In this document: one piece after another, positions 1 to 64,000 of the stretch
Layout of the letters: the number at the start of each line of letters is the position of its first letter
Position numbering within the stretch: the stretch's first letter is position 1
From: Bacteroidia bacterium
Lineage (GTDB): Bacteria; Bacteroidota; Bacteroidia; Bacteroidales; JAPLDU01
Assembly: GCA_026391255.1 (NCBI GenBank)
Contig: JAPLDU010000069.1
Coordinates: forward strand, 367 to 64,366
Direction: 5' to 3'
DNA: 64,000 nt
Notes under the pieces: model-generated
Databases searched by the model: none
What the model was told of the DNA's origin: nothing
What the model saw: the letters and a program-made list of their open reading frames with translations, nothing else
Translations under genes and position numbers: made by a program

Positions 1-2373
1 AATATTACTGTTAAAAAGGGTGCAGGGTTAATTGTAGATGGTGGATTATTAAAAAATGCTACCGGTTGCTACAATGAGCCCTGGCAAGGTATAATTGTTG
101 AAGGTGACGCTAATGGATTACAAGATGTTCAAGGGTACGTGCAGTTAACTAATGGAGCAATTATCGAAAATGCAATAACTGGGATAAGTTCACCTAATGG
201 GGGGATCGTTAAAATTTATAATAGTACAATCCTTAATTGCAGGACGGGTGTAGAAATATTGAATTATCCTAACCATATCAATTTTGGTGAAATAACCGGT
301 AGCACTTTTACTACTGATGATTCATGGATTGATAATCAATTATATCCAAATCCAATTGCTTTTATAAAGCTTGATAATGTCAAATATGTAAAAATCTGGG
401 GTAATACTTTTCAGAATTTACGACCAATTGTAGAGTCGGACTATATTGGACGTGGCATCGGAATTGAATGTAATGATGCAAAATGTTCGGTATATTCAAA
501 TAACTCTGAGCAGGACAACTTATTTTATCATTTGCGTTATGGAATATACGCAGTTTCGACTCATGTTACTAATTATTTAATGATAGAAAATGCCCAATTT
601 GACAATAATTTTCGGGGGATTTATTTATGTGGCATGAATCTGGCTAAGGTAAATAAAAATATTTTTACTATACCGACTGCAGGTAAGGATAATTACTGTG
701 TTGGTCATATTTGTTATGGGCATTCTTACGGCTTGAGTCTCGAAAGATGCAGCGGTTACCAGGTAGAAGAAAATAATTTCACAACTGACAATGAACATTT
801 TTATACAGTGGGGTTAATAGTGAAAAATTCAGGAATAGAACCAAATCTTATATATAAAAATAACTTTACGGATTTGACATTTGGTGCAATAGCACAATAT
901 AATAACAGGGCATATGATGGAGATGTACATCCAGGTTTAGAGTTTAAATGTAATAATTTTAGCGGCAGTCTTTATTATGATATTGCAATTGCCGGGGACA
1001 ACGGAATCGCTGAATTTCAGGGAAACACGAATGAATCAGCAGAAAACACATTTAGCCATCCTTGTGGAAATAATTTCTATGATCTATATAATGAATCGGA
1101 TTATTTATTATATTTTTGGACAAATGATGAACCGTTGTGTTATTATAAACTCAACCCGCCGCCTACTACAATATATTTGTTTTATAATGCTGATAATAAA
1201 AATGCCTGTGCATCTCATTTAATTGGTGGTCATGACCCCGAACTAAAGAAATCAGAAATGGCGGCTAAAACTGATTCAATTAATTACATAAAAAATGAGA
1301 TAGATATTGTTGAAGATGGTGGAAATACTCAAGAACTTGAATTAGAGGTGAGCACAGCCATGCCATGTGAAGCATTAGATATGCGGGATGAATTGATCGA
1401 TAAATCTCCGTATTTGTCTGATTCGGTTATGGTTTCATCAATAATTAATGAAAGCACTTTCCCGGCTGTGATGCTTCGGGATGTATTGATTGCAAATCCA
1501 CAATCTGCAAAGTCTGATACAATAACTAAAAGTCTTGATGCAAGAACAAATCAATTACCCGGTTATATGCGTGAACAGATTGATGAGGGCAAATTTGTGC
1601 TTTCACCCTTGGAAATTATGAAAAACCGAATAGATGCAAACATAAATACACGACAGAGATTGCTAAATGAAGTATTAAATTATTATCTTAATGATACTTT
1701 ATCAGCATCTGCTGATAGTGTTGTGGCAATACTTAACAGGGAAAAATCACCTGAAAGCAAGCTTTTTCTTGCCTCTTTATACATTGACCGTCACGATCCT
1801 GAATCGACACTGCAATTACTTAATGATATCCCAAATATTTGCCAGATGAATTCAAGCCAGATGATAGAATATATAAGAATGAAGGAATTACTTACAATCC
1901 AAGCAGAACTGATGCAGGATTCATTGACATATTATAATATGGATTCAATTCAAGAAAGTACTATCCGAACTCTTGCTGGCGATTGTAAATATACTGCAGG
2001 TACATTAGCTCGAAATATTGTTTATCTTATTGATTCTGTTAATTATGAAGAATCAGTACTTATGCCCAACCCTCAGAATCAGAATAAAAGCTATTATAAT
2101 AAATCCATTGAAGGTAATGCAAAGCTTGAGGTATTTCCAAATCCTGCATTAAAGTATTTCATTGTTGATTACAGCATTCCAACAGATATTTTTCAAAGTG
2201 CACAACTTTCAATCACAGATGCTTCCGGGAAAGTCGTTATTCAGCGAGTCCTATTAGAGAAGGAAAATCAAATATTTTTTGAAACAGGTTCATTAAGTTC
2301 AAAAGAATATCAATGTAGTCTATATTGTGGAAATAAATTAGTAGCTTCTAAAAAGTTCGTAGTAGTTAAGTAA
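1..2373 (+). CDS. 5'-truncated secreted protein with right-handed beta-helix-like repeats and a C-terminal T9SS (Por) sorting domain
   Basis: Frame is open from base 1, so the GTG at 139 is not the true start; Asn/Gly/Ile-rich parallel beta-helix-like repeats; C-terminus LEVFPNPA...ITDASGKVV...KKFVVVK is typical of type A T9SS CTDs. Confidence 0.75.
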   Translation, partial: NITVKKGAGLIVDGGLLKNATGCYNEPWQGIIVEGDANGLQDVQGYVQLTNGAIIENAITGISSPNGGIVKIYNSTILNCRTGVEILNYPNHINFGEITGSTFTTDDSWIDNQLYPNPIAFIKLDNVKYVKIWGNTFQNLRPIVESDYIGRGIGIECNDAKCSVYSNNSEQDNLFYHLRYGIYAVSTHVTNYLMIENAQFDNNFRGIYLCGMNLAKVNKNIFTIPTAGKDNYCVGHICYGHSYGLSLERCSGYQVEENNFTTDNEHFYTVGLIVKNSGIEPNLIYKNNFTDLTFGAIAQYNNRAYDGDVHPGLEFKCNNFSGSLYYDIAIAGDNGIAEFQGNTNESAENTFSHPCGNNFYDLYNESDYLLYFWTNDEPLCYYKLNPPPTTIYLFYNADNKNACASHLIGGHDPELKKSEMAAKTDSINYIKNEIDIVEDGGNTQELELEVSTAMPCEALDMRDELIDKSPYLSDSVMVSSIINESTFPAVMLRDVLIANPQSAKSDTITKSLDARTNQLPGYMREQIDEGKFVLSPLEIMKNRIDANINTRQRLLNEVLNYYLNDTLSASADSVVAILNREKSPESKLFLASLYIDRHDPESTLQLLNDIPNICQMNSSQMIEYIRMKELLTIQAELMQDSLTYYNMDSIQESTIRTLAGDCKYTAGTLARNIVYLIDSVNYEESVLMPNPQNQNKSYYNKSIEGNAKLEVFPNPALKYFIVDYSIPTDIFQSAQLSITDASGKVVIQRVLLEKENQIFFETGSLSSKEYQCSLYCGNKLVASKKFVVVK

Positions 2374-2458
2374 TACATTAGCATAACTGTCATAAAATTA
2401 TAAATATGACATTTTATAGTTGACATTTTCTAAACTGGTAATTTTATACTTAACATTG

Positions 2459-2504
2459 TCTTGTCCTGAAAAATTTATACGTATAAATAATTTTCAGGGC
2501 AAGA
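2459..2504. terminator. Imperfect hairpin between convergent genes (possible bidirectional terminator)
   Basis: TCTTGTCCTGAAAA...TTTTCAGGGCAAGA arms around palindromic ATTTATACGTATAAAT. Confidence 0.5.
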
Positions 2505-2577
2505 CTTTTCATTTGCCAACCTTATAAATGCATTCATAATATATCTTGCTTATCTATATATGAAAATAAAGTGCAGA

Positions 2578-2979
2578 TCAAAAATAATGAATATTACAAG
2601 AACCTCCAATCCCAAATCTCCCATACCCCTTAGCTTTCTTATCAGCCACTTCGACGATTATATCTACCTCATGGGCATTCACATTTTTGCCCCGGAAGTA
2701 ACCGTCTTTAGTGGTATGATAAATGAAAATAAATGATGTACTTGGATTGTCCTGGCGGAGTTGGCGGAGATTGTCCAGGTCGAAACAAGCACGGGAAACG
2801 CTGTCAATGAAGACATAATCATAAGCTGAAAGATTGTCCGGGATTTCTTCTGAAACGTACAGGTTTGGGTCAATTGCCCGAAGACCTTCCACTTTTTCCT
2901 TCAGGGTGTAGCCGAATTTTTCTTCAATGGCAAAGTAGAGAACTTTTCCGTGATGTTTTGCCTGGTGTTTGGCAAAAGT
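2578..2979 (-). pseudogene. 3' fragment of a paralogue of the element's RecA-like ATPase (lacks Walker A)
   Basis: ~2615-2979 aligns at constant offset 4054 with ~6669-7033; shared peptide GKVLYxAIEEKFGYTLKEKVE...FIDSVSRA...FIFIYHTTK; homology stops abruptly at ~2979. Confidence 0.85.
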
Positions 2980-3094
2980 GATTATTCCGGACAAATTGTA
3001 CCACCCTTTCCATAGCAAAGTGCACCAAATGGTCAATTTAGATACCTGTACTTGGCTGGACGCCAACTCTTTGGCCGTTTATCGCAAATGTAGG

Positions 3095-4003
3095 TTAAGT
3101 CGTCATGTTTGGTTTTGCATTAGTAATCTCCTCAACACAATTTGGCGGTCTTTCACTATTGAACTGCATTAAAAACTCACAAACCTTGCTGCCATCATGG
3201 CCTTGTCCATATTGAGGCACAGCGAATCGAAGGGTTCTATCGTTTTCATCATATTCGAAAAGAAGTACGGAATCTATTAAAACAACATCCCTAATTTGAC
3301 CTTGGTCAACTGTGAGATATTGAGCCAATGTCTGTACGCTCACCAAAAAAGTTCGTGTGTTTCCAGCGGCATTCCAATATTTACCACCGTACGATGGATC
3401 GTCAATTTCTTTTCTAAATATAGCTAAATCATCAAGAACGAAAATGCGTACTTTGTGGACAGAGTCAGCATTTCCGAGCGTATGTAGCAGATCCATTCCA
3501 CCAACATTTGTGATAAACCAACTTACTGATTTTCGCTGTATAGTGACGTAACATTTTGCTCTGTCTAGTGCGGTTTTGAGGTGATTTAAATATCGTGACG
3601 GTGAAACTTTGGCAAGTAAAAATAATTGATCGTCTTCAATACTTGCTGCAATAAGATTTGAAATTGTCTCTTTATGGTCTTTTGCTAGCTTGGTCATCTG
3701 GACAATCCTGCTACTTAGCAGAAGTTCTTGTCTGACCTCAACAAGGGCTTGTTCAGCATTAACTAACTTCTCAATTTGAGTCTTAGTTTCTCGAAGTTTG
3801 CTCGAATGGTCTAATAGTACATGCAGTACCACGGCTAACACAAGCGCAAGGAAGAAGTTAGACCACAGTTCAATTACCATAGCATGCGATGAACTTGCTG
3901 CGACGTGGAAAAAGACGTTCACACATAGGATGGCGAAAGCAGGCAAGTATCCTATCAATTTTATTATGCCACTGGGTTGCTGATTATCGTTATTAGTGTT
4001 CAT
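3095..4003 (-). CDS. Cargo membrane protein: two N-terminal TM helices, coiled coil, uncharacterised soluble domain
   Basis: Hydrophobic segments LIGYLPAFAILCVNVFFHV and FFLALVLAVVLHVLL; 302-aa ORF. Confidence 0.6.
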   Translation of the reverse strand: MNTNNDNQQPSGIIKLIGYLPAFAILCVNVFFHVAASSSHAMVIELWSNFFLALVLAVVLHVLLDHSSKLRETKTQIEKLVNAEQALVEVRQELLLSSRIVQMTKLAKDHKETISNLIAASIEDDQLFLLAKVSPSRYLNHLKTALDRAKCYVTIQRKSVSWFITNVGGMDLLHTLGNADSVHKVRIFVLDDLAIFRKEIDDPSYGGKYWNAAGNTRTFLVSVQTLAQYLTVDQGQIRDVVLIDSVLLFEYDENDRTLRFAVPQYGQGHDGSKVCEFLMQFNSERPPNCVEEITNAKPNMTT

Positions 4004-4444
4004 TTATTTCTCCTCTCTTATGATTTAAATTATTAAAGTTTTGATAATGCATTCTAAAGTCTTACGGTAACGTGGTAGTCATAGAATGAGTATAATTGGA
4101 TGTCATTAAAATAAATTTCACTTTTAGCAAAAATGTATTAATTTAATAATTACAAAGTAAACAAATTTTTATAAAAAATAAAAGCAAAATTTTATGCAAT
4201 TTTTTTTGCACCCCTTTAATGAATTTTCCTTGAATTAAATTATACCGGTCACAGTGGTATAGCATTAAAATCGGCAACAATACATAATAGCGGACTCAAT
4301 TGAAGTTATACAACAAGCTAACAGTATTATTCATTGCTGGGAACCTGTAAAATTAATATTGTTGAAACCTTGGCTTGGCTCATTGTTATCCTTATCAGAC
4401 TACCCGACAACATCGGATATTGAATAAGCATAGATTTTGTATGG

Positions 4445-6424
4445 CTATTCTATACCTAACTTTTTGAAAAATATTTTGTTACGCATTTTTGCATCATCGA
4501 TTAGTTTTCTGTAACTTATAACTTCAATATATGCATTAAAACCACTACTAAAACCGAAGTATCCTTCTCCATCTGGACTAATTGTCAAAGAAAATCCTTT
4601 TGCAAATTCATGAATTTTATCGGCAATATCACTGACAACATAAATAAATACAGGAGTTTCGTTGGAAACTTTTATAGGTTCAAGTCCATCGGGCATTTCG
4701 TACATTCCTAATCTAATTTTTTCTGCATATCTACAAGCCTGCATTATTGGATTTTCGTTGTCAGGGTAATTTGTGCGTTTAGGTCTTTTAAATTCAAATA
4801 TCGTTAAAGGACTTGTTGTGATATTTTCGCCGTGACGATAAATACATATTTCTTCGTTAAATACGATTAAATCGGGTTCTATGGTTTCTGATTTTGAAAT
4901 TATCTTGTCTGAAGCGACATACTGAGAAAATACCAATCTTTCATCGAGCAACCATAAATTGTGATCTTCATAATCCAAATTTTCAGTTGTCCGCCCCATT
5001 GGGAAAATCAAATTATGCAATTCAGATTCTAAATGAGCCTTATTATCTATTTCTCTCCGTTTCCTTAATTCATCAAAAGTATCAATAATTAATTTTCTAT
5101 TGCAAACATAATGAGCTAAATCGTTTTTGCCATTTTGGGAAACGGTAGATATTATTTGTTTAAATTTTTCGTCAGTTGTATCTTTTTCATTGGCAATAAT
5201 TTCTTTAATTTCCATGTGAGTTTCTTGTTCCTTTTTGAATTTTAATTTTTGAAACTCCATTTCAATTTTCTCATCAGACAAATTTGTTGGCAAATTTGTA
5301 AAATCAAAATTATTTAAATAAATTCTGTGCCACGGTGCTTGTTTAATTACATAATTCTTTACTTTTTCTGTTTTCTTTTCAAAACGAGAAGTGACATCTT
5401 CTTCGAAAAAAGACCTTACAACATTTGCAACTTCTTTTTCAATTTCAGCCAGCCCCAAGGGATATAATCTATCACCTACATCCTTTGCAAAGTCAAAAGA
5501 TTCTCTTTCCAAAGAAACATTATTGTTCAAGTATTCACCTAATACATAAGATTTTATGATATAATTTTTCTTTACATCATTTGTAATGTCATAGAATTCA
5601 TCTTGAAATTCAGGAATATAAGTTTGCAATGTAGTTTCCGTTACTTCTCTATTATGTGCTGCCAAAACTACTTTGCTTGATAACGGAGAAAAATATATTT
5701 TATAAACTTTTACGGTAAAAGGAAACTCCAAATTATCTATAGTACTTTTAACAAAAATTAGTTTTTCTCCAACTTTTGAAATTGAATTGTTGTCGTTAAT
5801 AAAGTCATTAAGAATAATTGATGCTGACTTGTCGCTTTCACGTAAAGTAATTTGAGGAACATTTAATGTAGTGTTAACAAAAAAGACTAATAGTTTTTCC
5901 ACAAGTTTTCGTGCAATAACATCAAGACCTTTATCTAATTGTTCTTTATCAATAATATTTTTCAATATCAATTTTGTGCCAGTATAATTTTCTGTTGCAT
6001 TGCCTTCTTCTTTATCAACAATAATTTCGTCGTGTTTTCCAAATCGAAAATTTCGGAATTTATAGTTGTTTCCTTCCTTGTACTGACTTTTAATTATTAC
6101 ATCATTGAAATATTTCAAATAAATAAAGCGACCAAAACCCTTCCCCCCCGTTTCAAGTTTTATTTCACTTAAATATGTATCAAAAGAATCTGTATTTTCC
6201 TGTGTAAATCCTACGCCATTATCATTAACCTCAATATTAATGATATACGGTTTCGCATTGTCAAATTCAAGCACATTTTCACGATAAACAATAATATCTA
6301 TCTTGCCATTTGGGTTATTTCCAATGGCATCAATAGAGTTAACAACTGCCTCAACGATAGGCGAATAAACATTAGATTTACTCTTTATGTTTTTAACTAT
6401 ACCTAAAATGTTTATCTTGCTCAT
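4445..6424 (-). CDS. GHKL (Hsp90/MORC-like) ATPase with putative C-terminal PD-(D/E)xK nuclease domain
   Basis: EAVVNSIDA, DNGVGF, GGKGFGR and GT GHKL boxes; C-terminal EPDL...IFEFKRP. Confidence 0.7.
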   Translation of the reverse strand: MSKINILGIVKNIKSKSNVYSPIVEAVVNSIDAIGNNPNGKIDIIVYRENVLEFDNAKPYIINIEVNDNGVGFTQENTDSFDTYLSEIKLETGGKGFGRFIYLKYFNDVIIKSQYKEGNNYKFRNFRFGKHDEIIVDKEEGNATENYTGTKLILKNIIDKEQLDKGLDVIARKLVEKLLVFFVNTTLNVPQITLRESDKSASIILNDFINDNNSISKVGEKLIFVKSTIDNLEFPFTVKVYKIYFSPLSSKVVLAAHNREVTETTLQTYIPEFQDEFYDITNDVKKNYIIKSYVLGEYLNNNVSLERESFDFAKDVGDRLYPLGLAEIEKEVANVVRSFFEEDVTSRFEKKTEKVKNYVIKQAPWHRIYLNNFDFTNLPTNLSDEKIEMEFQKLKFKKEQETHMEIKEIIANEKDTTDEKFKQIISTVSQNGKNDLAHYVCNRKLIIDTFDELRKRREIDNKAHLESELHNLIFPMGRTTENLDYEDHNLWLLDERLVFSQYVASDKIISKSETIEPDLIVFNEEICIYRHGENITTSPLTIFEFKRPKRTNYPDNENPIMQACRYAEKIRLGMYEMPDGLEPIKVSNETPVFIYVVSDIADKIHEFAKGFSLTISPDGEGYFGFSSGFNAYIEVISYRKLIDDAKMRNKIFFKKLGIE

Positions 6425-6593
6425 AATGAACCAATCTTATTGCTTTGTAAAATTGCTTTCTGGTTACACGAATGTCATAGGTAGATATCTTCTTTCGTTG
6501 AAATTTTTCTAATTTTTAGATAAAAATATTTCAAAAAGGTAAAATTTATTTATTAAAAAATATTAATCATTTCTCCATTTTCAAAATTATAAA

Positions 6594-6601
6594 CAAAGAT
6601 A
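6594..6601 (-). promoter_or_regulatory. Bacteroidota -7 promoter box upstream of the GHKL cargo gene
   Basis: TATCTTTG on the minus strand matches TAnnTTTG, just downstream of the ATPase stop. Confidence 0.4.
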
Positions 6602-6637
6602 TAGATTACTTTTTAAATATATATTTAAAAATGTACA

Positions 6638-7198
6638 TTAAAATATTTCCATTTCTCCAAATGATGCAAACCTCCCATTTCCCTTAGCCATCCCATCAGC
6701 CACCTCTATGATAACGTCCACCTCATGGGCATTCTCGTTTTTGCCCCGGAAGTTACCTTCTTTGGTGGTGTGGTAAATGAAGATAAATGATGTTCGGGGA
6801 TTGTCCTGGCGAAGCTGGCGGAGATAGTCCAGGTCGAAGCCGGCACGGGAAACGCTGTCAATGAATACGAAGTCGTATGCTGATAGGTTGTACGGGACTG
6901 CTTCTGAAACATACAGGTTAGGGTCAATTGCCCTGAGCCGTTCCACTTTTTCCTTCAGGGTGTAACCGAACTTTTCTTCAATGGCACAGTAGAGAACTTT
7001 TCCATGATATTTGGCGAGGTGCTTTGCAAAGTCAATGCAGAGGGTAGATTTGCCGGATTTGGGAAGTCCATAAACCATTGCTGAAAACCCAACGCAGGGA
7101 TCACCGATCAGTTCCCGGTATTTTCCCTGGAGACCGATGGTTTCAAATTGCATCTGGGCAAGACGGGTACTGGAAATAACGCCGGAATCTGCTTTCAC
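6638..7198 (-). CDS. RecA-superfamily (Sms/RadA/KaiC-like) P-loop ATPase; probably the C-terminal part of a -1 frameshift fusion with 7195..8169
   Basis: Walker A GLPKSGKST, Walker B FVFIDS, HTTKEG..RG...AHEVD; weak GTG start; frame is open back to the A9 run at 7237-7245. Confidence 0.8.
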   Translation of the reverse strand: MKADSGVISSTRLAQMQFETIGLQGKYRELIGDPCVGFSAMVYGLPKSGKSTLCIDFAKHLAKYHGKVLYCAIEEKFGYTLKEKVERLRAIDPNLYVSEAVPYNLSAYDFVFIDSVSRAGFDLDYLRQLRQDNPRTSFIFIYHTTKEGNFRGKNENAHEVDVIIEVADGMAKGNGRFASFGEMEIF

Positions 7199-8169
7199 AG
7201 CAGTTTTATCCGTCTGATTTTTGCTACTGGCCGGACTTTTTTTTTACTACCGGCTTTGGCAATCCCCATCAGTCCGTTTAGTTCTGATTTGCTGATCTGT
7301 GGTGATTTGGTTTTTTCAGTCAGGTAATCATTCAGGGCATTGTAGATCAGGTTCAGCTTGTCAGCATAAGGATCATTCTTGATGATCTTCATGTTCTTAA
7401 CTGCTTTGGTAAGCTTGTCAAATAAAACTTTTGCCTTTTCCTTTACCCCGCTTTTACCATGCAGGCTGATATACTGTTTGATGTAGGTTACCGATAACAT
7501 GGTTTTTTCGCTGTAGGCAATCTCATGATACTTAGCCAGGGTGTCTTTGTCAATGGATATTGCAATACTATCACCCATCTTCTGATAACAGGATATAAGC
7601 TGGTCCTGTATGTTCTCAATTTCTTTGGCATACGGGGAGGTCTTCCGGATTCGTTTTTCCAGGATGGCTTTTTGCAGGGTGTTGATAAAAGACAGAATTT
7701 CTTTCTGTGTCCTGGTCTTGCCGTCAAGCAAAACATAACGCCTGATAAAAGCAATCTCAGGTTTTATCTTTTCCACCTTTTCAGCAGTATCCTGTTTCTT
7801 TGCCTTCTTTGCCTTTGGCTGTTTCTTTGGCCTGGCAGGTTTTGAAACTTTTGGTTTCTTTTCCTTTTTCTCAGCCTTCACATTCTTTTCAGGTTTTGCT
7901 TTCGGTTGCCGGCTTTTTTGTTTCGGCTTTTTAACTACCGGTGCAGGAACTTCGCTTTCTTTTTCCGGTTTTACTTCGTTCTTTTCAAGATAGTCATCTA
8001 ATTTTTCCATGTAGGAATCCACCACTCTGCGGATGTTTTCGTTGGAATGATATGCCGACCAGTTGTTTTGTGAAGCTCCTTGTACCAGTTTGTTCCCGTT
8101 TTTCAATGCTTCCGGTAAATCAGAAAAATTGATGCTTCGGGTAACTTCAAAATAATTACTTGTATTCAT
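7195..8169 (-). CDS. Basic, Lys/Pro-rich linker protein of unknown function
   Basis: 324-aa ORF with ATG start, K/P/E-rich central linker, overlaps the ATPase ORF by GTGA. Confidence 0.7.
   Translation of the reverse strand: MNTSNYFEVTRSINFSDLPEALKNGNKLVQGASQNNWSAYHSNENIRRVVDSYMEKLDDYLEKNEVKPEKESEVPAPVVKKPKQKSRQPKAKPEKNVKAEKKEKKPKVSKPARPKKQPKAKKAKKQDTAEKVEKIKPEIAFIRRYVLLDGKTRTQKEILSFINTLQKAILEKRIRKTSPYAKEIENIQDQLISCYQKMGDSIAISIDKDTLAKYHEIAYSEKTMLSVTYIKQYISLHGKSGVKEKAKVLFDKLTKAVKNMKIIKNDPYADKLNLIYNALNDYLTEKTKSPQISKSELNGLMGIAKAGSKKKVRPVAKIRRIKLL
7237..7245 (-). other. A9 slippery run 1 (candidate -1 frameshift or transcriptional slippage site)
   Basis: AGT AAA AAA AAA GTC; the -1 frame reads KKSPASSKNQTDKTAVKADSG... 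into the ATPase and is closed by TAA immediately before the run. Confidence 0.7.
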
Positions 8170-8204
8170 GATGTTTAGAGTTATGAATTATGAGTTATGA
8201 TTTA

Positions 8205-8648
8205 TTAATTGAGTTGTAATAGTTCAAGTTCCAATTCGAGGGCAAGGGCTTCGAGTTCCAGTTCACTGAAATTTTGATTGTAAGATTCAGGTTTGTTCTC
8301 AGCTTCCGGTAGCATGTGTCCGCCTTGGTTGATCATGTCTTCTGCTTTATAAGCCAGCAGGTAATTGAGCTTTGCAAATTCAGTTGCCCTGTCCTCTGAG
8401 GTTTTGCCTTCCACCTGGAGGGCGGATTTCTTTTCCTCGATCTCACGGGTAAGCGACTGCCAGCGTGGAGACCTGTTGTCCCCTTTGTACAGTTCCGATT
8501 TCTTTTGGACAGCTTCTTTGTCCAAGTTGTACGATTCGAGAACCTGCGAAAGGTCACTGTCAATGGAGCATCCTTTTGGTTTCAGGATGGTGCGCTCTGT
8601 CTTTCTTACCTTTGATACATATTCCTTAAAATAGCCGATGTACCACCT
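8205..8648 (-). other. In-frame continuation of the helicase ORF beyond an amber codon (C-terminal ~147 aa)
   Basis: After TAG at 8649-8651 the same frame reads RWYIGYFKEYVSKVRKTERTILKPKGCSIDSDLSQVLESYNLDKEAVQ... to the stop at 8205 with no further stop. Confidence 0.7.
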
Positions 8649-11600
8649 CTAGCTGAAGTAAATACCGAGGGTTCCATAGCTGTTTTCAATTTTTCGCCCT
8701 ACAGAAAGGATTTCCTTGTCTTCCTGGGTACTACCATTAAGCAAAGTTTCAATTTCTTCCTTGAGTTCTTTTGCCTTCTTTCGTTTTTTCTGGGTCAGTT
8801 CATCTTCTTTTTCGGCTGCTTTATTTCCCATTTTAAGATATTCAGAGTTCAGTAATGACTGGTAAAAACTGCGAATAGCCTTGATTGACTCATCCCGGTA
8901 ATTGTTATAATCGTCAATATCGGATTGAATATCTTTTATCATCTCAATGGCACGGTTCACCTTTGCAATCTCCCTGTTTAACTGTTCTTTTTCCTGGTCA
9001 AAGAATATGCGTACCAGGCGGTCAACATCTGTGATCAGCGCCAGCTTTATTTCTTCAGGGTTTAGGCTCTCCAGGTCAAGCACATTGCCCCGGTCTCCCT
9101 TGAACCAAATGTCATTGATACGTGAAGTCTTTTCTTCCAGTTTTTGAAATACAAATACATCCATCGAGTCCTGGACAAGAGGCATAACAATCCGCACATA
9201 TCCGAACTGGTTACCCTGTCTCCAGATGCGCCCTTCGAGCTGCCGAAGATCAGTCGGGTTCCATTCAGGGTAACAGTTGTAAATCACCGTTCCACGTTTT
9301 TGCAGGTCAATCCCTTCCCGGATGGTGGCAGTACCAATAATGACCTTTACCACACCGTCGAGGAATGCTTCTTTGATTGTTTCTTTCCGGTTATCATTAA
9401 TATCAGAATTGATAATTTCAACCTCGTCTAATTTGGTACGATTAAACATCACACCGGTCTTAAAGCCTACTTCTGCTTCCAGGTACTTTTTGATCATCGG
9501 GAAAAACTGTTTGCCCCGGTTCATATAGATCACCTGCCCGGAACAATCATTGCCGGTTGTTTCATGCCATTGCTTTACAGAGCGTATGCACTCCATCACA
9601 TAATTGATCTTGGGGCTTTCACGGACAAACTCACGGTAATCTTCAGGGTGTCCATTCAGAATGAAAGGGGAGAGGGCATTATCGAGGCTGTGAGCTAATG
9701 CACGGAACAGGTTTCCCATATCGAGTTTGCCCTGGGTAGAGCTTTTAGCCATTTCCACAATCTTGTTCTGGTTGATTCGTTGTTTGGCAGTCATATTGAT
9801 ATAGGTCAGTATCTGCCGTTCCTGGCTTAACCGGATGGATTTGCCGTTGATAGTATCGTACAAAAGTGGCAGGTTAATCTTTCGTGGACGGACCACCCCG
9901 GCTTCTTCACCTGTCCGGTACAGAATATGATTGTATATAAGTTTCTGCAATACCCGTCGGTTGGTAAAGGATTTGATGACTTCCTTTTCAACGATCTCTT
10001 CCTTGTAATTGGCTGCCCATTCTACGGTTGGCAGAACAAACAGGTCAAAAAAGGTGTCAATATTGTAAATCCCGCTTTTATACAGGCTTTCATGGGCAAC
10101 CAGAGAGAGCATGGAGTAAATTTCCAATGGCGAATTGGTAAAGGGGGTAGCGGTAAGCAGCATGGTATTTCGTCCAAACTTGCGCTGGATGTAATTCAGG
10201 ATCAGGAATGCCTTTTGACCGGTTTCTGAGGTGGCCGATTGAATGTTGTAGCGTTTGTTCCCTTCTTCATCGGCTTTTACCTGAGAAAACACGTTTTTGC
10301 AACGGTGGGCTTCATCAATCACCACATAATCAAAACCCAGCACATCCACATCACCGACTGTGTCTTTAAGCCCGACACCAATCATTTCACGAAACTTCTG
10401 GTATTCGATTTCCTTGTCCCTTGCCGTCTTTTCCTTACTTTGTCCGAGTATGTTCACCAGCTCGGTAAATAGCTCGTCCGATACCGACTGGCCAAAGCCA
10501 AGCCTTTTGAAACCTTCATAAGTTACGATAGTGACACTGTTACCGGGAACCGGTGCAGAAAGGTTGATTTTCTTTGTAATATCCGATCCCATGTTGAACC
10601 AGTCATTCAGGGTAATCCCTGTATGTGACAGCATTCCCGAAACAAACTCCTTAGACTTATTATCCTCAAAGCCAATGATCTCATTAATCCATTTTTTATA
10701 GGTGGCTTTAGGAACTACAATAAGTGGTCTTTTGCACTTCCCTGAATAGAGACAATGTGCCAGTGTTGCTATACTGGCTGCTGTTTTTCCGGCGCCGACG
10801 TCCAACGCAAGAATGCCACTTCCCATTGTTTCCATAAAGGCGATACTCTCACGCTGAATGTCCGTCAATTGTAGGATTCCACTCTTAAAGGTGGCTGAAC
10901 ATTCAAAACCAATCGGAACCCTCTGGTATGATATGTCGCTTTGCCCATTGTATAGCCTGTTCCAGGAATAATCTAATTTTTCCTGGTCAGAAAAAGTCAG
11001 GACTTCATATAAAAATCTTGAAAACAGTTTTTCCCCTTCAATCCTTGCATTGGCCTTGAGTTCAGATTTTTCCTCTTTTGTTAGCTTGTCGTCCCTGAGC
11101 GGGCGACCGGCAATGTAGTAATCAGCAATATCAATGGCGCTTGATTTTTCAAAGTCAGAATCACTGTTCAGGGTAAACAGCCACTTGACAAATACCTGCT
11201 GAAGCGAATAGCGGTTCTGACCGTCAAAGCGAAGATTGATCTTCTCCTTTTCCCGGTCACGCCTTCTCTCTACTTTGCCATTAACCTTTTTAAGCTGTTC
11301 GGCATTTTCAACATCCATGTATTCATCACGTACTTCTGAGATTGAAAAGACATCGGTATCACTGGCAAAGTCAGATATAGCGGTAATGATGGGTCGTTCC
11401 TTCTCATCCGGGTTAGTAACAGTTAGCAATATTGGTTTTGCTTTAAGAATCGTCTCCCGGTGACTGTCATATACTGCCTGACCCCAACGGGACAGGATTG
11501 TATCCTTGTCTTTTTCTAATTGCAGCTCCCTGTCATACATGTTTCCATAGGTATAGACAGGGAAGGGAACCATTTCACCATCCATGAAAAACAAAGCGTT

Positions 11601-12143
11601 TTTCTGTACCAGTTCTGATAATTCACTTTCACCTGCATGAGCCAGTCCACGAACTAATTTGCAATCGCTACCGGGGACATAGTACAATCCGTCATTATTG
11701 CGGTAGATGTAGTATTTCTCCTCATCTGCATAGTCATGGGTTTTAATGTATTTGCCAAGCTCTACGCCTTTTTCAACGCTGCGGATGTCTCTGAAATGAT
11801 TGTCTTTTATTGTAGTTGCCGATGTAGTAACCACAGTTTCAATATAACTGCCTCCTTTGATGAAGTATTTCTCCCAGCCGGTCATTGGTACACCAAGAGT
11901 GCGTTTGTACCAGACCCATGCCCTGATCTCATCCGTGGTGATCCCCTTGTTGTAACGCTCTACCACATCGGCAAAGCTCATAGTTTTTCTCTGTGTCTTT
12001 GCAACATCACCCAGACCGTTAAAATAATGGGCATCAGCAAGCACTTTGCTGATAATGTCTTTGTTGGCATCTATATAGTTGGTAACAGTCGGAGTAAGTT
12101 CTCCAAGTCCGCTGAAACCTGATATTCCGTTTAAATAGCTCAC
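8649..12143 (-). CDS. SNF2-like superfamily 2 helicase, DarB-type
   Basis: LDVGAGKT, VIDEAHR, LTATP, EGIDLQ, QLEGRIWRQGN motifs. Confidence 0.85.
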   Translation of the reverse strand: MSYLNGISGFSGLGELTPTVTNYIDANKDIISKVLADAHYFNGLGDVAKTQRKTMSFADVVERYNKGITTDEIRAWVWYKRTLGVPMTGWEKYFIKGGSYIETVVTTSATTIKDNHFRDIRSVEKGVELGKYIKTHDYADEEKYYIYRNNDGLYYVPGSDCKLVRGLAHAGESELSELVQKNALFFMDGEMVPFPVYTYGNMYDRELQLEKDKDTILSRWGQAVYDSHRETILKAKPILLTVTNPDEKERPIITAISDFASDTDVFSISEVRDEYMDVENAEQLKKVNGKVERRRDREKEKINLRFDGQNRYSLQQVFVKWLFTLNSDSDFEKSSAIDIADYYIAGRPLRDDKLTKEEKSELKANARIEGEKLFSRFLYEVLTFSDQEKLDYSWNRLYNGQSDISYQRVPIGFECSATFKSGILQLTDIQRESIAFMETMGSGILALDVGAGKTAASIATLAHCLYSGKCKRPLIVVPKATYKKWINEIIGFEDNKSKEFVSGMLSHTGITLNDWFNMGSDITKKINLSAPVPGNSVTIVTYEGFKRLGFGQSVSDELFTELVNILGQSKEKTARDKEIEYQKFREMIGVGLKDTVGDVDVLGFDYVVIDEAHRCKNVFSQVKADEEGNKRYNIQSATSETGQKAFLILNYIQRKFGRNTMLLTATPFTNSPLEIYSMLSLVAHESLYKSGIYNIDTFFDLFVLPTVEWAANYKEEIVEKEVIKSFTNRRVLQKLIYNHILYRTGEEAGVVRPRKINLPLLYDTINGKSIRLSQERQILTYINMTAKQRINQNKIVEMAKSSTQGKLDMGNLFRALAHSLDNALSPFILNGHPEDYREFVRESPKINYVMECIRSVKQWHETTGNDCSGQVIYMNRGKQFFPMIKKYLEAEVGFKTGVMFNRTKLDEVEIINSDINDNRKETIKEAFLDGVVKVIIGTATIREGIDLQKRGTVIYNCYPEWNPTDLRQLEGRIWRQGNQFGYVRIVMPLVQDSMDVFVFQKLEEKTSRINDIWFKGDRGNVLDLESLNPEEIKLALITDVDRLVRIFFDQEKEQLNREIAKVNRAIEMIKDIQSDIDDYNNYRDESIKAIRSFYQSLLNSEYLKMGNKAAEKEDELTQKKRKKAKELKEEIETLLNGSTQEDKEILSVGRKIENSYGTLGIYFS

Positions 12144-12186
12144 TTTGATACGTTTATTAGTTTATTAATAATGTCGGGGTTTTGTG

Positions 12187-13245
12187 TTATAACTTTCCAA
12201 GTCCAGACATGACAGTCTTTGCTAACCTGTTGAGTTGATTCTTATTAATTGAAATAGTCTTGGTATTTTGATTAGTTGATTTTGAGTTTTCTATTCTCTG
12301 ATTGGCAATTTTTACATACTCAGGATTAAGTTCAAACCCTATGTATTTTCGGTTAAGCCTTTTTGCAACGATAGCAGTAGTACCGCTTCCGATGAACGGG
12401 TCCAGTACAATACCTTTTTCCGGGCAACCTGCCATGATTGGTGTTTCAATCAGCTGTTCAGGGAACACTGCAAAATGAGCCTCTTTGAATGGTTGTGTGC
12501 TGATTGTCCAGACAGTCCGTTTGTTTCTTCCTTTGGCATTTTCATCAATATATGGAGCTGACCGTGCCCTGATCTTGAGTTCATTTCTTTTGTCATGCTG
12601 ACGGTACTTACTATTGTACTCCCTGCGTCCGTCTTTCATTCGCCGTATATCGTATTCATTACTTGAAAAGTCCTCGAACTGCTGATCGAAATAGTAGCTT
12701 TTTGATTTTGTAAAGAAAAAAAGGTATTCAAAATCGTTGGTAAAACGATCTTTCACGCTTTCAGGCATTGCATTTGGTTTATTCCAGATGATAGTGTTTC
12801 TCAAAATCCAACCTCTTTCGACCATCCCTAATGCAAACCGTTCTGGTATCAGAACCAGGGATTTTGCCTTCATATATCTGTGCCTGTGTGCCATTGGCGG
12901 TTTGCCTTTTGAAGCTGCATAGTAACCGGCTTCAACCGGCGCTTTCTGAAAACCAGTCTCAGATGATTTTCTGACCCTAAAACCCTGCAAACTTCCCCAA
13001 TAGGTATCACCAATGTTAATCCAGGCTGTTCCTTCATTTTTCAGAACACGATAAACTTCATCAAAGATTTTCAGTAGCTTTTCTATGTATTGCTCAAATG
13101 ATTTTTCCAGCCCTATTTGTCCTTCGACCCCGTAATTACGCAGTCCCCAATAGGGTGGTGAAGTAACCACGCAGTCAATGCTGCCGGAAGGAAGTTTTTT
13201 CAGCCCTATCAGAGCATCGCTTATATGTATATGGTCTAAGTTCAA
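12187..13245 (-). CDS. Beta-class N4-C/N6-A DNA methyltransferase (solitary)
   Basis: VTSPPY before VLDPFIGSGTT; TTG start. Confidence 0.9.
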   Translation of the reverse strand: MNLDHIHISDALIGLKKLPSGSIDCVVTSPPYWGLRNYGVEGQIGLEKSFEQYIEKLLKIFDEVYRVLKNEGTAWINIGDTYWGSLQGFRVRKSSETGFQKAPVEAGYYAASKGKPPMAHRHRYMKAKSLVLIPERFALGMVERGWILRNTIIWNKPNAMPESVKDRFTNDFEYLFFFTKSKSYYFDQQFEDFSSNEYDIRRMKDGRREYNSKYRQHDKRNELKIRARSAPYIDENAKGRNKRTVWTISTQPFKEAHFAVFPEQLIETPIMAGCPEKGIVLDPFIGSGTTAIVAKRLNRKYIGFELNPEYVKIANQRIENSKSTNQNTKTISINKNQLNRLAKTVMSGLGKL

Positions 13246-13276
13246 GAATTTACGAGTTATGAGTTAAATTCATTGG

Positions 13277-14230
13277 TTATTTGATCTTTAATAGTTGTAA
13301 TTCCACTTCAAGGGCGAGGGCTTCAAGTTCAAGACTATTATCGGTTTTCATTATACCTTGAGATTCCTGCCTTATGTAATATTCCATTTCTATATTGATA
13401 ACATCCTTAATTTTGGTTCTCCAGTATTGTTCCTGTCCCGGTCTTTCGGTAATTGCAACCATTACATCATCTGCGTAAGTCCAATCATTATCCTGGTTAT
13501 GCTGCAATCCCTTGCTGAGTGCTATTTCATTGATTAATTCCCGAAGCCCGCTACAGTATTCCATCCAATCCTGTTCAAATTCAGCATTGTTTTGAGATAG
13601 TTTTCCTGAGATTTCATTAAGCTTTTCATTAATCTCTTTTCTTTTAAGCTTGTCCCTTCCTGCTGCTTTCAGGTTTTCCTTTTCTGCCTGAAACTGTTCT
13701 TCCAAAGGATTCAGCAATACCTGGAACTGTTCATATTTATCAAAGTAGTTCCCTTCAAACCCTGAAACCGTTAATTCAAGGACATCACTGGAACTTCCAA
13801 AACGGTTTGCTCTTTCCAGTTTTTGATCTACCTTATTTTCCGATTCCTGGGTTTCTATTTCTGAATCCATTACACTTTCTTCCATTGCTTTGTTGATCGT
13901 AATTTCAATATCCTCTTTTGTCCCTTTTACCGTGATCGGAAATTCCCTTGAAGTGCTGATAAATTCTTTTCCGCATATCTTTTCAGGGTACATATCGAAC
14001 CAGGTGTTAAAGCGGGTCGTTTCAGTAAAGGTAAGTGGCTCATTCAGCGAAAACGTCAGGTAATACTCCTCTTTCAGCAATTTCTCGTAATCGTATTTTA
14101 CAGAATTCGGGATAAAACCATTTCTTACAAGTACCCTGTCATTATTCTTTTCTTCAGTACTTTCAGGAAGTGTTTCCAAAAGCTTTTTGATAGTTACAAT
14201 CCGGGCCCGGTAATATGAAGCTGATTCCAT
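13277..14230 (-). CDS. Hypothetical protein with a DarB-like 'WF..YPEK..G' segment, coiled coil and C-terminal ELEALALEVEL tag
   Basis: FNTWFDMYPEKICG resembles the F..HPE.V.G linker motif of DarB-like proteins (recalled, not searched). Confidence 0.5.
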   Translation of the reverse strand: MESASYYRARIVTIKKLLETLPESTEEKNNDRVLVRNGFIPNSVKYDYEKLLKEEYYLTFSLNEPLTFTETTRFNTWFDMYPEKICGKEFISTSREFPITVKGTKEDIEITINKAMEESVMDSEIETQESENKVDQKLERANRFGSSSDVLELTVSGFEGNYFDKYEQFQVLLNPLEEQFQAEKENLKAAGRDKLKRKEINEKLNEISGKLSQNNAEFEQDWMEYCSGLRELINEIALSKGLQHNQDNDWTYADDVMVAITERPGQEQYWRTKIKDVINIEMEYYIRQESQGIMKTDNSLELEALALEVELQLLKIK

Positions 14231-14262
14231 TTATAAGAGTTATGAATTATGAGTGATGAGTG

Positions 14263-15030
14263 TTAATCATATTCTTCCAACTGCGATTCAAGTTGTGGAA
14301 TGATAGCTGCGGGTACTATCTGATGGCTGATCACCTGTTTGATAATTTGTTCTTCCATTGCCCTGTACCCATCTGCCGATTGAATCTTTTCCCAGATATT
14401 CGGAGAGTTTACTTTTGTGACTTTCTTTAGCTGGTCAAAGATTTCCTGGCGTAGCTTGTTTTCAATGGCACTTGAAGTGCTGTCTTTACTGCCGGATAGT
14501 GAAGCATCCCCATGATCAACAAAAGAATAGTAGCTGTTTTTGGTTGCAATGATGTGGTCAAGAATAGCAATATCAAAGTATTTGAAAGCCTCTTTCAGCT
14601 TTTTGGTAATGTCCTGGTCAGGTTTGCTCGGTTCAGCGGTCCCCGAAGGATGGTTGTGCGACAGGATCACTGCTTTTGCCAGTATCTTAATACCAACGGC
14701 AACAATCAGCTCTACATCAACCTGTGTTGAGTTGATCGTACCTTTCGAGTGCTTATAATAGCCAATGACCTTGTTTCCCTGGTTCAGGTATAGCACAACA
14801 AAATGTTCCTGGATTTCAAGCCCTTCATAAATGACCTCTTTCACGAATTTGTAGGCATCATCAGAGCTTTTGATTGAATTGTAGATCAGCCTTTCTTCTT
14901 TGAAGGTTATGTCAATTTCCTTAACCCGGAAATCATTTTCAATCTCCTTGATCCGCTTGTTCAGGTCATCCAGTCCGACCCCGGAGAGGACGAAATGGGC
15001 TTGTGGTATATTTTGTTTATAAATAGCCAT
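14263..15030 (-). CDS. RadC-like JAB domain protein
   Basis: EHFVVLYLNQGNKVIG...KGTINSTQVD...ILSHNHPSGTAEPSKPD. Confidence 0.9.
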   Translation of the reverse strand: MAIYKQNIPQAHFVLSGVGLDDLNKRIKEIENDFRVKEIDITFKEERLIYNSIKSSDDAYKFVKEVIYEGLEIQEHFVVLYLNQGNKVIGYYKHSKGTINSTQVDVELIVAVGIKILAKAVILSHNHPSGTAEPSKPDQDITKKLKEAFKYFDIAILDHIIATKNSYYSFVDHGDASLSGSKDSTSSAIENKLRQEIFDQLKKVTKVNSPNIWEKIQSADGYRAMEEQIIKQVISHQIVPAAIIPQLESQLEEYD

Positions 15031-15069
15031 GTTTTGAGTTATGAGTTATGAATGATGAGTTATGAGTTG

Positions 15070-15828
15070 TTATTTTTTCCTAAAAACCAGAATATCTGTC
15101 GGAACTTGCGATTCTTTGAACACAGGTGGTAAGCGGTAGGCATCAATAATATCGGCCAGTTTACCAATCTCATCTTTTTCATAGTTGTAGGAGATCCCGT
15201 TTCGTAAGAAATTTGAGGATGTGAGGTAAATCAGCAATCCCCCTGTTTTCAAGAGTTTTAAGCCGTAATACATGAAAAACAATTCGATCTGGTGCATATG
15301 TGGAGTTGGAAAATATGAGCTGTACTTGTTTTTGTACTTCCCGTAAGGTGGGTTACCAATGACAAGTGAGAAGGGATAACCTGTCAGCCAGGTAAGCTGA
15401 TTGGATTTTATCCGGGTAGTAAACCTTGGTGGATTAAGAAAAGCCGTTTCAAAATAACCCCGGTACACTTTTGCATCCGGGTAGTTGATCTCACAAATCC
15501 TTGCTGTCACATCGTTTATCTCAAATGTGGTGACCTTTGATTTATCAGGCAGTGGACTGATCAGGCGACCGGTTGCAACGGATGGCTCCAGTACTGTGCC
15601 CCCGTCATATCCGTAATGCACTGCAAGCCGGTACATCAGGTCACATATATAAGATGGTGTATAGAATTCATATAATAATCCTTCACCCGTAGCCCCTTTG
15701 CTACCTTGTCCGCCAGCTCCCTCATACCTGTTGATAAACTCAATATCAGTCAGGGAATAAGGTTCAGCCTTGCTGTCCTTATCCCTGATAAAGCTTTCGA
15801 TTGCCATATTTTGCTGATACTGGTTCAT
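15070..15828 (-). CDS. N6-adenine DNA methyltransferase (gamma class, DarB/Eco57I-like MTase domain)
   Basis: VLEPSVATG (motif I) followed by IGNPPY (motif IV). Confidence 0.85.
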   Translation of the reverse strand: MNQYQQNMAIESFIRDKDSKAEPYSLTDIEFINRYEGAGGQGSKGATGEGLLYEFYTPSYICDLMYRLAVHYGYDGGTVLEPSVATGRLISPLPDKSKVTTFEINDVTARICEINYPDAKVYRGYFETAFLNPPRFTTRIKSNQLTWLTGYPFSLVIGNPPYGKYKNKYSSYFPTPHMHQIELFFMYYGLKLLKTGGLLIYLTSSNFLRNGISYNYEKDEIGKLADIIDAYRLPPVFKESQVPTDILVFRKK

Positions 15829-15837
15829 GGTTCAGAC

Positions 15838-15981
15838 TTACTTTTTACGTTTCCACTCTTTGCCTGCTTCTTTTACGCAGGTAGTCCATTTTTTACGCGG
15901 GTTCTCTTTGCGGATTCGTTTGGCCATAGCCATGATCTGCTTGCCGGTTGAAGCCAGCTTGGTTTTAGATAATCTTGCCAT
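15838..15981 (-). CDS. Small very basic protein (47 aa), candidate DNA-condensing/core protein; not in ORF track
   Basis: Hand translation MARLSKTKLASTGKQIMAMAKRIRKENPRKKWTTCVKEAGKEWKRKK; A-rich leader; fills the operon gap. Confidence 0.65.
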   Translation of the reverse strand: MARLSKTKLASTGKQIMAMAKRIRKENPRKKWTTCVKEAGKEWKRKK

Positions 15982-16085
15982 TGTAGTTTTATTTAATTGG
16001 TTAGTAATCTTTTATCGGTTGGGACGTACGACCGTACGTCCTTACATTGTCCTGATACCTGATACTTGCTACCTGATACCCGTAC

Positions 16086-16730
16086 TTAGGCTTGCAACTC
16101 AATCAGGCCGTTCACTCCCGTTATTTTCAGGATATAGTTGTACAGTTCGCTACTGACCTGTTTTGCCTGTGCTAAAGTCTCGATAGCAGTTTCGCCTTTT
16201 GGTTTAAAGAAATATCCCCGGTTGTAACGCATGATTACCTTGTCAAGCCTGAGCACTCCATTTTCATCATGCTGATCAATCAGAAGCCCAAGCAGGATAG
16301 AGCCACAGAGGATATTGAACTCAGTGTCTAAAAGATCGTCCTGATATACATAGCAACCATCCGACAGATTATTCATTGATAAAATGCTATCGAGCCTGTC
16401 ATCCAGTACCTTTCTAAGGACAGTCTTTTCATCCTGCGAGAGCCTGTCTTTCTTATATTCTAAGAGAATAGTATCATTGGCTGATTGAGGTTTTAACTGC
16501 ATCAGCCCGGTAGAGCCTGATTTGTTAGCAGCATCTTTAACTCCGCCACTCTCAGCAAAAATGATTGAAATAATAATGGCAGCCGGAACATTGGTTAGCG
16601 TTTCAGCTTGTTTGATCTCATTAAAAAAATCAGAAGCAATACTGCCAAGCTTTTTCTTAATAGACGGAATATCCGTAGTAGGGTAATATCCCTGGTCGGT
16701 AAAGGGAAGGGTGAGTTCAAGATTTGCCAT
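16086..16730 (-). CDS. Lytic transglycosylase (SLT/lysozyme-like), probable endolysin
   Basis: IIFAESGG, STGLMQL, RYNRG motifs. Confidence 0.85.
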   Translation of the reverse strand: MANLELTLPFTDQGYYPTTDIPSIKKKLGSIASDFFNEIKQAETLTNVPAAIIISIIFAESGGVKDAANKSGSTGLMQLKPQSANDTILLEYKKDRLSQDEKTVLRKVLDDRLDSILSMNNLSDGCYVYQDDLLDTEFNILCGSILLGLLIDQHDENGVLRLDKVIMRYNRGYFFKPKGETAIETLAQAKQVSSELYNYILKITGVNGLIELQA

Positions 16731-16732
16731 GA

Positions 16733-16894
16733 TTATTTAAGTTTTTTCCTGTAAATAGTCAGTTTACGGGTCTGTTTAGCCTGCTTTGTTGCTTTTGTAT
16801 CTGCCGGTAGTTTGGCTGAATTATCCTCTTTGGAATAATAATATAGGCCAAGTCCTGACAGGATTACAAGCGGTAATAAGATTTTAGCATTCAT
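16733..16894 (-). CDS. Small membrane protein (53 aa); not in ORF track
   Basis: Hand translation MNAKILLPLVILSGLGLYYYSKEDNSAKLPADTKATKQAKQTRKLTIYRKKLK. Confidence 0.65.
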   Translation of the reverse strand: MNAKILLPLVILSGLGLYYYSKEDNSAKLPADTKATKQAKQTRKLTIYRKKLK

Positions 16895-16895
16895 T

Positions 16896-17486
16896 TTAAT
16901 TAATGATTTCAATGTCCCTGCAATACACGATCTTTGAGTTCGGGTTTTTGGAAGTGATCACCTGTTGAAGTTTACGACGGGAAAATATCCAGAGCCACTT
17001 ATGGTAACGGTCGCCACGGTAGACAAGCTGTATCAGACTGTCGGTTGAATGAATGGTGACTTTCTGTGTGTCGTTAATAGCAATCCCTTTTACTGAGTAG
17101 AACTTGTCCTGGTAATTAAACACTTTTACCTTTACTGTATCCTTGATTATACTGTCTCTCAGGGTACTGACAATCTCCTTATCCTGGTGAACTACCGTTT
17201 CAGAGTAATGATTGACAAGCCGGGGACTTACCTTTAAGTTTTCGATCTCCTTTTTTACTTCAGGAAACAAAACACTGACCTCATGGTATTTTAGCTCCAT
17301 TGCATCAGCTTTAGCAGCCAATAGCTTATTTTTCGTCTGGTAATAGGTGACTGATGTCCGGGAGACTTTGAGGGAATTTTCAAGTCGTGCAATTTCCTTT
17401 TCCTTCTTGAAATACAGCCGTGTACTGACTATAGTTGATATGACCAGTAAAAGGAAGATCATGGGTAAAAAATATCTGATTTTCAT
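16896..17486 (-). CDS. Putative spanin/Rz-like lysis protein
   Basis: N-terminal TM, coiled coil, C-terminal KWLWIFSRRK; lies between a holin-like gene and an SLT. Confidence 0.5.
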   Translation of the reverse strand: MKIRYFLPMIFLLLVISTIVSTRLYFKKEKEIARLENSLKVSRTSVTYYQTKNKLLAAKADAMELKYHEVSVLFPEVKKEIENLKVSPRLVNHYSETVVHQDKEIVSTLRDSIIKDTVKVKVFNYQDKFYSVKGIAINDTQKVTIHSTDSLIQLVYRGDRYHKWLWIFSRRKLQQVITSKNPNSKIVYCRDIEIIN

Positions 17487-17539
17487 TGTTTAAGTTTTAT
17501 TACTTTCATTGTCCATTGTCAATTGTCAATTGTACATTA

Positions 17540-17716
17540 TCATTTCTTGTCATGGTCTTTTGCCAGTATCAGTCCGACTCCTCCGCTGATCCCTATCATT
17601 GCTTCTGTCCAGCTAATGTTTTTGACAAACACACTGACAACTGAGGCAATAATGATAAAACCACCAAACATGCTGGTCTTGATGCTTCTTCCTGATTTGT
17701 TTTTCCTTGTATCCAT
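17540..17716 (-). CDS. Small two-TM holin-like protein (58 aa); not in ORF track
   Basis: Hand translation MDTRKNKSGRSIKTSMFGGFIIIASVVSVFVKNISWTEAMIGISGGVGLILAKDHDKK. Confidence 0.6.
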   Translation of the reverse strand: MDTRKNKSGRSIKTSMFGGFIIIASVVSVFVKNISWTEAMIGISGGVGLILAKDHDKK

Positions 17717-17761
17717 AAGTTAAGTAGTTTTTAATTTTCCATTATCAATTGTCCATTGACT

Positions 17762-18502
17762 TTATGTAGTCTGATCCACAAAAACACTCATTGTAAGATT
17801 CTTTGGTGTTCCGCTGACAGATAATACGGTCAGCATAAGTTGATCTCCATCGGTTATGACCAGACTATCAAATGTTTTACTATCCTTTAAAGGTCGGATG
17901 TCAATCTCCGCATTCATTATTGAAAAGGTATCCTTGCATGAGTTTGCCACAATAAAGTATTTGTTCTTAAACAGGCTGTCCCATTCCTGTGAGTTTCCGG
18001 AACCGGTGAACTGTATTAACTGACCGTTAGTGAAGCCATGATTAGCTGCTGTGACAATACACTTTGCAGAACGTGTGATTGCCGATACGTTTTTACCCCC
18101 GGTGACAAAATACCCTGATTTATAATCAGTAGTAAGCTGGGAGGTATCTACATCACCAAAAGTCAGGTAGTTACTGCCACAGCTTAAAGTGGCAATGATA
18201 TTGGTTCCACTGCTAATTTGGTAAAAACAGACTGCAGGCGTTGCACTCATCCATGAAGGGATGCTGAAAAAAACAGGATTGATGTAATCCGTGTCACCCG
18301 AGGCGACACGGATTTCTCCACGTACTGTGAAGTGTACACCAATCCTTTGAACCATTTGACCGACAAGGGCAAGTTTTGATTCGTCATAGGAAGATTTATC
18401 ATACCAACCATCTGACTTTGGAACCAGCTTGCGGTAGCCGGGTGACGGCTCAGAAGCGGAGCTGACCTCCCTGTGTTCTTTCTGTATAAAAACCTTATTC
18501 AT
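17762..18502 (-). CDS. Virion structural/spike-like protein
   Basis: Beta-rich; segment ITRSAKCIVTAANHGFTNGQLIQFTG resembles modules seen in phage structural proteins. Confidence 0.5.
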   Translation of the reverse strand: MNKVFIQKEHREVSSASEPSPGYRKLVPKSDGWYDKSSYDESKLALVGQMVQRIGVHFTVRGEIRVASGDTDYINPVFFSIPSWMSATPAVCFYQISSGTNIIATLSCGSNYLTFGDVDTSQLTTDYKSGYFVTGGKNVSAITRSAKCIVTAANHGFTNGQLIQFTGSGNSQEWDSLFKNKYFIVANSCKDTFSIMNAEIDIRPLKDSKTFDSLVITDGDQLMLTVLSVSGTPKNLTMSVFVDQTT

Positions 18503-18517
18503 TGAAATTTGATAAGA

Positions 18518-19789
18518 TTAGCCTGCTACTACTGCTTTGAATGAACCGGTGGGATAAGCCGGGTTGAAGTTAACGGTGAACCTGTTGGTCGGATCTGTTC
18601 CTGCTTTCGTTATGTTTGCCTCGAATTCTTCTTCTGTATTACCGTCAAAAAGCATGATGGACAGATCAGAAAGGGTTTTTCCGAGGTTGTGGATCACATC
18701 AAAAGAAGCGGTTGAACCATTGGTTGGTACGGTGATCACCCTCTTAATCGGGAAGTTCACAACGCTGAGAGGGGTAAGGGCTGTACGGTTGTCCGATTTT
18801 GCTTCGGCTACAGCCTGGGTAGCCAGCATGGTATAACCCTTTAGAGTTTCAGTAGCCTGTTCCAGGTTGCTCTGGATGATAAACCAGTTAGCACCGACGG
18901 TTGCCTGGTTACCTGCAACAGATGCATCCACCGAACAGATAATTGTATCGCCCACATCGACGTTTGCACCTGCTGCACCACCGATTTTACCTGCCACAGT
19001 GACCTTGTAGGTATGACCAGCATCGGCAGCCGGGTAGTTTGGATTGGCAGAGCAGTCCAGTCCGCCTTTCAGCACCATAGCATCGTTTGCGCTAAGAACT
19101 GCATCGATTGCCGAGCGGACTGCTTTTTCAGTTGCAAAATCAACATCAGTTGCAGTGGCAGCATTGCGGACAGTTGTCTGTACTCCGAAGCCGTCAACAA
19201 TGGCATCCCCGTTTGCACCTGACCATTTGGGAACTTTACCATCTGTTGATGAAGCGGCCTTCTTGACCTGGGCATCATTGGTCACATTGTTCAGGGAAAG
19301 CAAAGATTTTGCCTGTGCGGGAGTCAAATCAGCGGGAGCTGCTGCCCCGGCATTGTTATTCCCCTTGATCGTGTTAGCGGGCATATTGGCCAGCTTCGTG
19401 TTGTCCACATTGTTTTTCAGGTAGTCCGTACCTTCAACGGCTGGCCCGGCTACTCCGTTTGCATCAGTCTTGACAAGTCCGGCGCCACCGGCATAGTCTT
19501 TTGCAGAGCGATCTGCTCCGGCACTGACAACAAGGGTGTTCTGTGCAGCGGAAGCCGTAGCCCTGGTGATCATGTTTACCACACCGGGAATATCCGCAGA
19601 ACTTGCAAGGATAATAACCGACGTGCCATTGTAGTACTTGAGTTTGTGATCTGTGATGTTTTCCCAGATCAAACCTTCTGTTAAGGCTGCACCCGATGGG
19701 TCTGCTGCCAACTTGTGAATGACTGCATTCTTAAGTTCATTCTTGTTTAAATCTATCGGTAGATAGAATTGTTTTGGATTAATTGCCAT
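18518..19789 (-). CDS. Fibre/spike protein
   Basis: Ala/Gly/Thr-rich; N-terminal DLNKNELKNAVIHKL..P...EGLIW; ATETLKG fibre-type repeat; C-terminal HNLG domain. Confidence 0.65.
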   Translation of the reverse strand: MAINPKQFYLPIDLNKNELKNAVIHKLAADPSGAALTEGLIWENITDHKLKYYNGTSVIILASSADIPGVVNMITRATASAAQNTLVVSAGADRSAKDYAGGAGLVKTDANGVAGPAVEGTDYLKNNVDNTKLANMPANTIKGNNNAGAAAPADLTPAQAKSLLSLNNVTNDAQVKKAASSTDGKVPKWSGANGDAIVDGFGVQTTVRNAATATDVDFATEKAVRSAIDAVLSANDAMVLKGGLDCSANPNYPAADAGHTYKVTVAGKIGGAAGANVDVGDTIICSVDASVAGNQATVGANWFIIQSNLEQATETLKGYTMLATQAVAEAKSDNRTALTPLSVVNFPIKRVITVPTNGSTASFDVIHNLGKTLSDLSIMLFDGNTEEEFEANITKAGTDPTNRFTVNFNPAYPTGSFKAVVAG

Positions 19790-19863
19790 AAGTTTAAAGT
19801 TTTAAGTGTTAAGTTATTAAGTGTTAAGAAGAATTTAATTCGTAAATCGTAATTTGTAAATCG

Positions 19864-20313
19864 TCAATTGATAATTATTGTTCCTGACATAACTTCAGAA
19901 AAGCCAATGGTGACGGTGTTGTGGTTTATCAGTTGTACATCGGCTTCAACCGGGTTGCCAACTGTGTTCAGTACCCTCACGTTTACCAACCTGTCTTGAT
20001 TATGTTCAATTTGAATCATTGTTTGATTTTCAAATGGATATTCTAAAGGTGTATTGTTCAGAATGACTTCTTCCCAATTTTGAGGTGTTAGCGGATCGGA
20101 GATGTTCACTAATCTGTACATTTTCCCGTCTGATTCTGTACAAACCAGCATGTATAGCTCCAGCCTCTGTGGTTTGATCCCGTCTCTTTCGGTTATATCT
20201 GTTACCGTTCTGTATCCTCCTTTGCCCCAGATGGCAAGGTGTGACGGGTACACATCCTCCGACGAATAGGGAACGACCGGGGCTGCTATGTTTACCCCCT
20301 GGATTAGTGGCAT
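19864..20313 (-). CDS. Small fibre-associated protein
   Basis: GKGGYRTV..ITERD.I...R head-like segment; C-terminal IEHNQ...VEADV...NTVTIGF domain similar to the end of 18518..19789. Confidence 0.55.
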   Translation of the reverse strand: MPLIQGVNIAAPVVPYSSEDVYPSHLAIWGKGGYRTVTDITERDGIKPQRLELYMLVCTESDGKMYRLVNISDPLTPQNWEEVILNNTPLEYPFENQTMIQIEHNQDRLVNVRVLNTVGNPVEADVQLINHNTVTIGFSEVMSGTIIIN

Positions 20314-20319
20314 GGTTCA

Positions 20320-21063
20320 TTAATTGATGATATTGATATTGACACTTGAACCAGTCTGGTAGCCGGTGTTGAATAGTTTGTAAGCCCTTATTATCCCGAA
20401 TTCATCGGTGATTGTGACATCAGTCATAGTGTAACTTGAGAAATCAAAGCTTCCGTTTTTCACAGACTGCGGGTTACCATACGAGGCAGGGTAAAGGATA
20501 TATATATACTTTCCACCAGTGCAATTGTAATCGTGGTTTTCTGCTTTTGATGAGGCAAGATGTTTGTCAGAGATTAGTTCTTCTGCATAGTCCTTTTTAA
20601 TAGTCAACCGGTTAATCAAATCAACAGGTGTCAAAAAGCTTGCTCCATAGTAATTGGCTTGTTTCCAATTTACTGACACGCTTGCCTGTGCTGTTTTTCC
20701 TGCTTTATCTGTTACCGTGAGAAGGAATGTCTTGTCTTCATCCTGGACAAGTCGCCCGGCGAATGTCCCAGTCTGGCTGCCCCCTGTCACAGGGATAGAT
20801 TGTCCGTCTATGTCAATACTGGTAATAGGTTCACTACCTTCTGTCACCGACCAGTATAAATTAACATCCAGGTCAGGATTACCAATTTCCTTTTCTCCGC
20901 CTCCAATAAGTAAAGCCACCGGAGGCTTACCGGGATAGAAATAACCTTCCAGGAACTCTGACACTGTTTTTCCACCTATCGTAACAACCGGTATCCCCGA
21001 ACGTGTCGTTGGGCGGTCACTGTCAAAATCTGCGCTGTCATCAATTTTTATTACAATTTCCAT
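20320..21063 (-). CDS. Structural protein with Ig/PKD-like beta domain
   Basis: TFLLTVTDKAGKTAQASVSVNW; beta-rich. Confidence 0.5.
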   Translation of the reverse strand: MEIVIKIDDSADFDSDRPTTRSGIPVVTIGGKTVSEFLEGYFYPGKPPVALLIGGGEKEIGNPDLDVNLYWSVTEGSEPITSIDIDGQSIPVTGGSQTGTFAGRLVQDEDKTFLLTVTDKAGKTAQASVSVNWKQANYYGASFLTPVDLINRLTIKKDYAEELISDKHLASSKAENHDYNCTGGKYIYILYPASYGNPQSVKNGSFDFSSYTMTDVTITDEFGIIRAYKLFNTGYQTGSSVNINIIN

Positions 21064-21131
21064 TTTAGTTTATTTTAATTTGTTATACAGATATCTTGCT
21101 CCAAATCCTATTAAAATCAGCCCTCCGATGC

Positions 21132-21704
21132 TTAACTCGTACTTTTTTTTTCCACAATAAATTGTAGCAGGGCAGCCGGTACTCTTTTTAACAGGTATTG
21201 TTTGAACTCTGCAACACTGATCTTTCCGTCCTGGTTAAAATCAATGGCTGAGTTTTGTTTTGCCACAGCCTGTGCCGGTATGCGAGAAGTCTGGAAGATA
21301 AAGTCATCGGGTTTACCGATTGCAGCCGGAAAGAATGTAACCAGGTATAGGTCCTGGAAGCTCTTGATCTTACCCGTGTAGCTTTTGAAGTATTGGTACA
21401 CGTAATCAAGTTGTTCAACGGCGCTCATGCCATACAGATCACTGTTTGAAGTGCCCATTCCTTTGGCCGTATCAGGCATGAACTGCAAAAGACCGGTTGC
21501 CCGGTTATTGCAACGTGTCAGATCATCGTCCGGGTCACCGGGTTGTTTGTTTACAGCCTGTGCATTCAGGGAACTCTCCATGTACATGACCATCATCAGC
21601 CAGTCAGGGTTGATTGATAGCAGGTTGCAGATATTGCTGACCTTGGCTTCAAATTCCGAGGAGTTTTCTCCTTTGTTTGTTTTAAGATTATCAATTAGTA
21701 TCAT
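21132..21704 (-). CDS. Lysozyme-like lytic transglycosylase; a -1 shift at A9 would extend it to 21070 with a TM anchor
   Basis: MYMESSLNAQAVN...ATGLLQFMP motifs; ends ...IVEKKSTS directly after the A9 run. Confidence 0.85.
   Translation of the reverse strand: MILIDNLKTNKGENSSEFEAKVSNICNLLSINPDWLMMVMYMESSLNAQAVNKQPGDPDDDLTRCNNRATGLLQFMPDTAKGMGTSNSDLYGMSAVEQLDYVYQYFKSYTGKIKSFQDLYLVTFFPAAIGKPDDFIFQTSRIPAQAVAKQNSAIDFNQDGKISVAEFKQYLLKRVPAALLQFIVEKKSTS
21143..21151 (-). other. A9 slippery run 2
   Basis: GTG GAA AAA AAA AGT; the -1 frame gives KYELSIGGLILIGFGARYLYNKLK then TAA at 21070-21072, 6 nt before the next ATG. Confidence 0.7.
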
Positions 21705-21733
21705 AATTATTAATGTGAATGGTGAATGGTGAA

Positions 21734-22618
21734 TTAGTTATTTCTGTTTTTTGCAAGACTTAATATTTTTCCGGCAGCAAATATTCCAAGTCCGCCAAGA
21801 ATCAGGGTTTTCATAGGAAGACCAAAAAAGCTAAACTCCTGGTCAACTTTCCCCTGGTTATAGGCATCGTCCACCTGCTTATTAAGATCATCTTTTATCT
21901 TTTGTGCCTGTTCGGGTGATACCTTTGACAGAGCCTGTTCAAGATCGGCACTGACTTTCAGGTCAACCACCGAATCTTCATAATCCGGTTTGAAAGCATA
22001 ATAAATGGTAACTGCCAGTCCAAGGGCAACAACTGCCCCGATAGCAATAGGGATCAAAATTGGCGTTCCTATGCTGTCAACCATCCGGCTCCACTTATCA
22101 GCCAGCCATTCGTATCCTTTTTTTAGTCCGTCCTGCCACTTGATCAGGGTAGAATCTTTAAGTTTCTGTTGCCGTTTTGAGTACCTGGCAGTTAAATCGT
22201 TCAGTTTTGTTTCATGACTGCTCATATCTTTGCCCTGCTTTTTCAGCCGGTCAATCATCTCGGCAGATTTTAGCATGGAGTGATAGGTCTGATTGTCATT
22301 TTTTACCAGGTTCTCAAGCAGTGACCCGGCCTCCTTATCATCTACCTTATCATTGGGAGAATCAGGTGGCGGATCAGTAAGGCGCACAACATCCTCACGC
22401 ATGTAGCCATAGCTTTTGCCATTGATAGTCTGGTATAGGTTTACTTGTAACCAGTTGCCATCATCCATTGCCAGGTAAGCGCCGGATGTCCTGCCTGCTG
22501 CCTGGTTCCCGCTGACAGCGGTCACCAGCTCGCTTGATTGCGAAGGCAGGCTGCGGACATTGGATGTGCCTGATTTGGCATAAGCCAGCTTATTAGTATA
22601 TTTCTTATCAAAGCTCAT
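21734..22618 (-). CDS. Membrane protein with N-terminal SH3b-like domain, coiled coil and two TM segments
   Basis: NVRSLPS...GNWLQVNL..GKSYGYMREDVV; TM PILIPIAIGAVVALGLAVTIYYAF and TLILGGLGIFAAGKIL. Confidence 0.6.
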   Translation of the reverse strand: MSFDKKYTNKLAYAKSGTSNVRSLPSQSSELVTAVSGNQAAGRTSGAYLAMDDGNWLQVNLYQTINGKSYGYMREDVVRLTDPPPDSPNDKVDDKEAGSLLENLVKNDNQTYHSMLKSAEMIDRLKKQGKDMSSHETKLNDLTARYSKRQQKLKDSTLIKWQDGLKKGYEWLADKWSRMVDSIGTPILIPIAIGAVVALGLAVTIYYAFKPDYEDSVVDLKVSADLEQALSKVSPEQAQKIKDDLNKQVDDAYNQGKVDQEFSFFGLPMKTLILGGLGIFAAGKILSLAKNRNN

Positions 22619-22794
22619 CCGAAAAATAATTTTGCCCTTTGAATAATGGAAGGTCTTTCCGTTACGATCTTTGCCAGAGATATAAGATCTCCTGTGGTCA
22701 ATGCTGCTTTTATATCTTCCATTGCAGCAAGGATTTTCTTTGCCTCATCAATAGTAGGGGCATCAATATTTACTTTTAACTCGTGGACCATCAT
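22615..22794 (-). CDS. Small helical protein (59 aa); not in ORF track
   Basis: Hand translation MMVHELKVNIDAPTIDEAKKILAAMEDIKAALTTGDLISLAKIVTERPSIIQRAKLFFG; ATGA overlaps at both ends. Confidence 0.7.
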   Translation of the reverse strand: MMVHELKVNIDAPTIDEAKKILAAMEDIKAALTTGDLISLAKIVTERPSIIQRAKLFFG

Positions 22795-23663
22795 TGTTTT
22801 TGTGTTTTAAGTTCCTTTAAATAATTAATGATTTTAAGGGACAGGCTTTTGTCCTGCTCAATATCCGAAAGGATATCATAGATTTCTTTGAGTGTATTAT
22901 CAGGTAGTCCTTTCAAAAATTCCCTGATAAGGTCACAGCATTCATTTCTTTGTTTTTCTTCCGGTGTTTCAGCTTTTTCTTCGACCATACCAGAGCGATC
23001 CTCTCTTTTTGGGGGTAATGCCTCCTGGCATTTTTCGTAACCTATGCCCATCAATCCTGATAGTTTCTTGCTTATTTCAGTTTTTGACAGGCCTATTCCT
23101 TCCAGGAAATCACCGACTATTCCGGCATAAAAGCTCAATGTGTTTTTTGCATCGATCTGCTCAGTAAGGCCGGCAACCGTCTTTGTAAGGGCATCAATAG
23201 TTTCTTCCGCCTCTGAAAGTTCTTTGGTCTGATCCTTTAACCGATCAGCCATTTCGGAAAACTGTCGCTCTTTTTCTATTTCCTGCAACTTACGTTCGAC
23301 AAGCGAATTCACCTCTGCCTCACCAAATCCTTTGAACTGTGGCTCTTCTACCTTGATTACCGGTTCAGGATCAGTTTTTTTTAAGTCGATTACCCTCCAA
23401 TCGAAACGCTTGTTTAAATTCTTTGCATCAAAGAAATCAACACGGATTGTATCAACCTCCCTGCTTTGCAGTTTCAGGTAATTCCTGACAAGGGCGCAGA
23501 ACTTATCCTGGCTCACTTTATCGGCAATTGACTCTATCTTTTTTTCACCATTTAAAAATGTTGCAAAAAGCAGTATCTTCATGCCTTCATCTTCTTCGTG
23601 CATCAGAGCTTTTGCTACGATTTTTTTCAGATCGTTATCCAATAATTCCTGATTGTATTCCAT
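22791..23663 (-). CDS. Coiled-coil protein of unknown function
   Basis: 290-aa ORF with a long heptad-like segment; operonic spacing. Confidence 0.6.
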   Translation of the reverse strand: MEYNQELLDNDLKKIVAKALMHEEDEGMKILLFATFLNGEKKIESIADKVSQDKFCALVRNYLKLQSREVDTIRVDFFDAKNLNKRFDWRVIDLKKTDPEPVIKVEEPQFKGFGEAEVNSLVERKLQEIEKERQFSEMADRLKDQTKELSEAEETIDALTKTVAGLTEQIDAKNTLSFYAGIVGDFLEGIGLSKTEISKKLSGLMGIGYEKCQEALPPKREDRSGMVEEKAETPEEKQRNECCDLIREFLKGLPDNTLKEIYDILSDIEQDKSLSLKIINYLKELKTQKQ

Positions 23664-23665
23664 AA

Positions 23666-24004
23666 TTATAAAGGTTGTACCTGTATGAAAATAAATTCCT
23701 GTGCAATGTCTGGGTTGCTTGTCTCAATGTCAATGTTCCCGGTAAAATCACGGGATAGCAACTCGCTGTCCCCTTTTTTGTAAGTTGTAATGCAGTTATC
23801 TGAATAAATCGTGGCAGTGTCTTCAATGGTCATGCTGCGCACGAAATAGAGTTCGTTGAATGCCTGCAAACGAATGAAACCTCCTTCGACCGTCACCTTC
23901 TTTTCTTCCCAGTGAAAGCGGTCCGTGGAAAATACCTCCCTGATGCGCTGGCTGATATATTCCTGCAGGACATTGAAATCATTGATATGGATACTGATTT
24001 CCAT
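23666..24004 (-). CDS. Small beta-rich putative structural protein
   Basis: 112 aa, alternating hydrophobic pattern, overlaps the upstream gene. Confidence 0.45.
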   Translation of the reverse strand: MEISIHINDFNVLQEYISQRIREVFSTDRFHWEEKKVTVEGGFIRLQAFNELYFVRSMTIEDTATIYSDNCITTYKKGDSELLSRDFTGNIDIETSNPDIAQEFIFIQVQPL

Positions 24005-24387
24005 TATTTCTTCAGGAATTTAAGGTAAATTGTAAGGCGGTATGGTACGAAGTCTCTTTTTTCAGCCAGTGTGGATAAGTCCCGGTAAAACCCGGTCATG
24101 ATATTTCTATTATTGATTGGTTCATTTAATGGCAGAAACTTAACTGGGCAGGGTGGTAAATCTTTCGTATATCCGACATGGTAGTTGACCGGGTGCAGGT
24201 GGCGATTACAAAATTCAAGGCTGATCTCCCCGACATGCTCAATATCCGAATCAAAGTTCCCTTGAGCGGAAAAATGAACCCCGGTCAGCTTGCAAAGACT
24301 GGTAGGCAGTTTTTCCCTGATCTCGATTACCTGGCCTATAGAAATTACCTGGTAAGGGATTGCAATTCGTTTCTTTACTCGCAGCAT
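24004..24387 (-). CDS. Small beta-rich protein, paralogue of 24375..24782 (candidate single jelly-roll capsid/penton protein)
   Basis: VISIGQVIEI / LTGVHFS / GFYRD / VPYRLTIYLK align by eye with VTSAGQSVKV / VRGLRVS / IKYVD / FPYDAVLYLK. Confidence 0.5.
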   Translation of the reverse strand: MLRVKKRIAIPYQVISIGQVIEIREKLPTSLCKLTGVHFSAQGNFDSDIEHVGEISLEFCNRHLHPVNYHVGYTKDLPPCPVKFLPLNEPINNRNIMTGFYRDLSTLAEKRDFVPYRLTIYLKFLKK

Positions 24388-24782
24388 TGGTTTGGTTTTT
24401 TAACAGTGGGAGGGTTCTTTAACTTGAGATAAAGCACAGCATCATAGGGAAAGGTAACCCCGTCGGTAAATCCACCATCCACGTACTTTATCTCCACTTT
24501 ACTATCGGCTGCATTGACAAACTCATCCTGGTCAAACTCGAAGTACTCGTTTATTTTTGCAGATTGGTTGCAGAAAAGCAGTTTGGTTTCATATTCGTCC
24601 GGAAAGATTTCTTCCTCGTCAATCCTCAGTCCGATGGTACTTGCAAAGTGGTGACGGTCATCAGAAATGCTGACACGCAGTCCCCTGACTTCAGCAAACA
24701 GCATGTTGGTGTTTGCCGAGACTTTGACCGATTGACCGGCAGAAGTGACACGTATCTTGATGGGCTGGTATTTTGTGTTCAT
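24375..24782 (-). CDS. Small beta-rich protein (candidate single jelly-roll capsid/penton protein)
   Basis: 135 aa of short alternating-pattern strands; paralogous to the next gene. Confidence 0.5.
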   Translation of the reverse strand: MNTKYQPIKIRVTSAGQSVKVSANTNMLFAEVRGLRVSISDDRHHFASTIGLRIDEEEIFPDEYETKLLFCNQSAKINEYFEFDQDEFVNAADSKVEIKYVDGGFTDGVTFPYDAVLYLKLKNPPTVKKPNQCCE

Positions 24783-24863
24783 TGTAGCAATAGATTTAAA
24801 GTTCCTGAAATAAGGGAAGGGAGATATATTTCAATCTCCCGTTCCCTCTGGCAGTCAGGAAAA

Positions 24864-25568
24864 TTAATATTTGGTAACAGAAGTGCCCATAAGTATAGCC
24901 TTCAGGAAGAAGTTTGCAGGGGTATTAGTTCCCCATTCGATGTTCATTTCCATGGCCTGCTGGTCAAAGATCATCTTCGGGTTGTCAAGTGTAAAGCAGC
25001 CTTTACGTGCTTTCATATCCGTTGTGTTGAATACTTCGCATGACATAGCCGGGATAATGGTCGTCCCGTTGGCACGGAATTCAAACTCACCGTTACGGAT
25101 AATTTCCGGGATAATGTCGAAATTGACATCGAAAATGGTCTGCGTACCGGTTGCTGTACCTGCAAGCAGAATGATCGAGTGAAGCAGCATGATATTGCCT
25201 TTTTCAAGCTTTGCACTTGAGATGTTTGACACGCCAACAACCTTGTTGTCATCGTCACGCAGCATCTTTGCAATTTTGCTCAGGGAGATGTTCTTTGAAA
25301 GGTAAATTGCCACATTAACGGCCTGTAGCGCCTTGCTGGCAATTCCGGCCTGTGTCTCACGGGGTAGCATCGGTATGCGTTTTTCGAACTCACCACGGGA
25401 GTTGTTCGAAGGTATAACGGTAATGGGTTTTTGTTGGGACTGTATCTTTTTAAGAAATTTTTTACGGTCAGCAACAGGGGCAGCTTCAAGAGCTCCCAGA
25501 AGTTCTTCTTCATTCACTGCTCCAAGCAGGTTGTATTCGCTTAATGCGATTTCTCCTAATGTTATCAT
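24864..25568 (-). CDS. Candidate major capsid protein (helical N-terminus plus beta-sandwich)
   Basis: 234 aa; C-terminal ~140 aa has a beta-strand pattern (IMLLHSIILLAG, GEFEFRANG, MEMNIEW, FLKAILMG); fold is inferred only. Confidence 0.45.
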   Translation of the reverse strand: MITLGEIALSEYNLLGAVNEEELLGALEAAPVADRKKFLKKIQSQQKPITVIPSNNSRGEFEKRIPMLPRETQAGIASKALQAVNVAIYLSKNISLSKIAKMLRDDDNKVVGVSNISSAKLEKGNIMLLHSIILLAGTATGTQTIFDVNFDIIPEIIRNGEFEFRANGTTIIPAMSCEVFNTTDMKARKGCFTLDNPKMIFDQQAMEMNIEWGTNTPANFFLKAILMGTSVTKY

Positions 25569-25666
25569 TTGTGTATTTGTTAATTGGTTAATAATTTGAT
25601 TTTTCGTTGAGACGCACAGCCGTGCGTCAGTACATTTTCCTGATACTTGATACCTGATACTTGATA

Positions 25667-26143
25667 CTATAGTATTTCTGCATCCTGGAAATCATCATTT
25701 CCGGCAATTCCTTCCACAGAGGGTTGTTCAGGCTGTGAGGCTGAGTTTTCAGGAAGTTGGGGAAGATCGGGGCGGTACTTTTCGATGGAGAGGGTAAGGG
25801 GTTCACGGTTATCTGTACCAATCCCTCTGTTTGTATTACCCAACCCGGATAGCAACTCCTTTTTAAGAATCACTCTTACTCCACTTGCAACTCCCGATAT
25901 TGCTACACCGGTTGCTACCATCTTAATGTTTTTATCCTTTACCAGGATAGTAGCTCCGGCCCCGGCTGCAAGCAGTACGGCAGGTTTAACAAGAGATTTA
26001 AACTGGAAACCGGTGACTGTTTCATCCACAGGCACAACCTTGTCAATCAGTTTGCCTGCAAAGTTTCCCCCGATTATTCCTGCAATGATCAGGGCAGGGG
26101 CTTTTAGTTCTTCTAAAATTGTTTTTAATTTCGGTGATGTCAT
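25667..26143 (-). CDS. Membrane/virion protein with Gly/Ala-rich hydrophobic helices
   Basis: ALIIAGIIGGNFAG, AVLLAAGAGATILV, MVATGVAISGVASGV. Confidence 0.6.
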   Translation of the reverse strand: MTSPKLKTILEELKAPALIIAGIIGGNFAGKLIDKVVPVDETVTGFQFKSLVKPAVLLAAGAGATILVKDKNIKMVATGVAISGVASGVRVILKKELLSGLGNTNRGIGTDNREPLTLSIEKYRPDLPQLPENSASQPEQPSVEGIAGNDDFQDAEIL

Positions 26144-26184
26144 GTTATTAGTTTTTAATAGGTTAATAATCTGGTTTATTGTGA

Positions 26185-27981
26185 TTATTTGAGTGTTACA
26201 CTTTTGATGATCTTCTCTGATTTTTTATGGGATTCCTTTAAGTTTTTCCTTGTTTTTTCAACTCCTGAAAGTGATGGCTTCTTTTTGCCTTTTTTCACAA
26301 GGGATGAAATTCCCCATATCCCAAGTCCGGCTGCTCCGATAATTAGTAATGGTTTTAAGAAACTTCCGGTTTTACCTATTTCCTGTTCTGATGTTGCCTG
26401 AGAATCGGTAGAAGATTCAGCAGGTAAATCTGCCGGTTTCCCTGGATCAGTTGATGAAGGATTATCCCCGGTAGTTTTTGCAGGTTCTGTGCCAGGTGTT
26501 TGCGATTGTGATTGCAGGTCGTTAATGACATTATTGGCTGCATCCTTATGAACAAGTCCTGAATCAGCAAGTACTTTCAGTGTCAGGATAATTAATGGAG
26601 ACGCTGCAGCAACTGAAGCAGCAAGTACAAACCCAAGATTACCTGTTCCGCTAATTCCTTTTGCTTTACCGTTAAGAATAGCACTTCTTAGTTTGCTGCG
26701 CTGTCCTTGCAATTTATCAGCGAACATTTTCTCGACTTTGTCAAGGGCTGATTTTGATTTTTTCCAGTCCTCTGAGCTGATCCTTTTTGCTTTTGCCTGT
26801 TGCTCGGTTGCATAGCCCCATTTCAGTTTGGATGCCATACTGCCAATGTCAAGTTTCATGGCAAGCAAATATGCGGACCTAACAGCAATGGATGCAGGGT
26901 TAAAACGAATGAATGCCTGTCCGCCTTTCTTGACTGCCTCACCGACCTTATTAAAGAAACCTTTGAGTTTTTTCTTGAGACTTCCCAGGGAAGAAGCCAA
27001 TTCAGCGCCGGATAGTCCGTCAAGTTCCTGCCAGTCATCATCCAGACCGGACAGGTCAAGGTTCTCATCGGTTTGTGAAAGTCCGTTCTTTTTGTTCCAG
27101 TCGTCCTCGTTTTTGGCAAGGTTTTCGAGTGCCTTGTCACGGTTTGGTGTGTTCCATGCACCAATGGCATAATCAAGCATTTGGATAAAAGCAGGCGGGT
27201 AATCCACACTTGCTATCATTTTTGGATTAGAAGCCACCAGTTTCCTGTTCTTTACAAGGTAGCTGTAAATAGCTTTCAGACGTTCTTCTTCCGAGGTGTC
27301 GCCAATGTTATTTATTCCTTCCAGGTCACGGGCAAAGACCACATCATTAAACATGGTATCATCCCCTGTACCTGAAAGTACTGCAATGTCTATTCCTGCT
27401 AAGTGAGCGGAACCGGAGTTAATGTTCATAGGAAAATCTTTTTTTTGTGAATAAGGTTTTTCGTAGTTAAATCTTGAAAGTACGCAGTCAATAGTGTAAT
27501 ATGAACCGGACTCAGGGATGGGCACAACCACGTACACGTGCTGCCAGGTGTTCTGGTCATATTTGGTGATACGAAAAGTGTGCGGGATTTGAAGGTTAAG
27601 TAGTATGGTTGAAACAAAAATGGAAAAACAGTCGCAGTCAATGCCCAGGGAGCGTTCCTGCCAAGAGCGTGCAGGGCGGCGCAGTTGTTCCATCCCCTTT
27701 TTATCGAGCCGGTATTGTATATGGTTATAAAGGAAGTCCCAGATGTTATCGCAGGTCTGGCGAAGTGAACTAGCTTTGAGTTGTGGAGCCAGTTTTTCAG
27801 TGTCGGCCTTGTATTTCCAGGCTACCTGTTTCATCAGGTCAACCGTTTTATCAGCGTCTCCGTCCCTGATCATTATCCTATCCTTATCCTCTGGTTTAGG
27901 GAATAACTGATCGAAACGGTCGCCCTTTTTGATTGGCCGGTAACCGGAAGTGATATTACCAATATGGAAAAGTTCGCTCAT
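26185..27981 (-). CDS. Transglutaminase-like (papain-fold) Cys protease domain fused to a membrane-anchored structural region
   Basis: GIDCDCFS (Cys), WQHVYVV (His), YTIDCV (Asp); C-terminal TM LLIIGAAGLGIWGISSLV followed by KKGKKK. Confidence 0.75.
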   Translation of the reverse strand: MSELFHIGNITSGYRPIKKGDRFDQLFPKPEDKDRIMIRDGDADKTVDLMKQVAWKYKADTEKLAPQLKASSLRQTCDNIWDFLYNHIQYRLDKKGMEQLRRPARSWQERSLGIDCDCFSIFVSTILLNLQIPHTFRITKYDQNTWQHVYVVVPIPESGSYYTIDCVLSRFNYEKPYSQKKDFPMNINSGSAHLAGIDIAVLSGTGDDTMFNDVVFARDLEGINNIGDTSEEERLKAIYSYLVKNRKLVASNPKMIASVDYPPAFIQMLDYAIGAWNTPNRDKALENLAKNEDDWNKKNGLSQTDENLDLSGLDDDWQELDGLSGAELASSLGSLKKKLKGFFNKVGEAVKKGGQAFIRFNPASIAVRSAYLLAMKLDIGSMASKLKWGYATEQQAKAKRISSEDWKKSKSALDKVEKMFADKLQGQRSKLRSAILNGKAKGISGTGNLGFVLAASVAAASPLIILTLKVLADSGLVHKDAANNVINDLQSQSQTPGTEPAKTTGDNPSSTDPGKPADLPAESSTDSQATSEQEIGKTGSFLKPLLIIGAAGLGIWGISSLVKKGKKKPSLSGVEKTRKNLKESHKKSEKIIKSVTLK

Positions 27982-27986
27982 CTTTT

Positions 27987-28202
27987 TTAGCGGGTGTTTT
28001 TGTTCTTATATACATGGTCTATGGCCATTTTCAGTCCATAGCCCACAATGGCAGATACAGCAGCATACAGAGCCACTTCACCGATATGAGCAAGGGTGAT
28101 CTCCGTTATGATCATATTTGATGAAAAGGCTTTTGCCAGCCCTCCGAAGATTCCGGAGCCGGTCGTTACCAGTAGGTTTATTTCTTTTTTCAGCATCGTC
28201 AT
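27987..28202 (-). CDS. Small two-TM membrane protein, first gene of the long operon
   Basis: 71 aa with two hydrophobic segments. Confidence 0.6.
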   Translation of the reverse strand: MTMLKKEINLLVTTGSGIFGGLAKAFSSNMIITEITLAHIGEVALYAAVSAIVGYGLKMAIDHVYKNKNTR

Positions 28203-28268
28203 TTGTCTTTAAAAATATTTCGGGACAAATATCTGATGGCAAAAAACTGCACAGTCCTTAAAGTGCCC

Positions 28269-28358
28269 TGAACGTACCTGAACGAACCTAAAAAGTACTA
28301 AAAAGCATTGAACGTACTTAAAAGTCATTGAACGTACTTAAACAGTACTGAAAAAATA
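28269..28358. repeat. Degenerate 10-bp tandem repeats (TGAACGTACY / TAAAAAGTAC), ~9 units
   Basis: tgaacgtacc tgaacgaacc taaaaagtac taaaaagcat tgaacgtact taaaagtcat tgaacgtact taaacagtac tgaaaaaata. Confidence 0.8.
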
Positions 28359-28472
28359 GTAAATATTTGATATGATGATATTTACAAGGTAAAATCGAGA
28401 AGAAACTAATACCATATAAAATAACATATAAAATTTATGCCCAAATACTTGCGTAATTGCCTGAAAAATTTA

Positions 28473-28480
28473 TACTTTTG
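28473..28480 (+). promoter_or_regulatory. Bacteroidota -7 promoter box facing the cassette array (Pc-like)
   Basis: TACTTTTG with a TTG about 21 nt upstream. Confidence 0.45.
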
Positions 28481-28669
28481 TTTTAAGAAATATGGCCGGA
28501 TAGTTTCCTTGTTAGACCCGGATATGGGACTGACGGGGCGAAGCTGTAGAAAAGGTTGAAAAATCAAGGGAAATGGATGCCAGAATTAATCGAGGTTTCA
28601 AACATCTAATTTATAAACCCGATTGATTGAGAAAATAAGATTACTGCAGATACCTGTAAAATTTGGGGA

Positions 28670-28732
28670 ATTTACGACAGCCAATATATGAAATATTTAC
28701 GACAAAGTTCAGAAAGCGAATTGTTGGGCAAC
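28670..28732 (+). other. Candidate attI-like site: two ATTTACGACA direct repeats then core GTTGGGC
   Basis: Direct repeats at 28670-28679 and 28695-28704; GTTGGGCAAC at 28723-28732, 5 nt before the ATG; no attC-type hairpin seen upstream. Confidence 0.45.
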
Positions 28733-28737
28733 ATTAA

Positions 28738-29376
28738 ATGAATACCAATATGACAACAGAAATTTTAAATATTATTAAATCAAATGTTTTCAGACAATGG
28801 CTATCTAATGAAGATGAATTGTCAAATTTTGTAAATGGAAACCATAGAAAAAGAGAATTATTAATACGAGATAAATTGTTCGATGAATTGGAAAGGAATT
28901 TTCCTGGAAGATTTAAAAAAGAGCAAAATTATCGGGACTTGATTGATTTAAAAACAGAATCAATTTGCGAATTAGGACATTCAGGAATGTTTCAAAATCC
29001 TCATTTCGTAGCAAGAAAATGTATAAGTGATTATTATAAAAGAAAAATAAGACAGCAAGATAGCAGAAATTTTATTTCTCTTCAAATACTTACTGATATT
29101 AAGAAATACCAAGGGACTATTAAATATCAAAGTATGGTTGATACACTTAATAATAATCGAAGCTGGAAATATGGAAACAGAAAAAATAGAATTTGTGTAA
29201 TAAATCAAGATTATACTTTGATTGGCAATTTTCACCTAAGTCAACCGATGAATATATCAGCAAGTATATATGAGATTGACCTATATTATTTGATTTCTGG
29301 ACCATTAAATTTGAATTGGAGTAGATTAAGAAATAGCTATAATCCTAAAGAAATAGATTTATCAAGAATAAAATAA
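28738..29376 (+). CDS. Cassette 1 hypothetical protein (possible degenerate PD-(D/E)xK-like fold)
   Basis: AT-rich 212-aa ORF; KEQNYRDLIDLKTESICELG only weakly nuclease-like. Confidence 0.5.
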   Translation: MNTNMTTEILNIIKSNVFRQWLSNEDELSNFVNGNHRKRELLIRDKLFDELERNFPGRFKKEQNYRDLIDLKTESICELGHSGMFQNPHFVARKCISDYYKRKIRQQDSRNFISLQILTDIKKYQGTIKYQSMVDTLNNNRSWKYGNRKNRICVINQDYTLIGNFHLSQPMNISASIYEIDLYYLISGPLNLNWSRLRNSYNPKEIDLSRIK

Positions 29377-29544
29377 ACTGTTTATCTTCTTAACACTTGA
29401 AAACTATCATAAATGGTTGGTATATATTGGAATATAATTGAATATTGCGAATTGATAAAAAAACGCACCATGTGCATCATATTCTGCGATATACCTAAAT
29501 TCGACATATTATAAACAAATAAAGGGTTAAAAAATATTAACGTT

Positions 29545-29677
29545 GCCCAACAAACCGCTATATTCCACAGGGGTTTTAGAAGGAATGCAGGGTGTATCGC
29601 CCGCCCGGAGGACGATTCTGAATAATGAACATAGCATCCCCGTAATCCCCTGCGGCACATAGCGGCAGGCGTTATGG
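29545..29677 (+). other. attC-type cassette recombination site 1 (133 bp)
   Basis: R'' GCCCAAC, arms CCGCTAT/ATAGCGG and CAGGGG/CCCCTG with bulges, R' GTTATGG. Confidence 0.75.
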
Positions 29678-29722
29678 GCAATATGATCAATACAATGTAA
29701 TAATTATTTAATGAAGTAATTT

Positions 29723-31810
29723 ATGAAAACAAAAAACTCCATGATTCCGAGTTCAAGAAATGAACTTCCGACCAATCCAATATTTGATGCATATAATAAC
29801 CTTATTATAGACTTAACATCAGACTTTAATTCACATCATGATGTTAAAGTTTTATTTGATGATGGATTATTTACATATCAGCTTACCCTTGGACAAAAAA
29901 ATTTCTTTGAAAACCTTTATGTTGTTGGGAAAGATGATAGCTTTGTATTTATTCCAGAGAATGTAAAAATGATTTACCCAGAACTATCCGATTTAAGAAT
30001 AGGAAAAAATGAATGGCAATTAATTGATTTTGTGACTAGTGAAAATTTTGAAATGACTAGACTTGTATCTATTATAACACCAATAGGCAGAGGAAAGACT
30101 ACACTTTTAAGTTACACTTTTCTCTACTTACGTGAAATGGTGCCAAATCTTAAAAAACGCGTTATTCCTATAGCTATTAATTGCCATGGAATTAAAGCGC
30201 CACTAAATGATAGAGTTTATAAAAATGAAACTTTTGATTTCCTTCTAACGAGTGTTTTTAAACCAGCTTTATTAAAAATAATTGATCAGTTTATAAAAAT
30301 CACAGATAATGCATTTTGGGATTGGTATTGCGAAAATTATCAAACCACATATGGGCATAAATTACATAGTTATAACGATGCATTAAATGAGGTTACTACT
30401 GATCAAGAAAAAGATTTCTACAGATCTCAAATATTTCAATTAAAAAATGAGGAACAAGATAAGGAAGAATACTTATATTCAGCTATAGAATATGTTAAAA
30501 AAACATATAAAAAGGAAATTGTATTCATTTTTGATAATATGGACTTTTTATCGATAAATAGTATCCAATTTTTAATAGAATTTGTAGAGAGGATTAAGGG
30601 AAAAACATCATTAAAATTTATTCTAACATTACGTGAAATTACGAGCAGAAAAGTAAGTGAAGCTTTTAGAGGGACTCTTTTTGAAACTATGCTGGATTGG
30701 GTCCCTGTAAATAGCATTGAGGTGATGAATAGAAGATGCAATTTATTAAATGAATCTTTAGTAAGTGAGGCCGAACGTAATCCTATAGTTATTAGAAATA
30801 TAAAAATATTTGTTTCAAATGTCAAAGAATTAATATTGGGTTTGACAAGTGCAATAAGTAACTCAACAGATTTAATTGAGTTATTTGCTAATAATAATAT
30901 GAGGAATGAATTGCAATTATTTAGAATTATTTTGAAATCAGGATTGCTTCCCGAATGGTCTCTAAACACAGTTCTTTTTCAATTTTCTGACGAAATTCAA
31001 GAAATCAAAAAAATACCAACCTATATTGTTTTGGAATCTATTGTTACAAATAATTATGGAACTTACATTGATTCAAAAAAAAGAGCAGTTCCCGGATTGA
31101 TTAATATACTTTCCACGAACAAAACACCTGAGATACTTGACTTTTTGTATTTATTAGTGCTTTCAGATCTAATGAAACATGATAACAACGATATATTGGT
31201 AAAGAATATAAATAACAGACTTTTCCATTTGTTAAATTGCTGTGATAGAGAAATATTTGATGAGTCATTTTATGATATTATTACTTCACTTCTAAATGCT
31301 GGACTTCTTGTTTCATCAGAAGTATATGAGATTTCGGCATCTGACAATGTAAGAACAGATGTTAAATACATTAACATATCTGATTTGGGTAGATTTTATA
31401 TGAATAATTTAATTTATAACTATAATTATATAGTTTTCGTCAAAGATAACATTAATCTTAAAGAAATTAATTTCGAAGGAACAATTGAGACCCGTATAAT
31501 AAGCTATAGTGAGAATAGATTTAATAGACAGAAATATACTAGGTTAAATTTGATAAACCTTACTCGTTTCTTTGATGAATTTGTAAAAAAGGAACTTGAA
31601 TTTTTAACACATATTAAGTCCCAAGAAAAACTTCTTCAATACTTTGATTTTTACTCATCTGTGAATAAATCTTTATATACTGTAAAAATGATTGATTCGA
31701 TAATACGGTTTTTCGATAATGAGAGATTTGGAAATTCTGATGTTCTTGATGAATTAAAAAGTCAAAAGAAGACGATAAATATCGAGTTTTATAAATTATT
31801 ACAGAATTAA
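29723..31810 (+). CDS. Cassette 2 large P-loop NTPase (STAND/KAP-like), candidate defence protein
   Basis: Walker A TPIGRGKTT, Walker B IVFIFDNMD; AT-rich. Confidence 0.7.
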   Translation: MKTKNSMIPSSRNELPTNPIFDAYNNLIIDLTSDFNSHHDVKVLFDDGLFTYQLTLGQKNFFENLYVVGKDDSFVFIPENVKMIYPELSDLRIGKNEWQLIDFVTSENFEMTRLVSIITPIGRGKTTLLSYTFLYLREMVPNLKKRVIPIAINCHGIKAPLNDRVYKNETFDFLLTSVFKPALLKIIDQFIKITDNAFWDWYCENYQTTYGHKLHSYNDALNEVTTDQEKDFYRSQIFQLKNEEQDKEEYLYSAIEYVKKTYKKEIVFIFDNMDFLSINSIQFLIEFVERIKGKTSLKFILTLREITSRKVSEAFRGTLFETMLDWVPVNSIEVMNRRCNLLNESLVSEAERNPIVIRNIKIFVSNVKELILGLTSAISNSTDLIELFANNNMRNELQLFRIILKSGLLPEWSLNTVLFQFSDEIQEIKKIPTYIVLESIVTNNYGTYIDSKKRAVPGLINILSTNKTPEILDFLYLLVLSDLMKHDNNDILVKNINNRLFHLLNCCDREIFDESFYDIITSLLNAGLLVSSEVYEISASDNVRTDVKYINISDLGRFYMNNLIYNYNYIVFVKDNINLKEINFEGTIETRIISYSENRFNRQKYTRLNLINLTRFFDEFVKKELEFLTHIKSQEKLLQYFDFYSSVNKSLYTVKMIDSIIRFFDNERFGNSDVLDELKSQKKTINIEFYKLLQN

Positions 31811-31817
31811 TATAAAT

Positions 31818-32354
31818 ATGGAAAGAATCAAATGCTTAACAAAGAAATGCCATTACTATCGAGAAATTGATTATAATGAAGATAAAAGACTGGGGTATAA
31901 ACATAAATGTCTTATGGGTTATTTCAATATTGTTAATGAAGGTGAGACCTACCCTTCCTACGCATCTGAAGAGGATGGTCTTATAATCTATAGAGATGAT
32001 CACTTATCAAATTATTGGAGTAAACGAAAATATTGTAGGAAAGACTGGGATTCATTCTATTCAAAATTATTGCCAAATATATTTGCAGGATTAGCTATTA
32101 TTATTTCTCTTCTTGTATTATTCTCTGAATATAACAAAAAAAGAGCTGAAAAGAAAGATACTTTTTTGTCTATTAAGCAAAAACAGGAAGTTGAGAGTAT
32201 TATTGTTGCAAAATTGATGCAACTGACTGTCGTTAACACAGAACAACTGAAAAAGACTGATTTAATTATTGAGCTATTTCGCCTTGATAGCGTTACTTCA
32301 ATTGGAATTAAAAATAGAAAAATACCACCCATAACGAGCATGCATCAGCCATAA
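31818..32354 (+). CDS. Cassette 2 second gene: Cys/His-containing N-terminus plus single TM
   Basis: CLTKKCHY...HKC; TM IFAGLAIIISLLVLF; 7 nt after the NTPase stop; last codons overlap attC2. Confidence 0.6.
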   Translation: MERIKCLTKKCHYYREIDYNEDKRLGYKHKCLMGYFNIVNEGETYPSYASEEDGLIIYRDDHLSNYWSKRKYCRKDWDSFYSKLLPNIFAGLAIIISLLVLFSEYNKKRAEKKDTFLSIKQKQEVESIIVAKLMQLTVVNTEQLKKTDLIIELFRLDSVTSIGIKNRKIPPITSMHQP

Positions 32355-32418
32355 TATCAACAAAGTAACTCTTAGCAAAGGTTTGAATTTTACGGCTTAT
32401 GCAGGCAAAGCGTTATAT
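32329..32418 (+). other. attC-type cassette recombination site 2 (90 bp)
   Basis: R'' CCATAAC, arms GCATGCATCAGCCATAA vs TTACGGCTTATGCAGGC with single mismatches, R' GTTATAT. Confidence 0.7.
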
Positions 32419-32915
32419 GAAATTGCAAAATAAATGACATTCCTCTGAAATCGTTCCCCTCGGCTAAGTCACTCTGATTATCACCTGCGGTATCATGAAC
32501 AGTGAATCGGCGGTTAAAAATTCAGTCCTTCATCAGTTTGTGAGATCTTCTTACTTATCGTTTTTCGTTAGTTTTGCTTGTTAGCACTGACTAATATGAT
32601 CTCTGCTGACTTTTTGGCTAATAGAAACCTAATCTATTCCAAGACCTCCCCCGGTAAGACAAATGTCCTTCGGTTATTCCCAACTGCATTTACATTTTGC
32701 GTTTCGGCTTTTGTTTCCTGGACGTCAGTATGATGTGTTACCTTATCCGATTTAACATGCCTGGAACATTACGTGGCTTGACGCAAACAACAAAAACGGT
32801 GAAGAAATGAAGAACAAAATCGGTTCATTTCTCGTATCATATATTTTCTGTAATTTAGCTGTTTAAAAAGTTTTTTTTCATTCACCAATGCATTTATTTT
32901 TTTAAATCTATAAAT

Positions 32916-34508
32916 ATGAAAAAAATATCAGAACTTAACCTTGGATTTATTGATGCAGAAAATTATCAAGGCCTGGAAAATAAGGAACTTTTTAATAGGA
33001 TATTTGTGAAAAATAAGTATTTGGATAGAATATTTTTACCTCATAATTATTTTCTTATTGGTGATAAAGGAACAGGTAAAACTGCATATGCTATATTTTT
33101 GACAAATAATCATTATAATAATACAAAATCCGATACAAAATTCATAAGAGAAACAGATTATGAGAAATTTATTACTTTGAAAAGAGAGAAACATTTACAG
33201 TTATCTGATTATACCAGTATTTGGAAGGTAATTATATTATTGCTGTTATCAAACAGTCTTACTAAGGAAGAATTGGATTATTATCCATTCAATAAGGGAA
33301 CAAAGATGAAGATCCTATTATCAGCTATCAATGAATATTATTCAAGTGCTTTTTCACCAGAAATTATTTATGCTTTAAATTTCATTGAAAATAATAAGAT
33401 TGCTGCTGAGTTGATTTCAAAATACCTTAAAGTAGGGGAAGAACAAAGTCAAAGTACGTCTTTTCAGGAATCAAAATTTCAAGTTAATTTGTTGTACATA
33501 GAAAAGAAATTCATTGAAGCCATTTCAAACATAAAATTGAAAAATAATCATTTTCTTTTTATCGACGGGATAGATGTTAGACCAGGTGAAATATTATTTT
33601 CTGATTATCTTGAATGTGTGAAAGGTTTGGCAAATGCAGTGTGGAGTTTAAATGCTGATTTTTTTACAAAAATTAAAGATTCTACAGGAAGATTTAAAGT
33701 CATTTTATTACTTAGACCTGATATCTATTATTCACTTAGTTTGCAAAATTCGACTAATAAACTTAGAGATAATTCTGTATACCTAGATTGGAGAACCACT
33801 TATCCTGAATATAGGGATTCTGAATTATTCTGTCTTGCGGATAAATTGCTTAATGCTCAACAAAATAAGACTACTTCAATTGGTAAAGCATGGGATCATT
33901 ATGTTCCTTGGTGTGGCAAATCTACTTTTCGTGAAAGAGAATATGATCCTTCCTTTTATAAGTTTTTACAGCTTTCTTATTCGCGTCCTAGAGATATAAT
34001 TACTATGTTACAAATTTTGCAAAGTATTTTTATTCAAAAAAACCATAAGGAAAATGAAGTTTTTCAAGAATCTGATTTTGACAGCCATGATTTTCAGAAT
34101 CAATATTCACAGTATTTGATGGGAGGGATAAGAGACCAACTTTCTTTTTATTATACTAATAGTGATTTTGAATTGTTTCTAAAATTTTTCCAATTTCTAA
34201 ATGGGAAAGTGGAATTTGATTATGATGAATATATAGTCGCATACAAAAAATTCGAAGCATTTTTATTTGATAATTGTAAAAATGATATCCCTGAATTTGT
34301 TGAATCAGCTGACGGGTTTTTACAGTTTTTATATGTTACAAATATGATTTGCTATTATGAAGAATTATTAAACGGTAATCCTATGTTTCATTTTTGTTAT
34401 AAAGAAAGAAATTTTGCTAATATTTCTCCAAAAGTTAAATCTCATGAGCATTATAGAATTCATTACGGTTTAGCAAAAGAATTAAATCTTGGTAGAAGTA
34501 TAAAATAA
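32916..34508 (+). CDS. P-loop ATPase (resembles Sll1717-like family), cargo
   Basis: LIGDKGTGKTA, FLFIDGID, RPRDII; family assignment from memory only. Confidence 0.65.
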   Translation: MKKISELNLGFIDAENYQGLENKELFNRIFVKNKYLDRIFLPHNYFLIGDKGTGKTAYAIFLTNNHYNNTKSDTKFIRETDYEKFITLKREKHLQLSDYTSIWKVIILLLLSNSLTKEELDYYPFNKGTKMKILLSAINEYYSSAFSPEIIYALNFIENNKIAAELISKYLKVGEEQSQSTSFQESKFQVNLLYIEKKFIEAISNIKLKNNHFLFIDGIDVRPGEILFSDYLECVKGLANAVWSLNADFFTKIKDSTGRFKVILLLRPDIYYSLSLQNSTNKLRDNSVYLDWRTTYPEYRDSELFCLADKLLNAQQNKTTSIGKAWDHYVPWCGKSTFREREYDPSFYKFLQLSYSRPRDIITMLQILQSIFIQKNHKENEVFQESDFDSHDFQNQYSQYLMGGIRDQLSFYYTNSDFELFLKFFQFLNGKVEFDYDEYIVAYKKFEAFLFDNCKNDIPEFVESADGFLQFLYVTNMICYYEELLNGNPMFHFCYKERNFANISPKVKSHEHYRIHYGLAKELNLGRSIK

Positions 34509-34620
34509 TATCAAATATATTTTTAACTCTAAACTTCATTTCCTTTAAATCTAAGGAATTAATAAAAAATCAACTACAAATGTAGTGAGTGGTTGACGGT
34601 CAGGTGACTGACAATGTACA

Positions 34621-34848
34621 TCAGATAGGGGGATCAAAATGTCTAATTAACACCTTCACCTGTTTAGGAGTAAAGTATTTTTGCCCTTTCTTCCAGCCGG
34701 TCCTTGTCAGTTTTGAAAATAGATGGTGACTGCGGTATATCCATTTAGTAAAAGTATGGGAGGCAGACATTTTTGAGACATTGGGGAAATAAAGTTGGGC
34801 TAATTCGCCAAACCCATATGTTCTGATTTCAAAATCTTGTGTCTTCAT
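34621..34848 (-). CDS. Small HTH-like protein, DUF4248-like (possible regulator or excisionase)
   Basis: RTYGFGELAQLYFP...FTPKQV.VL..HF.PP pattern; immediately downstream of the integrase. Confidence 0.7.
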   Translation of the reverse strand: MKTQDFEIRTYGFGELAQLYFPNVSKMSASHTFTKWIYRSHHLFSKLTRTGWKKGQKYFTPKQVKVLIRHFDPPI

Positions 34849-34892
34849 AAGCAGATATATTTAAAACCAAGTAGTTATTTTATAGATTCCAG

Positions 34893-34921
34893 GAGAAAGC
34901 CATGATTTTTATGGCTTTCTC
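34893..34921. terminator. Hairpin downstream of the integrase
   Basis: GAGAAAGCCAT gattttt ATGGCTTTCTC. Confidence 0.55.
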
Positions 34922-34976
34922 TATTTTATAAGTAGTTGGATCATAATTTGAGATATAAAATGACTGATAATCATGA

Positions 34977-36200
34977 TTATAAACTTGTGGCAAATTTTTG
35001 TTGAAGTTTCGACATATCCCTGGCTACCTTCTTGTCCAGGAGCCGGGCATAAACCTGGGTCATTTTTATGGAGCTATGGCCAAGCATTTTTGAGACACTT
35101 TCAATAGGAATATCGTTATTAAGTGTCACTGTTGTCGCAAAGGTATGACGTGCCATATGCGTTGTCATTTTTTTCCTGATTCCACACATATCAGCAATCT
35201 CCCTCAGATAGGCATTCAGTTTTTGGTTGGAATACACCGGTAATAAAACATGGTGGTTTACACAGTGTGGATTGTCTTTGTACTTTTCTACAATTTCCAT
35301 AGCAGGGGGTAGGAGAGGGATGTGACTGGGATTGTCGGTCTTTGTCCGTTTAGTGTGTATCCAATAATTTCCATCTGTAGCCTGTACCAGGTTATCAGGG
35401 GTCAGTTTTTTAAGATCAGAATAGGCAAGTCCAGTAAAACATCCAAACAGAAATGTATCCTTCACATTCTCTAACCTTTCTATCTGAAAGTCCTTCTTTA
35501 TAATCGTATTCAATTCGTCTTCCGTTAAAAAATCCTTTTCGACTTTCCTTAATTTGAACTTTAATTCGGCAAATGGGTCTTTTGAAATCCAGCCTTTGGC
35601 TTGTGCCAACCTTATTATCTTCTTGAAATTCTTAATGTATTTCATGGTTGTATTATGCCCGCAATTCCTGTCAGTTTTTAGGTATAGCTCAAACCCCGAT
35701 AAGAATTCATGATCAATATCTTCTACAGGAATATCTTCCTTCCGGTACTTTTTCTTTATATAATCCTGCACATGCATCAGGCTGGTTTCATAACGTTGCA
35801 AGGTTGCCGGGGCAAAATCCTTCCCGACTAAGAGTTTTACCTGATTGTTATGCTCATGGAATAAGGAAATGATGAGCTTTTCGTGTGATTTTCCGAGATA
35901 AGATTCCTTAATTGCACTTGGAGTAACCTCCTTTCTTGAATCAATTAAGCGATTGAGATGTTCATTCAAATCGAATTGTGTTCGCTGTATGCACCGGTTG
36001 ATTTCTTTTGCCTCTTTTAAGTTTCCAATTGCTGCTTGCTTTTCAGGACACCAAAGCTCCGGCTGGATGGATTTGAAAATTGAAAACTCAGCATCCTGGC
36101 TGCCAATTCTGATTCTTGCAAAAATTGGTGCTTCACCGTTTTTGAGAAGTTTGGTTCTTTTAATGATGAACCTGATCAAGACATTTTTCCTGTTCGACAT
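34977..36200 (-). CDS. Tyrosine recombinase/integrase (Bacteroidota Arm-DNA-binding type)
   Basis: FGCFTGLAYSD, HMARHTFATT, LGHSSIKMTQVY. Confidence 0.95.
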   Translation of the reverse strand: MSNRKNVLIRFIIKRTKLLKNGEAPIFARIRIGSQDAEFSIFKSIQPELWCPEKQAAIGNLKEAKEINRCIQRTQFDLNEHLNRLIDSRKEVTPSAIKESYLGKSHEKLIISLFHEHNNQVKLLVGKDFAPATLQRYETSLMHVQDYIKKKYRKEDIPVEDIDHEFLSGFELYLKTDRNCGHNTTMKYIKNFKKIIRLAQAKGWISKDPFAELKFKLRKVEKDFLTEDELNTIIKKDFQIERLENVKDTFLFGCFTGLAYSDLKKLTPDNLVQATDGNYWIHTKRTKTDNPSHIPLLPPAMEIVEKYKDNPHCVNHHVLLPVYSNQKLNAYLREIADMCGIRKKMTTHMARHTFATTVTLNNDIPIESVSKMLGHSSIKMTQVYARLLDKKVARDMSKLQQKFATSL

Positions 36201-36442
36201 TTTTTAACCTTTTAAATAGTTTGTAAAAAAGATCAAAACAGTGAAGTATGAAAAATGTAAATCGAAGCAAATTGGTGCAATCGAAGCTTTTTTAGGTGGA
36301 CTTGGCTCAGATTTTTTTTAGTCCACCTGATTCGCCACCAGAACCTTGCGCTTATTTGCTTTTATTTGCTTCGATCTCTTTTTGAAAACTCGCAGAATAA
36401 CAGCATTTTGCGTCAATTTGCTTCGTTTTGCTTTGATAATCA

Positions 36443-36530
<88 letters not shown>

Positions 36531-36732
36531 TGATAATTCTTTGTCAAATTATTACTTATAGCCTAGTCTCTTGAATATGATTCAGACTAAAACTAAGACT
36601 AAGACTAAGATTAATACTAAAACGCTGTCTATGATTCCTTTTTCAATCAGTCATCATATTCGTCTTTTCGGATAATCTCTGATAACAGGTTACTGAAAAG
36701 AGCCGCAAAAATAGAACTTCTCCTGATTTATG

Positions 36733-36740
36733 CAAAAATA
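36733..36740 (-). promoter_or_regulatory. Bacteroidota -7 box upstream of tRNA-Ser
   Basis: TATTTTTG(CA) on the minus strand. Confidence 0.45.
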
Positions 36741-36755
36741 ATATTTCAAATTCGG

Positions 36756-36821
36756 TAGGCAATAGGCAATAGGCAATAGGCAATAGGCAGTAAGCAGTAA
36801 GCAGTAAGCAGTAAGCAGTAG
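36756..36821. repeat. Heptamer tandem arrays (AATAGGC)n(AGCAGTA)n
   Basis: Direct reading. Confidence 0.9.
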
Positions 36822-36992
36822 AACTATATGCATTTAACAATTCCGTAAAGTTTCAATACTCAAAGTTAAAAGTGACAAGTCACAAGTCACAAGTCACTCA
36901 GTGTCAGGTATCAGGATACTTAATCGCTTAGTTCGCCTCGTCGCCCTGTCTTTTAGTCTCTTCGTCCCTTAGTCTCTCAGTCCCTCAGTCCC

Positions 36993-37665
36993 TCAGTCTT
37001 TCAACAATTCAGGGCGTAAAAGCTTAGTCCGTTCAATTGCCTGCTCAAACTGCCATTTGGCAATTTCTTTAGTATTCCCCGACAGTAGTATTTCCGGTAC
37101 TTTCCATCCATTGTAATCAGCCGGCCTGGTGTATACCGGCGGCGCCAGTAGGTCATCCTGGAAAGAGTCGGACAGGGCAGAGGTTTCATCTGAAATAGCT
37201 CCCGGAAGTATCCTAACTATGCTGTCGATGATTATGGCAGCAGCTAATTCTCCCCCTGAAATCACATAATTGCCAATGGATAACTCCAAATCCACAAGAT
37301 GATCACGTACTCTTTGATCTACTCCCTTATAATGCCCGCATAAGATAATGAGGTTCCCGGTTGTGGAAAGTTTGTTCGCCGTTTTCTGATCTAAAATATT
37401 GCCATCTGCACTGGTTAAAATGACTGCATCGTAATGTCTTTCACTTTTCAGTTGTCTTATCGCAAGGTCAATAGGTTCAATGGATAGAACCATTCCGGCT
37501 TCACCGCTGAAAGCATAGTCGTCGATCCTGCGGTGCTTGTCGCGGGAGAAATCTCTCAGGTTGTGAACATGTATTTATGTTCTTTTGCCTGGCCCGTTTG
37601 ATTATGGAATGATTCAAAGGGCTTTCCAGCAATTCAGGAACACCGGTCAGAACATCTATTCTCAT
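36993..37665 (-). pseudogene. trmD: tRNA (guanine37-N1)-methyltransferase with a frameshift near 37570-37580
   Basis: N-terminus MRIDVLTGVPELLESPLNHSIIKRA in one frame; [30 protein letters not shown]...[12 protein letters not shown]...[11 protein letters not shown] in another. Confidence 0.8.
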
Positions 37666-37683
37666 GTTTCTTGTATTTTCAAA

Positions 37684-37898
37684 TTAGGCAATAGGCAATA
37701 GGCAATAGGCATTAGGCAATAGCATAAGGCATTTGACATAAGACATAAACTTGACTTTATGAACTTTATGAACTTTATGAACTTTATGAACTTTATGAAC
37801 TTTATGAACTTTATAAACTTTATGAACTAACAACTAACAACTAACGACTATTGCCTATTGCCTATTGCCTAATGCCTAATGCCTAATGCCTATTGCCT
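37684..37898. repeat. Composite intergenic repeat: (AATAGGC)n - (AACTTTATG)n - (AACAACT)n - inverted (CTATTGC)n
   Basis: Direct reading; the outer heptamer arrays are reverse complements of each other. Confidence 0.9.
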
Positions 37899-38215
37899 GA
37901 TTCTTCCTCAAAAATAGCTAAGTTTTTTTTTAATAGGCGATTGTGGATATGGATGAATTGTGTAATTTCGCGGCTTATTATTTTTTGAAGAAGTTTGATT
38001 TTTTTTAATAATTTATTTTATCAAAGCGAAAGCTTCTGTGTAACAGATGTGTTATGCAATGATTAATAAATAGTTGTTTAAATTTAAATTTTAACGAATG
38101 ACTCTGAAGATGAAAATGATTTTCATCCGATAATAATGTTATTTGTTTGTATATATGTCTTACAGCCAGGTAAATATTCCTGGGGTAATTTTAATGTTAA
38201 TTAATACGCTGATTT

Positions 38216-40696
38216 ATGTCTGAAAATGTTAACTCAAGCAATGAACTGACATCTGCTGAAGCTGGACAGCTTAAAGAAGAAGAAACCAAAGTTGTCAAAA
38301 AAGTTGTAAGGAAAAAGCAAAAGAAAGAATCGACAGATGAACCTGCCGTTATTCCTGTATCTGATGTAACAGAAACTGATAGTACCGCATCACAGGATGT
38401 GACAGAAGGTAAACTTTCTAAGAAGGACACAAAAAAACGAATGTCAAAGGAAACGGTGACCAAAAAGCCCGTTAAAAAAACTGCAAAAGTAAGTATTCCT
38501 AAACCCAGGAAGGAAAAAGCGGTACCGGAAGCCATCACCTCAGACCATGTAGAAACTCCGGAGATTCCTGTTCTTGCTGAAGAAGTACTGCAAGAAACGG
38601 TTTCATCCCGGGTACCATTTGAAAAAATGGCTAAAGTTAAGGAAGAAGCAGATATTGCAACATTGCCTGAAATTCAGTCAGTACAGATTGCAGTTGAACC
38701 TGCTGAAATCCAGACAAGTACTGTAAGTCTTGTTGACGACAATATTTCGTCCTTAGTGGTTGATGAGCAGATCGTTGAGGTAAAGGGAAAAACGGATATT
38801 GCACTATCGCCTGAAACTCCTTCGGAAACGGTTACAGATGAGCCTGAAGTTAAGACCGGACAGGCTGAATTAATCGTATCTGATACAGAGGAAGATGAGG
38901 TAATAATCCCTGCTCCGGATCAGGAATTTACTGAGGATGAGGAGGAAATGGAGGTATCTGGTGGTCATGCTGATTATTCCGTGTATGAAAAACCGGAACT
39001 TATCGGAATATTACGTGAACTTCTTCAGAATGAATATCATCCCAGCGTAAAGAACAATATAGAGAATATTAAGCTCAATTTTTATAAAAAACACCGTTTT
39101 GAAATAGATGAGAAACGCAGGAATTTTGTTGAAAGCGGTCAGCCGGCCGAGCAGTTTGTCATTGAGCCGGATCCGGTTGAAGCAGAATTCAAAGATCTGT
39201 ATAATGTGTACAAGTCCCTGCGGACCGATTTTAATGAAAAATTAGAATCGGAAAAAGAAGAAAACCTGAAGAAAAAATACAAGATCATTGAAGAAATCAA
39301 AGATCTGACAAATAACCAGGAATCGATTAACAGGACCTTTAACGAATTTCGTGATCTGCAACGTCGTTGGCGGGAGATTGGTCTTGTTCCCCAGGCTGAA
39401 CTTAAAAATCTTTGGGAAACTTACCATTACCATGTTGAGAAATTCTATGATTTTGTAAAAATCAACAGGGAATTGAGGGATTTAGACCTGAAGAAGAACC
39501 TGGAAGAAAAAATCAAACTATGTGACAAAGCGGAAGAATTGCTGATTGAACCAAATGTTGTAAGAGCATTCAAGGCTTTGCAGAAATATCATGACCAGTG
39601 GCGTGAAATTGGTCCTGTTCCCAACGAAAAGAAAGAGGAAATCTGGGAACGCTTCAGGGAAGTAACCAATATGATCAATAAAAAACACCAGGATTATTTT
39701 GAAAGTATCCGAAAGGAACAGGAAAACAACCTGGAAGCCAAAACTCTTCTGTGTGAAAAAGCTGAAGAGATCACTGCTGCAGCAATTGATTCACACAAGG
39801 ATTGGGAAAAATACACCGCTGAGATCATTGAAATTCAAAAGCTATGGAGAACCATTGGATTTGCAACCAGGAAAGATAATACCAGGATTTACGAACGTTT
39901 CCGCACTGCCTGTGACTCATTTTTCTCGGCAAAAAGAGGTTATTACGACGAGAATAAAGAAGAACAGAATAACAATCTCCAGTTTAAAACGGATTTGTGT
40001 ATACAGGCTGAATCACTGAAAGACAGTACAGACTGGAAAAAGACCACAGAAGATTTCATCAAACTCCAGGAAAAATGGAAGACTATTGGTCCTGTGGCTC
40101 GTAAACATTCTGATGTGATATGGAAGAGGTTCCGTGCTGCCTGCAACCATTTCTTTGAAGTAAAGGGAAAGTATTTTTCAAATATTGACGAACAATATGA
40201 AGAGAACCTGCGCAAAAAACTGGAAATCATCGAAAAAGTAGAAAAACTGGAACAGTCGGAAAATAGTTCTGATATGCTCGAAATTCTTAAAAATTTCCAG
40301 AAAGAGTTTACTGAGATTGGCCATGTACCTATCAGGATGAAGGATAAAGTACAGAAGCAGTTCAGGGAAGCCCTGAACAAACAGTTTGATAATTTACATA
40401 TTGATGATGTGAAAAGAACTGTTTTCCTGTACAAACAGAAAATGGAAATCATCCCTCAGCCAGGCAGGCCGGTAAGGCAATTCAGGGTGGAAAAAGACAG
40501 GATACTCAGCAACATTAAACAACTGGAAACTGACATTGCATTGCTTGAGAACAACATAGGCTTTTTTGCCCGTACTAAAAATGCCGAAGCGCTTATCAAT
40601 GATGTGAATGCCAAGATTGAAAAAGCACGGAAAAATATTTTGATCGAGAAACAGAAACTAGATATTATTCATAAAATGGAAAACCAGAAACTGTAA
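38216..40696 (+). CDS. DUF349 domain protein with acidic low-complexity N-terminus
   Basis: Repeated ENL..K..LC..AE / LQ..WREIG.VP / IWERFR motifs. Confidence 0.9.
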   Translation: MSENVNSSNELTSAEAGQLKEEETKVVKKVVRKKQKKESTDEPAVIPVSDVTETDSTASQDVTEGKLSKKDTKKRMSKETVTKKPVKKTAKVSIPKPRKEKAVPEAITSDHVETPEIPVLAEEVLQETVSSRVPFEKMAKVKEEADIATLPEIQSVQIAVEPAEIQTSTVSLVDDNISSLVVDEQIVEVKGKTDIALSPETPSETVTDEPEVKTGQAELIVSDTEEDEVIIPAPDQEFTEDEEEMEVSGGHADYSVYEKPELIGILRELLQNEYHPSVKNNIENIKLNFYKKHRFEIDEKRRNFVESGQPAEQFVIEPDPVEAEFKDLYNVYKSLRTDFNEKLESEKEENLKKKYKIIEEIKDLTNNQESINRTFNEFRDLQRRWREIGLVPQAELKNLWETYHYHVEKFYDFVKINRELRDLDLKKNLEEKIKLCDKAEELLIEPNVVRAFKALQKYHDQWREIGPVPNEKKEEIWERFREVTNMINKKHQDYFESIRKEQENNLEAKTLLCEKAEEITAAAIDSHKDWEKYTAEIIEIQKLWRTIGFATRKDNTRIYERFRTACDSFFSAKRGYYDENKEEQNNNLQFKTDLCIQAESLKDSTDWKKTTEDFIKLQEKWKTIGPVARKHSDVIWKRFRAACNHFFEVKGKYFSNIDEQYEENLRKKLEIIEKVEKLEQSENSSDMLEILKNFQKEFTEIGHVPIRMKDKVQKQFREALNKQFDNLHIDDVKRTVFLYKQKMEIIPQPGRPVRQFRVEKDRILSNIKQLETDIALLENNIGFFARTKNAEALINDVNAKIEKARKNILIEKQKLDIIHKMENQKL

Positions 40697-40849
40697 GGAA
40701 TAATCGGTCTGATAATAAGAAAGCATGAGATAATGATTTATGATCCACCTGAGGCGGAATGAATTGTGACTTATTACTTATGCCTTATCACTTATGACTT
40801 TATTCTTCAGTCTGAAAAACCTGATGTTACCATTAATCAATAGGTTGCA

Positions 40850-43201
40850 ATGAGATATATTAAATTTGTTTTTGCTATCATATGCCTTCTGCTGGCTTCG
40901 GTTGTGTCATGGTCGCAGTCCGGTAATATCAGGGGTTTTGTTTACGACAAAGATGACGGTGAACCTATGATATTTACCAATGTGTACCTCCTGGGAACTA
41001 CCATCGGAGGCGCAACGGATATTAATGGTTATTTTAATATTTCCAAAATTAAAGAGGGTAGCTATACCCTGGTGGTTAGTTTTATTGGATATGATACACT
41101 AAAAGTTCCGGTAAATATAAAACCCAATGAAATAATAACAAAGAAACTTTACCTTGTCAAATCGAGTATTCAGCTGGAGGAATTGGTGGTATCGGCTGAA
41201 AAACAGGAGATGAGAACTGAGACTCATACTTCCATTGTAAAGATTTCTCCAAAACAGATGGAACGTTTACCAACTGTTGGTTCTGAACCTGATATTGCCC
41301 AGTACCTGCAGATAGTTCCCGGAGTTGTTTTTACCGGTGATCAGGGCGGTCAACTCTACATCAGGGGAGGTACTCCCATCCAGAATAAAGTCTTGCTTGA
41401 CGGCATGACAGTGTTCAACCCTTTCCATTCAATCGGTCTTTTTTCTGTGTTTGATTCGGATATTATCAAAAATACCGATGTTTATACAGGTGGATTCGGC
41501 GCAGAATATGGAGGAGCAATTTCTTCGGTGATGGATATTACAACCCGCGACGGTAATAAAAAACAACTGTCGGGCAAATTCTCAGCTAGTACTTTTGGTT
41601 CAAAAATATTGCTGGAAGGACCATTTTCAAAACCGGAAGAGGGTTCACACAGCAGTACATCCTTTATCTTCAGCGGTAAGACTTCTTACCTGGAACAGTC
41701 GTCAAAAATATTCTATAATTATATTGACAAGGTGAATGGGCTTCCATTCAATTATACCGACCTTTACGGGAAAATTTCAGTGAATGCGGACAATGGCAGC
41801 AAAGTAAACTTTTTCGGTTTCAAGTTTAATGATCATGTCAATTATCCCAATGTATTCGACATGAAATGGAATGAGACCGGTCTGGGTTCAAATGTCGTAC
41901 TGGTTCCTTCAGGTTCCAATGTGCTGGTAAAGGCAAACATGTCATGGTCAAAATACAGCATCGATTTCAATGAGTTTATCAAACAGTTGACTTCCAATTC
42001 TGATCAGTATCAGACACAAATTAACAACAGCGAAATCAGCAATTTTAATTTTGGTCTTGATTTTACCTATTTTCTCGGTAATAACCAGCTTGATTATGGT
42101 CTTGCAACTTCAGGATGTACGACACAGTATGTATTCGAAAACTCTATCGGCCGCAGGATAGGAGTGAATGAACCCAAGAGTACTACTGAATTGTCTGGTT
42201 ATCTCAAGTTTAAATATACTTACGGCAAACTGATTTTTGAACCAAGTTTCCGTCTTGAGTACTATGCTTCGCTGAGTGAAATATCTCCCGAACCAAGGCT
42301 GGGTATCAAGTATTTGGTAAATGATAAATTCCGCATCAAATTTGGCGGGGGATTATACAGCCAGAGCGTAATAAGTACGGTTTCTGACAGGGATGTTGTT
42401 AACCTTTTCTCCGGTTATATTTCCGAAGTTGATAATCTTCAGGCAAAATTCAACGGTGTATCAGTTAATTCAAACCTGCAGAAATCCGTTCACTCAATAC
42501 TTGGTTTTGAGTACGACATCAATAATAACCTCAATCTGAATGTGGAAGCATATTACAAATATGATCCGCAACTTATTAATCTGAATAAGAACAAAATATA
42601 TGATGATACCTATGCCAATATAAGCGTTGACGATTATTATAAGAAGGATTTTATCATAGAACAAGGACATGCATATGGGCTTGATTTCCTGTTAAAATAT
42701 GATTACAAGCGGGTCTATTTGTGGTTTGTATATTCTTTAGGCTACCTCAAGCATTATGACGGAGTTTATACTTACAACCCGCTTTATGACAGGAGACACA
42801 ATATCAACCTTGTTGGTTCATACGTATTCGGCCGCGACCTCAACTGGGAATTAAACGCCAGGTGGAATCTCGGATCGGGCTTCCCATTCCTGCAAACTCA
42901 GGGCTATTATGAACTTATCCCGTTTTATAATGGAATAAATACACAATACCAGTCATCAAGCGGTGATCTGGGTGTCCTTTATTCTGATATTCAGCACCAG
43001 GGCAGGCTTCCATATTACCACCGCCTTGATATGACAATAAAAAGAGATTTCTTTATTACCACCACTTCAACTTTTGAAGTTGTAGTCAGTGTTACCAATG
43101 TATATGACCGGAGTAATATATTTTATTATGACCGTATTAAAAATCAACGTGTGAATCAATTGCCTATTTTACCTAGCATTGGACTGAGCCTTACTTTTTG
43201 A
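40850..43201 (+). CDS. TonB-dependent outer membrane receptor
   Basis: Signal peptide, CarboxypepD-like N-domain, plug (GQLYIRGG...NKVLLDG), terminal SLTF. Confidence 0.9.
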   Translation: MRYIKFVFAIICLLLASVVSWSQSGNIRGFVYDKDDGEPMIFTNVYLLGTTIGGATDINGYFNISKIKEGSYTLVVSFIGYDTLKVPVNIKPNEIITKKLYLVKSSIQLEELVVSAEKQEMRTETHTSIVKISPKQMERLPTVGSEPDIAQYLQIVPGVVFTGDQGGQLYIRGGTPIQNKVLLDGMTVFNPFHSIGLFSVFDSDIIKNTDVYTGGFGAEYGGAISSVMDITTRDGNKKQLSGKFSASTFGSKILLEGPFSKPEEGSHSSTSFIFSGKTSYLEQSSKIFYNYIDKVNGLPFNYTDLYGKISVNADNGSKVNFFGFKFNDHVNYPNVFDMKWNETGLGSNVVLVPSGSNVLVKANMSWSKYSIDFNEFIKQLTSNSDQYQTQINNSEISNFNFGLDFTYFLGNNQLDYGLATSGCTTQYVFENSIGRRIGVNEPKSTTELSGYLKFKYTYGKLIFEPSFRLEYYASLSEISPEPRLGIKYLVNDKFRIKFGGGLYSQSVISTVSDRDVVNLFSGYISEVDNLQAKFNGVSVNSNLQKSVHSILGFEYDINNNLNLNVEAYYKYDPQLINLNKNKIYDDTYANISVDDYYKKDFIIEQGHAYGLDFLLKYDYKRVYLWFVYSLGYLKHYDGVYTYNPLYDRRHNINLVGSYVFGRDLNWELNARWNLGSGFPFLQTQGYYELIPFYNGINTQYQSSSGDLGVLYSDIQHQGRLPYYHRLDMTIKRDFFITTTSTFEVVVSVTNVYDRSNIFYYDRIKNQRVNQLPILPSIGLSLTF

Positions 43202-43213
43202 ATAGGTAATAGG

Positions 43214-43326
43214 CGCTGAGAGACTTAGGGACGAAGAGACTGAGAGACTAAGAGACGAAGTGACTGGATGACAGACATAACTTTACAAACTTTATGAACT
43301 TTATAAACTTTACAAACTTTATAAAC
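43214..43326. repeat. Composite 8-mer (GAGACT-type) plus 9-mer (AACTTTAYR) array before pyrG
   Basis: Direct reading; same layout as 45150-45310. Confidence 0.85.
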
Positions 43327-43343
43327 TCATTGAAAATGATTAA

Positions 43344-44945
<1,602 letters not shown>

Positions 44946-44951
44946 GCTTCA

Positions 44952-45310
44952 GGCGACCGGGCGAACTAAGCGATGAGGCGACTGTACGATGCGACTGAGT
45001 GACGAAGAGACGGGGCGAACTAAGCGATGAGGCGACTGTACAAGGACGCTATTGAGTGACGAAGAGACGGGGCGAACTAAGCGATGAGGCGACTGTACAA
45101 GGACGCTATTGAGTGACGAAGAGACGGGGCGAACTAAGCGATGAGGCGACAAAGCGACTAAGTGACTAAGAGACTTGGCGAACTGAGCGAAAGGGCGACT
45201 GAGTGACTAAGCGACTTAGGGACTAAGTGACTGAGAGACTGAGAGACGGAATGACAGGCATAACTTTATGAACTTTATGAACTTTACGAACTTTACGAAC
45301 TTTATAAACT
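44952..45310. repeat. ~57-bp tandem repeat (about 3.5 copies) followed by 8-mer and 9-mer arrays
   Basis: GGGCGAACTAAGCGATGAGGCGACTGTAC...GAGTGACGAAGAGAC repeated with near-identical intervening sequence. Confidence 0.9.
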
Positions 45311-45321
45311 AAAAGATTTTC

Positions 45322-47187
45322 ATGGATAGAAAACAAATATTAGGAATTGTACTGATTTTTCTGATTATCATTGGTTACGGTATTATTAGTCAACCCTCGA
45401 AAAAAGAATTGGAAAGAAACAGGCGAATAAGAGACTCAATTGCCACAGTTCTTGCCTCTAAGAAAACGGATACTTTAGAAAAGAAAACAAAGAATACTGC
45501 AACTGATACCACAGTATCAATCAAAAATTTACCTGACTCGCTTAAGCAGAAAAAAGCGGTCGGACTCTATGGTGTTTTTGCCGGGGCTGCAACCGGTACC
45601 AAACAATTTTATACCCTGGAAAATGAATTAGTCAAGATCAGTATTTCCTCTCTCGGAGGCAGGATATATTCGGTTGAACTGAAGAAATACAAGAACTTTA
45701 AGAATGAACCGCTGATATTGTTCGATGGAGATTCCATTGTATTTGGTTTTGATTTCTTTTCCAGCAATAAGCGTATTTCTACCAATGACCTGTACTTTTC
45801 AGCTTTACAACCAGCAGATTACAAGACAGATAACAATCAGAAAATCTCCATGAGACTGAATGTAGGCGAGGATAAATATCTTGAATATGTTTACAGCCTT
45901 GAGCCGGGCTCCTATATGGTTGGTTTTGATTTCAACCTGCACAACATGAATGATGTGATTGCATCAAACATCAATTACCTGAGCCTGAACTGGAGTTACA
46001 GTGTGAAAAACCAGGAGAAAGGCAGACAGTTTGAGCGTGATAACTCATCGATATATTATAAATTCTTTGAAGATGAAGTTAATAACCTGAATGAGCGTTC
46101 TGAAAAAGCCCAGGAAAAACTTGTCACACAAATTAAATGGATTGCATTTAAGCAACAGTTTTTTTCTTCAGTGCTTATTGCCGGTCAGTCGTTTTTGAAC
46201 GGTGAAATTAAGTCGCAGCGCCGGTCTGATACCAATCCTTATCTCAAAGATTATTCTGCACAGCTAAGTATTCCATATGATGGCAGACCTTTGCTTTCAT
46301 TTCCAATGAAGTTCTATTTCGGCCCCAATTCATACAAGACGCTCAAAAGCTTTAATCTCGATCTCGAAAAGCTGGTTCCTCTCGGCTGGGGAATTTTCGG
46401 ATGGATAAACCGGTGGGTAGTAATCCCTACTTTTAACCTGCTGGGTTCCTTTATTTCCAACTTTGGAATTATAATTCTGATACTTACTTTATTACTAAAA
46501 CTGGTTCTGTTTCCTCTCACTTATAAATCCTATTTATCTACAGCCAAAATGAGGGTGTTGAAACCCGAAGTAGATGAGATCAATAAAAAGTTTCCCAAAG
46601 AAAAGGCGCTCGAACGACAGCAGGCAGTGATGGCCATGTACAAAAAAGCAGGGGTAAATCCGCTGGGCGGCTGTCTGCCGGTGGCCTTGCAGATGCCTAT
46701 CCTCATTGCCATGTTCCGCTTTTTCCCTACATCCATCGAATTAAGACACCAGCCCTTCCTGTGGGCCAATGACCTGTCATCCTATGACAGCATTATCAAC
46801 CTGCCTTTTAACATCCCTTGGTATGGAAACCATGTAAGTCTTTTCTGCCTGCTGATGACTATATCAACCATTATTTACACTCGCATCAGCCAGGGTCAGA
46901 TGGCTGATACCAGCAGCCAGATGCCCGGTATGAAGTGGATGATGTACTTCTTTCCTGTGATGATGTTGTTCTGGTTCAATAGTTATGCTTCCGGATTGAG
47001 TTATTATTATCTTCTTGCCAACCTGATGAGTTTCGGCCAGATGGCCATTATAAAAAGGTTTGTTGATGATGACGAGATCATGAGAAGAATTCATGAAAAT
47101 AAAAAGAAACCCGTGAAAAAATCAAATTTCCAGGCCAGGCTTGAAAAGATGGCTAAAGAACGCGGTTATAAAATGCCAAAAAAATAA
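45322..47187 (+). CDS. yidC: Membrane protein insertase YidC
   Basis: YFGPN, GWGIFGWIN, KSYLSTAKMRVLKPE, NPLGGCLP..LQMP. Confidence 0.97.
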   Translation: MDRKQILGIVLIFLIIIGYGIISQPSKKELERNRRIRDSIATVLASKKTDTLEKKTKNTATDTTVSIKNLPDSLKQKKAVGLYGVFAGAATGTKQFYTLENELVKISISSLGGRIYSVELKKYKNFKNEPLILFDGDSIVFGFDFFSSNKRISTNDLYFSALQPADYKTDNNQKISMRLNVGEDKYLEYVYSLEPGSYMVGFDFNLHNMNDVIASNINYLSLNWSYSVKNQEKGRQFERDNSSIYYKFFEDEVNNLNERSEKAQEKLVTQIKWIAFKQQFFSSVLIAGQSFLNGEIKSQRRSDTNPYLKDYSAQLSIPYDGRPLLSFPMKFYFGPNSYKTLKSFNLDLEKLVPLGWGIFGWINRWVVIPTFNLLGSFISNFGIIILILTLLLKLVLFPLTYKSYLSTAKMRVLKPEVDEINKKFPKEKALERQQAVMAMYKKAGVNPLGGCLPVALQMPILIAMFRFFPTSIELRHQPFLWANDLSSYDSIINLPFNIPWYGNHVSLFCLLMTISTIIYTRISQGQMADTSSQMPGMKWMMYFFPVMMLFWFNSYASGLSYYYLLANLMSFGQMAIIKRFVDDDEIMRRIHENKKKPVKKSNFQARLEKMAKERGYKMPKK

Positions 47188-47204
47188 TCTGTAAATCAAG
47201 TGCC

Positions 47205-48179
47205 ATGAAGGTTGCCGCCGGGATCGACATAGGAGGAACTAACAGTGTCTTCGGAATAGTTGATTCCGGCGGTAATTGCATAAACTCAGGAACTATCGAT
47301 ACTGAATTATATGATGATCCTGAAAAATTTGTTTCCGATGTGTATCAGGACATTTGTGGTTTGATGGAGCAGCTACCTGCCGGTTCGTCACTTGAAGGCA
47401 TTGGTATAGGCGCTCCCAAAGGCAACTACTTTAACGGGTGCATTGAGTATGCTTCCAATCTTAAATGGAAAGGCAAGATACCTCTTGCCGGGATGTTCAG
47501 AAAATATGTAAGTGTACCGGTTGTCCTGACCAATGATGCCAATGCTGCGGCCGTTGGCGAGATGCTTTATGGCGCTGCAAAAGGGATGAAAGATTTTATT
47601 CTTATTACCCTCGGAACAGGTGTAGGAAGCGGTATTGTGATAAACGGCCAGTTGGTTTACGGTCACGATGGTTTTGCCGGTGAACTGGGACATACCATTA
47701 TCGATCCTGAAGGACGCATGTGCAGTTGCGGTCGCAAAGGCTGCCTCGAAACCTATACCTCCGCCCGGGGGATTAAACAAACTGCGAGGGAATTGCTTGA
47801 AACAAGCAATACTGAGAGCATCCTGAGAAGTGTACCTCCTGAAAGTATCAGTTCACGTATGATCGCTGATGCTGCTTTGCAAAATGACCAGCTTGCACTT
47901 AAAGTGTTCGACTTTACAGGTAAAATGCTCGGCCTGAAATTATCTGATGCAGTCGCCTTTTCCAGCCCGGAAGCCATCATACTTTTCGGAGGCGTGGCTC
48001 TTGCCGGTGACCTGATATTAAAGCCTGCAAAAAAGTATATGGAAGAATACCTGCTCCCGGTTTACCGGAATAAGGTGAAAATTATTCCATCAATGCTTTA
48101 TGCTAAAAATGCTGCTGTGCTCGGCGCTGCTTCACTTGCCTGGAATGAAATTAATGGAAATATGAGTGATGAATTATGA
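47205..48179 (+). CDS. ROK family sugar kinase (glucokinase-like)
   Basis: GIDIGGT, NDANAAAVGE, TLGTGVGSG, GELGH, CSCGRKGCLE. Confidence 0.95.
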   Translation: MKVAAGIDIGGTNSVFGIVDSGGNCINSGTIDTELYDDPEKFVSDVYQDICGLMEQLPAGSSLEGIGIGAPKGNYFNGCIEYASNLKWKGKIPLAGMFRKYVSVPVVLTNDANAAAVGEMLYGAAKGMKDFILITLGTGVGSGIVINGQLVYGHDGFAGELGHTIIDPEGRMCSCGRKGCLETYTSARGIKQTARELLETSNTESILRSVPPESISSRMIADAALQNDQLALKVFDFTGKMLGLKLSDAVAFSSPEAIILFGGVALAGDLILKPAKKYMEEYLLPVYRNKVKIIPSMLYAKNAAVLGAASLAWNEINGNMSDEL

Positions 48180-48231
48180 GTGATGAGTGATGAGTGAAAA
48201 GTAATTAATATGAGGATTTGTGATTTTTGAT

Positions 48232-48381
48232 TCTCATGACTCTCATGACGTTCATGACTCTCATGACTCTCATGACTCTCATGACGTTTATGACGTTCAT
48301 GACTCTCATGACGTTCATGACTCTCATGACGTTCATGACTCTCATGACATTCATGACGTTCATGACTCTCATGACGTTCAT
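48232..48381. repeat. 9-bp tandem repeat (TCATGACTC/TCATGACGT), ~16 units
   Basis: Direct reading. Confidence 0.95.
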
Positions 48382-48418
48382 CACCCACATAACGATTAAC
48401 AACTGATCCAAAATAATT

Positions 48419-50716
48419 ATGAAAATTAAATATTTACTTGTCAACATAATTTTATTGATTAGTGTATCAGTATTCAGTGAAGTTGGAGACACGATTGCTC
48501 TAATCCCGAAACCCGTCAAAGCAGAATTTTATGCCGGTAAAGAAACGTTCCATATAACGCCTGCCACGGTTATTGTTGCACGCAGCCATTCTGCCAGATC
48601 CGATGCTCAGATTTTCAATGATTACCTCTTGCAGTATTACGGCATAAGGTTAAAAATCAAATTCTTCTGTTTTTCCGGGAAAAATGTAATCCGGCTATTG
48701 CATAAGCACCATACCAGGCACCATGAATCTTATATAATGAATGTCAGTAAATCAGGCATAATAATTAAAGGTGATAAATCGGGTATTTTTTATGGATTAC
48801 AGACTCTCAAACAGTTATTACCGGTTGAAAAATCTGCCGGCTTATCAGTACCAGCCTGCAATATCACAGATTATCCCCGGTATTCATGGCGTGGCATGCA
48901 TCTCGATGTTGGCCGCCATTTCTTTCCAAAAGAATTTATTGAGAAATACATTGATTACCTGGCTCAGTACAAAATGAACACATTTCACTGGCACCTGACT
49001 GAGGACCAGGGCTGGCGCATCGAGATCAAAAAGTATCCGAAACTGACAGAGATCGGCGCCTGGAGAGATAGTACCCTGATCGGTTCTTATAGTTCCATGC
49101 CTCATAAGTTTGATCATCAGAAATACGGAGGATTTTATTCACAGGATGATGTACGCGAAATTGTTGAATATGCCAGGAAAAGGCATATTACGATAGTTCC
49201 GGAAATTGAAATGCCAGGACATTCGCAGGCGGCACTGGCTTCTTATCCTGAATTGTCATGCACCGGCGAAAAACTGGGTGTTGCGCCACTCTGGGGAGTG
49301 TTCGATGATGTTTATTGTACTAAGGATCAGACAATAAAATTTCTCGAAGATGTGCTAACGGAAGTAATTCAATTATTTCCGGGAAAATACATTCATATCG
49401 GAGGAGATGAAGTTCCGAAATCAAGATGGACAAACTGTCCTCAATGCCAGGCTGTGATGAAGAGAGAGAAGCTGAAAGATGAAAATGAACTTCAGAGTTA
49501 TTTCATCAGGAGAATTGAGAAATTTCTGAACTCGAAAGGGAAAACCCTGATTGGCTGGGACGAAATTCTTGAAGGAGGCCTTGCCCCCAAAGCTGCTGTG
49601 ATGTCGTGGAGAGGAACGGAAGGTGGAATTGCGGCTGCCAGGCAGTTTCATGATGTAGTGATGACCCCCGGTTCGTATTGTTATTTTGATCATTGCCAGG
49701 GAAACCCGCGCTATGAGCCGCTTGCATTCGGCGGATATACCACCGTGGAAAAAGTCTATTCCTACAACCCGACACCCGACGAACTCACCCCTGACCAGCA
49801 AAAGCATATCCTCGGCGCCCAGGGAAATGTATGGACAGAATATATAGATAGTCCGCAAAAGGTTGAATACATGATATTCCCACGTATCTGTGCCCTGTCA
49901 GAAGTGGACTGGACTCCCTTGTCAGAAAAAAACTATGATGATTTCAAAGGCAGGCTGATCAGGCATTTCAATCTGCTTGACAATTATCACATAAACTATT
50001 CACGGGCACTATATGAAATGAAACTTATTCCAATGCCTTCTTCCGGCGGACAGGGTGTGAACTGTCAGATACTTGCCGCTTCGGGTACAGGTTCGGAAGG
50101 TATTGTTTACACACTTGATGGTTCCACACCGGTTGATAAATCAATAAAGTACACTGGTCCTGTTGAAATAAAAAAATCCTCAACACTTAAAACGGCCTGG
50201 TTTAAGGGTGGTAAACAAAAAGGATATACCATTGAACAACAATTTATTATTAATAAGGCTACGGGTAAAAAAATTACTCTTGCAAATCCTCCTGATGACA
50301 GGTATAATACCGGTGGTGCATTTACACTTGTTGATGGAATCTGGGGAATTATCCCCTGGTTTGGAATGGAATGGCTTGGCTTCAGCGGAAAAGACCTAGA
50401 TGCAGTCATTGATCTTGGCTCTGAACAGTCAGTTTCAAAGATTACTGTGGATGTGTTAAACGCGGAAAATAGCTGGATTTACCTGCCAGCAAGCGTTGAA
50501 GCACTTATTTCCGGTGATGGTATAAATTTTACCAGTATTAAAAAGGTTTCTGCTGATGAAATTAAACGTCTGAACAGGGCTGTTGTCATGGACATTCCTC
50601 CGTCTAAGGCCAGGTATGTGAAAATTGTTGCAAAGAATCTTGGTAAAATACCTGTTGGTAAACCTGGTGAAGGCAATGATGCATGGTTGTTTGTGGATGA
50701 AATAGCCGTTGAATAA
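48419..50716 (+). CDS. Beta-N-acetylhexosaminidase (GH20)
   Basis: DYPRYSWRGMHLDVGRHFF, HWHLTEDQGWRIEI, HIGGDE. Confidence 0.97.
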   Translation: MKIKYLLVNIILLISVSVFSEVGDTIALIPKPVKAEFYAGKETFHITPATVIVARSHSARSDAQIFNDYLLQYYGIRLKIKFFCFSGKNVIRLLHKHHTRHHESYIMNVSKSGIIIKGDKSGIFYGLQTLKQLLPVEKSAGLSVPACNITDYPRYSWRGMHLDVGRHFFPKEFIEKYIDYLAQYKMNTFHWHLTEDQGWRIEIKKYPKLTEIGAWRDSTLIGSYSSMPHKFDHQKYGGFYSQDDVREIVEYARKRHITIVPEIEMPGHSQAALASYPELSCTGEKLGVAPLWGVFDDVYCTKDQTIKFLEDVLTEVIQLFPGKYIHIGGDEVPKSRWTNCPQCQAVMKREKLKDENELQSYFIRRIEKFLNSKGKTLIGWDEILEGGLAPKAAVMSWRGTEGGIAAARQFHDVVMTPGSYCYFDHCQGNPRYEPLAFGGYTTVEKVYSYNPTPDELTPDQQKHILGAQGNVWTEYIDSPQKVEYMIFPRICALSEVDWTPLSEKNYDDFKGRLIRHFNLLDNYHINYSRALYEMKLIPMPSSGGQGVNCQILAASGTGSEGIVYTLDGSTPVDKSIKYTGPVEIKKSSTLKTAWFKGGKQKGYTIEQQFIINKATGKKITLANPPDDRYNTGGAFTLVDGIWGIIPWFGMEWLGFSGKDLDAVIDLGSEQSVSKITVDVLNAENSWIYLPASVEALISGDGINFTSIKKVSADEIKRLNRAVVMDIPPSKARYVKIVAKNLGKIPVGKPGEGNDAWLFVDEIAVE

Positions 50717-50729
50717 AATCATTCGGATT

Positions 50730-52154
50730 ATGAAAAAGCTAACTATTTTGACGATTTTAATTATTGTCGGAAACCTGTCATTTTCTCAGGATAATAGCTA
50801 TGTTTCTCCTGCTGATCCATTGGTGTCAGTAAAACTGGAACACTGGAAGGATTGGAAATTCGGACTATTGATGCATTGGGGAACTTACAGTCAGTGGGGT
50901 ATTGTTGAATCATGGTCATTGTGCGGCGAAGATGAAGGCTGGTGCCAGAGAAAAGGACCATTTTCATCCGATTATTACCAGTATAAAAAAGCATATGAAA
51001 ACCTGGTGACCACTTTTAACCCGGTGATGTTTGATCCTGATAAATGGGCAATGGCAGCCAGGTTTGCAGGTATGAAATATGTAGTGTTCACAACCAAGCA
51101 CCACGATGGTTTCTGCATGTTCAATACACATCAAACCGATTACAAAATCACATCAAAATCATGCCCGTTCAATAGTAATCCCAGGGCTAACATAACACAG
51201 GAAATATTCAGATCATTCAGGAAACAGGGATTTGGCATCGGGGCTTATTTCTCAAAACCTGACTGGCACAGCAACGATTATTGGTGGCCCTATTTTCCGG
51301 CTGCCGATCGGAATGTAAATTATGATCCGGTGAAATATCCTGAGGTGTGGCAGAGATTCAGGGACTTTACTTTCAACCAGATCAAAGAACTGATGTCTGA
51401 CTATGGTAACATCGATATTTTGTGGCTCGATGGGGGATGGGTAAGGCCGAAAAATAAACAGACCGAAGAATCAAAAAAATGGGTCAGTAAAATATACGAT
51501 CAGGATATTGACATGCCTTCCATTGCATCGATGGCCAGGTTGCTGCAACCCGGACTGATTATAGTAGACCGCAGCGTCCCCGGCGAGTTTGAGAATTACT
51601 GTACACCCGAACAGCAGGTTCCCGAAAAACCCCTGCCATATCCGTGGGAAACCTGCATGACCATGGCCACATCATGGTCGTACGTCCCGAACGATACTTA
51701 TAAACCTGCATTTGATCTTATTCAGCTTTTGGCTAAAATCGTTTCAAGAGGGGGTAATTTGTTGCTTAATATTGGTGTTAGTCCAACCGGGGAATGGGAT
51801 GATGAAGCATACAACAGATTGTACGAAATCGGCGATTGGATGAATGTAAACAGTGATGCATTATACGGAACAGAACCGGTAAAACCTTACCAGGAAAATA
51901 ATATCGTCTTTACACGTAAAAAAGATGGCTTCATTTATGCAATCTTCCTGGCCGGAAAAAGTGAAGAGACCTTGCCATCCCGGGTAGTCATCAGTTCTTT
52001 TCAACCAAAACAGGGCACAAATGTTTATATGATGGGTGAGGAAAATCCTCTCGTCTGGAAGAAACTCGGGAAAGGTTTTGTGATAGAAATTCCCGGCGAG
52101 CTGAGAGTGCTCCCTCCCTGTGAATATGCCTGGGCATTCAGGTTTACAAGGTGA
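50730..52154 (+). CDS. Alpha-L-fucosidase (GH29)
   Basis: KFGLLMHWG, TTKHHDGF, ILWLDG, WETCMT, GGNLLLNIG; ATG at 50730 preferred as start (signal peptide). Confidence 0.95.
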   Translation: MKKLTILTILIIVGNLSFSQDNSYVSPADPLVSVKLEHWKDWKFGLLMHWGTYSQWGIVESWSLCGEDEGWCQRKGPFSSDYYQYKKAYENLVTTFNPVMFDPDKWAMAARFAGMKYVVFTTKHHDGFCMFNTHQTDYKITSKSCPFNSNPRANITQEIFRSFRKQGFGIGAYFSKPDWHSNDYWWPYFPAADRNVNYDPVKYPEVWQRFRDFTFNQIKELMSDYGNIDILWLDGGWVRPKNKQTEESKKWVSKIYDQDIDMPSIASMARLLQPGLIIVDRSVPGEFENYCTPEQQVPEKPLPYPWETCMTMATSWSYVPNDTYKPAFDLIQLLAKIVSRGGNLLLNIGVSPTGEWDDEAYNRLYEIGDWMNVNSDALYGTEPVKPYQENNIVFTRKKDGFIYAIFLAGKSEETLPSRVVISSFQPKQGTNVYMMGEENPLVWKKLGKGFVIEIPGELRVLPPCEYAWAFRFTR

Positions 52155-52489
52155 AAGTCAGTAATGACTTAATTAGTGTCTGTCTTAATAGTCTTTTATA
52201 TTGATTTAAGAACAAGGATTAACGATTTTAGATTTCAGATTATCAGTTACTTCTAAAATCATTATTCGTTAACTTAGCGAAGCGATTTCACGAACACCTT
52301 AAAATATTAAAAATAGTTGTGAGTAATCAATATTCGTCATTCAAAATATTGAATATTATGGATAGACTCTTATTACTTTTGCGTCAATTGCGTCATTAGC
52401 GTTTAAAATATTGTTATTTTGTTTCAAGCTATGAATATGAATGAAACTAAATATATTTATATTATATTTTCAAAAATAAAATCAAACAT

Positions 52490-53341
52490 ATGAAGCTATT
52501 TTCCATTGAAACCGGGAATCTGAAACTTGACGGGGGAGCCATGTTCGGTGTGGTACCGAAAGTGATGTGGAACAAAATATATCCTGCCGATGAAAATAAC
52601 CTGTGCAACTGGATCATGAGGTGCCTGCTGATTGATATCGGCGACCGGGTGGTGCTGATTGACACCGGGATTGGAGATAAACAGGAACAAAAGTTCATGG
52701 CAAATTATTTCCTGAATGGCGATTATAACCTGGCCGGTTCCCTTGCAAAATACGGGTATACCATGGCAAGTGTAACGGATGTGATCCTTACTCACCTGCA
52801 TTTTGATCATTGCGGCGGGACAATCCGCTGGAACAAAGAGCACACGGGATATGAGCCGGCCTTTGAAAATGCAGCATTCCATACGAGCCGGCAGCAGTGG
52901 GAGTGGGCCACAAGTCCCAATAACAGGGAAAAAGCCTCGTTCCTGAAAGAAAATATCCTGCCCATTAGAGAATCCGGCAGGCTGAACCTGATCGAAAGCG
53001 ACTGCGAATTATTCCGCGGAGTATCTGTTCGTTTATTTCACGGGCATACAGATGGACAGGTGATCCCGTTCATTGATTATCATGGCAGAAAAATCGTGTA
53101 TATGGCAGACGTGCTGCCTTCCACGGCACACATACCTGTTCCTTATGTGATGAGTTATGATACCAGACCATTGATCACTCTCAAGGAAAAAGAAGAATTT
53201 CTGAATGAAGCAGTTGAAAAAAATTACACCCTGTTTTTTGAACATGACCTTTATCACGAGTGCTGCAGCCTGGAAATGACCCCAAAAGGCGTCAGGGTGA
53301 AGGATACATTTACGCTTGCTGAAGCCCTTGTGAACAATTGA
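52490..53341 (+). CDS. MBL-fold metallo-hydrolase
   Basis: LKLDGGAMFGVVPK, THLHFDHCGG, GHT. Confidence 0.93.
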   Translation: MKLFSIETGNLKLDGGAMFGVVPKVMWNKIYPADENNLCNWIMRCLLIDIGDRVVLIDTGIGDKQEQKFMANYFLNGDYNLAGSLAKYGYTMASVTDVILTHLHFDHCGGTIRWNKEHTGYEPAFENAAFHTSRQQWEWATSPNNREKASFLKENILPIRESGRLNLIESDCELFRGVSVRLFHGHTDGQVIPFIDYHGRKIVYMADVLPSTAHIPVPYVMSYDTRPLITLKEKEEFLNEAVEKNYTLFFEHDLYHECCSLEMTPKGVRVKDTFTLAEALVNN

Positions 53342-53560
53342 ACAAATGAACAATCGAACAAACGAACAATTAAACCAATGGTTCGCGGCTTGAGGCTGGA
53401 TGGGATTTTTTACCACTAAACTTGCAAAGAAGCCGAATGCTCACATTTAGCACATATATTCAAACGAAGCGCTTCATCATCGCAATCTGTCCTCAAAGTT
53501 TTGAAGTTAGAAGTTCGCACAAAATTTTTTCCGAAGCGGTAAATTATTCTGATTATCGTG

Positions 53561-54070
53561 TTATGAAGTCAATTTATTTCTTTGACTGCTCACATTTATT
53601 TGTTGTTTGTTCTCAGATTTTATGTCCATCCCATTTTGCAAAATCTGTTCAAATACAGTGGCGGCAGTCGCTATGACGACCGAGCCAAAAATAATGAGGA
53701 TGCCAATAAAAACCCCGCCTGCCCGGTCATCGCTATTGCTAAACATAATAAAGATTTCTCCTAACGCAACAAAACCAATGATAGTTAAAGCGCAATATTT
53801 TATAGTCCATAAAGCTTTCACTGCCTCCTGAGAGAAAGCTTTGTCTTGTCCAGCATATCTCAACACCTTGAATGCCTGATAGAGCGCCATGAAAAATGGA
53901 ATGGACGCAATATATGCATATGCCAGAAAGGGGTCTTTGAAATAGATTTCAATGAGCGTGGCGTGAGCGTTTCTGCCTTCAATGTGGGGTTCCCAAAGCA
54001 TAACTGCAAGAGCTCCAATGCCGATGAGCACATTGACCGCCTGAAGAAATATTATTGAGCTTCGTTTCAT
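53561..54070 (-). CDS. DUF2975 family membrane protein
   Basis: EPHIEGRNAHAT...DPFLAYAYIASIPFF..LYQAF pattern, four TM segments. Confidence 0.8.
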   Translation of the reverse strand: MKRSSIIFLQAVNVLIGIGALAVMLWEPHIEGRNAHATLIEIYFKDPFLAYAYIASIPFFMALYQAFKVLRYAGQDKAFSQEAVKALWTIKYCALTIIGFVALGEIFIMFSNSDDRAGGVFIGILIIFGSVVIATAATVFEQILQNGMDIKSENKQQINVSSQRNKLTS

Positions 54071-54227
54071 AAAAGAGTTATATTACTTGTTAGTTTTGCT
54101 ACTGTCACTTGTTAATAATGCTGTCACTAAGCGGTTGCCGATAACAAACAAATAATATTGTTTTATCATATGACACTTTATCCCCTTTTCACATTCTCAC
54201 ATTATCACATTCTCAATCTTCAAATTT

Positions 54228-55253
54228 TCAAATCTTCAAATCTTTATTCGTAGAAAGCATACCGCAGGCAGCAGAAATATCCTGACCGCGCGATTTCCTG
54301 ATAGTAGTGAGAATGCTCTTATCATTCAGGCTGTTTTTAAAGAGTTCGATGGAAGCCTCATCAGATGGGCGTAATGGTGAACCCGGTATTGGATGAAACC
54401 TGATCAGGTTGATACGGCATTTGATCTTGTTCAGCAACCTTGTCAGTTCTTTAATGTGCTTCGGCATGTCATTCACCCCTTTGAACATGATGTATTCGAA
54501 AGATATTCGTTGTTGCTTTGTGAAATCGTACTCCTGGATTGTTTTGATCATATCTGTGAGAGAATAGACATTCTCAACCGGCATTAGTTTGCTGCGTTCT
54601 TCTTCAAAAGGGGAGTGCAGGCTGATGGCAAGATGACATTTTGATTCCTCCATGAAACGAACAATAGCAGGAATGATACCTATAGTTGAAACCGTGATGC
54701 GGCGGGGGCTCATGGCATATCCGTAACCGGAAGTGAGAATTTCCAGGCTTTCAAGTACATTTTGAAGGTTATCAAATGGTTCGCCCATTCCCATGTACAC
54801 TATGTTGGTGATCTTGTCCTTTTCAGGAAGACTGTGAATCTGATTGATGATCTCGGTGGCAGTCAGATTACCGTGAAAACCCTGTTTCCCTGTCATACAA
54901 AACAGGCAGCCCATTTTGCATCCCACCTGTGTGGAAACACAAACAGTAAGTCTTTCCTTTTCAGGTATCACAGCCGTTTCAACGAATTTTCCATTGTGTG
55001 TTGGAAACAGGTATTTTTTTGTACCGTCGGCAGAAACTTCTTCCTTCACAGGAGGAAGTAAGCCTAAATCAAACCTTTCATTCAGTTTTTCGCGAACCTG
55101 CTTCGACAGGTTTGACATTTCGTCAATGGACGTGATCTTTTTTTTATATATCCAGTCAATTAACTGACGGGTAGCATATTTTGGCAAGGCTAATTCCCTG
55201 GCAATATTTTCAATTTCATCCGGCTTTTTGCCAAAAAGATGTTCTTTTCTCAT
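54228..55253 (-). CDS. rlmN: 23S rRNA m2A2503 / tRNA m2A37 radical SAM methyltransferase
   Basis: CVSTQVGCKMGCLFC, MGMGEP, AISLH, DISAACG. Confidence 0.97.
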   Translation of the reverse strand: MRKEHLFGKKPDEIENIARELALPKYATRQLIDWIYKKKITSIDEMSNLSKQVREKLNERFDLGLLPPVKEEVSADGTKKYLFPTHNGKFVETAVIPEKERLTVCVSTQVGCKMGCLFCMTGKQGFHGNLTATEIINQIHSLPEKDKITNIVYMGMGEPFDNLQNVLESLEILTSGYGYAMSPRRITVSTIGIIPAIVRFMEESKCHLAISLHSPFEEERSKLMPVENVYSLTDMIKTIQEYDFTKQQRISFEYIMFKGVNDMPKHIKELTRLLNKIKCRINLIRFHPIPGSPLRPSDEASIELFKNSLNDKSILTTIRKSRGQDISAACGMLSTNKDLKI

Positions 55254-55901
55254 TTAAAAATAGATTTCTGAAATAATGTTATCGAAGGGAATCCCTCTGC
55301 TGATAAGTAAATCCCTGGTGTCAACCACCATTTCTGCACTGCCGCAAAGATAATATTTTATGCTGACAGGTATCTCTTTTAAACGGGCCAGATAATCAGT
55401 AAGTCTTCCCTGATAAAAACCTTCAATTTTTTCAACTGTCGAACATTTGATATAATGATCTGATAAAAGTGTGCTGAATTCATGACTGAAAAAAAAGGAT
55501 TCAGCTTCCCTGTTGCCATGTATGAGAGTCTTATTATTGGTCATTCCGCTAAAAAACATGGAAACAAAAGGCGCAACACCCGTTCCATTGGCTATCCACC
55601 ATGCCGGCTCATCATTTCCGGTAAATGTACCAAAAGGTTCTGTTACCAGAAGTGGCGCTCCTGTTTGCAAATGTTGTAAATCAGGGGTAAGAAGCCCTTC
55701 AGGATTCACTTTATAAAGGATGCTGATATTCTTATCTTTGTTGCCACTTGCTATGCTGTAAAGACGGGGATCTTGCCCATGACTGTTACTGATTCCAACA
55801 ACCTGACCCGGAATGAAATCAAAATGACGTTGAAATGTTAACAGATATGTGCTTTTTGCTATGCAGGTATTTGTCAATATCCTTATTTCCGTGAGCTTCA
55901 T
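55254..55901 (-). CDS. FAD/NAD(P)-binding oxidoreductase (ferredoxin-NADP reductase-like)
   Basis: RLYSIAS, GLLT, IANGTGVAPF, YLCG. Confidence 0.9.
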   Translation of the reverse strand: MKLTEIRILTNTCIAKSTYLLTFQRHFDFIPGQVVGISNSHGQDPRLYSIASGNKDKNISILYKVNPEGLLTPDLQHLQTGAPLLVTEPFGTFTGNDEPAWWIANGTGVAPFVSMFFSGMTNNKTLIHGNREAESFFFSHEFSTLLSDHYIKCSTVEKIEGFYQGRLTDYLARLKEIPVSIKYYLCGSAEMVVDTRDLLISRGIPFDNIISEIYF

Positions 55902-55995
55902 AATAATCTGTATGGACTGATAAAAACAAGGATTACTGTGAATTGTTTGAATTGACGAATTTTAGCTATCACTATTTCAGAACTGAAATATTTTT

Positions 55996-56003
55996 TAGTT
56001 TTG
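55996..56003 (+). promoter_or_regulatory. Bacteroidota -7 box of tRNA-Gly
   Basis: TAGTTTTG(CA) 20 nt upstream of the tRNA. Confidence 0.55.
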
Positions 56004-56023
56004 CAAGCGAATTTTTCTTATAA

Positions 56024-56096
56024 GCGGGAATAGCTCAGTTGGCAGAGCATTAGCTTCCCAAGCTAAGGGTCGCGGGTTCGAATCCCGTTTCCCGCT
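56024..56096 (+). tRNA. tRNA-Gly(CCC)
   Basis: GCGGGAA/TTCCCGC acceptor stem, TTAGC-TTCCCAA-GCTAA anticodon arm, GGTTCGAATCC. Confidence 0.95.
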
Positions 56097-56261
56097 CACA
56101 TCAGATTGCACCTGTTTGCACTCAAAAGCCCCTGAAATAAGCACTTCATGGGCTTTTTTATTTTCAGCCTGAAAAATAAAAAAAGCAATTTAAAGCAGAT
56201 AAAAGCAAATAAATGCTATTTTTGTTAGTCGATTTGTTAGTCGATCTGTTAAAATAATTAT

Positions 56262-57476
56262 ATGAAAGCACATGTAAAATTAATTCTTGATTACCGAAGT
56301 AAAAGACTGGATGGTAATTGTCGGATCTCTTTGAGATTGACTCATCACAGAGTACCACTTTTAATCGGAACAGATTACCTTGTGAATCCCGATGATTGGG
56401 ATATAGAGGCATGTAGGATTAAACCCGGATGTAAATTGTACAAAAATCTTGTGAGGGTAAATAATGGCCTTACCCGTTTCAGAATGAATGCGGAAGAAGT
56501 TATTGATTATTTGACTTCACAAGGTGAAATTGACAATATCCCCCCTGCAGAACTTAAAATTAGAATTCTGAATAAGAATAAGAGATTTTCATTCAGGGAG
56601 TTCAATCAGAAAATTATTGAAGAATTAAAGATGTCAAACAAACTGGGAAATGCTTTTGCGTACGAGCAGGCACAGAAATTTCTCGACCGGAATACAAATA
56701 ACAGGGAACTCTACTTTGAAGACATTAATTATCAGTTACTAAAGAAGCTGGAAGCACAACATCTTTCCAGGAATAAGACATTGAACAGCCTGAGTTTTTA
56801 TTTACGTACTATTAGAGCAACCTATAACAGGGCTATCAAGGAAGGTCTGGTAAAACTTGATCTTTACCCATTTACCAATTACTCCATCAAAGAGACCAAA
56901 ACAGTAAAACGTGCCATCCGTAAAACAGACATTGAAAAAATCAGAGACATTGTACTGGAACCAAATAATCCACTGTGGCACGCCAGGAATTACTTCATGT
57001 TTTCATTTTATTGCATTGGAATGAACTTCTCCGACATGGCACAATTGAAGAAATCCAGCATTACTGAGGATCGAATGATTTATATCCGTGCAAAGACCGG
57101 AAAAGCTTATTCTGTCAAACTTACTGCACCTGCAAAAGAAATTTTATCTCATTACCTGATTGATCAGGCAGCAGATGATTATGTATTCCCGATAATAAAG
57201 CGAAATGGACTTGAATTACAGATGAAAGACATGCAGAATGACCGGAAGACCTTTAACAAGTATTTGAAACGACTTGGAAAGATGTGTGGTATAGAAGCCA
57301 ACCTTACATCATATGTTGCCCGTCATTCATGGGCAACCATAGCAAAAGACCTGAATGTTCCAATCAGTGTTATTTCTGAAGGTCTTGGACATGAAGACAT
57401 TAAAACCACCCAAATCTACCTGGATAGTTTCGATGCTGACGTAATTGATAAGGCAAACCAGTTGATCTCCGGATAA
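56262..57476 (+). CDS. Tyrosine recombinase/integrase
   Basis: FSFYCIGMNFSDM, YVARHSWAT, LGHEDIKTTQIY. Confidence 0.95.
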   Translation: MKAHVKLILDYRSKRLDGNCRISLRLTHHRVPLLIGTDYLVNPDDWDIEACRIKPGCKLYKNLVRVNNGLTRFRMNAEEVIDYLTSQGEIDNIPPAELKIRILNKNKRFSFREFNQKIIEELKMSNKLGNAFAYEQAQKFLDRNTNNRELYFEDINYQLLKKLEAQHLSRNKTLNSLSFYLRTIRATYNRAIKEGLVKLDLYPFTNYSIKETKTVKRAIRKTDIEKIRDIVLEPNNPLWHARNYFMFSFYCIGMNFSDMAQLKKSSITEDRMIYIRAKTGKAYSVKLTAPAKEILSHYLIDQAADDYVFPIIKRNGLELQMKDMQNDRKTFNKYLKRLGKMCGIEANLTSYVARHSWATIAKDLNVPISVISEGLGHEDIKTTQIYLDSFDADVIDKANQLISG

Positions 57477-57594
57477 GAAGTTGATAGCATTTTATTTCCT
57501 TTTACCGACTTTTACCCTACTTCACGGCATTTTATTGACTGCAACATATCAGGCAGTTCTATCATTGCAAAAATCAACATTTAAATGCAAAACA

Positions 57595-57912
57595 ATGAAG
57601 AACTTTACGCAATTAATGAATGTACCCGTTGAGGTATTTAATGAACTGGTAAGCAAACTTGAAAATATAGTCAGGCAGCTTGAAAAACCGGTACTACTAA
57701 ATCCCATGAGTGAACACTGGATTGATATTCCTGATACTTGTAAATTACTGAAGATTTCCAAGCGTACATTGCAGTCGTATCGTGATAATGGTATCCTTAG
57801 TTTTTCCAGGATTGGAGGGAAAATCTATTTTAAGGTAGCAGACCTCGAAGAACACCTGAAAAACAACTACGTCCGGGCATTTTCTTCAAAAAAGAACAAT
57901 TGTAATGAATGA
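57595..57912 (+). CDS. HTH_17/excisionase-like protein
   Basis: WIDIPDTCKLLKISKRTLQSYRDNG.LSFSRIGGKIYF; ATG at 57595 preferred over the TTG at 57481. Confidence 0.85.
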   Translation: MKNFTQLMNVPVEVFNELVSKLENIVRQLEKPVLLNPMSEHWIDIPDTCKLLKISKRTLQSYRDNGILSFSRIGGKIYFKVADLEEHLKNNYVRAFSSKKNNCNE

Positions 57913-58245
57913 AGCTAATACTGTAAATTAAATCATCATAGGTAAACACATATCCTTGTGGAAGTCTTTGTAATTTATCTATAATATTATCAGATGCTTA
58001 TTTATATTTGAAATCTGATTACAGAGATAAAAAATGTCAGGTAATTACCGGTAGTTACCTGACAAATAATTCTCATTTAGCTTATATAAATTTCCAATGC
58101 TTGCTATGAAACTTTTTTATCTGGCTTGATTTGTTTAACTTTACAAAATGATCCGGGTGTGATTATTTACCAATTTAGCATAATCCATATCTCCGAACTG
58201 GTTTAATAGTTAGAAGAATTTATATTATTGATAATATAGTAGCAT

Positions 58246-60273
58246 TTGAAAAATACGATTTTAATATTTTGGGCTTTTGCTGCCTGCATTTATTCTTCCA
58301 AAGCTCAATGGCAGCAGACCAATGGACCATTTGGTGGAACAATAAAATGTACTGTTGTAAGTGGAATAAATCTTTTTGCCGGGTCAAATGGTGATGGAGT
58401 ATATTTATCAACAGATTATGGAGCCAATTGGTCCGCTGTAAATACTGGTTTAATAGATAAAAATGTTAATTCATTAGTAATTAGTGGAAATAACCTATTT
58501 GCCGGAACTCATAACGGTGTATTTCTGTCTGCCAATAATGGTAATAATTGGATGCCCATGAACACAGGTTTGACAAATACAAATGTTCTTTCATTAGCTG
58601 TTAAAGAAAATACTCTGTTTGCAGGAACTAGTGGTGGACTATTTATTTCTAATGATAACGGTGAAAATTGGAATTCTGCGAATAATGTGATGACAAATCA
58701 ATATGTGCTTTCATTAATAGTCAATGGTACTGAGATTTATGCAGGTACTAATGACAGCGGGGTATATTTATCTACAGATAATGGAACAAGCTGGACAATT
58801 GTAAACAATGGCTTGACGTGTTTGAATGTGACCTCTTTTACGATTAAAGGAACTGATATTTATACCGGTACTCAAAATGGAGTATTTTTATCATCAGATA
58901 ATGGTGCAAATTGGAATTTAATGAATTCAGGCATTACAAGTAGTTGGGTATGTTCATTAGCTGTATGTGGTTCTAATCTTTTTGCAGGAACACTAGATGG
59001 CGGAGTGTTTATATCAACTAATGATGGCACAAACTGGTCTGCAGAAAATAATGGTCTTTTACCATATACAGGTGTAAATTCGCTAACAGTCAAAGATTCT
59101 GTTCTTTTCGCCGGAACTAATTATCGGGGAATGTACAAATCAGTAAATAATGGGTATATATGGTCTGCTGTAAATTCTGGATTAATGTTCACGGAGGTCA
59201 GTTCGGTTGCTTTATGCGGAACAAATATTATTGCAGGGACTAATAACATCGGTGCATTTTTATCAAAGGATTATGGTTCAAGTTGGACACCAATAAATTC
59301 AGGTTTATCACTTGGTATTGAAAACATATTTGTATTTGGAACAAATATTTATGCCGGGACTGATGGTGGAGGAATATTTTTATCCTCAGATACAGGTTCT
59401 TCCTGGTCAGCTGCTAATACTGGAATTCCGGCAGGAATTTGTGTCTATTCTTTTGCAACAGATGGAACAAATATATTTGCAGGAACTCAATGGGGATTAT
59501 TTTTATCAAATAATAATGGAACAAGTTGGACTCAGGTTAATCCGGATTTAGCAGAAATAAACATTTTATCATTAATTGTAAATGGAATAAATATTTTTGC
59601 AGGAACTTATGGTGATGGTGTTTTATTATCAACAAATAATGGCACAAACTGGACTCCTGTGAATACAGGGTTGATAATACCTTACGTTTCTTCATTGGCA
59701 TTATTTGGTACTAATCTGTTTGCAGGAACAGCAGATGGGTTGTGTGTATCAGAAGATAATGGGACAAACTGGACATCAACTAGTATTTTATATGTAAGAG
59801 TTACTTCATTGGTTTTAAGCGGTTCTAATATTTTTGCAGGAACTTATGGTAGTGGAGTATTTTTATCCACGGATAATGGAAGTAGTTGGAATGCTGTGAA
59901 TTCAGGTTTTACTGATACTTATATTAATTCTTTAGTGGTAAATGGGTCTAATATTTTTGCAGGTACCTCAATTGGAGTCTGGAAAAGACCTTTATCAGAT
60001 TTTACGACTATTAAAGAAATTAGTGATAATATTGGTTTTTTGTTAATCCCGTCCCCGTTATTCGATAAAGTTAAAATAGAAATTAAACAACCTATTAATG
60101 AAAGTCACATAAATCTTACTCTATATGATATACGTGGGAAAATAGTACTTGACCAATCTCTTCATAGTGAAAGTACTGATATTGATATCAGCTATTTGGT
60201 TGACGGTTTTTATATTGTGAAAATCCAGACCAGGGAAGGAGTGGAGTGTAAGAAACTGATAATAAATCGTTAG
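58246..60273 (+). CDS. Secreted beta-propeller protein with BNR/Asp-box repeats and a T9SS sorting domain
   Basis: Many ~40-aa repeats with IFAGT..GVFLS.DNG.NW; C-terminal LYDIRGKIV...GFYIVKI. Confidence 0.85.
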   Translation: MKNTILIFWAFAACIYSSKAQWQQTNGPFGGTIKCTVVSGINLFAGSNGDGVYLSTDYGANWSAVNTGLIDKNVNSLVISGNNLFAGTHNGVFLSANNGNNWMPMNTGLTNTNVLSLAVKENTLFAGTSGGLFISNDNGENWNSANNVMTNQYVLSLIVNGTEIYAGTNDSGVYLSTDNGTSWTIVNNGLTCLNVTSFTIKGTDIYTGTQNGVFLSSDNGANWNLMNSGITSSWVCSLAVCGSNLFAGTLDGGVFISTNDGTNWSAENNGLLPYTGVNSLTVKDSVLFAGTNYRGMYKSVNNGYIWSAVNSGLMFTEVSSVALCGTNIIAGTNNIGAFLSKDYGSSWTPINSGLSLGIENIFVFGTNIYAGTDGGGIFLSSDTGSSWSAANTGIPAGICVYSFATDGTNIFAGTQWGLFLSNNNGTSWTQVNPDLAEINILSLIVNGINIFAGTYGDGVLLSTNNGTNWTPVNTGLIIPYVSSLALFGTNLFAGTADGLCVSEDNGTNWTSTSILYVRVTSLVLSGSNIFAGTYGSGVFLSTDNGSSWNAVNSGFTDTYINSLVVNGSNIFAGTSIGVWKRPLSDFTTIKEISDNIGFLLIPSPLFDKVKIEIKQPINESHINLTLYDIRGKIVLDQSLHSESTDIDISYLVDGFYIVKIQTREGVECKKLIINR

Positions 60274-60292
60274 TTTGCAATTTATAAGATCA

Positions 60293-61126
60293 TCATTGAT
60301 TTACCATCAATCCAAACTCTGCCTTTATCAGCATCTTTATCCTTTCAAGGGATGATTTAGCATAATTGTATTTAACAAGAATCACCTTTGGTTCTTCATC
60401 ATCGTCCTCATTATCATCTTTGCCAGGTTGATTTTTCTTATATCTCAATTTGAAATATTGAAGTAACTGTTTCAGGTTGGAATGATAAGCGAGTTTTTCT
60501 GCTTCGATATCATATTTGAAACAGTGCTTTTCCAGTGTCTCCAGAAGTTGTTTCAGTAATTTGATCTTTTCGGCAAGCTCGTCCTGGCTGATTTTAATTT
60601 TATTATTGCTGTCTTGAATCAATTCAAGTTCGTTTTTGAAAAATTGAATCATGTCCCAGTGAAGGCTTTTTTCTTCCAGCTTCTGAACCTGGTTTTGCTG
60701 GTTCAGTTTCAAATTTTCCAGTCGCAGTTTTTCCAATTGCTCTTCAAGATTATGATCATCCATTATTTTTTTATGAAATGCAACCTGGTGATCCTGCTCA
60801 ATAATTTCCGGAAGTGTGTCCCGGAACGTTTTTTCCTTTTCAATTTTGTTGTTGTCCATAACGGTTTTGATTATTGGTTTACTACTTTTTTGAGACGGTT
60901 GGACACTTGTCCCGCCCTGTCCCTGCTTGTCCTGCATGTGTTCTGGTCTGTCCGGGACATGTCCCGGTTGTACATTTTCTTCATTACGTCCGGTTGGTTT
61001 ATTTTCTTCCTGAATCCACCGGTGAATTTTTGTTTTACTTGTCCCAAGCAGTGCGGCAATATTTCTGATGCTGTTTCCTGCCTTATGCATCTCCAGGGCT
61101 TTTTGAATTAAAATATTTTCTTCCAT
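60293..61126 (-). CDS. HTH-containing coiled-coil protein
   Basis: GNSIRNIAALLGTSKTKIHRWI. Confidence 0.6.
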   Translation of the reverse strand: MEENILIQKALEMHKAGNSIRNIAALLGTSKTKIHRWIQEENKPTGRNEENVQPGHVPDRPEHMQDKQGQGGTSVQPSQKSSKPIIKTVMDNNKIEKEKTFRDTLPEIIEQDHQVAFHKKIMDDHNLEEQLEKLRLENLKLNQQNQVQKLEEKSLHWDMIQFFKNELELIQDSNNKIKISQDELAEKIKLLKQLLETLEKHCFKYDIEAEKLAYHSNLKQLLQYFKLRYKKNQPGKDDNEDDDEEPKVILVKYNYAKSSLERIKMLIKAEFGLMVNQ

Positions 61127-61184
61127 TTTAAATATTGTTAATGTTTGAATGATCGGATGAGCATTTGATCATTTGCTCAAATAC

Positions 61185-62117
61185 TCAATTGCTCATCTGC
61201 TCGTTTTGAACAAGCATTTTTTCATACCTGGCATGACTGGTTTTTCTGAACAGACCGGAGATCAGGTAACGACCGTAGGTTGCCTGTGAAATGTTCATTG
61301 ATTCAGTTATTTTCCTGGCATCAGATCGGTCGAACGAGTCGGGCAGAGAGTTATAGAATGACATCAGGCTTTGCTCAACGGTTTCGTTGTATAATGTTTT
61401 CATGGCACGGCTGAAAATGTTCCTGAAATCTTCCTGGTCTTGTTTGCTGAATTGCCATTCAATTTCAGAATCAAATTGAAGCAGGCATTTCCTGTAATCA
61501 TAAATAATCCGTCCAAGTGAATTAAAAACGGTTTCTGTATCGTGTCCTGTGTCCCGGAAAACGTCCCGTAAAATCGGGACAGCAGGGAAAGAATAGAAAG
61601 CAAACCGGCTGAATAAACCGTTTTCTGTATCTGGTATCAGTTTGAAGAGTTGTCCCTTTTTCTTCTGGGACGCTGACGATTCCTTCATGTCGGCTTCATA
61701 ATTCTTTCTTGATTGCCTGGAAAACTCCCTCAATTCCCGGTGAATATCTTCTGCCAGTTTTCTTGTCCATTGCAGCATCCCTTTGCCTGATCCGGCAGGA
61801 GCTACCACGAATACAAAAAGATGCGGAAATACCTTTCTTCGGTCATATGTCCCGTAAATATTCGGCAGGCAGCCCGAAATGACTGATAGTGCCCCGAGCA
61901 GGATGATGTCTTTTTCTTTCCTGTCCTCAAACAGATTACAGGCCCGGGACAAGACTGACGGAAGGTAATCATAGATTTTGGCATTGAACTCATCAGAAAG
62001 GTTTTCGATGGATCGAGGTATGAAGAATACATCTTCCCCGTTTGCTTGTTTGTGTTTATAATTATCAGAATACATAGTTGTTCCTTTATTATAACTTAAT
62101 AGATTACTCAGAATCAT
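61185..62117 (-). pseudogene. DUF3987/VirE-like ATPase with an apparent internal in-frame deletion
   Basis: VVAPAGSGKG followed soon after by QLFKLIPDTENGLFSRF; the usual Walker-B-containing central segment is not visible. Confidence 0.6.
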
Positions 62118-62418
62118 CAGGAATCATGGCAGTTTCAGCAGGTCGGTGGATTTCCATCCATTTCATAATTTCATTTCTACGGAAATAGAGCTTCTTCCCT
62201 TGTTTACAAAAAGGAATCTGCCTCTTGCACGTCATGGTATACACGGTGGCAAGTGACAACCTGAGATATTCTGCAGCTTCACGGGCATCCAGGTAATCAT
62301 CCAGCGGGTGTTTTGGTTTTTCTGCAATTGGTTTCTGCAACCTTTCATCGAGCAGTTCTTCCACCGTCTTACGGATGAATCCCTGCAAATCTTCTGTTGA
62401 TTTTAAAATGTATGTCAT
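62104..62418 (-). CDS. HTH_17/excisionase-like protein
   Basis: YLDAREAAEYLRLSLATVYTMTCKRQIPFCKQGKKLYF. Confidence 0.9.
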   Translation of the reverse strand: MTYILKSTEDLQGFIRKTVEELLDERLQKPIAEKPKHPLDDYLDAREAAEYLRLSLATVYTMTCKRQIPFCKQGKKLYFRRNEIMKWMEIHRPAETAMIPDDSE

Positions 62419-62763
62419 AGTTTAAAATATTTCATGACATGCCACAAATCCGGAACCTTTATTTTTGATTTATTCGTTTTCTGTTTGCTTAGCTTCAATT
62501 TGCACTCACTTGCTTCGATCTGTCAGTTAATTTTTTCACCAGTTTTTTTGTCAGGTCTTTTTTACTGACATTTTGTGTCATTCTGGCAGATTTTAGGTGA
62601 TATGATTGGTCTTGATAATGTCTAAGACACGATAAGAATAAAATAAGGATCAGAATTTCAAGAAATATTTCGAAACATGTTACATTATTTAAATGGTAAG
62701 TGAAATTATCTCTACATTTGAAGTTAATTATTTGAGGATTGAAGTGACTTAAAACATTAATGC

Positions 62764-63402
62764 ATGAAAACAACATTTATTTTGATAGTACTTTTAGCTA
62801 ATGTTCTATTTTCTGATGCACAGGAGTACAGTGGACATCCGCAAATAAAAGGAGCTTTTCGTTCATTTGAAGAATTTAAGAATAATAAACCCAGCACCAT
62901 TTTTGATTTCAAAGTTAAATACCGTTCAGGATTTTCTATTTTTATGGTAGGAGGAAATGATATAAAAATAATATCACTTAATAACAATATTTCCAGTTAT
63001 AATATTAAAAAGGAGTTCTGGGGAATTTGCGATGGTGATACCATTTATATCAATAATTACTTATTCTCTAAAAACTTATGGTATAGTAAATTAAATAAAA
63101 TTGGAAGAGTATGTCTTTTTACTGGTGCATACCCTTCAACACCCCAGTTAGCTCAGAAGTTAGCTATGTCAGCATTTATGTTTGGAGCAATTGGCGCAGG
63201 CATTTATGGTGGCACAATGGCAACAAAAAGAGTTGGTTATGTACTTGACAATAAAACAGGTGATGTAATCATGCTTACCCGGGAAAATGTTGCGGAATTG
63301 TTGAAAGAAAACCAGGAATTATTTGATGAATATAATAAGGAAGAAGATATGGACGATGTTGAAATGATGTTTAAATATTTAGAAAAATATTATAATGATT
63401 AA
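62764..63402 (+). CDS. Hypothetical exported protein
   Basis: Signal-peptide-like N-terminus; G.F.SFEEFK.N.P motif; hydrophobic MFGAIGAGIYGG. Confidence 0.6.
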   Translation: MKTTFILIVLLANVLFSDAQEYSGHPQIKGAFRSFEEFKNNKPSTIFDFKVKYRSGFSIFMVGGNDIKIISLNNNISSYNIKKEFWGICDGDTIYINNYLFSKNLWYSKLNKIGRVCLFTGAYPSTPQLAQKLAMSAFMFGAIGAGIYGGTMATKRVGYVLDNKTGDVIMLTRENVAELLKENQELFDEYNKEEDMDDVEMMFKYLEKYYND

Positions 63403-63581
63403 TCACTTCACTAATCTTATAGATTGCCCAATTTACCTGATAAGCAGCATTATTCCATAAACTTGTTTCTAAACAGAGTTGCTGTCAGATAATTTTGTCT
63501 ATAAATAGGTATTTGTGAAATTTTATAAAAAAGAAAAATATTTTGGCAGAATGTTCTGAAATCTCCGGTTATCAGGATAGA

Positions 63582-63956
63582 TCAATTTTCTTTACTCTCC
63601 AATGATTTTAGTTCATCCTGATATTTTACATTTGAAGGATCAAATTCAATGGCTTTTTTAATAAAATCCTTTGCCAGCCGGATATTTCCCTGCTTTTTAT
63701 AAATCAGAGATAGATTAGAATATGCATTTACATAATCGGGATGATCAAGAATCATTTTGCTGAATATCTGTCCGGCTTTTTTAAGATCGTTGAGCTTCAT
63801 GTAGCAAAGGCCGGCATTATTAAGGTCTGACAACTGTGCTTTAATATTTCCCTCATCTCCTGCAATCTTCTGAAGTTGCTGGAATATTTCCAGCGCTTTT
63901 TTGTAATCTCCCGACTTGAATAGCCCATACGCTTGCGGCAGCAGCTGTTCTTCCAT
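63582..63956 (-). CDS. TPR-repeat protein
   Basis: LNNAGLCYMKL..LKKA, AYSNLSLIYKKQG...A.DFIKKAIEFDP. Confidence 0.85.
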   Translation of the reverse strand: MEEQLLPQAYGLFKSGDYKKALEIFQQLQKIAGDEGNIKAQLSDLNNAGLCYMKLNDLKKAGQIFSKMILDHPDYVNAYSNLSLIYKKQGNIRLAKDFIKKAIEFDPSNVKYQDELKSLESKEN

Positions 63957-64000
63957 GAAACTCAGGTTCTGTTTTTTTGCATCCTGTTTTGGTTCATTCA

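Follow-up and report, generated by a model that had tools for sequence, protein, structure and literature searches.

The locus occupies the minus strand of a 64-kb window, which denotes the whole stretch of DNA that was analysed, and consists of two overlapping reading frames that meet at a run of nine A residues. One frame encodes a 324-aa protein (ORF1), and the other, shifted by −1, encodes an ATPase. The features of the junction are as follows.

7195..8169, minus strand: ORF1, 324 aa, product of standard decoding
7237..7245, minus strand: A9 run, candidate slippage or −1 shift site; 0 frame AGT AAA AAA AAA GTC
6638..7236, minus strand: −1-frame ORF, acidic/polar linker followed by a RadA/DnaB-like RecA-fold ATPase
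7244..7249, minus strand: TAG TAA in the −1 frame, shutting that frame up to the run
7195..7197, minus strand: 0-frame stop TGA, 3′ limit of the shift window
7196..7198, minus strand: GTG within GTGA, where it overlaps the stop of ORF1; a 186-aa ATPase could start here, independently or by re-initiation; not conserved

Only three runs of at least nine A or T are found in the window. The sequence around the A9 run reads ...GCC GGT AGT AAA AAA AAA GTC CGG CCA... on the minus strand, and the TGA of ORF1 (7197-7195) comes 14 codons downstream of it. ORF1 terminates in ...LNGLMGIAKAGSKKK followed by the 0-frame tail VRPVAKIRRIKLL and the stop. In the −1 frame a TAG (7249-7247) immediately precedes the run and a TAA (7246-7244) overlaps it. 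These two stops close the frame up to the run, so that a fusion of the two frames is possible solely at or after it. From the run onward the −1 frame is open (KKSPASSKNQTDKTAVKADSGVISS..., also KKSPASSKNQTDKTAVKADSGVISSTRL...) down to the stop at 6640-6638, and the GTG at 7198 is its sole start codon ahead of the conserved ATPase domain. A protein of 510 aa results in conceptual translation if one A is added to the mRNA or if the ribosome shifts by −1. An earlier, sequence-only reading had placed an A9 run within AGT AAA AAA AAA GTC, 14 codons ahead of the stop of the 324-aa ORF, had described the −1 frame as blocked just before the run and then open into the ATPase, and had noted that A_AAA_AAA fits the −1 shift pattern. 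All three statements agree with the sequence; the block consists of a TAG as well as a TAA, and the heptamer is present in phase with the 0-frame AAA AAA AAA.

The encoded proteins and their genomic setting

The ATPase part carries a Walker A motif (GLPKSGKST), a Walker B motif (FVFIDS), and the conserved stretch HTTKEGNFRG...HEVDV. Its Pfam matches are weak (AAA_24/AAA_25). Profile comparison matches the C-terminal domain to RadA (5lkm/8rxc, E 1e-4), and the top Foldseek matches of an AlphaFold model of a fused homologue (P0001, mean pLDDT 75) are RadA, DnaB, RecA, and Rad51. The description of this part as a RecA-like ATPase is thereby confirmed as a RadA/DnaB/RecA fold by two methods. ORF1 is built from an N-terminal helical domain, a basic low-complexity linker that is predicted to be disordered, and two helical repeats that resemble each other. 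No informative structural match was found for this N-terminal part. The arrangement of a helical N-domain, a linker, and a RecA-fold C-domain recalls, by analogy, the DnaB-type hexameric helicases. The gp4A/4B proteins of phage T7 are a precedent for a replicative helicase that is made in two sizes.

The gene is an uncharacterised core gene of an integrated, virus-like element of Bacteroidota. It follows genes for an SNF2 helicase, methyltransferases, and RadC in conserved order and is located at one end of the element, where it adjoins variable cargo or an integrase. No relatives of the gene turned up among the viral contigs of IMG/VR, which indicates that the carrier is not a recognised virus. 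The PHROG matches of the neighbouring genes are weak.

Fused and split members of the family

A homologue search with the conceptual fusion as query found more than 1,000 relatives. Among the best 120 of these, almost all are single proteins of 475-535 aa that span both parts, as the sequence-only reading had proposed to check. Their junction (...LNGLMG..QKKSP.LNG...) matches the −1 reading of the window (KKKSPASS) and does not match the 0-frame tail there. For 160 homologue loci from Bacteroidota genome bins and metagenomes (L017-L176) the DNA was fetched, and none of the 160 has a frame break at the junction. An exact A9 is located in frame at the junction in about 100 of the 147 loci that could be parsed, in the form C AA AAA AAA A GY. 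The protein identity of these fused loci to the window is just 47-65%. The A9 is retained through amino-acid changes (EKKS, QKKT), and the junction serine is always encoded by AGY, which accounts for 31% of the serine codons in these genes. In a set of 11 sequences below 80% identity, just three of 139 columns with invariant residues use a single codon, and the codons of the run are all fixed. Both shifted frames of the fused loci run into stops within 4-29 codons.

Smaller fused subgroups depart from this pattern. Some carry the run in a different phase that is likewise in frame (RKKKV...), as an A9 or A10 that in some cases has decayed to A6-A8, and another (PKNKG) has no A run. One relative, P0032, has GSKKKSP in frame, presumably encoded by an A10. 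As judged by codon usage, the A run of the family is conserved at the nucleotide level beyond the amino-acid requirement. This conservation, which the sequence-only reading had likewise put forward as a check, extends from the roughly 100 fused loci to ten split lineages.

The absence of split forms from the first 160 loci is explained by the ranking: related loci were taken as the best 80 by score, and the scoring disfavours split genes. Searches with the N-terminal ORF only were used to correct this bias. The 324-aa ORF alone gave 733 matches against 1.8 billion cluster representatives. The best 150 of these include 12 N-terminal-only proteins of 290-324 aa, eight of which end just past KKK. 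The DNA of all eight was examined, and the junctions are as follows.

L177/L178: AGT A9 GCT
L179: AGTAGT A9 GTCC
L180/L181: GT A10 CGC
L182: C A10 GTCCGG
L183: C A10 GTCA
L184: G A10 GCC
L185/L186: C A10 TGG
L187/L188: C A10 GTAA

Together with the window and its closest relative (L195/L196), these make up ten split lineages checked at the DNA level, several of which are supported by independent assemblies or samples. Each of the ten has a junction run of A9 or A10 and encodes its ATPase in the −1 frame. The run is an A10 in six lineages, and takes the form T-A9-G in the window, L195/L196, L177/L178, and L179. At least in L182 the A10 layout cannot be a single A away from the in-frame C-A9 form, since the SP codons after the run are already in the 0 frame. 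The −1-frame ATPase ORF opens at the run in all eight fetched lineages, and stops that shut this frame up to the run are also present in L195, L177, and L179.

A comparison of the 324-aa ORF with clusters at 90% identity gave a similar picture. Among the 59 closest clusters, 27 are N-terminal-only (289-327 aa) and 31 are fused. The N-terminal-only proteins end in ...LNGLMGIAG.G[SGN]KKKV followed by a basic tail and the stop. Split and fused forms are interleaved on a maximum-likelihood tree. Two deep split groupings are visible, one of L180/L182/L187, with the fused P0123 nested inside, and one formed by the pair L184/L185; apart from P0123 both are uniformly split.

The closest relative of the window (P0390, locus L195/L196) is known from two independent assemblies at 74% nucleotide identity. 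Its junction reads GGT AAT A9 GTC CTG CCG ... CTT CTG TAA, and the two loci share an identical T-A9-GTCC junction and register. Their alignment contains no indels between the run and the ATPase domain, and their 0-frame tails are homologous and of equal length (KKKVLPVTKPRLIKLL and stop vs KKKVRPVAKIRRIKLL and stop). By the Nei-Gojobori method, ORF1 has a dS of 2.0 and a dN/dS of 0.08 between the two loci, and the −1-frame ATPase has a dS of 1.6 and a dN/dS of 0.09. Synonymous sites are thus near saturation, which places the origin of the split arrangement before the divergence of the window and L195, and the dN/dS of 0.09 points to strong purifying selection on the −1 frame throughout this divergence. 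The family-invariant residues are all retained in the −1-frame ATPase ORF of the window. A possible homology between the 0-frame tail VRPVAKIRRIKLL and an in-frame insertion of "type II" fused forms (KKKVAKHLHKIYE...), which would have put the shift downstream of the A run, was considered and rejected, because the GTCCGG after the run aligns to the SP codons of the type I forms and the tail is homologous to that of L195.

These data bear on the idea that the frame break stems from a homopolymer error in the assembly or from a recent frameshift that inactivated the gene in a decaying element, in which case the true or ancestral gene would be the fused one. Database homologues are mostly fused, as expected from such an origin, and an in-frame TAG in the adjacent helicase gene could hint at some decay of this element copy. 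The explanation is nevertheless exceedingly unlikely: an identical junction and register recur in L195 at 74% nucleotide identity and in independent assemblies, the −1-frame ATPase evolves under the low dN/dS given above, nearly half of the closest clusters (27/59) are split, and homopolymer frame breaks are not in excess in the genome. The source assembly (161 contigs, 4.08 Mb, 39% GC) contains about 120 distinct homopolymers of at least nine bases. When the genome was screened for long ORFs whose frame changes at such a run, 20 candidates emerged, nearly all of which are ordinary stop-to-ATG gene junctions; besides the A9 of the window merely two or three could be frame breaks, which argues against a systematic homopolymer error in the assembly. 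This screen yielded no further clear recoding candidates, apart from a candidate A10 at C117:12959. With the split junction shared by L195 and both ORFs under purifying selection, assembly error and recent pseudogenisation are largely refuted for the A9 of the window by sequence comparison.

The run could also be a contingency locus, in which gain and loss of A's at replication switches the fusion between ON and OFF among subpopulations. Tracts of 9-10 identical bases are hypermutable, and the family holds in-frame and out-of-frame registers that are interleaved on the tree. A switching tract should, however, show many lengths among relatives, whereas the length is fixed at 9 or 10 for each layout across deep divergence. 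About 100 fused loci carry A9, the window and L195 have both kept A9 despite a dS of 1.6-2.0, and the deep clades are uniformly split with A10. DNA-level phase variation is therefore regarded as very unlikely.

The remaining explanation treats the locus as two separate genes, with a 186-aa ATPase translated from the GTG at 7198 by termination-reinitiation and the A run left as the remnant of a lysine-rich linker. The overlap of this GTG with the ORF1 stop (GTGA) is a classic coupling arrangement, in L179 an ATG of the ATPase frame lies close to the stop of ORF1, and two genuine genes are found in a distant homologue (G039, L009). Against this, the GTG is replaced by GTA in L195, and neither ATG nor GTG occurs between the run and the [VI]I.S..L motif in most of the split lineages, among them L177, L180, L182, L184, and L195. 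This motif is conserved in the fused proteins and, for split members, in the −1 frame. The A9 or A10, whose nucleotides are fixed, occurs in every one of the ten split lineages, and the −1 frame opens exactly at the run. The split forms share this run and the −1 direction; they do not share a start codon. The sequence-only reading had called the GTG start weak, which is correct, and this GTG is not conserved. Separate genes are hence an unlikely explanation of the locus, if the least unlikely of the three. In the distant homologue itself two clean genes lie 17 nt apart, the start codon is ATG, and there is no A run. It indicates that both parts can function as separate polypeptides, in keeping with a requirement for a free N-terminal protein.

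Proposed recoding at the run

The A9 is quite probably a selected recoding site between the N-terminal part and the ATPase domain, from which a short protein and the 510-aa fusion would be made. The sequence-only reading had proposed programmed recoding with a short protein and a fusion of about 500 aa as products, and this proposal gains support from the fused homologues, the conserved run, the recurrent −1 split, and purifying selection. In the copy of the window, standard decoding would yield the 324-aa N-terminal protein. In a fraction of expression events, the fusion of N-terminal part and ATPase would be produced with the junction ...GSKKK-SPASS..., for which the predicted junction peptides are ...SKKKSPASSK... 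and ...AGSKKKSPASSK.... The most likely event is the addition of one A by RNA polymerase on the A9 template; a −1 ribosomal shift on A_AAA_AAA would lead to the same fusion product. In the fused half of the family the A9 is in frame, so the fusion would be the default product and slippage would give a truncated N-terminal protein, as both shifted frames stop soon after the run.

The junction has the hallmarks of a slippage site, namely a homopolymer of at least nine A's and a functional downstream frame without a conserved start of its own. Slippage on runs of nine A's is efficient in reporters and in natural cases (PMC3711429, PMC5009743), with about 40% shifting on a nine-A run in reporters (PMC3711429). 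For the present gene the occurrence of slippage, its rate, and the machine responsible are inferred. Slippage of RNA polymerase is preferred to a −1 shift of the ribosome on three grounds. The run is held at 9-10 residues, whereas a ribosomal site needs just seven, and its first and ninth A are conserved in the fused forms, which use CAA and not CAG before, and AGY and not TCN after, the central lysine codons. A stimulatory RNA structure was not detected: neither the 77 nt downstream of the run (z −0.18) nor the 55 nt upstream of it (z −0.72) fold better than shuffled sequences, and L177, L179, and the fused loci lack the pairing of the flanking GCCGG/CCGGC. Finally, dnaX of the host has a Thermus-type layout with an A10 at codon 368 of 575 (C128:830-2554) and shifted-frame stops two and four codons away, as predicted for Bacteroidota. 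L183 and L187 contain A_AAA_AAG followed by a nearby stop.

Several known systems resemble the proposed recoding. In Thermus thermophilus, dnaX gives rise to tau and gamma by transcriptional slippage on nine A's (Larsen et al. 2000, described in PMC5009743, PMC3711429). It shares with the present family the nine A's at a domain boundary, close stops in both shifted frames, and a full-length next to a truncated protein, and the fused members have exactly its layout. The present gene differs in its protein family, an N-terminal helical part with a RadA/DnaB-like ATPase in place of a clamp loader, and in that the register of the window is reversed, so that the long product needs a slip; the case made here is drawn from sequence. 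A two-ORF dnaX with an A10 has been predicted in Chlorobi (Antonov et al. 2013, PMC3711429) and is referred to as "reversed" dnaX (PMC5009743). As in the window, the long product is spread over two ORFs joined by poly-A with the short product as the 0-frame default, and in-frame and two-ORF layouts exist within one family. Unlike this chromosomal replication gene, the present gene belongs to a mobile element, and its two layouts intermingle on the tree, with close relatives divided about equally between them. Transposases of the IS3/IS630 type with an orfA-orfB arrangement use −1 frameshifting on A_AAA_AAG or A_AAA_AAA, or transcriptional slippage (PMC5009743). They likewise are mobile-element genes with an upstream product, a transframe fusion, an A-rich slippery site, and a −1 direction. 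The present locus, in contrast, encodes no transposase, has no detectable downstream stimulatory structure, and keeps a strict A9/A10 in place of a heptamer, which is a better fit to RNA polymerase slippage. Poly-A recoding as such is already known, and the present gene family, which is widespread in mobile elements of Bacteroidota and new for it, is a well-supported case that follows the tau/gamma logic of dnaX in both known layouts.

Annotation pipelines record either a single "AAA family ATPase" at this locus or a pair of hypothetical genes without relation to each other, the ATPase then being given an arbitrary start. Recognition of the recoding site would correct the gene model in hundreds of Bacteroidota element copies and would add a natural case of poly-A recoding beyond dnaX and IS elements. 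The two registers, which stand side by side in one family, constitute a natural experiment on the evolution of isoform ratios, and the junction offers a simple, testable reporter system.

A second A9 site in the element

The operon has only one other A9 on its coding strand.

21143-21151, coding strand of the operon: second A9, at the end of an SLT lysozyme-like ORF (EKKSTS and stop)

More than 110 homologues of the SLT protein were found at 54-76% identity. Almost all are 190-195 aa long and end in EKKS plus zero to five further residues (mostly two) before the stop. In two relatives for which the DNA was compared, the run has the form G/C-A9-GT, and the 0-frame stop comes three codons downstream. 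In the −1 frame lies a hydrophobic helix that ends in basic residues and is conserved (KKKFEIGIGGFVLIGIGAAWLY... and KKKFQLGIAGFLLLGIAGTWLY... in the relatives, KKKYELSIGGLILIGFGARYLY... in the window). A shift into this frame would add a putative membrane anchor to the lysozyme-like protein, and this transmembrane tail is conserved at the amino-acid level. The conservation of a shifted-frame peptide provides direct comparative evidence that the element family uses −1/+1A recoding on A9. The SLT homologues are nearly all in the identical "off" register, which is a further point against DNA-level phase variation.

The two A9 sites of the element, taken together with the A10 of the host dnaX, suggest that A9/A10 slippage is routinely used for expression in Bacteroidota and their mobile elements. 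A wider reading is put forward tentatively, with slightly less than even confidence: the elements may form an unrecognised, widespread Bacteroidota lineage that relies on RNA polymerase slippage at A9/A10 runs as a general means of expression, in two genes or more, and in which flips of the register reset the isoform ratio. The two genes would be the replication-type protein with its N-terminal and ATPase parts and the lysozyme-like protein that gains an anchor. The register, in frame or −1, would then act as a heritable dial that sets the default isoform between lineages.

In Shigella, mxiE and spa13, which are genes of type III secretion, undergo slippage on T9 or A runs (PMC5009743). Their proteins, hosts, and biological setting are unrelated to those of the element, but a run of nine there leads to a C-terminally extended product in a fraction of the transcripts, and it is the SLT site, with its predicted gain of a membrane anchor, that resembles them.

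A second A9 run, in the lysozyme-like gene

Besides the ATPase junction, a further A9 run lies within another gene of the same element.

Window 21132-21704, minus strand: SLT lysozyme-like ORF, with an A9 run at 21143-21151.

The ORF ends directly past G-A9-GT with the residues EKKSTS*, and in more than 110 SLT homologues the C-terminus is EKKS followed by zero to five residues (two in most). The -1 frame at the run encodes a conserved transmembrane helix and a basic tail, KKKYELSIGGLILIGFGARYLYNKLK*, and this extension stops just short of the ATG of the next gene. The same layout is found in two relatives' loci (L189 and L193), where the -1-frame peptide is conserved as well. From these sequence comparisons, the A9 run is predicted to be a second conserved recoding site in addition to the one at the ATPase junction.

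Homopolymer runs and frame breaks elsewhere

C128:830-2554 (contig outside the window), plus strand: host dnaX (575 codons), whose codon 368 marks an A10 run, NIELKKKTGLIE.
C117:12959 (contig outside the window), minus strand: A10 run, with an ORF ending near it and another frame open beyond.
L094 (DLPC01000010.1) 3171-3278: frame break in a fused homologue, a single ORF spanning the N-terminal part and the ATPase.

In host dnaX, the shifted frames reach a stop after two codons with one A fewer and after four codons with one A more, a slippage layout of the tau/gamma type. At the C117 run, an ORF of ~200 codons stops four codons past the A10, and another frame runs on for ~240 codons, which is possibly a further homopolymer frame break. 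The L094 break is located within the basic low-complexity linker (query residues 57 to 105), away from the junction run.

The in-frame TAG of the SNF2 helicase gene

Window 8649-8651, minus strand: in-frame TAG between ORFs 8649..12143 and 8205..8525.

This is the only in-frame TAG of the gene. The 106-aa ORF past it shares the frame of the helicase ORF and aligns well to the C-terminal ~140 aa of intact homologues (1208-1309 aa) from five relatives' loci (L177, L180, L184, L185, and L195, the closest relative). Three readings apply to the TAG: nonsense mutation, error, or read-through site.

Partial copies of the ATPase gene

Window ~2590-2982, minus strand: diverged partial copy of the ATPase gene 3' end.
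Genome G000, contig C115:628-843 and C115:4723-4875; relative's locus L063:6383-6607; genome G031, contig C51: further partial copies of this 3' end.

The partial copies are diverged (~70-84% identity). Downstream of the full gene, at a distance of a few kb, they flank cargo genes, one for a 659-aa HATPase_c protein and the other for a protein of 302 aa. Similar fragments recur in other genomes, and the arrangement suggests that cargo is exchanged by recombination within the ATPase gene, the element's last conserved gene.

Follow-up and report, generated by a model that had tools for sequence, protein, structure and literature searches.

The selection and retention of proteins that enter with invading DNA is understood in very few cases, which are the N-terminal signals found in T4 and P1 and the tails of type IV secretion substrates. 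In P1, the targeting peptide of DarB suffices to bring a foreign protein into the particle, and the authors of that study found no signal shared among the Dar proteins when they searched for one (Gonzales et al. 2022, PMC9024508). Polyvalent proteins, described from phages and conjugative elements (Iyer, Burroughs, Anand, de Souza, Aravind 2017, PMC5512222), join 2-15 domains in one polypeptide, often with an embedded MPTase peptidase, and are encoded next to virion genes.

The locus analysed here has the same domain repertoire in another arrangement. It belongs to a virus-like element in a Bacteroidota genome and lies in a window of 64,000 nucleotides, the whole stretch of DNA that we analysed. 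Its anti-restriction block, like the polyvalent proteins, adjoins virion genes, being contiguous and co-oriented with a set of virion-like genes. The shared repertoire comprises an adenine methyltransferase with an SNF2 or Strawberry-notch helicase, RadC, an SMS/RadA-like ATPase, LPD1, PBECR and MuF-C; LPD1, PBECR3 and MuF_C are among the precomputed domains of homologues. However, these domains are encoded by separate genes in the window and are only partly fused in its relatives, so that the locus represents a split form and not a strict member of the polyvalent proteins. Pfam and PHROG also found no peptidase domain in the block, neither of the MPTase type nor of another. In addition, two unrelated proteins of the element close with the same helix of 15-18 residues, consensus LELEALALExELxLL, whereas the description of polyvalent proteins mentions no conserved helix between modules (its text contains neither 'linker' nor 'coiled'; PMC5512222).

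The anti-restriction block and its helicase

All genes described here are encoded on the reverse strand. The block opens with an Eco57I-type N6-adenine methyltransferase (15070..15828), followed by a RadC (JAB) protein (14263..15030) with a C-terminal extension of ~75 aa, which in relatives is a separate small gene. The third gene encodes a protein of 317 aa (13277..14230), composed of an N-terminal DUF8306 domain (PF26972), a helical middle part of ~180 aa and the tag; its family counts 295 cluster representatives. An N4/N6 DNA methyltransferase (12187..13245; Pfam N6_N4_Mtase, E = 8e-57), lacking in the nearest relative, L001, separates this gene from the second tagged one, an SNF2-family helicase of the DarB-like methylase-helicase type with a body of 1164 aa (8652..12143; Pfam SNF2-rel_dom and Helicase_C), whose PHROG matches include DarB-like antirestriction. 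The tag is thus missing from three of the five enzymes of the block, the two methyltransferases and RadC. Directly after the tagged helicase, and in this position in every related element examined, lies the gene for a 324-aa protein (7195..8169), with a RecA-superfamily P-loop ATPase downstream of it (6638..7198; weak Pfam matches to AAA_25 and AAA_24, phrog_6891 ATPase, and weak Sak4- and DnaB-like matches). In most relatives the two form a single protein of 465-600 aa, and we refer to them as the N- and C-terminal parts of a candidate 'hub'. Gene order was identical in all ten loci of relatives that were inspected in full.

The helicase body ends at an in-frame amber codon (8649..8651), beyond which the frame continues for another 147 codons (8205..8648). 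The sequence-only reading had taken this tail for a product of read-through, which the comparison with relatives does not bear out. In homologues the helicase is one continuous protein of about 1220-1310 aa, to whose tail the 147 codons align along their full length, and the amber position is occupied by CAG (Q) in the closest relative, L001, and by N, R or K in others. As the stop is not conserved, as TAG serves as the normal stop of two other genes in the same strand-contiguous run, and as none of the 35 tRNAs found in the incomplete assembly has a CUA anticodon, programmed read-through is ruled out. The alignments instead indicate that the helicase is an interrupted gene and the amber codon a recent CAG-to-TAG nonsense change. 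That the sequence after the amber codon is genuinely coding, as had also been proposed, is confirmed by its dN/dS of ~0.1 against L001.

A shared helix at module ends

The 317-aa protein ends in NSLELEALALEVELQLLKIK and the helicase frame in SELELEALALELELELLQLN; in the ORF translations both C-termini thus consist of LELEALALE(V/L)EL(Q/E)LL and three further residues. The first copy of the tag (13289..13333, reverse strand) reads LELEALALEVELQLL and is followed by KIK and a TAA stop (13277-13288), the second (8217..8261, reverse strand) reads LELEALALELELELL and is followed by QLN and TAA (8205-8216). A fuzzy search of the whole 4.08-Mb assembly in six frames returned these two copies only, and a profile HMM of 93 tags scored them with 32 and 22 bits in the window, with the next match at 1 bit; neither search yielded an additional tagged protein, in the window or in the genome. 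When the DUF8306 domain was compared with the helicase tail, profile against profile, homology received a probability of 0.3%, which rules it out and shows that the two carriers are unrelated beyond the tag, in agreement with the original observation of a common tag on otherwise dissimilar proteins. Nor is the match due to chance, since the same peptide closes at least 92 of 95 SNF2 helicase homologues and all 25 full-length close homologues of the DUF8306 protein, always 2-4 residues before the stop.

When 185,579 species genomes were scanned with a DNA pattern, ~77 matches fell in Bacteroidota, all but two of which stop exactly 5 or 7 residues past the pattern, while high-GC taxa contributed chance matches without a stop at that spacing. 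The cultivable Ohtaekwangia koreensis DSM 25262 is among the matches, and a locus of Flavobacterium myungsuense also belongs to the family. All carriers lie in integrated, tailless virus-like elements of Bacteroidota that form a single syntenic family, in which the tag co-occurs with anti-restriction modules. It is present in homologues and absent from host proteins; the opposite of either would have spoken against the proposal of a specific signal. We found no family model of the tag in NCBIfam or Pfam, no match to its sequence in the PDB and no occurrence of its strings in the text of 8.4 million papers. A Foldseek search of the PDB gave nothing significant for the 317-aa protein, which was likewise without a match in the plasmid collection; neither carrier was matched in the phage collection, and IMG/VR contained one related contig and nowhere the exact acidic tag. 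The peptide is a conserved, previously undescribed end tag on separate parts of an anti-restriction enzyme set.

The terminal position originally ascribed to the tag applies to stand-alone proteins; in fused relatives the tag is found at module junctions. In DUF8306-SNF2 fusions (1408-1456 aa) it is kept at the junction and followed by the former start of the helicase, and in a third architecture, represented by 1566-aa proteins of Cytophagales and present in relative L006, a methyltransferase is fused to a Strawberry-notch helicase with a tag at the end of both modules. One further element, L125, has three tags, one of them on an additional module. The unrelated modules that precede the tag are DUF8306, the SNF2 tail, an N6-methyltransferase, a Strawberry-notch helicase and the extra module of L125. 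Natural chains with two tags are all at least about 1230 aa long. About 13 of 16 internal copies are followed within 4-20 residues by an [LI]xG motif. RadC and methyltransferase are also fused in relatives (438 aa), and in L128 the junction of these two has the glycine motif without a tag.

The 66 distinct DNA sequences encoding the tag make use of all leucine and alanine codons, and the two tags of a single element, L124, are identical in 14 residues while differing at four synonymous positions. This free variation of synonymous codons shows that selection acts on the peptide, without constraint on DNA or RNA, and rules out that the tags are identical because of a DNA- or RNA-level element or of recent, as opposed to older, gene conversion. 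The tag is, moreover, more conserved than the domains to which it is attached. In the AlphaFold model of the 317-aa protein it lies at the end of a helix spanning residues 274-315, next to a DUF8306 core of low confidence; in the helicase it forms a separate helix (pLDDT 81-86) after a disordered linker of 21 residues. The models thus predict a helix on a tether that is disordered and variable. Acidic, basic and mixed variants of the tag exist, all with a two-faced helical pattern: the second-harmonic moment is high and the first-harmonic moment low, and two opposite hydrophobic faces are accompanied by two charged stripes. About a third of the family members have an all-basic version, and acidity, part of the description from which this analysis started, is therefore dispensable. 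Together with unfitting end residues, the basic variants also rule out mimicry of an SSB tail, a beta-clamp motif or an ssrA-like degron.

A candidate partner for the tag

Among the 33 elements that have both tags, not a single pair is discordant, and several pairs from the same element share idiosyncratic variants; a permutation test of the tag-tag matching gave p of about 5e-5. In a tree-aware test this agreement reduces to 1-5 independent events, too few to reach significance, and part of it could stem from occasional gene conversion between the two tags. A second kind of matching involves the neighbouring protein. Residues 20-51 of the 324-aa protein (EALKNGNKLVQGASQNNWSAYHSNENIRRVVD; 8017..8112, reverse strand), the candidate socket, have a net charge opposite to the tag class: it ranges from -5 to -9 in all seven basic-tag elements and is about 0 to +3, that is weakly basic, in 64 acid-tag elements, in none of which the segment is acidic. 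This opposition was borne out in four out of four prospective tests, holds for both helicase types and, on a tree from which the segment was left out, recurs in all three independent contrasts, a number too small for significance. When acid-tag and basic-tag elements were compared for a charge-flipped partner segment, the element and structural proteins that could be aligned, many others not being alignable, offered nothing else that was convincing, and the hub was the only co-varying protein found among alignable element proteins. As far as sequences can tell, the data point to the adjacent ATPase-linked protein as the sole partner lead, rather than to a capsid protein.

[quoted passage not shown] We give this explanation somewhat better than an even chance.

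The same observations bear on its competitors. If the tag were strictly a capsid-targeting peptide that binds the particle shell, a scaffold or an internal-membrane protein, the link to the ATPase would be merely phylogenetic. The position of the block beside co-oriented virion-like genes and the presence of the tag on several cargo-type proteins would fit this explanation, for which the archetype DarB, a component of the virion whose targeting peptide can be transferred, provides a precedent (PMC9024508; PMC5512222). Yet three of the five enzymes are untagged, the alignable structural proteins yielded no segment of complementary charge, and co-variation was found for the hub only, which together make strict capsid targeting unlikely. 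It is also conceivable that the tags pair with each other in a self-association zipper and rejoin the split modules without a third partner, in a manner that would resemble the C-terminal helices by which type I restriction-modification subunits assemble. Most elements indeed have two tags, which flank the helicase module, their carriers are fused in some lineages (a Rosetta-stone argument), and idiosyncratic variants are shared within elements; but the two tags are always of like charge (all E or all K/R), which disfavours direct pairing, their two opposite hydrophobic faces do not make up a single seam, L125 has three tags, and the co-variation of the hub would be left unexplained. We therefore consider a zipper improbable, and its E/K-type heterodimeric coiled-coil form is ruled out by the equal sign of the tags in each element and by their low first-harmonic and high second-harmonic moments.

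The glycine motifs past the internal tags would be accounted for if the tag were a processing signal, that is, an exosite or recognition element for a candidate cysteine protease that cuts the fusions at these motifs, and polyvalent proteins have been proposed to be processed (PMC5512222). The tag is, however, equally conserved at true C-termini, where nothing is left to cut, and some junctions, such as that between RadC and methyltransferase in L128, have the motif without the tag, so that we hold this possibility to be quite unlikely. Least of all do we expect the tag to lack a specific partner, be it as a passive cap or linker or as a signal that acts through the nucleic acid or in translation (such as a recombination hotspot for module shuffling or a termination context). 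Its occurrence where modules meet and genes undergo fusion or fission could be understood in this way, but not the free variation of synonymous sites, the inversion of charge under a constant hydrophobic pattern, the higher conservation of the tag compared to the attached domains or its location on a disordered tether, and a passive cap would have no need for coordinated variation.

Under the docking explanation, the block at the end of the structural operon would encode a DarB-like 'polyvalent' anti-restriction machine in pieces: methyltransferases, RadC, the DUF8306 protein, a helicase of the SNF2 or Strawberry-notch type and the RecA-like ATPase protein, which are encoded separately or as fusions depending on the lineage. 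[quoted passage not shown] The assembled set might then be packed into the particle and be delivered together with the DNA, a step suggested by the contiguity and common orientation of block and virion genes. From this we infer that tagged proteins may be packaged into particles or exported, as the sequence-only reading also proposed; if the tag itself were the ticket for delivery, the untagged methyltransferases and RadC would need another route. In its widest and rather doubtful form, the model would have interchangeable anti-defence enzymes mounted non-covalently on one probably ring-shaped ATPase, as a 'non-covalent polyvalent protein' loaded into the particles of an uncharacterised tailless virus family of Bacteroidota and delivered with the DNA, with acidic and basic plug-socket pairs as mutually incompatible specificity classes. 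The modules counted here would be the methyltransferase, the SNF2 or Strawberry-notch helicase, DUF8306, LPD1 and others.

Relation to known docking and loading signals

A single short peptide with a clear consensus is shared by several unrelated anti-restriction modules in hundreds of related elements of a major bacterial phylum, survives gene fusion and fission, comes in an acidic and a basic class, and indicates a specific candidate partner, so that the open question of how such proteins are selected and retained becomes testable with a peptide of 15 residues. If the docking explanation is true, the peptide would offer a simple handle to attach or load foreign proteins and a rule by which delivered proteins could be recognised in unannotated Bacteroidota proviruses, and it would explain how split 'polyvalent' proteins act as a single machine.

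Several known systems use short terminal peptides for comparable purposes. The cargo-loading peptides of encapsulins are short, C-terminal and common to the different cargo enzymes of an operon, dock onto a partner and follow the type of this partner in their sequence. They bind the shell protein in extended form, however, whereas the tag described here is predicted to be a helix and its co-varying candidate partner is linked to an ATPase. In adenovirus, the C-terminal peptide pVIc of the virion precursor pVI binds the adenoviral protease and has glycine-type cleavage motifs nearby; pVIc is without sequence similarity to our tag, which is kept on several enzymes. Type IV secretion substrates have C-terminal tags as well and travel with transferred DNA, but neither a relaxase, a coupling protein nor VirB4 was found in Pfam scans of 29 ORFs from the window, and type IV secretion genes were not found by Pfam or PHROG among the ORFs of the element.

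P1 DarB offers a further parallel, being a methyltransferase-helicase anti-restriction protein that is encoded with virion genes and has a short peptide at its terminus. Its dyad of an adenine methyltransferase and an ATPase of the SWI2/SNF2 clade corresponds to the Eco57I-type and N4/N6 methyltransferases that adjoin the SNF2 helicase in the window. The two systems differ in that loading into the particle has been demonstrated for P1, while it would be a prediction for the tailless element described here, and in that the signals of DarB and of T4 IPIII are N-terminal, in contrast to a tag that is C-terminal or located at junctions. Finally, while the Dar proteins of P1 are without a consensus signal, a clear consensus extends here across several unrelated modules.

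A predicted helical tag at the ends of unrelated modules

Both tag-carrying proteins of the window are encoded on the minus strand. The 317-aa protein (13277..14230), a member of the DUF8306 family (PF26972), terminates in NSLELEALALEVELQLLKIK, while the ORF of the SNF2 helicase (8649..12143) stops at a TAG (8649-8651), beyond which its frame continues for 147 codons (8205..8648) and terminates in SELELEALALELELELLQLN. Exactly three residues and a TAA come after the 15-residue core in both carriers. With up to five substitutions allowed, a six-frame search of the 4.08-Mb assembly yielded no other copy; in the window, a profile HMM trained on 93 tags scored the two at 32 and 22 bits, the next match reaching 1 bit. 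No homology of the carriers outside the tag was detected when the DUF8306 domain was aligned with the helicase tail (hhalign probability 0.3%), so that the common terminal tag on two otherwise dissimilar proteins, proposed in the sequence-only reading, is borne out.

For both tags, AlphaFold2 run with alignments predicts a helix. The tag of the 317-aa protein closes a predicted helix spanning residues 274-315 (pLDDT 54-71); that of the helicase forms a predicted helix of its own (pLDDT 81-86) behind a disordered 21-residue linker (pLDDT ~40), the most variable stretch of the alignment. On a helical model of the tag, the ordinary amphipathic moment nearly vanishes while the two-fold moment is strong (shuffle p<=0.045 in six of six variants tested), two charged stripes running between two opposite Leu/Ala faces. 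The charge itself varies: tags are acidic, all-basic (RIRIAKAKALAKIKLLKLL, KAKAAKAKLALLNI) or mixed (ELELEALALALKLKLL), with ~78 acidic, 57 basic and 23 mixed cases among the DUF8306 proteins examined.

Pattern and HMM searches, the check proposed by the sequence-only reading, found the tag retained in homologues. Of 95 helicase homologues, at least 92 terminate with (E)LELEALALE(L/V/I)ELELL plus two or four residues, or with a basic counterpart; among full-length close homologues of the 317-aa protein, 25 of 25 terminate with LELEALALE(T/V)ELQLL plus two residues. A degenerate DNA pattern for LEALALExEL, scanned against one genome per species in 185,579 species, matched at least 120 loci. Among the matches listed, ~77 are from Bacteroidota (Flavobacteriales, Chitinophagaceae, Cytophagales, Bacteroidales, Saprospiraceae and Sphingobacteriaceae), with a stop exactly five or seven residues past the pattern in all but two; the ~40 listed from high-GC phyla are regarded as chance matches, because their frames continue without a nearby stop.

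A 115-residue DUF8306 domain profile retrieved 295 cluster representatives at 50% identity from 1.84 billion proteins. The tag follows the domain in ~158 of 180 members examined, lying within six residues of the C-terminus in 108 and internally in 36, where the next module is, for example, LPD1, PBECR3, MuF_C or a helicase. Many members, such as the 137-aa copy in the nearest related element, L001, are just 135-150 aa long and consist of domain and tag. A third carrier type, comprising Cytophagales proteins of ~1566 aa, joins an N6-adenine methyltransferase (NPPF motif) to a Strawberry-notch helicase (AAA_34 and Helicase_C_4), with one tag between these parts (IELEAQALALELELMSFDELG) and another at the C-terminus (LELEALALELELELLNFAA); the related element L125 has an extra internal tag in the protein after the helicase. 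DUF8306-helicase fusions retain the junction tag, with the former helicase start a few residues behind it (...ELQLF-KKSTN-MGYLNGI...). Among the tag-carrying ORFs examined, none starts with the tag, which is always part of a module's end.

The helicases of the window (12100-12143) and its relatives all begin M(S/G)(Y/F)LNGI......LG.L, and this glycine motif is kept after the internal tag in fusions. In the related locus L134 (241-4717), neither an SNF2 nor a Strawberry-notch helicase precedes the gene of the hub (defined below); its place is taken by a 601-aa methyltransferase-like protein, an AAA_5 ATPase, a 353-aa protein and a 100-aa protein ending in a mixed tag-like helix, KRKRLELEAKALELLQNQYKERI, and the tag system may thus extend to other kinds of module.

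The amber codon in the helicase gene

Nearly all of the 95 helicase-tail homologues are uninterrupted, at ~1220-1310 aa, or 1408-1456 aa where they carry an N-terminal DUF8306 fusion. Compared to L001, the 147 codons after the TAG contain no additional stop or frameshift and evolve under constraint (pN 0.17, pS 0.70, omega ~0.1); the tail thus truly codes, as the sequence-only reading had argued. Its proposal of read-through did not hold up, since the position is CAG (Gln) in L001 (tail identity 82%) and N, R or K in other homologues, and two further genes of the same strand-contiguous run also terminate with TAG. A conserved recoding site was rejected on the same grounds. The 35 tRNAs detected in the assembly, which is incomplete, include no suppressor tRNA. 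By comparison with its homologues, the TAG either arose recently by a C-to-T nonsense mutation or is an assembly variant.

Gene neighbourhood, tag matching and the hub segment

The tag-carrying loci belong to one element family. Gene order, read from the flanks of L001, L123-L128, L130, L132 and L133 and from 8-kb loci, is identical throughout: lysin or SLT and DUF6549 genes, an Eco57I-type methyltransferase, (RadC), a small conserved module ending in IPQLE, DUF8306, the helicase, and a protein starting MIT..NYF...LPEAL. The last is the 324-aa protein of the window (7195..8169, minus), which in most relatives forms one chain of 465-600 aa with the RecA-like ATPase (6638..7198, minus), a RecA-superfamily P-loop domain (phrog_6891; weak Sak4- and DnaB-like matches); together we call them the hub. 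In the window, this anti-restriction block ends a ~21-kb run of co-oriented genes with weak virion-type matches (tail and virion-structural PHROGs, two SLT lysins), which adjoins a tyrosine integrase and a tRNA-Ser. IMG/VR holds one related contig (L127); phage and plasmid collections yielded none.

Between the two tagged genes, the window has an N4/N6 methyltransferase gene (12187-13245) that is missing in L001, while other relatives have a Dam-type methyltransferase (PF05869) fused in front of DUF8306 or an inserted C5 methyltransferase (L133); from these arrangements, the site appears to be a methyltransferase-swapping hotspot. In L127 (6228-7411 and 12105-15100), a 698-aa ORF separates the helicase from the hub gene, and the block contains cargo genes for an ArsR-like regulator, a heavy-metal-associated membrane protein and a small Cys-rich protein. 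The C-terminal extension of RadC (~75 residues, window 14263-14500) occurs as an independent module of 66-84 aa, always immediately upstream of DUF8306, including in elements that lack RadC (L123 9310-9564, L124 9801-10001, L125 8706-8936, L126 9578-9802, L127 7516-7749). Its conserved P(A/S)A.IPQ(L/I)E terminus may constitute another type of conserved module end. The untagged Eco57I-type methyltransferase (end at 15070-15090) has an invariant C-terminus, VPTDI(L/I)V(F/L)(R/K)(R/K)K, in every relative seen (L123-L128). A G-free heptamer repeat, (TCATAAC)n, for example AACTCATAACTCATCATTCATAACTCATAACTC, fills short minus-strand leaders just upstream of four start codons, those of the 324-aa protein (8178-8203), the N4/N6 methyltransferase (13254-13265), DUF8306 (14237-14255) and RadC (15036-15068), with 10 matches observed against 1.1 expected. 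It may be a translation-initiation leader and, being absent from the 128 loci compared, is specific to the window's lineage.

Where both tags of an element or fusion protein are readable, they agree: none of 33 pairs is discordant, five being basic/basic, one mixed/mixed and the remainder acidic/acidic. Both tags of L127 are basic, and idiosyncratic variants recur in both tags of L124 (KAKAAKAKLALLNI), L125 (DDELEMLELEAEAL), P0131/L128 (ALAL(K/R)LKLLNF) and P0134 (GLFDF). Tags are more similar within than between elements (permutation p ~5e-5). As the basic pairs require one change if supported branches alone are counted, and five on the best tree, in a weakly resolved DUF8306-domain phylogeny, the tree-aware evidence for tag-tag co-variation is suggestive, not conclusive.

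In the hub, an N-terminal segment (residues 20-51 in the window's 324-aa protein) differs between acid-tag and basic-tag elements, which makes the hub the candidate partner of the tag. The net charge of this segment is bimodal in 120 homologues, ~+1 to +3 or -5 to -9, from which we predicted that an acidic segment accompanies a basic tag. Among six further contigs picked by hub sequence only, the helicase tags of L130, L131, L132 and L133 were basic, as predicted; L134 combined an intermediate segment (-3) with a mixed tag, and L129 was a remnant without helicase. Overall, the segment is acidic in 7/7 basic-tag elements (six counted automatically, plus L127), and where it is neutral or weakly basic, a basic tag occurs in 0/66 elements (64 acid-tag, two mis-picked ORFs), giving a Fisher p of 6e-9 that ignores kinship and includes acid-tag loci collected by means of the acidic pattern itself. 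SNF2-type and Strawberry-notch-type helicases each occur with both classes. With the segment left out of the hub tree, three of three independent contrasts lying on supported branches point in the same direction, the evolutionary contrasts behind the co-variation tests being few.

Proposed docking, its alternatives and known systems

Comparative evidence suggests that the tag serves as a short docking motif, because it is a predicted tethered helix, conserved far above its carriers, portable between modules, matched within elements and opposite in charge to a segment of a neighbouring protein. In fused relatives, proteolysis may separate the modules instead. Gene position and the analogy with P1 (PMC9024508, PMC12810830) make it a reasonable inference that the assembled set would be packaged and delivered, as the sequence-only reading proposed, although such packaging must accommodate the window's untagged methyltransferases and RadC.

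It is unlikely that a true capsid receptor binds the tag; when acid-tag and basic-tag elements were compared protein by protein, no charge-flipped segment was seen in alignable structural proteins. We consider zippering of one tag onto another just as improbable, the matching of tags within elements notwithstanding. That the tag is a protease exosite seems less probable still, even with the [LI]xG motif that follows 13 of 16 internal tags in its favour. Least of all do we expect a passive or nucleic-acid-level feature: judging from the DNA, selection is acting on the tag peptide, as 66 distinct tag DNAs use all six leucine and all four alanine codons, the window's two copies differ at synonymous sites, and the tags of L124 share 14 identical residues while four synonymous sites differ.

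The strings of the tag are absent from the 8.4 million papers searched, and no Pfam, NCBIfam or PDB entry matches it. The methyltransferase-SNF2 dyad is of the DarB type known from polyvalent proteins, and the paper on these proteins mentions no inter-module helix (PMC5512222); the window has the dyad in split form. For the P1 Dar proteins, the authors report no common consensus targeting sequence (PMC9024508), whereas here one consensus tag is found on unrelated modules.

What the first reader, a model, noticed from the sequence alone, without database searches (positions are those of the whole stretch)
21070..21151. Second A9 run: a -1 shift adds a transmembrane anchor to the lysozyme-like protein
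The ORF ends EKKSTS right after an A9GT run, the same A9GT as at 7237. The -1 frame gives KYELSIGGLILIGFGARYLYNKLK*, a hydrophobic helix plus basic tail like those ending neighbouring proteins. It fills the 68-bp gap to within 6 nt of the next ATG. These are the only two A9 runs I found on the coding strand of the operon, and both have a meaningful -1 extension. Inference: one gene yields a soluble and a membrane-anchored transglycosylase (for example a virion entry enzyme), so recoding may be a recurring stoichiometry device in this element.
Basis: partly seen in the sequence, partly recalled or inferred. Interest (0 to 1): 0.75.

Follow-up and report, generated by a model that had tools for sequence, protein, structure and literature searches.

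The report
Conserved A9 slip adds lysin membrane anchor
A wall-cutting enzyme gene of a virus-like element in Bacteroidota carries a run of nine A's that is kept in dozens of distant relatives. A one-base backward slip there adds a membrane anchor, so one gene probably makes both a free and a membrane-bound enzyme.

Summary
The minus-strand gene 21132-21704 encodes a 190-aa SLT lytic transglycosylase with an EF-hand-like loop. It ends EKKSTS* just after an A9 run (21143-21151). The -1 frame reads KKKYELSIGGLILIGFGARYLYNKLK* and stops 6 nt before the next ATG.

This is not a sequencing error. Of 124 homologous loci, 56 (40 distinct tails) keep an A9/A10 run at this point, a 0-frame stop soon after it, and a conserved Gly-rich transmembrane helix plus basic tail in the -1 frame. 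Third-codon-position variation moves into the -1 frame after the run. No start codon is available for the tail. Nine distinct relatives carry the same tail in frame, including the virion structural lytic protein P14 of the membrane-containing phage FLiP.

No conserved RNA structure follows the run, and nine A's are kept in all three codon phases. This favours RNA-polymerase slippage over ribosomal -1 frameshifting. Either would give a major soluble and a minor membrane-anchored enzyme.

The second A9 (7237) is also a recurrent recoding junction. Relatives are in frame, split at an A-run, or split at G_GGA_AAG plus a hairpin.

I found no published description.

The parts
21132..21704 (-). 0-frame ORF, 190 aa: SLT lytic transglycosylase domain with an EF-hand-like Ca-binding loop (DFNQDGKISVAEF), ending EKKSTS*. 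This is the predicted soluble isoform.
   Evidence: Pfam SLT PF01464, 30.2 bits against a cut-off of 21.3, plus weak EF-hand hits. PHROG matches fall on the C-terminal part of baseplate-hub and tail-lysin families. There are 217 homologues, nearly all 190-197 aa. E43-S44 and D155/N157/D159/G160/E166 are invariant.
21143..21151 (-). A9 run (T9 on the + strand), the proposed slippage site. 0-frame context: G AAA AAA AAG T.
   Evidence: GAAAAAAAAAG is invariant in 16 aligned loci. A9/A10 is kept in 56 of 124 loci and in codon phases 0, 1 and 2. Elsewhere in the same genes, 32% of Lys codons are AAG and 28% of Glu codons are GAG.
21070..21150 (-). -1-frame extension KKKYELSIGGLILIGFGARYLYNKLK*: linker, Gly-rich transmembrane helix, aromatic and basic tail. 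It is reached only after a -1 shift or the insertion of one A in the mRNA.
   Evidence: Homologous tails occur in the -1 frame of 55 other loci. Codon-position variability after the run is 0.35/0.31/0.66 in the -1 frame. The recoded products are colinear with in-frame tails of FLiP gp14 and others.
21132..21134 (-). 0-frame stop codon (TAA), three codons after the run. It lies inside the Leu-Ser codons of the -1 frame.
   Evidence: In relatives the 0 frame stops 1-21 codons after the last codon of the run, and in most loci after 2-3.
20320..21063 (-). Next gene (247 aa, weak PKD-like hit). Its ATG lies 6 nt after the stop of the -1 extension.
   Evidence: In most relatives the stop of the extension overlaps the next gene's ATG (gap -4).
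21734..22618 (-). Upstream 294-aa membrane protein with two TM segments. The C-terminal one has the same Gly-rich helix and basic tail design.
24864..25568 (-). 234-aa jelly-roll, capsid-like protein (411 homologues; the 120 listed are 55-80% identical). It gives context for a non-tailed virus-like element.
   Evidence: 411 homologues. AF2 model with pLDDT 83.8. Foldseek best hit is the major capsid protein of Sulfolobus polyhedral virus 1 (6oj0_A, E 1.4e-4, prob 1.0), followed by double-jelly-roll capsid proteins.
16086..17716 (-). Candidate lysis cassette: a 58-aa two-helix membrane protein (17540-17716), a DUF6549 protein with N-terminal TM (16896-17486) and a second SLT-domain protein (16086-16730).
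   Evidence: In most relatives the DUF6549 gene directly follows the recoded SLT gene.
7237..7245 (-). Second A9 run. A -1 shift fuses the 324-aa basic protein (7195-8169) to the RecA-like ATPase (6638-7198).
   Evidence: The search found 1203 homologues; those listed as full-length matches are about 474-537 aa (one of 668 aa) and cover 97-100% of the fused query. The eight sequences printed read continuously across the junction. In-frame A9/A10 occurs at the same point in L127, L128 and L130. The same -1 split occurs in G269 (A9) and G086 (A10). G_GGA_AAG-TAA plus a hairpin occurs in G169 and G039.

Best explanation
The A9 run near the 3' end of the SLT gene is a conserved, selected recoding site.

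Most transcripts and ribosomes read straight through. They terminate three codons later and give a soluble 190-aa lytic transglycosylase.

A minority shift into the -1 frame. The most likely route is that RNA polymerase slips on the 9-bp A:T hybrid and adds one A to the mRNA. The alternative is a tandem ribosomal slip on A_AAA_AAA. The shifted product is a 211-aa protein in which the same enzyme carries a linker, a Gly-rich transmembrane helix and a basic tail.

The anchored form is the counterpart of the in-frame anchored enzyme P14 of phage FLiP. I infer that it sits in a membrane of the particle or of the infected cell, while the soluble form acts freely. The run thereby fixes a ratio of the two forms from one gene.

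Shown here: the run, the frames, their conservation, coding selection on the -1 tail, the lack of a start codon, the in-frame homologues and the lack of a conserved RNA structure. Inferred: that both proteins are made, their ratio, the polymerase rather than ribosome mechanism, and where each form acts.
For: 1. Conservation. Of 124 loci with an SLT homologue, 56 (40 distinct tail sequences) have A9, or A10 through a G-to-A change of the next base, near the end of the gene. They also have a 0-frame stop 1-21 codons after the last codon of the run (most often 2-3) and a TM helix plus basic tail in the -1 frame. They come from independent assemblies from many sources, including the 73-76% identical nearest relatives and a clade of 19-23 kb IMG/VR viral contigs.

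2. Protein ends. 119 of 120 cluster representatives end in [EQ]KK followed by 1-6 further residues. None of the 120 listed cluster representatives is long enough to carry the tail in frame; the few longer ones have N-terminal extensions.

3. Coding selection. After the run, pairwise variability by codon position is 0.35/0.31/0.66 in the -1 frame. This is the same pattern as the 0 frame upstream (0.45/0.28/0.61).

4. Selection on the nucleotides. GAAAAAAAAAG is invariant across 16 loci that are 52-62% identical at protein level. Yet AAG makes up 32% of Lys codons and GAG 28% of Glu codons elsewhere in these genes. The run is kept in codon phases 0, 1 and 2.

5. No ATG, GTG or TTG in the tail frame in the window and in most loci.

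6. The recoded products align colinearly with in-frame homologues through the EF-hand loop, linker, TM helix and basic tail. These include FLiP gp14, a virion structural protein (PMC7654751).

7. No conserved RNA structure follows the run (RNAalifold finds 0 pairs; window fold z = -0.21). Runs of 9 A/T are documented efficient RNA-polymerase slippage sites in bacteria (PMC5009743).

8. The assembly does not break genes at A-runs as a rule. More than 20 A>=9 runs lie in frame inside long intact ORFs of the same genome.
Against: Production of either form, and their ratio, is therefore unproven.

Two loci have A8 with the tail in the +1 frame (L007, L016). This shows indel variation at the run, or assembly error.

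The window's own helix is a little less hydrophobic than its relatives', with Arg where they have Trp (my estimate by hand: KD15 about 1.4, against 1.6-2.5 computed for relatives).

A C-terminal anchor without a signal peptide leaves the topology of the enzyme domain unexplained.

The mechanism rests on indirect arguments only: run length, phase independence and absence of structure.
Confidence: 0.8

Rival explanations
1. The recoding is real, but ribosomes make it by -1 programmed frameshifting on A_AAA_AAA / A_AAA_AAG, not RNA polymerase. The products are the same. This is a sub-alternative inside the best explanation, and its probability is counted within it.
For: A valid X_XXY_YYZ heptamer is present in every codon phase of a 9-A run. 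Relatives of the second recoded gene of this element family use a canonical ribosomal signal, G_GGA_AAG plus hairpin. So -1 frameshifting is used in this kind of element.
Against: Seven A's would be enough, yet nine or ten are kept in 56 of 58 recoded loci whatever the phase. No conserved downstream structure was found, and the window fold is no better than shuffles. Runs of 9 A/T are known efficient RNA-polymerase slippage sites (PMC5009743).
Confidence: 0.3
2. The run is a DNA-level phase-variation switch. It expands and contracts during replication (A9 to A10 and back), so that clones either make only the soluble or only the anchored enzyme.
For: Homopolymers are mutable. Two loci carry A8 (L007, L016). 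One distant relative (L042) has an A9 with the tail in frame.
Against: Among the 58 recoded loci and the 120 listed protein cluster representatives of the closer relatives, none is in the 'ON' state that one extra A would create. All A10 cases arise from a G-to-A substitution that keeps the -1 relation. A switch should be seen in both states.
Confidence: 0.07
3. The hydrophobic tail is a separate small membrane protein, made by its own initiation or re-initiation after the SLT stop. It is not a fusion.
For: In the IMG/VR viral-contig clade and in L105 an ATG lies just after the run (KKKSMGLE..., KKSSMTT...). Small membrane proteins are common in lysis cassettes.
Against: The window and most loci have no ATG, GTG or TTG in that frame before the helix. 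The residues right after the run ([FWY]-E-L-G) are conserved in the -1 frame. The whole recoded product is colinear with single-ORF homologues.
Confidence: 0.04
4. It is a sequencing or assembly error or a dead gene. The real gene has A10 and a plain in-frame anchor, or the tail is decaying.
For: Homopolymers are error-prone. The same genome has a few A9/A10 runs at apparent frame breaks (C61, C117 and the 7237 site).
Against: The same A9 and -1 arrangement appears in dozens of independent assemblies made by different projects and assemblers (contig names indicate MEGAHIT, SPAdes and ONT among them). The tail is under purifying selection in the -1 frame. More than 20 other A>=9 runs in this genome are in frame.
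Confidence: 0.02

Closest known systems
Transcriptional slippage at A/T runs in bacteria (Thermus thermophilus dnaX; Shigella mxiE and other T3SS genes; IS-element transposases)
   Same: A run of about nine A/T in the coding strand. Two overlapping frames. One added base in part of the mRNAs changes the C-terminal part. No RNA structure is needed. The run is conserved among homologues (PMC5009743, PMC3711429).
   Different: A different gene family and host phylum (Bacteroidota virus-like elements). Here the shifted product gains a membrane anchor. No RNA evidence is available here.
Ebola virus GP gene editing at an A7 run (named only)
   Same: Polymerase stuttering on an A-run switches the product from a soluble to a transmembrane-anchored glycoprotein, with the unedited soluble form in the majority (PMC5009743).
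   Different: That is an RNA-dependent polymerase of an animal virus with an unrelated protein. The resemblance is functional, not evolutionary.
Phage lambda gpG/gpGT and the conserved -1 frameshift of tail assembly chaperones
   Same: A virus structural module uses a -1 shift near the 3' end of a gene to make a fixed minority of a C-terminally extended protein.
   Different: Lambda uses G_GGA_AAG and ribosomal slippage. The proteins are chaperones of tailed phages, not enzymes, and no membrane anchor is involved. This description of lambda is from my own knowledge and was not tested here.
FLiP P14 (gp14), the virion-associated lytic transglycosylase of an internal-membrane phage (Finnlakeviridae); functionally also PRD1 P7
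   Same: Homologous enzyme: 33.5% identity over 170 aa, E 5e-24. Same order of SLT domain, EF-hand-like loop, linker, C-terminal TM helix and basic tail. It is a structural protein of a membrane-containing virion (PMC7654751).
   Different: FLiP encodes the anchor in frame with no A-run, so only the anchored form is expected. No other FLiP protein has a detectable relative in the window. PRD1 P7 is recalled from memory and was not tested here.
E. coli copA -1 frameshift (soluble CopA(Z) from a membrane-protein gene)
   Same: One gene gives a soluble and a membrane form through a -1 shift.
   Different: There the shift truncates a membrane protein to give a soluble domain. Here the shift adds the anchor. 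From my own knowledge, not tested.

Membership tests
Programmed transcriptional slippage genes (A/T-run type) | Homopolymer run of about 9 A/T on the coding strand inside the gene | tested here: met
   A9 at 21143-21151. A9/A10 in 56 of 124 homologous loci.
Programmed transcriptional slippage genes (A/T-run type) | The alternative frame opened by one added base encodes a meaningful, conserved extension | tested here: met
   The -1 tail is conserved, with coding-type codon-position variability (0.35/0.31/0.66), and is colinear with in-frame homologues.
Programmed transcriptional slippage genes (A/T-run type) | The run is conserved at nucleotide level beyond what the amino acids require | tested here: met
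   GAAAAAAAAAG is invariant in 16 loci. Synonymous AAG (32%) and GAG (28%) are used elsewhere in the same genes. The run is kept in three codon phases.
Programmed transcriptional slippage genes (A/T-run type) | mRNA population heterogeneous in run length from homogeneous DNA | not testable with these tools
-1 programmed ribosomal frameshifting | Slippery heptamer X_XXY_YYZ in the 0-frame phase | tested here: met
   gaA AAA AAA in the window. A 9-A run contains such a heptamer in any phase.
-1 programmed ribosomal frameshifting | Conserved stimulator (downstream hairpin or pseudoknot, or upstream SD-like element) | tested here: not met
   RNAalifold on 16 loci found 0 pairs. The window fold is -7.8 kcal/mol with z = -0.21. 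An upstream SD-like element was not searched for. By contrast, the G_GGA_AAG sites in relatives of the ATPase gene do have hairpins (z = -3.4 and -2.6).
SLT / family-1 lytic transglycosylases (PF01464) | Profile match above the curated threshold | tested here: met
   30.2 bits against a cut-off of 21.3.
SLT / family-1 lytic transglycosylases (PF01464) | Catalytic Glu (E-S motif) conserved | tested here: met
   E43 and S44 are invariant in 27 aligned homologues. Enzyme activity was not tested.
Virion membrane-anchored lytic enzymes of internal-membrane phages (FLiP P14 type) | Homology to a proven structural lytic protein with a C-terminal TM helix | tested here: met
   tblastn against FLiP gp14 gives E 5e-24. 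The gp14 tail ...SWFALVALAIAGGFYVVNQKEIHRQLKI is in frame. P14 is a structural protein (PMC7654751). In the window the helix is reached only through the -1 frame.
Virion membrane-anchored lytic enzymes of internal-membrane phages (FLiP P14 type) | The element is a membrane-containing, jelly-roll-capsid virus and the protein is in the particle | tested here: inconclusive
   The model of the 234-aa protein matches the SPV1 capsid protein and double-jelly-roll capsid proteins at E 1e-4 to 1e-3, with TM-scores of only 0.2-0.5. The 127-aa protein is a beta-sandwich with weak matches only. Several module proteins have TM helices. No particle data exist.
Phase-variable contingency loci (slipped-strand mispairing) | Both ON and OFF run lengths found among strains or sequences | tested here: not met
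   No in-frame (insertion-type A10) allele was found among the 58 recoded loci or the 120 listed cluster representatives. Only two A8 variants were seen.

The most novel reading that the evidence does not exclude
A widespread lineage of non-tailed, jelly-roll-capsid, membrane-containing proviruses of Bacteroidota, with a relative clade among IMG/VR viral contigs, uses RNA-polymerase slippage on A9 runs as a general dosing device in at least two genes. In the lysin gene it would make, from one ORF, the soluble enzyme used for lysis and a minority of tail-anchored enzyme built into the virion membrane for entry. In the ATPase gene the same junction has been re-solved several times: in frame, by an A-run, or by G_GGA_AAG plus a hairpin. 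That would show selection on the ratio itself.
Probability: 0.3. Interest if true: 0.8.

Novelty: new variant of a known kind. Interest (0 to 1): 0.68.

Why it matters
Recoding by homopolymer slippage is known, but well-supported conserved cases in bacteria and their viruses are few. None that I could find concerns a cell-wall hydrolase that gains a membrane anchor, or Bacteroidota elements.

This case gives a clean, testable example of a soluble versus membrane-anchored isoform switch, a bacterial parallel to A-run editing in some animal viruses. It means that gene callers systematically mis-annotate this family as a 190-aa soluble protein followed by a roughly 70-100-nt 'gap'. It also offers a handle on how a poorly known group of virus-like elements, found widely in Bacteroidota metagenome-assembled genomes, sets protein ratios. 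The co-occurrence of a second recoded junction in the same element family, solved by different signals in different lineages, makes it a natural system for comparing transcriptional and ribosomal routes.

Tried and rejected

- Conserved RNA structure after the run: none found.

- FLiP-like identity of the whole element: only gp14 has a detectable relative in the window, so the element is not a finnlakevirus.

- The 127-aa protein as a sphaerolipovirus-type capsid protein: Foldseek gave only weak, generic jelly-roll matches (best E 1.6e-3, TM-score <= 0.46). Left open.

- IMG/VR scan for the ATPase family: no relatives.

- My first reading of site 7237 as a private one-base loss or an assembly error, because the homologues found looked like single in-frame proteins. 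I revised this after finding the same -1 split in G269 and G086, and G_GGA_AAG-hairpin junctions in G169 and G039.

- Independent small ORF for the tail: rejected for most loci because there is no start codon.

- Literature searches for a described frameshift in a lytic transglycosylase or endolysin with a membrane anchor, and for DUF6549: nothing relevant.

Full report
**What is there**

The genes around the finding lie on the minus strand, in a long operon running from about 28.0 kb down to 6.6 kb. ORF 21132-21704 encodes a 190-aa protein. It has an SLT lytic-transglycosylase domain (PF01464, 30.2 bits against a cut-off of 21.3) and an EF-hand-like loop. It matches the C-terminal parts of phage baseplate-hub and tail-lysin families in PHROGs.

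Its 3' end reads gtg gaa aaa aaa agt acg agt taa, which is V E K K S T S stop. The A9 run is at 21143-21151. Read from 21150, the -1 frame gives KKKYELSIGGLILIGFGARYLYNKLK and stops at 21070-21072, 6 nt before the ATG of the next gene at 21063.

The window has only three A9 runs, against 11 +/- 4 expected.

**Is it an error?**

I used comparison with relatives instead.

- The protein has 217 relatives in the large protein collection. Nearly all are 190-197 aa, and 119 of the 120 listed end in [EQ]KK plus a few residues. That odd conservation of a C-terminus suggested a conserved nucleotide string.
- I fetched 56 loci from bacterial genomes and 68 from IMG/VR. Of the 124 loci, 55 plus the window have an A9 run, or A10 where the following G has become A. 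In all of them the 0 frame stops 1-21 codons after the last codon of the run (most often 2-3), and the -1 frame encodes a Gly-rich hydrophobic helix followed by aromatic and basic residues. An example is KKKFELGIGGFILLGMGAWYLYNKLKKKKKGKRK. There are 40 distinct tails.
- In most loci the stop of the tail overlaps the ATG of the next gene.
- The nearest relatives (73-76% identical, from other metagenomes) show the same arrangement.
- Two loci have A8, with the tail then in the +1 frame.
- None of the recoded loci or of the 120 listed protein cluster representatives has the tail put in frame by an extra A.
- In the window's own genome more than 20 runs of nine or more A's lie in frame inside long intact ORFs. 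The assembly therefore does not systematically miscount such runs.

**Is the tail translated as part of the enzyme?**

Four results say yes.

1. After the run, variability by codon position is 0.35/0.31/0.66 in the -1 frame. This is the signature of a coding frame and matches the 0 frame upstream (0.45/0.28/0.61).
2. The tail frame has no ATG, GTG or TTG before the helix in the window and in most loci. The residues directly after the run ([FWY]-E-L-G) are conserved.
3. Nine distinct relatives carry a homologous tail in the 0 frame, and the recoded products align colinearly with them. One of these is gp14 of Flavobacterium phage FLiP. It has an SLT domain, an EF-hand-like loop and then ...SWFALVALAIAGGFYVVNQKEIHRQLKI. 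It is a proven structural protein of a virion with an internal membrane, predicted to help penetrate peptidoglycan (PMC7654751).
4. The run is conserved beyond what the amino acids need. GAAAAAAAAAG is invariant in 16 loci, while the same genes use AAG for 32% of Lys and GAG for 28% of Glu elsewhere. The run also occurs in all three codon phases: E-K-K-S, [VLI]-K-K-K and K-K-K.

On a tree of the enzyme domain the recoded state falls in about six clusters, interspersed with in-frame and tail-less lineages. A single origin is not excluded.

**Mechanism**

Either a ribosomal tandem slip on A_AAA_AAA or an extra A added by RNA polymerase gives the same 211-aa product. I favour the polymerase at about 60:40, for three reasons.

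- Nine or ten A's are kept although seven would serve a ribosome.
- The length is kept regardless of codon phase.
- There is no conserved structure after the run. RNAalifold finds no pairs, and the window's fold is no better than shuffled sequence.

Runs of nine A/T are documented efficient slippage sites for bacterial RNA polymerase (PMC5009743). The other frames end at once (EKKSTS* here; EKKV* in many relatives if one A is lost), so every product except the -1 one is a soluble enzyme.

The likely outcome is a major soluble and a minor tail-anchored transglycosylase. Which membrane the anchored form sits in, and its topology, are inferred only. A C-terminal anchor without a signal peptide does not by itself put the enzyme domain outside the cell membrane.

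**Context**

The module around the gene has several proteins with similar Gly-rich helices and basic tails: the 598-aa transglutaminase-like protein, a 158-aa protein and the 294-aa protein.

The 234-aa protein at 24864-25568 has 411 homologues, and the 120 listed are 55-80% identical. Its model (pLDDT 83.8) best matches the capsid protein of the membrane-containing Sulfolobus polyhedral virus 1 (E 1.4e-4), followed by double-jelly-roll capsid proteins. The 127-aa protein is an eight-stranded beta-sandwich with only weak matches.

No terminase, portal or tail genes were seen. Downstream lie a holin-like protein, a DUF6549 protein, a second SLT protein, then methyltransferases, RadC, an SNF2 helicase and the ATPase. 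The element is therefore probably a non-tailed, jelly-roll-capsid provirus with a membrane, but this rests on moderate evidence. In most relatives the DUF6549 gene directly follows the recoded gene. The window has four extra genes in between.

**The second A9 (7237)**

A -1 shift there fuses the 324-aa basic protein to the RecA-like ATPase. The homologue search found 1203 proteins. Those listed as full-length matches are about 474-537 aa and cover 97-100% of the fused query, and the eight printed read continuously across the junction. This at first suggested a private one-base loss.

Looking at DNA changed that view.

- Relatives that are in frame carry an A9 or A10 at the same point (L127 C-A9-GT, L128 A10, L130 A9).
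- Two other genomes have the same -1 split at A9 or A10 (G269, G086).
- Distant relatives (G169 twice, G039) have G_GGA_AAG followed by TAA and a stable hairpin, with the ATPase in the -1 frame. The folds are -16.4 and -19.8 kcal/mol, with z = -3.4 and -2.6.

That junction is thus also a recurrent recoding point. Whether the window's allele is itself functional is not shown.

**Novelty**

Searches of the literature found nothing on recoding in lytic transglycosylases or endolysins, on membrane-anchor addition by slippage in phages, or on Bacteroidota elements. Earlier notes of this scan describe two other phage wall hydrolases split at A9 runs, with the anchor first and the enzyme after the shift. 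I did not test those. I rate this a new variant of a known kind of mechanism. The comparative support is strong, but there is no molecular proof yet.

Noticed in passing
window 6638-8169 (-); L127, L128, L130, L132/L154, L133/L155, L145, L157, L149: The junction between the basic N-terminal domain and the RecA-like ATPase is solved in at least four ways among homologues. (1) In frame with A9/A10. (2) In frame without a run. (3) A -1 split at A9/A10, as in the window, G269 and G086. (4) A -1 split at G_GGA_AAG-TAA followed 5 nt later by a 10-11-bp hairpin, in G169 (twice) and G039.
   Followed up: partly
L042 (Spirosomataceae MAG), about 3520-3560: A distant SLT homologue has an A9 run with the TM tail in the 0 frame. 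Both shifted frames stop at once (KKKP*, KKKALT*). This would be the reverse default: anchored form major, soluble forms by slippage. It is a single case and could be an assembly artefact.
   Followed up: no
window 24864-25568 (-) and 24004-24782 (-): The 234-aa protein models as a jelly-roll with its best PDB match to the SPV1 capsid protein. The paralogous 127- and 135-aa proteins are small eight-stranded beta-sandwiches. Together with many TM proteins and no tail or terminase genes, this suggests a non-tailed membrane-containing provirus.
   Followed up: partly
window 17762-21063 (-): Four genes (247, 149, 423 and 246 aa, with weak tail-fibre or structural PHROG hits) lie between the recoded SLT gene and the DUF6549 gene. 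They are absent from that position in most related loci, where DUF6549 follows directly. This may be a variable host-recognition module.
   Followed up: no
L060-L078, L083 (IMG/VR contigs of 19-23 kb): A tight clade of viral contigs carries the same recoded gene with an A10 run in codon phase 2 and the tail KKKSMGLESGFNVFVIAGSIICAGIILWYIFKRDNDD. Here an ATG follows the run, so separate initiation cannot be excluded for this clade.
   Followed up: partly
genome contigs C61 (- strand, offset 26184 from the contig's 3' end) and C117 (- strand, offset 52553 from the contig's 3' end): Two A10 runs in the same genome sit where a long ORF ends (220 and 198 codons upstream) and another frame opens for 254 and 245 codons. 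These could be further frameshifted or recoded genes, or homopolymer errors. The C61 run is adjacent to an N in the scaffold.
   Followed up: no
L001-L028 downstream of the SLT gene: In most loci the stop codon of the -1 tail overlaps the ATG of the next gene (ATGA-type overlap, gap -4), whereas the 0-frame stop leaves a gap of about 70-100 nt. Ribosomes in the -1 frame could therefore be coupled to translation of the next gene.
   Followed up: no

Follow-up and report, generated by a model that had tools for sequence, protein, structure and literature searches.

A candidate capsid-protein module in an integrated, provirus-like element of Bacteroidota

Do four small, unannotated genes packed together on the minus strand of a Bacteroidia contig encode the shell of a virus? 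The capsid genes of tailless, membrane-containing phages evade sequence-based detection, which leaves phages of this kind badly under-sampled. The initial annotation of the 64,000-nt window (the whole stretch of DNA that was analysed) had singled out positions 23666-25568 as a cluster of four small beta-rich genes, two of them paralogous, and proposed it as a single jelly-roll capsid set. The cluster itself is borne out, as the ORF list contains all four open reading frames at the coordinates given for them; we denote them p0 to p3 (234, 135, 127 and 112 aa). We find that the element around them is probably a member of an undescribed family of tailless proviruses, with p0-p3 as its capsid module. 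The genes and spacers of the locus are:

26185-27981, minus strand: g598, a transglutaminase-like protein of 598 aa (cysteine-protease fold), TM segments at the C-terminus; upstream neighbour, conserved
25667-26143, minus strand: g158, a 158-aa protein with two TM-like segments; conserved, directly upstream of p0
25569-25666, minus strand: upstream p0 spacer, non-coding, with heptads, a hairpin/palindrome and an A-rich leader
24864-25568, minus strand: p0, 234 aa, predicted helical N-terminal arm and jelly-roll domain; best major-capsid candidate
24783-24863, minus strand: spacer after p0, with a strong stem-loop
24375-24782, minus strand: p1, 135 aa, predicted small jelly-roll-like beta sandwich; paralogue of p2
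24004-24387, minus strand: p2, 127 aa, diverged paralogue of p1
23666-24004, minus strand: p3, 112 aa, conserved small protein
22791-23663, minus strand: g290, a 290-aa coiled-coil-type protein directly after p3; conserved neighbour

The open reading frames of p1 and p2 overlap by 13 nt and those of p2 and p3 by 1 nt, the gap between the end of p3 and g290 is 2 nt, and an 81-nt spacer separates p0 from p1. Each of the four genes has syntenic homologues in 19-22 loci, which indicates that they are conserved genes and not chance ORFs. The order g598, g158, p0, p1, p2, p3, g290 recurs unchanged in 27 Bacteroidota loci as well as in one 32%-identical relative from IMG/VR (L029), and g598, which matches Pfam DUF553 (5e-5), is syntenic in every locus long enough to show that region. 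Genes for TM proteins, the protease-like g598 and a coiled-coil protein (g290, a candidate scaffold or cement protein) flank p0-p3, and small TM-rich proteins surround them. None of the four has a signal peptide, a hydrophobic N-terminal segment or a TM segment, which places them in the cytoplasm.

The AF2 monomer model of p0 (pLDDT 84.6, pTM 0.75) has helices in residues 4-77, forming an N-terminal arm that bears two LLGA motifs, followed by 8 strands in residues 81-233, in agreement with the strand-patterned C-terminus that had been read from the sequence. As the jelly-roll prediction for p0 had anticipated, the top Foldseek matches of this model in both the PDB and BFVD are viral major capsid proteins (probability ~1.0). 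The PDB matches include capsid proteins of SGIV, PBCV-1, EhV, ASFV and SPV1, with 8hif (E 1.4e-4, probability 1.0) and 8h2i among the best and SPV1 6oj0_A at E 2.9e-3 (TM 0.44 normalised to target), and NCLDV MCPs stand at the top of the BFVD matches. TM-scores over the whole query are modest (0.33-0.38), and non-capsid jelly-roll proteins, namely Ena fibres, BcsB, tail knobs and the furin P domain, also stand among the matches of the p0 and p1 models.

Sequence comparison across Bacteroidales, Chitinophagales and Flavobacteriales identifies p0 as the most conserved protein of the module (50-68% identity, compared with 38-55% for g598, 26-61% for p1 and 26-34% for p2), and its charged loops (DDDNK, KLEKG, NGEFEFKANG) are conserved. 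The p0 family comprises 543 clusters at 50% identity. Cultured carriers include Taibaiella soli R1-15, Rurimicrobium arvi JCM 31921 and the Chitinophagaceae bacteria LGM1 and IBVUCB1. Lengths among the best 150 of these 543 run from ~90 to 283 aa (mostly 200-280 aa), too short for two jelly rolls; none of the 150 is two-domain, although a few of the profile matches are broken into two stretches. No match to p0 was found in Pfam, PHROGs, NCBIfam, PDB sequences or INPHARED, a PHROGs scan of 89 diverse family members yielded 0 matches, and tblastn of p0 and g598 against INPHARED phages yielded none. A look-up of one close p0 homologue returned integrated copies only, with no free circular contig among them.

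The paralogy of p1 and p2 had been proposed from an alignment by eye. Direct BLASTP of the two proteins (20% identity, E 0.044) is not significant, but their family profiles align over the full length (hhalign probability 97%, E 1.2e-10, positions 1-122 against 2-125), and BLASTP links run through relatives (p1 against p2 of locus L002, 2e-4; p2 of L001 against p1 of L006, 5e-6). As judged from these family profiles, p1 and p2 are true paralogues. The AF2 monomer model of p1 (pLDDT 83.6, pTM 0.76) is a small sandwich of 7-8 strands (7 of at least 3 residues plus two short bridges). The beta-rich character ascribed to the cluster thus holds for p0 and p1 from their AF2 models and for p2 by homology to p1. 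The jelly-roll fold proposed for the pair stands in part: the p1 model is a jelly-roll-like sandwich, but its Foldseek matches (CCMV, CMV and BMV coat proteins, the furin P domain, Ena3A and nucleoplasmin-like pentamers) are weak and generic, with nothing below E 1e-3. The pair does not supply the best major-capsid candidate, a rank that falls to the unrelated and far more conserved p0. At the sequence level, treating p0 as a third paralogue of p1/p2 was rejected, as hhalign of p0 against p1/p2 and p3, the deep alignment included, gave a probability of <= 7%.

Lineage-specific loop insertions are seen in p1/p2 and are absent from p0. One example among the p2 relatives is the insertion of ~80 aa in L029, whose 228-aa p2 we considered as a p1-p2 fusion and rejected, since it is one domain with an insertion of that length. 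Chitinophagaceae have three paralogues of the p1/p2 type and not two. Recovery of this family required an alignment search, as a word-based homologue search with p1 alone returned 4 proteins. A Pfam scan of 115 family members gave three single stray matches and did not reproduce the UniRef label 'SipL SPOCS domain' carried by one Rurimicrobium homologue.

The fourth protein, p3, is unrelated in sequence to p0, p1 and p2. Its family alignment (A4) contains invariant I66, F87, G89 and F106 and suggests an N-terminal helix followed by strands, and the Bacteroidales and Chitinophagaceae versions align with each other by hhalign at E 5e-13. We found no PDB, Pfam, PHROG or NCBIfam match for p3; scans of all four proteins against Pfam, PHROGs and NCBIfam gave no match, and PDB sequence-profile searches with family alignments A1, A3, A4 and A5 gave nothing meaningful.

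Sequence signals lie on both sides of p0. GTATCA(G/A)G heptads occur four times in the upstream spacer (25569-25666), which also contains the hairpin/palindrome GACGCAC-GGCT-GTGCGTC and a leader rich in A. This cassette recurs, with ~78% identity, upstream of a very basic 47-aa ORF at 15838-15981, and a C/G to T/A difference between the stems of the two copies is compensatory. The spacer after p0 (24783-24863) contains a stem-loop (GGGAACGGGAGA...TCTCCCTTCCC, -29.4 kcal/mol) that is a candidate terminator, attenuator or stabiliser. A stable hairpin lies 3' of the p0 stop in 10 of the 18 loci examined, and the sequences of these hairpins are unrelated.

The viral setting that had been suggested for p0-p3 agrees with the genomic context, which fits a tailless, membrane-containing provirus in its integrase, lysins, TM proteins and homologues of SSIP-1 proteins. 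The integrase adjoins tRNA-Ser, and the element encodes two SLT lysins. BLASTP matches g598 to the SSIP-1 virion protein gp34 (5e-10), which the relative L029 also matches; a small ATPase, g186 (6638-7198), matches the SSIP-1 virion protein gp40 (8e-14). g186 is RadA/KaiC-like, lies 17 kb from p0-p3 and is the sole small ATPase of the element; BLASTP against the P23-77 ATPase and PM2 P9 gave no match at E <= 0.05. No packaging ATPase of the FtsK/HerA type (A32-like) was recognised, and none lies beside p0-p3. When positions 1-30000 were searched for an att repeat, no 14-mer was shared with the 3' end of tRNA-Ser. The element also carries an SNF2 helicase, methylases and RadC, together with a protein with tail-fibre domains. 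The fibre-like genes, located between the SLT gene and DUF6549, are unmatched in relatives, in which this interval is much shorter, leaving p0-p2 as the only conserved non-membrane beta-sandwich proteins.

The strong conservation of a capsid-type jelly roll in p0, together with the similar fold of p1/p2, argues that p0-p3 are probably shell proteins. With confidence somewhat above even, we read them as encoding the shell proteins of a temperate virus that is integrated, tailless and probably membrane-containing. Its element type is found widely across Bacteroidota and has only a distant link to the Salisaeta phage SSIP-1. The genes themselves, their paralogy, predicted folds, conservation and synteny are observed here; the capsid role, stoichiometry, processing and presence of a membrane are what we infer. 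In such a virus p0 would be the main shell protein, with a single jelly-roll domain and a basic helical N-terminal arm that could contact the membrane or the genome and may be trimmed at its conserved LLG motifs by the neighbouring protease-like g598. As a regulatory cassette of its own appears to drive p0, and a hairpin follows the gene, p0 would be made in excess, and p1/p2, if translationally coupled with p3, would be made in roughly equal, lower amounts. The paralogues would then be additional parts of the capsid, serving as vertex/penton proteins or as partners that occupy capsomer positions, with their variable loops facing outward, and p3 would be a minor shell or assembly protein. We regard as doubtful the further proposal that the shell is built of three separate single jelly-roll proteins in a deep, undescribed tailless lineage, with p1/p2 as a still-unfused double jelly roll and the RadA-like virion ATPase (the gp40 homologue) in place of an A32/FtsK-type motor. 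Were it true, the element would represent a living intermediate for the origin of the double jelly-roll capsid and belong to a taxon, of family to kingdom rank, that is common in Bacteroidota.

The Helvetiavirae (Sphaerolipoviridae, Matshushitaviridae, Simuloviridae) are two-MCP vertical single jelly-roll viruses, e.g. P23-77 (VP16/VP17), SH1 and HHIV-2. A wealth of membrane proteins and lysins is common to them and the element, which encodes several small, predicted jelly-roll or jelly-roll-like proteins side by side, and p0 (234 aa) matches the haloarchaeal large MCP in size; in contrast to the two genes of these viruses there are three or four candidate jelly-roll genes here, the paralogous pair measures only ~130 aa, and no A32/FtsK-HerA ATPase adjoins the capsid-candidate genes. 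The analogy to the paired MCPs of sphaerolipoviruses, drawn when the cluster was first described, was not upheld: when P23-77 VP16, VP17, VP11 and VP15 were searched by hmmsearch --max, the p0, deep-p0, p1/p2 and p3 profiles gave no match at E <= 1, and the VP16/VP17 structures fall outside the top 50 fold matches. More broadly, the p0-p3 profiles showed no sequence similarity to known capsid proteins, including those of SSIP-1, P23-77 and PM2.

SSIP-1 resembles the element in its host, from the Bacteroidota-Rhodothermota group, and in the gp34 and gp40 homologues. However, the p0, p1/p2 and p3 profiles find no counterpart among SSIP-1 ORFs (best E 0.27-0.5), its gene order differs save for a protease-like gene upstream of small structural genes, and it is a tailless, membrane-containing, lytic halophage with a 44-kb circular genome, whereas the element is an integrated provirus. 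The DJR MCPs of Bamfordvirae (SGIV, PBCV-1, ASFV p72, with PM2 P2 as the minimal form) provide the best structural matches of p0 (E 1e-4, probability 1.0), but p0 has one 8-strand jelly roll and not two per chain (TM ~0.33-0.38). A single jelly-roll capsid protein of similar size occurs in Portogloboviridae (Sulfolobus polyhedral virus 1, 6oj0 capsid chains), and the SPV1 virion is tailless, with an internal membrane and no recognised packaging ATPase; this is a virus of Crenarchaeota, however, with which no shared genes were detected, and the likeness is at the fold level only.

The roles within the module could also be exchanged, although we consider this unlikely. A p1-p2 heterodimer would then be a split double jelly roll, three per pseudo-hexameric capsomer, forming the major shell, and p0 would be a penton base or membrane-anchoring vertex protein. 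The adjacent paralogues with overlapping frames suggest equimolar synthesis, their 262 aa together come near the 269 aa of the minimal DJR protein PM2 P2, their loops carry tower-like insertions, and p0 has an extra N-terminal helical arm as in some vertex proteins. However, p1/p2 evolve much faster than p0, the p1 fold matches are weak, Chitinophagaceae have a third paralogue, and the hairpin and the separate cassette suggest over-production of p0.

Because the jelly roll is a promiscuous fold, these proteins might instead lie outside the shell and serve the element as subunits of Ena-like fibres or appendages, as modules that bind carbohydrate or a receptor, or as nucleoplasmin-like chaperones, with the true capsid protein unrecognised or absent. 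At similar scores, the match lists of both models do contain Ena3A/Ena1C, BcsB, the furin P domain, gpJ, the Sf6 needle knob and nucleoplasmin-like pentamers, and the charged loops of p0 are unusually conserved. We judge this less likely again, as receptor-binding proteins are normally the least conserved and p0 is the most conserved, the element already has a separate fibre-like protein, the top p0 matches (probability 1.0) are capsid proteins in both structure libraries, and no other conserved core gene could supply the shell. The absence of signal peptides and TM segments noted above also argues against it: fibre subunits of the Ena/DUF3992 type are secreted jelly-roll proteins whose assembly takes place outside the cytoplasm, and Ena3A/Ena1C match at the fold level, but p0-p3 have no hydrophobic N-terminus, TM segment or Pfam match. 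We find it quite improbable that the element is no virus, and that the module of an integrative mobile element or of a domesticated particle-like system builds a structure that is non-infectious or moves by another route. Every copy seen is chromosomal, INPHARED lacks the family and IMG/VR almost does, neither a terminase, a portal or an A32-like ATPase nor a recognised replication protein of known tailless phages is present, and the SNF2 helicase, methylase and RadC payload resembles the leading-region cargo of conjugative elements; yet conjugation genes were not found, and a virus is favoured by the lysins, the capsid-like folds, the protein with fibre domains and the homologues of the SSIP-1 virion proteins gp34 and gp40.

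With >500 clusters at 50% identity, the p0 family nevertheless has no match in Pfam, PHROGs, NCBIfam or INPHARED and is almost unrepresented in IMG/VR, where just one of 2.9 million contigs carries it. Should the capsid role be confirmed, virus-detection pipelines could recover the group with profiles of p0, p1/p2 and p3, SSIP-1 would gain its first relatives, and the conserved single jelly roll with its diverging paralogous pair would add a case bearing on the origin of the double jelly roll. The locus offers a testable capsid gene set for an element whose patchy, multi-copy distribution (up to 3 copies per genome) points to mobility and which was found in 10 of the 400 sampled Bacteroidota genomes (~2.5%).

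The initial annotation had placed four small genes at 23666-25568, and minus-strand ORFs were found there, denoted p0 to p3. These, together with the integrase, are located as follows.

24864-25568, minus strand, p0, ORF of 234 aa
24375-24782, minus strand, p1, ORF of 135 aa
24004-24387, minus strand, p2, ORF of 127 aa
23666-24004, minus strand, p3, ORF of 112 aa
34977-36200, tyrosine integrase, adjoining tRNA-Ser (36443-36530)

p0-p3 lie within a block of approximately 6.6-28.2 kb in which every gene is on the minus strand, with a G+C content of ~42% (flanks, ~30-34%). p1 and p2 overlap by 13 nt, p2 and p3 by 1 nt, and a 290-aa coiled-coil-type gene (g290) begins 2 nt past the end of p3. Upstream of p0 are genes for a 71-aa transmembrane (TM) protein (g71), a 598-aa transglutaminase-like protein whose C-terminus bears TM segments (g598) and a 158-aa TM protein (g158). 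Downstream of p3 are the 290-aa coiled-coil protein, a 59-aa protein (g59) and a 294-aa TM protein, and further downstream an SLT lysin, a 423-aa tail-fibre-domain protein, DUF6549 and another SLT. This side also carries genes for two DNA methylases, for RadC, for an SNF2 helicase and for a RadA-like ATPase (g186). A scan of all four proteins returned no match in Pfam, PHROG or NCBIfam, and none of the four has a hydrophobic segment fit for a signal peptide or membrane anchor. Because of predicted fold, conservation, gene context and process of elimination taken together, we infer a capsid role as the best explanation for p0-p3.

The AlphaFold2 (AF2) model of p0, built on a 79-sequence alignment (pLDDT 84.6, pTM 0.75), is helical over residues 4-77, where 47-54 are disordered, and has eight strands over residues 81-233, of which the sixth and seventh are separated by a short helix. 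The best Foldseek matches are the viral major capsid proteins of SGIV and PBCV-1, and next come EhV-201, ASFV p72, the SPV1 single jelly-roll capsid chains (6oj0_A, target-normalised TM 0.44) and BMV; ranked after these capsid proteins are the non-capsid jelly rolls Ena3A/Ena1C, the furin P domain and the Sf6 needle knob. A search of BFVD returned NCLDV major capsid proteins and assorted jelly rolls, with no close relative among them. Whole-query TM-scores are 0.33-0.38, as expected when the domain comprises only ~150 of the 234 residues, and the match of the predicted structure is at the level of fold only. The p1 model, built on 115 sequences (pLDDT 83.6, pTM 0.76), shows a compact sandwich made up of seven long strands and two short bridges. 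No p1 Foldseek match fell below 1e-3; the weak matches are jelly rolls (CCMV, CMV and BMV coats, furin P domain, BcsB, FlhE, Ena3A and nucleoplasmin-like pentamers). The jelly-roll fold proposed in the initial annotation is supported strongly for p0 and moderately for p1/p2.

The proposed paralogy of p1 and p2 is borne out by profile-profile alignment (full-length, 97% probability, E = 1.2e-10) and by relatives that bridge the two families (e.g., L002_p1 vs. L002_p2, 2e-4; L001_p2 vs. L006_p1, 5e-6), although direct BLASTP of one against the other falls short of significance (20% identity, E = 0.044). In the joint alignment G34 is invariant in both families, and G98 and Y113 are near-invariant. 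Sequence comparison, deep profiles included, linked neither p0 nor p3 to p1/p2, nor the two of them to one another. One p2-type relative (P0138, Rurimicrobium arvi, 142 aa) carries the UniRef name "SipL SPOCS domain-containing protein"; a Pfam search of all 115 family members gave no such match.

Syntenic p0 homologues were identified at 27 loci (50-68% identity) in Bacteroidales, Chitinophagaceae and Flavobacteriales genomes, and the gene order g598, g158, p0, p1, p2, p3, g290, g59 is retained across loci. These relatives, together with Por_Secre_tail proteins, place the organism in the Bacteroidota. In L029, a 38.8-kb IMG/VR contig, p0 is just 32% identical, yet the gene order is unchanged; this contig also encodes a protease-like gene, an SLT, a fibre-like gene and a g324-like gene. 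The Chitinophagaceae set comprises two p1-type genes (154 aa and ~195 aa), one p2-type (142 aa) and one p3-type (114 aa), giving three jelly-roll paralogues per element via p1-type duplication. An exhaustive profile search places the p0 family at 543 clusters at 50% identity; among the best 150 of these, nearly all complete members are 200-280 aa long and none has the length of two jelly rolls. All 411 p0 relatives in a 90%-clustered collection are labelled hypothetical, and literature searches found no paper describing the p0-p3 family. p0 occurs in 10 of 400 sampled Bacteroidota genomes, across six families and in up to three copies per genome (one in the genome studied here), a patchy, multi-copy distribution that is the pattern of a mobile element.

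We favour p0 over p1/p2 as the major shell protein on three observations. First, its conservation far exceeds that of the other module proteins. Second, it is flanked on both sides by non-coding spacers (81 nt to p1, 98 nt to the upstream g158), the downstream one folding into a stem-loop of -29 kcal/mol; stable hairpins lie 3′ of the p0 stop codon in 10 of 18 loci, with unrelated hairpin sequences, and p1, p2, p3 and g290 are translationally coupled, unlike p0. Third, the upstream spacer contains the duplicated cassette described below. A less likely alternative is that a p1-p2 heterodimer acts as a split double jelly roll building the main capsomers. p1 and p2 diverge rapidly, with lineage-specific insertions in their loops: 25-90 aa between the last two strands of Chitinophagaceae p1-type proteins (70-90 aa, Gly/Ser/Pro-rich, in the second p1-type gene of L011-L020, e.g., L011 7252-7839) and ~80 aa in L029 p2. 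Such insertions are as expected at surface-exposed vertex or tower positions. The paralogous pair is unlikely to be the main shell protein. The favoured major protein, p0, has two tandem LLGA motifs, NLLGAV and ELLGAL (residues 13-27, ~25488-25532), in its conserved N-terminal arm. One LLG is retained in the deep alignment, and L029 p0 (9923-10648) has LMGIG and NLLGQ. These motifs would fit the glycine-motif processing proposed for the neighbouring protease-like gene.

The analogy to sphaerolipoviruses drawn in the initial annotation is not supported by the comparisons we ran. Profiles of p0, p1/p2 and p3 found no match in P23-77 (VP16, VP17, VP11, VP15), PM2 (P2, P1) or the Salisaeta phage SSIP-1, and the A32/FtsK-HerA ATPase, a hallmark of Varidnaviria, was not found in the element. 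SSIP-1 is reportedly a tailless, membrane-containing T=49 phage with two major capsid protein types. Likeness to it is restricted to two non-capsid genes: the g598 transglutaminase-like domain (virion protein gp34, 5e-10) and g186 (186 aa, 6638-7198, minus strand), with a BLASTP match at 8e-14 to gp40, whose annotation is virion structural protein. The likeness of g186 is to RadA/KaiC, with no match to the P23-77 or PM2 ATPases. A RecA-type ATPase associated with the virion could be the packaging enzyme of the lineage instead of an A32/FtsK-type enzyme. The ATPase observation also covers L028 24775-25737.

A regulatory cassette of ~115 nt is present in two copies (~78% identity). The copies, the 47-aa ORF and the 423-aa protein are located as follows.

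25569-25666, minus strand, cassette copy 1, preceding p0
15982-16093, minus strand, cassette copy 2, preceding the 47-aa ORF
15838-15981, minus strand, 47-aa ORF, extremely basic (MARLSKTKL...KEWKRKK), with the same cassette as p0
18518-19789, minus strand, 423-aa protein with tail-fibre modules

The cassette contains four GTATCA(G/A)G heptads, a hairpin/palindrome and an A-rich leader; the leader portion is also found ahead of the 247-aa gene at 21063. Its stems (GACGCAC...GTGCGTC vs. GACGTAC...GTACGTC) differ by a compensatory change. The duplication suggests one strong control element, probably acting late, that serves two abundant virion components, and the 47-aa product is a candidate DNA-condensing core protein. 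In Chitinophagaceae loci (L014, L015, L016, L021, L023), small frames lying ahead of g71 contain a similar (K/R)xW(T/I)xC(L/V)K motif, though only with weak E-values.

Residues 214-317 of the 423-aa protein share 56% identity over ~100 aa with a tail-fibre-domain protein from Xanthomonas phage Rb1, and its N-terminus is similar to streptococcal prophage tail fibres. The surrounding four-gene region (17762-21063) has no counterpart in relatives; in L001, for example, only ~300 nt separate the SLT from DUF6549. The region looks like a swappable host-recognition cassette. L029 additionally encodes a patatin-like phospholipase (888-1940, Pfam 3e-35) ~8 kb upstream of its capsid-like module, an enzyme of note in a virus presumed to deal with a lipid membrane.
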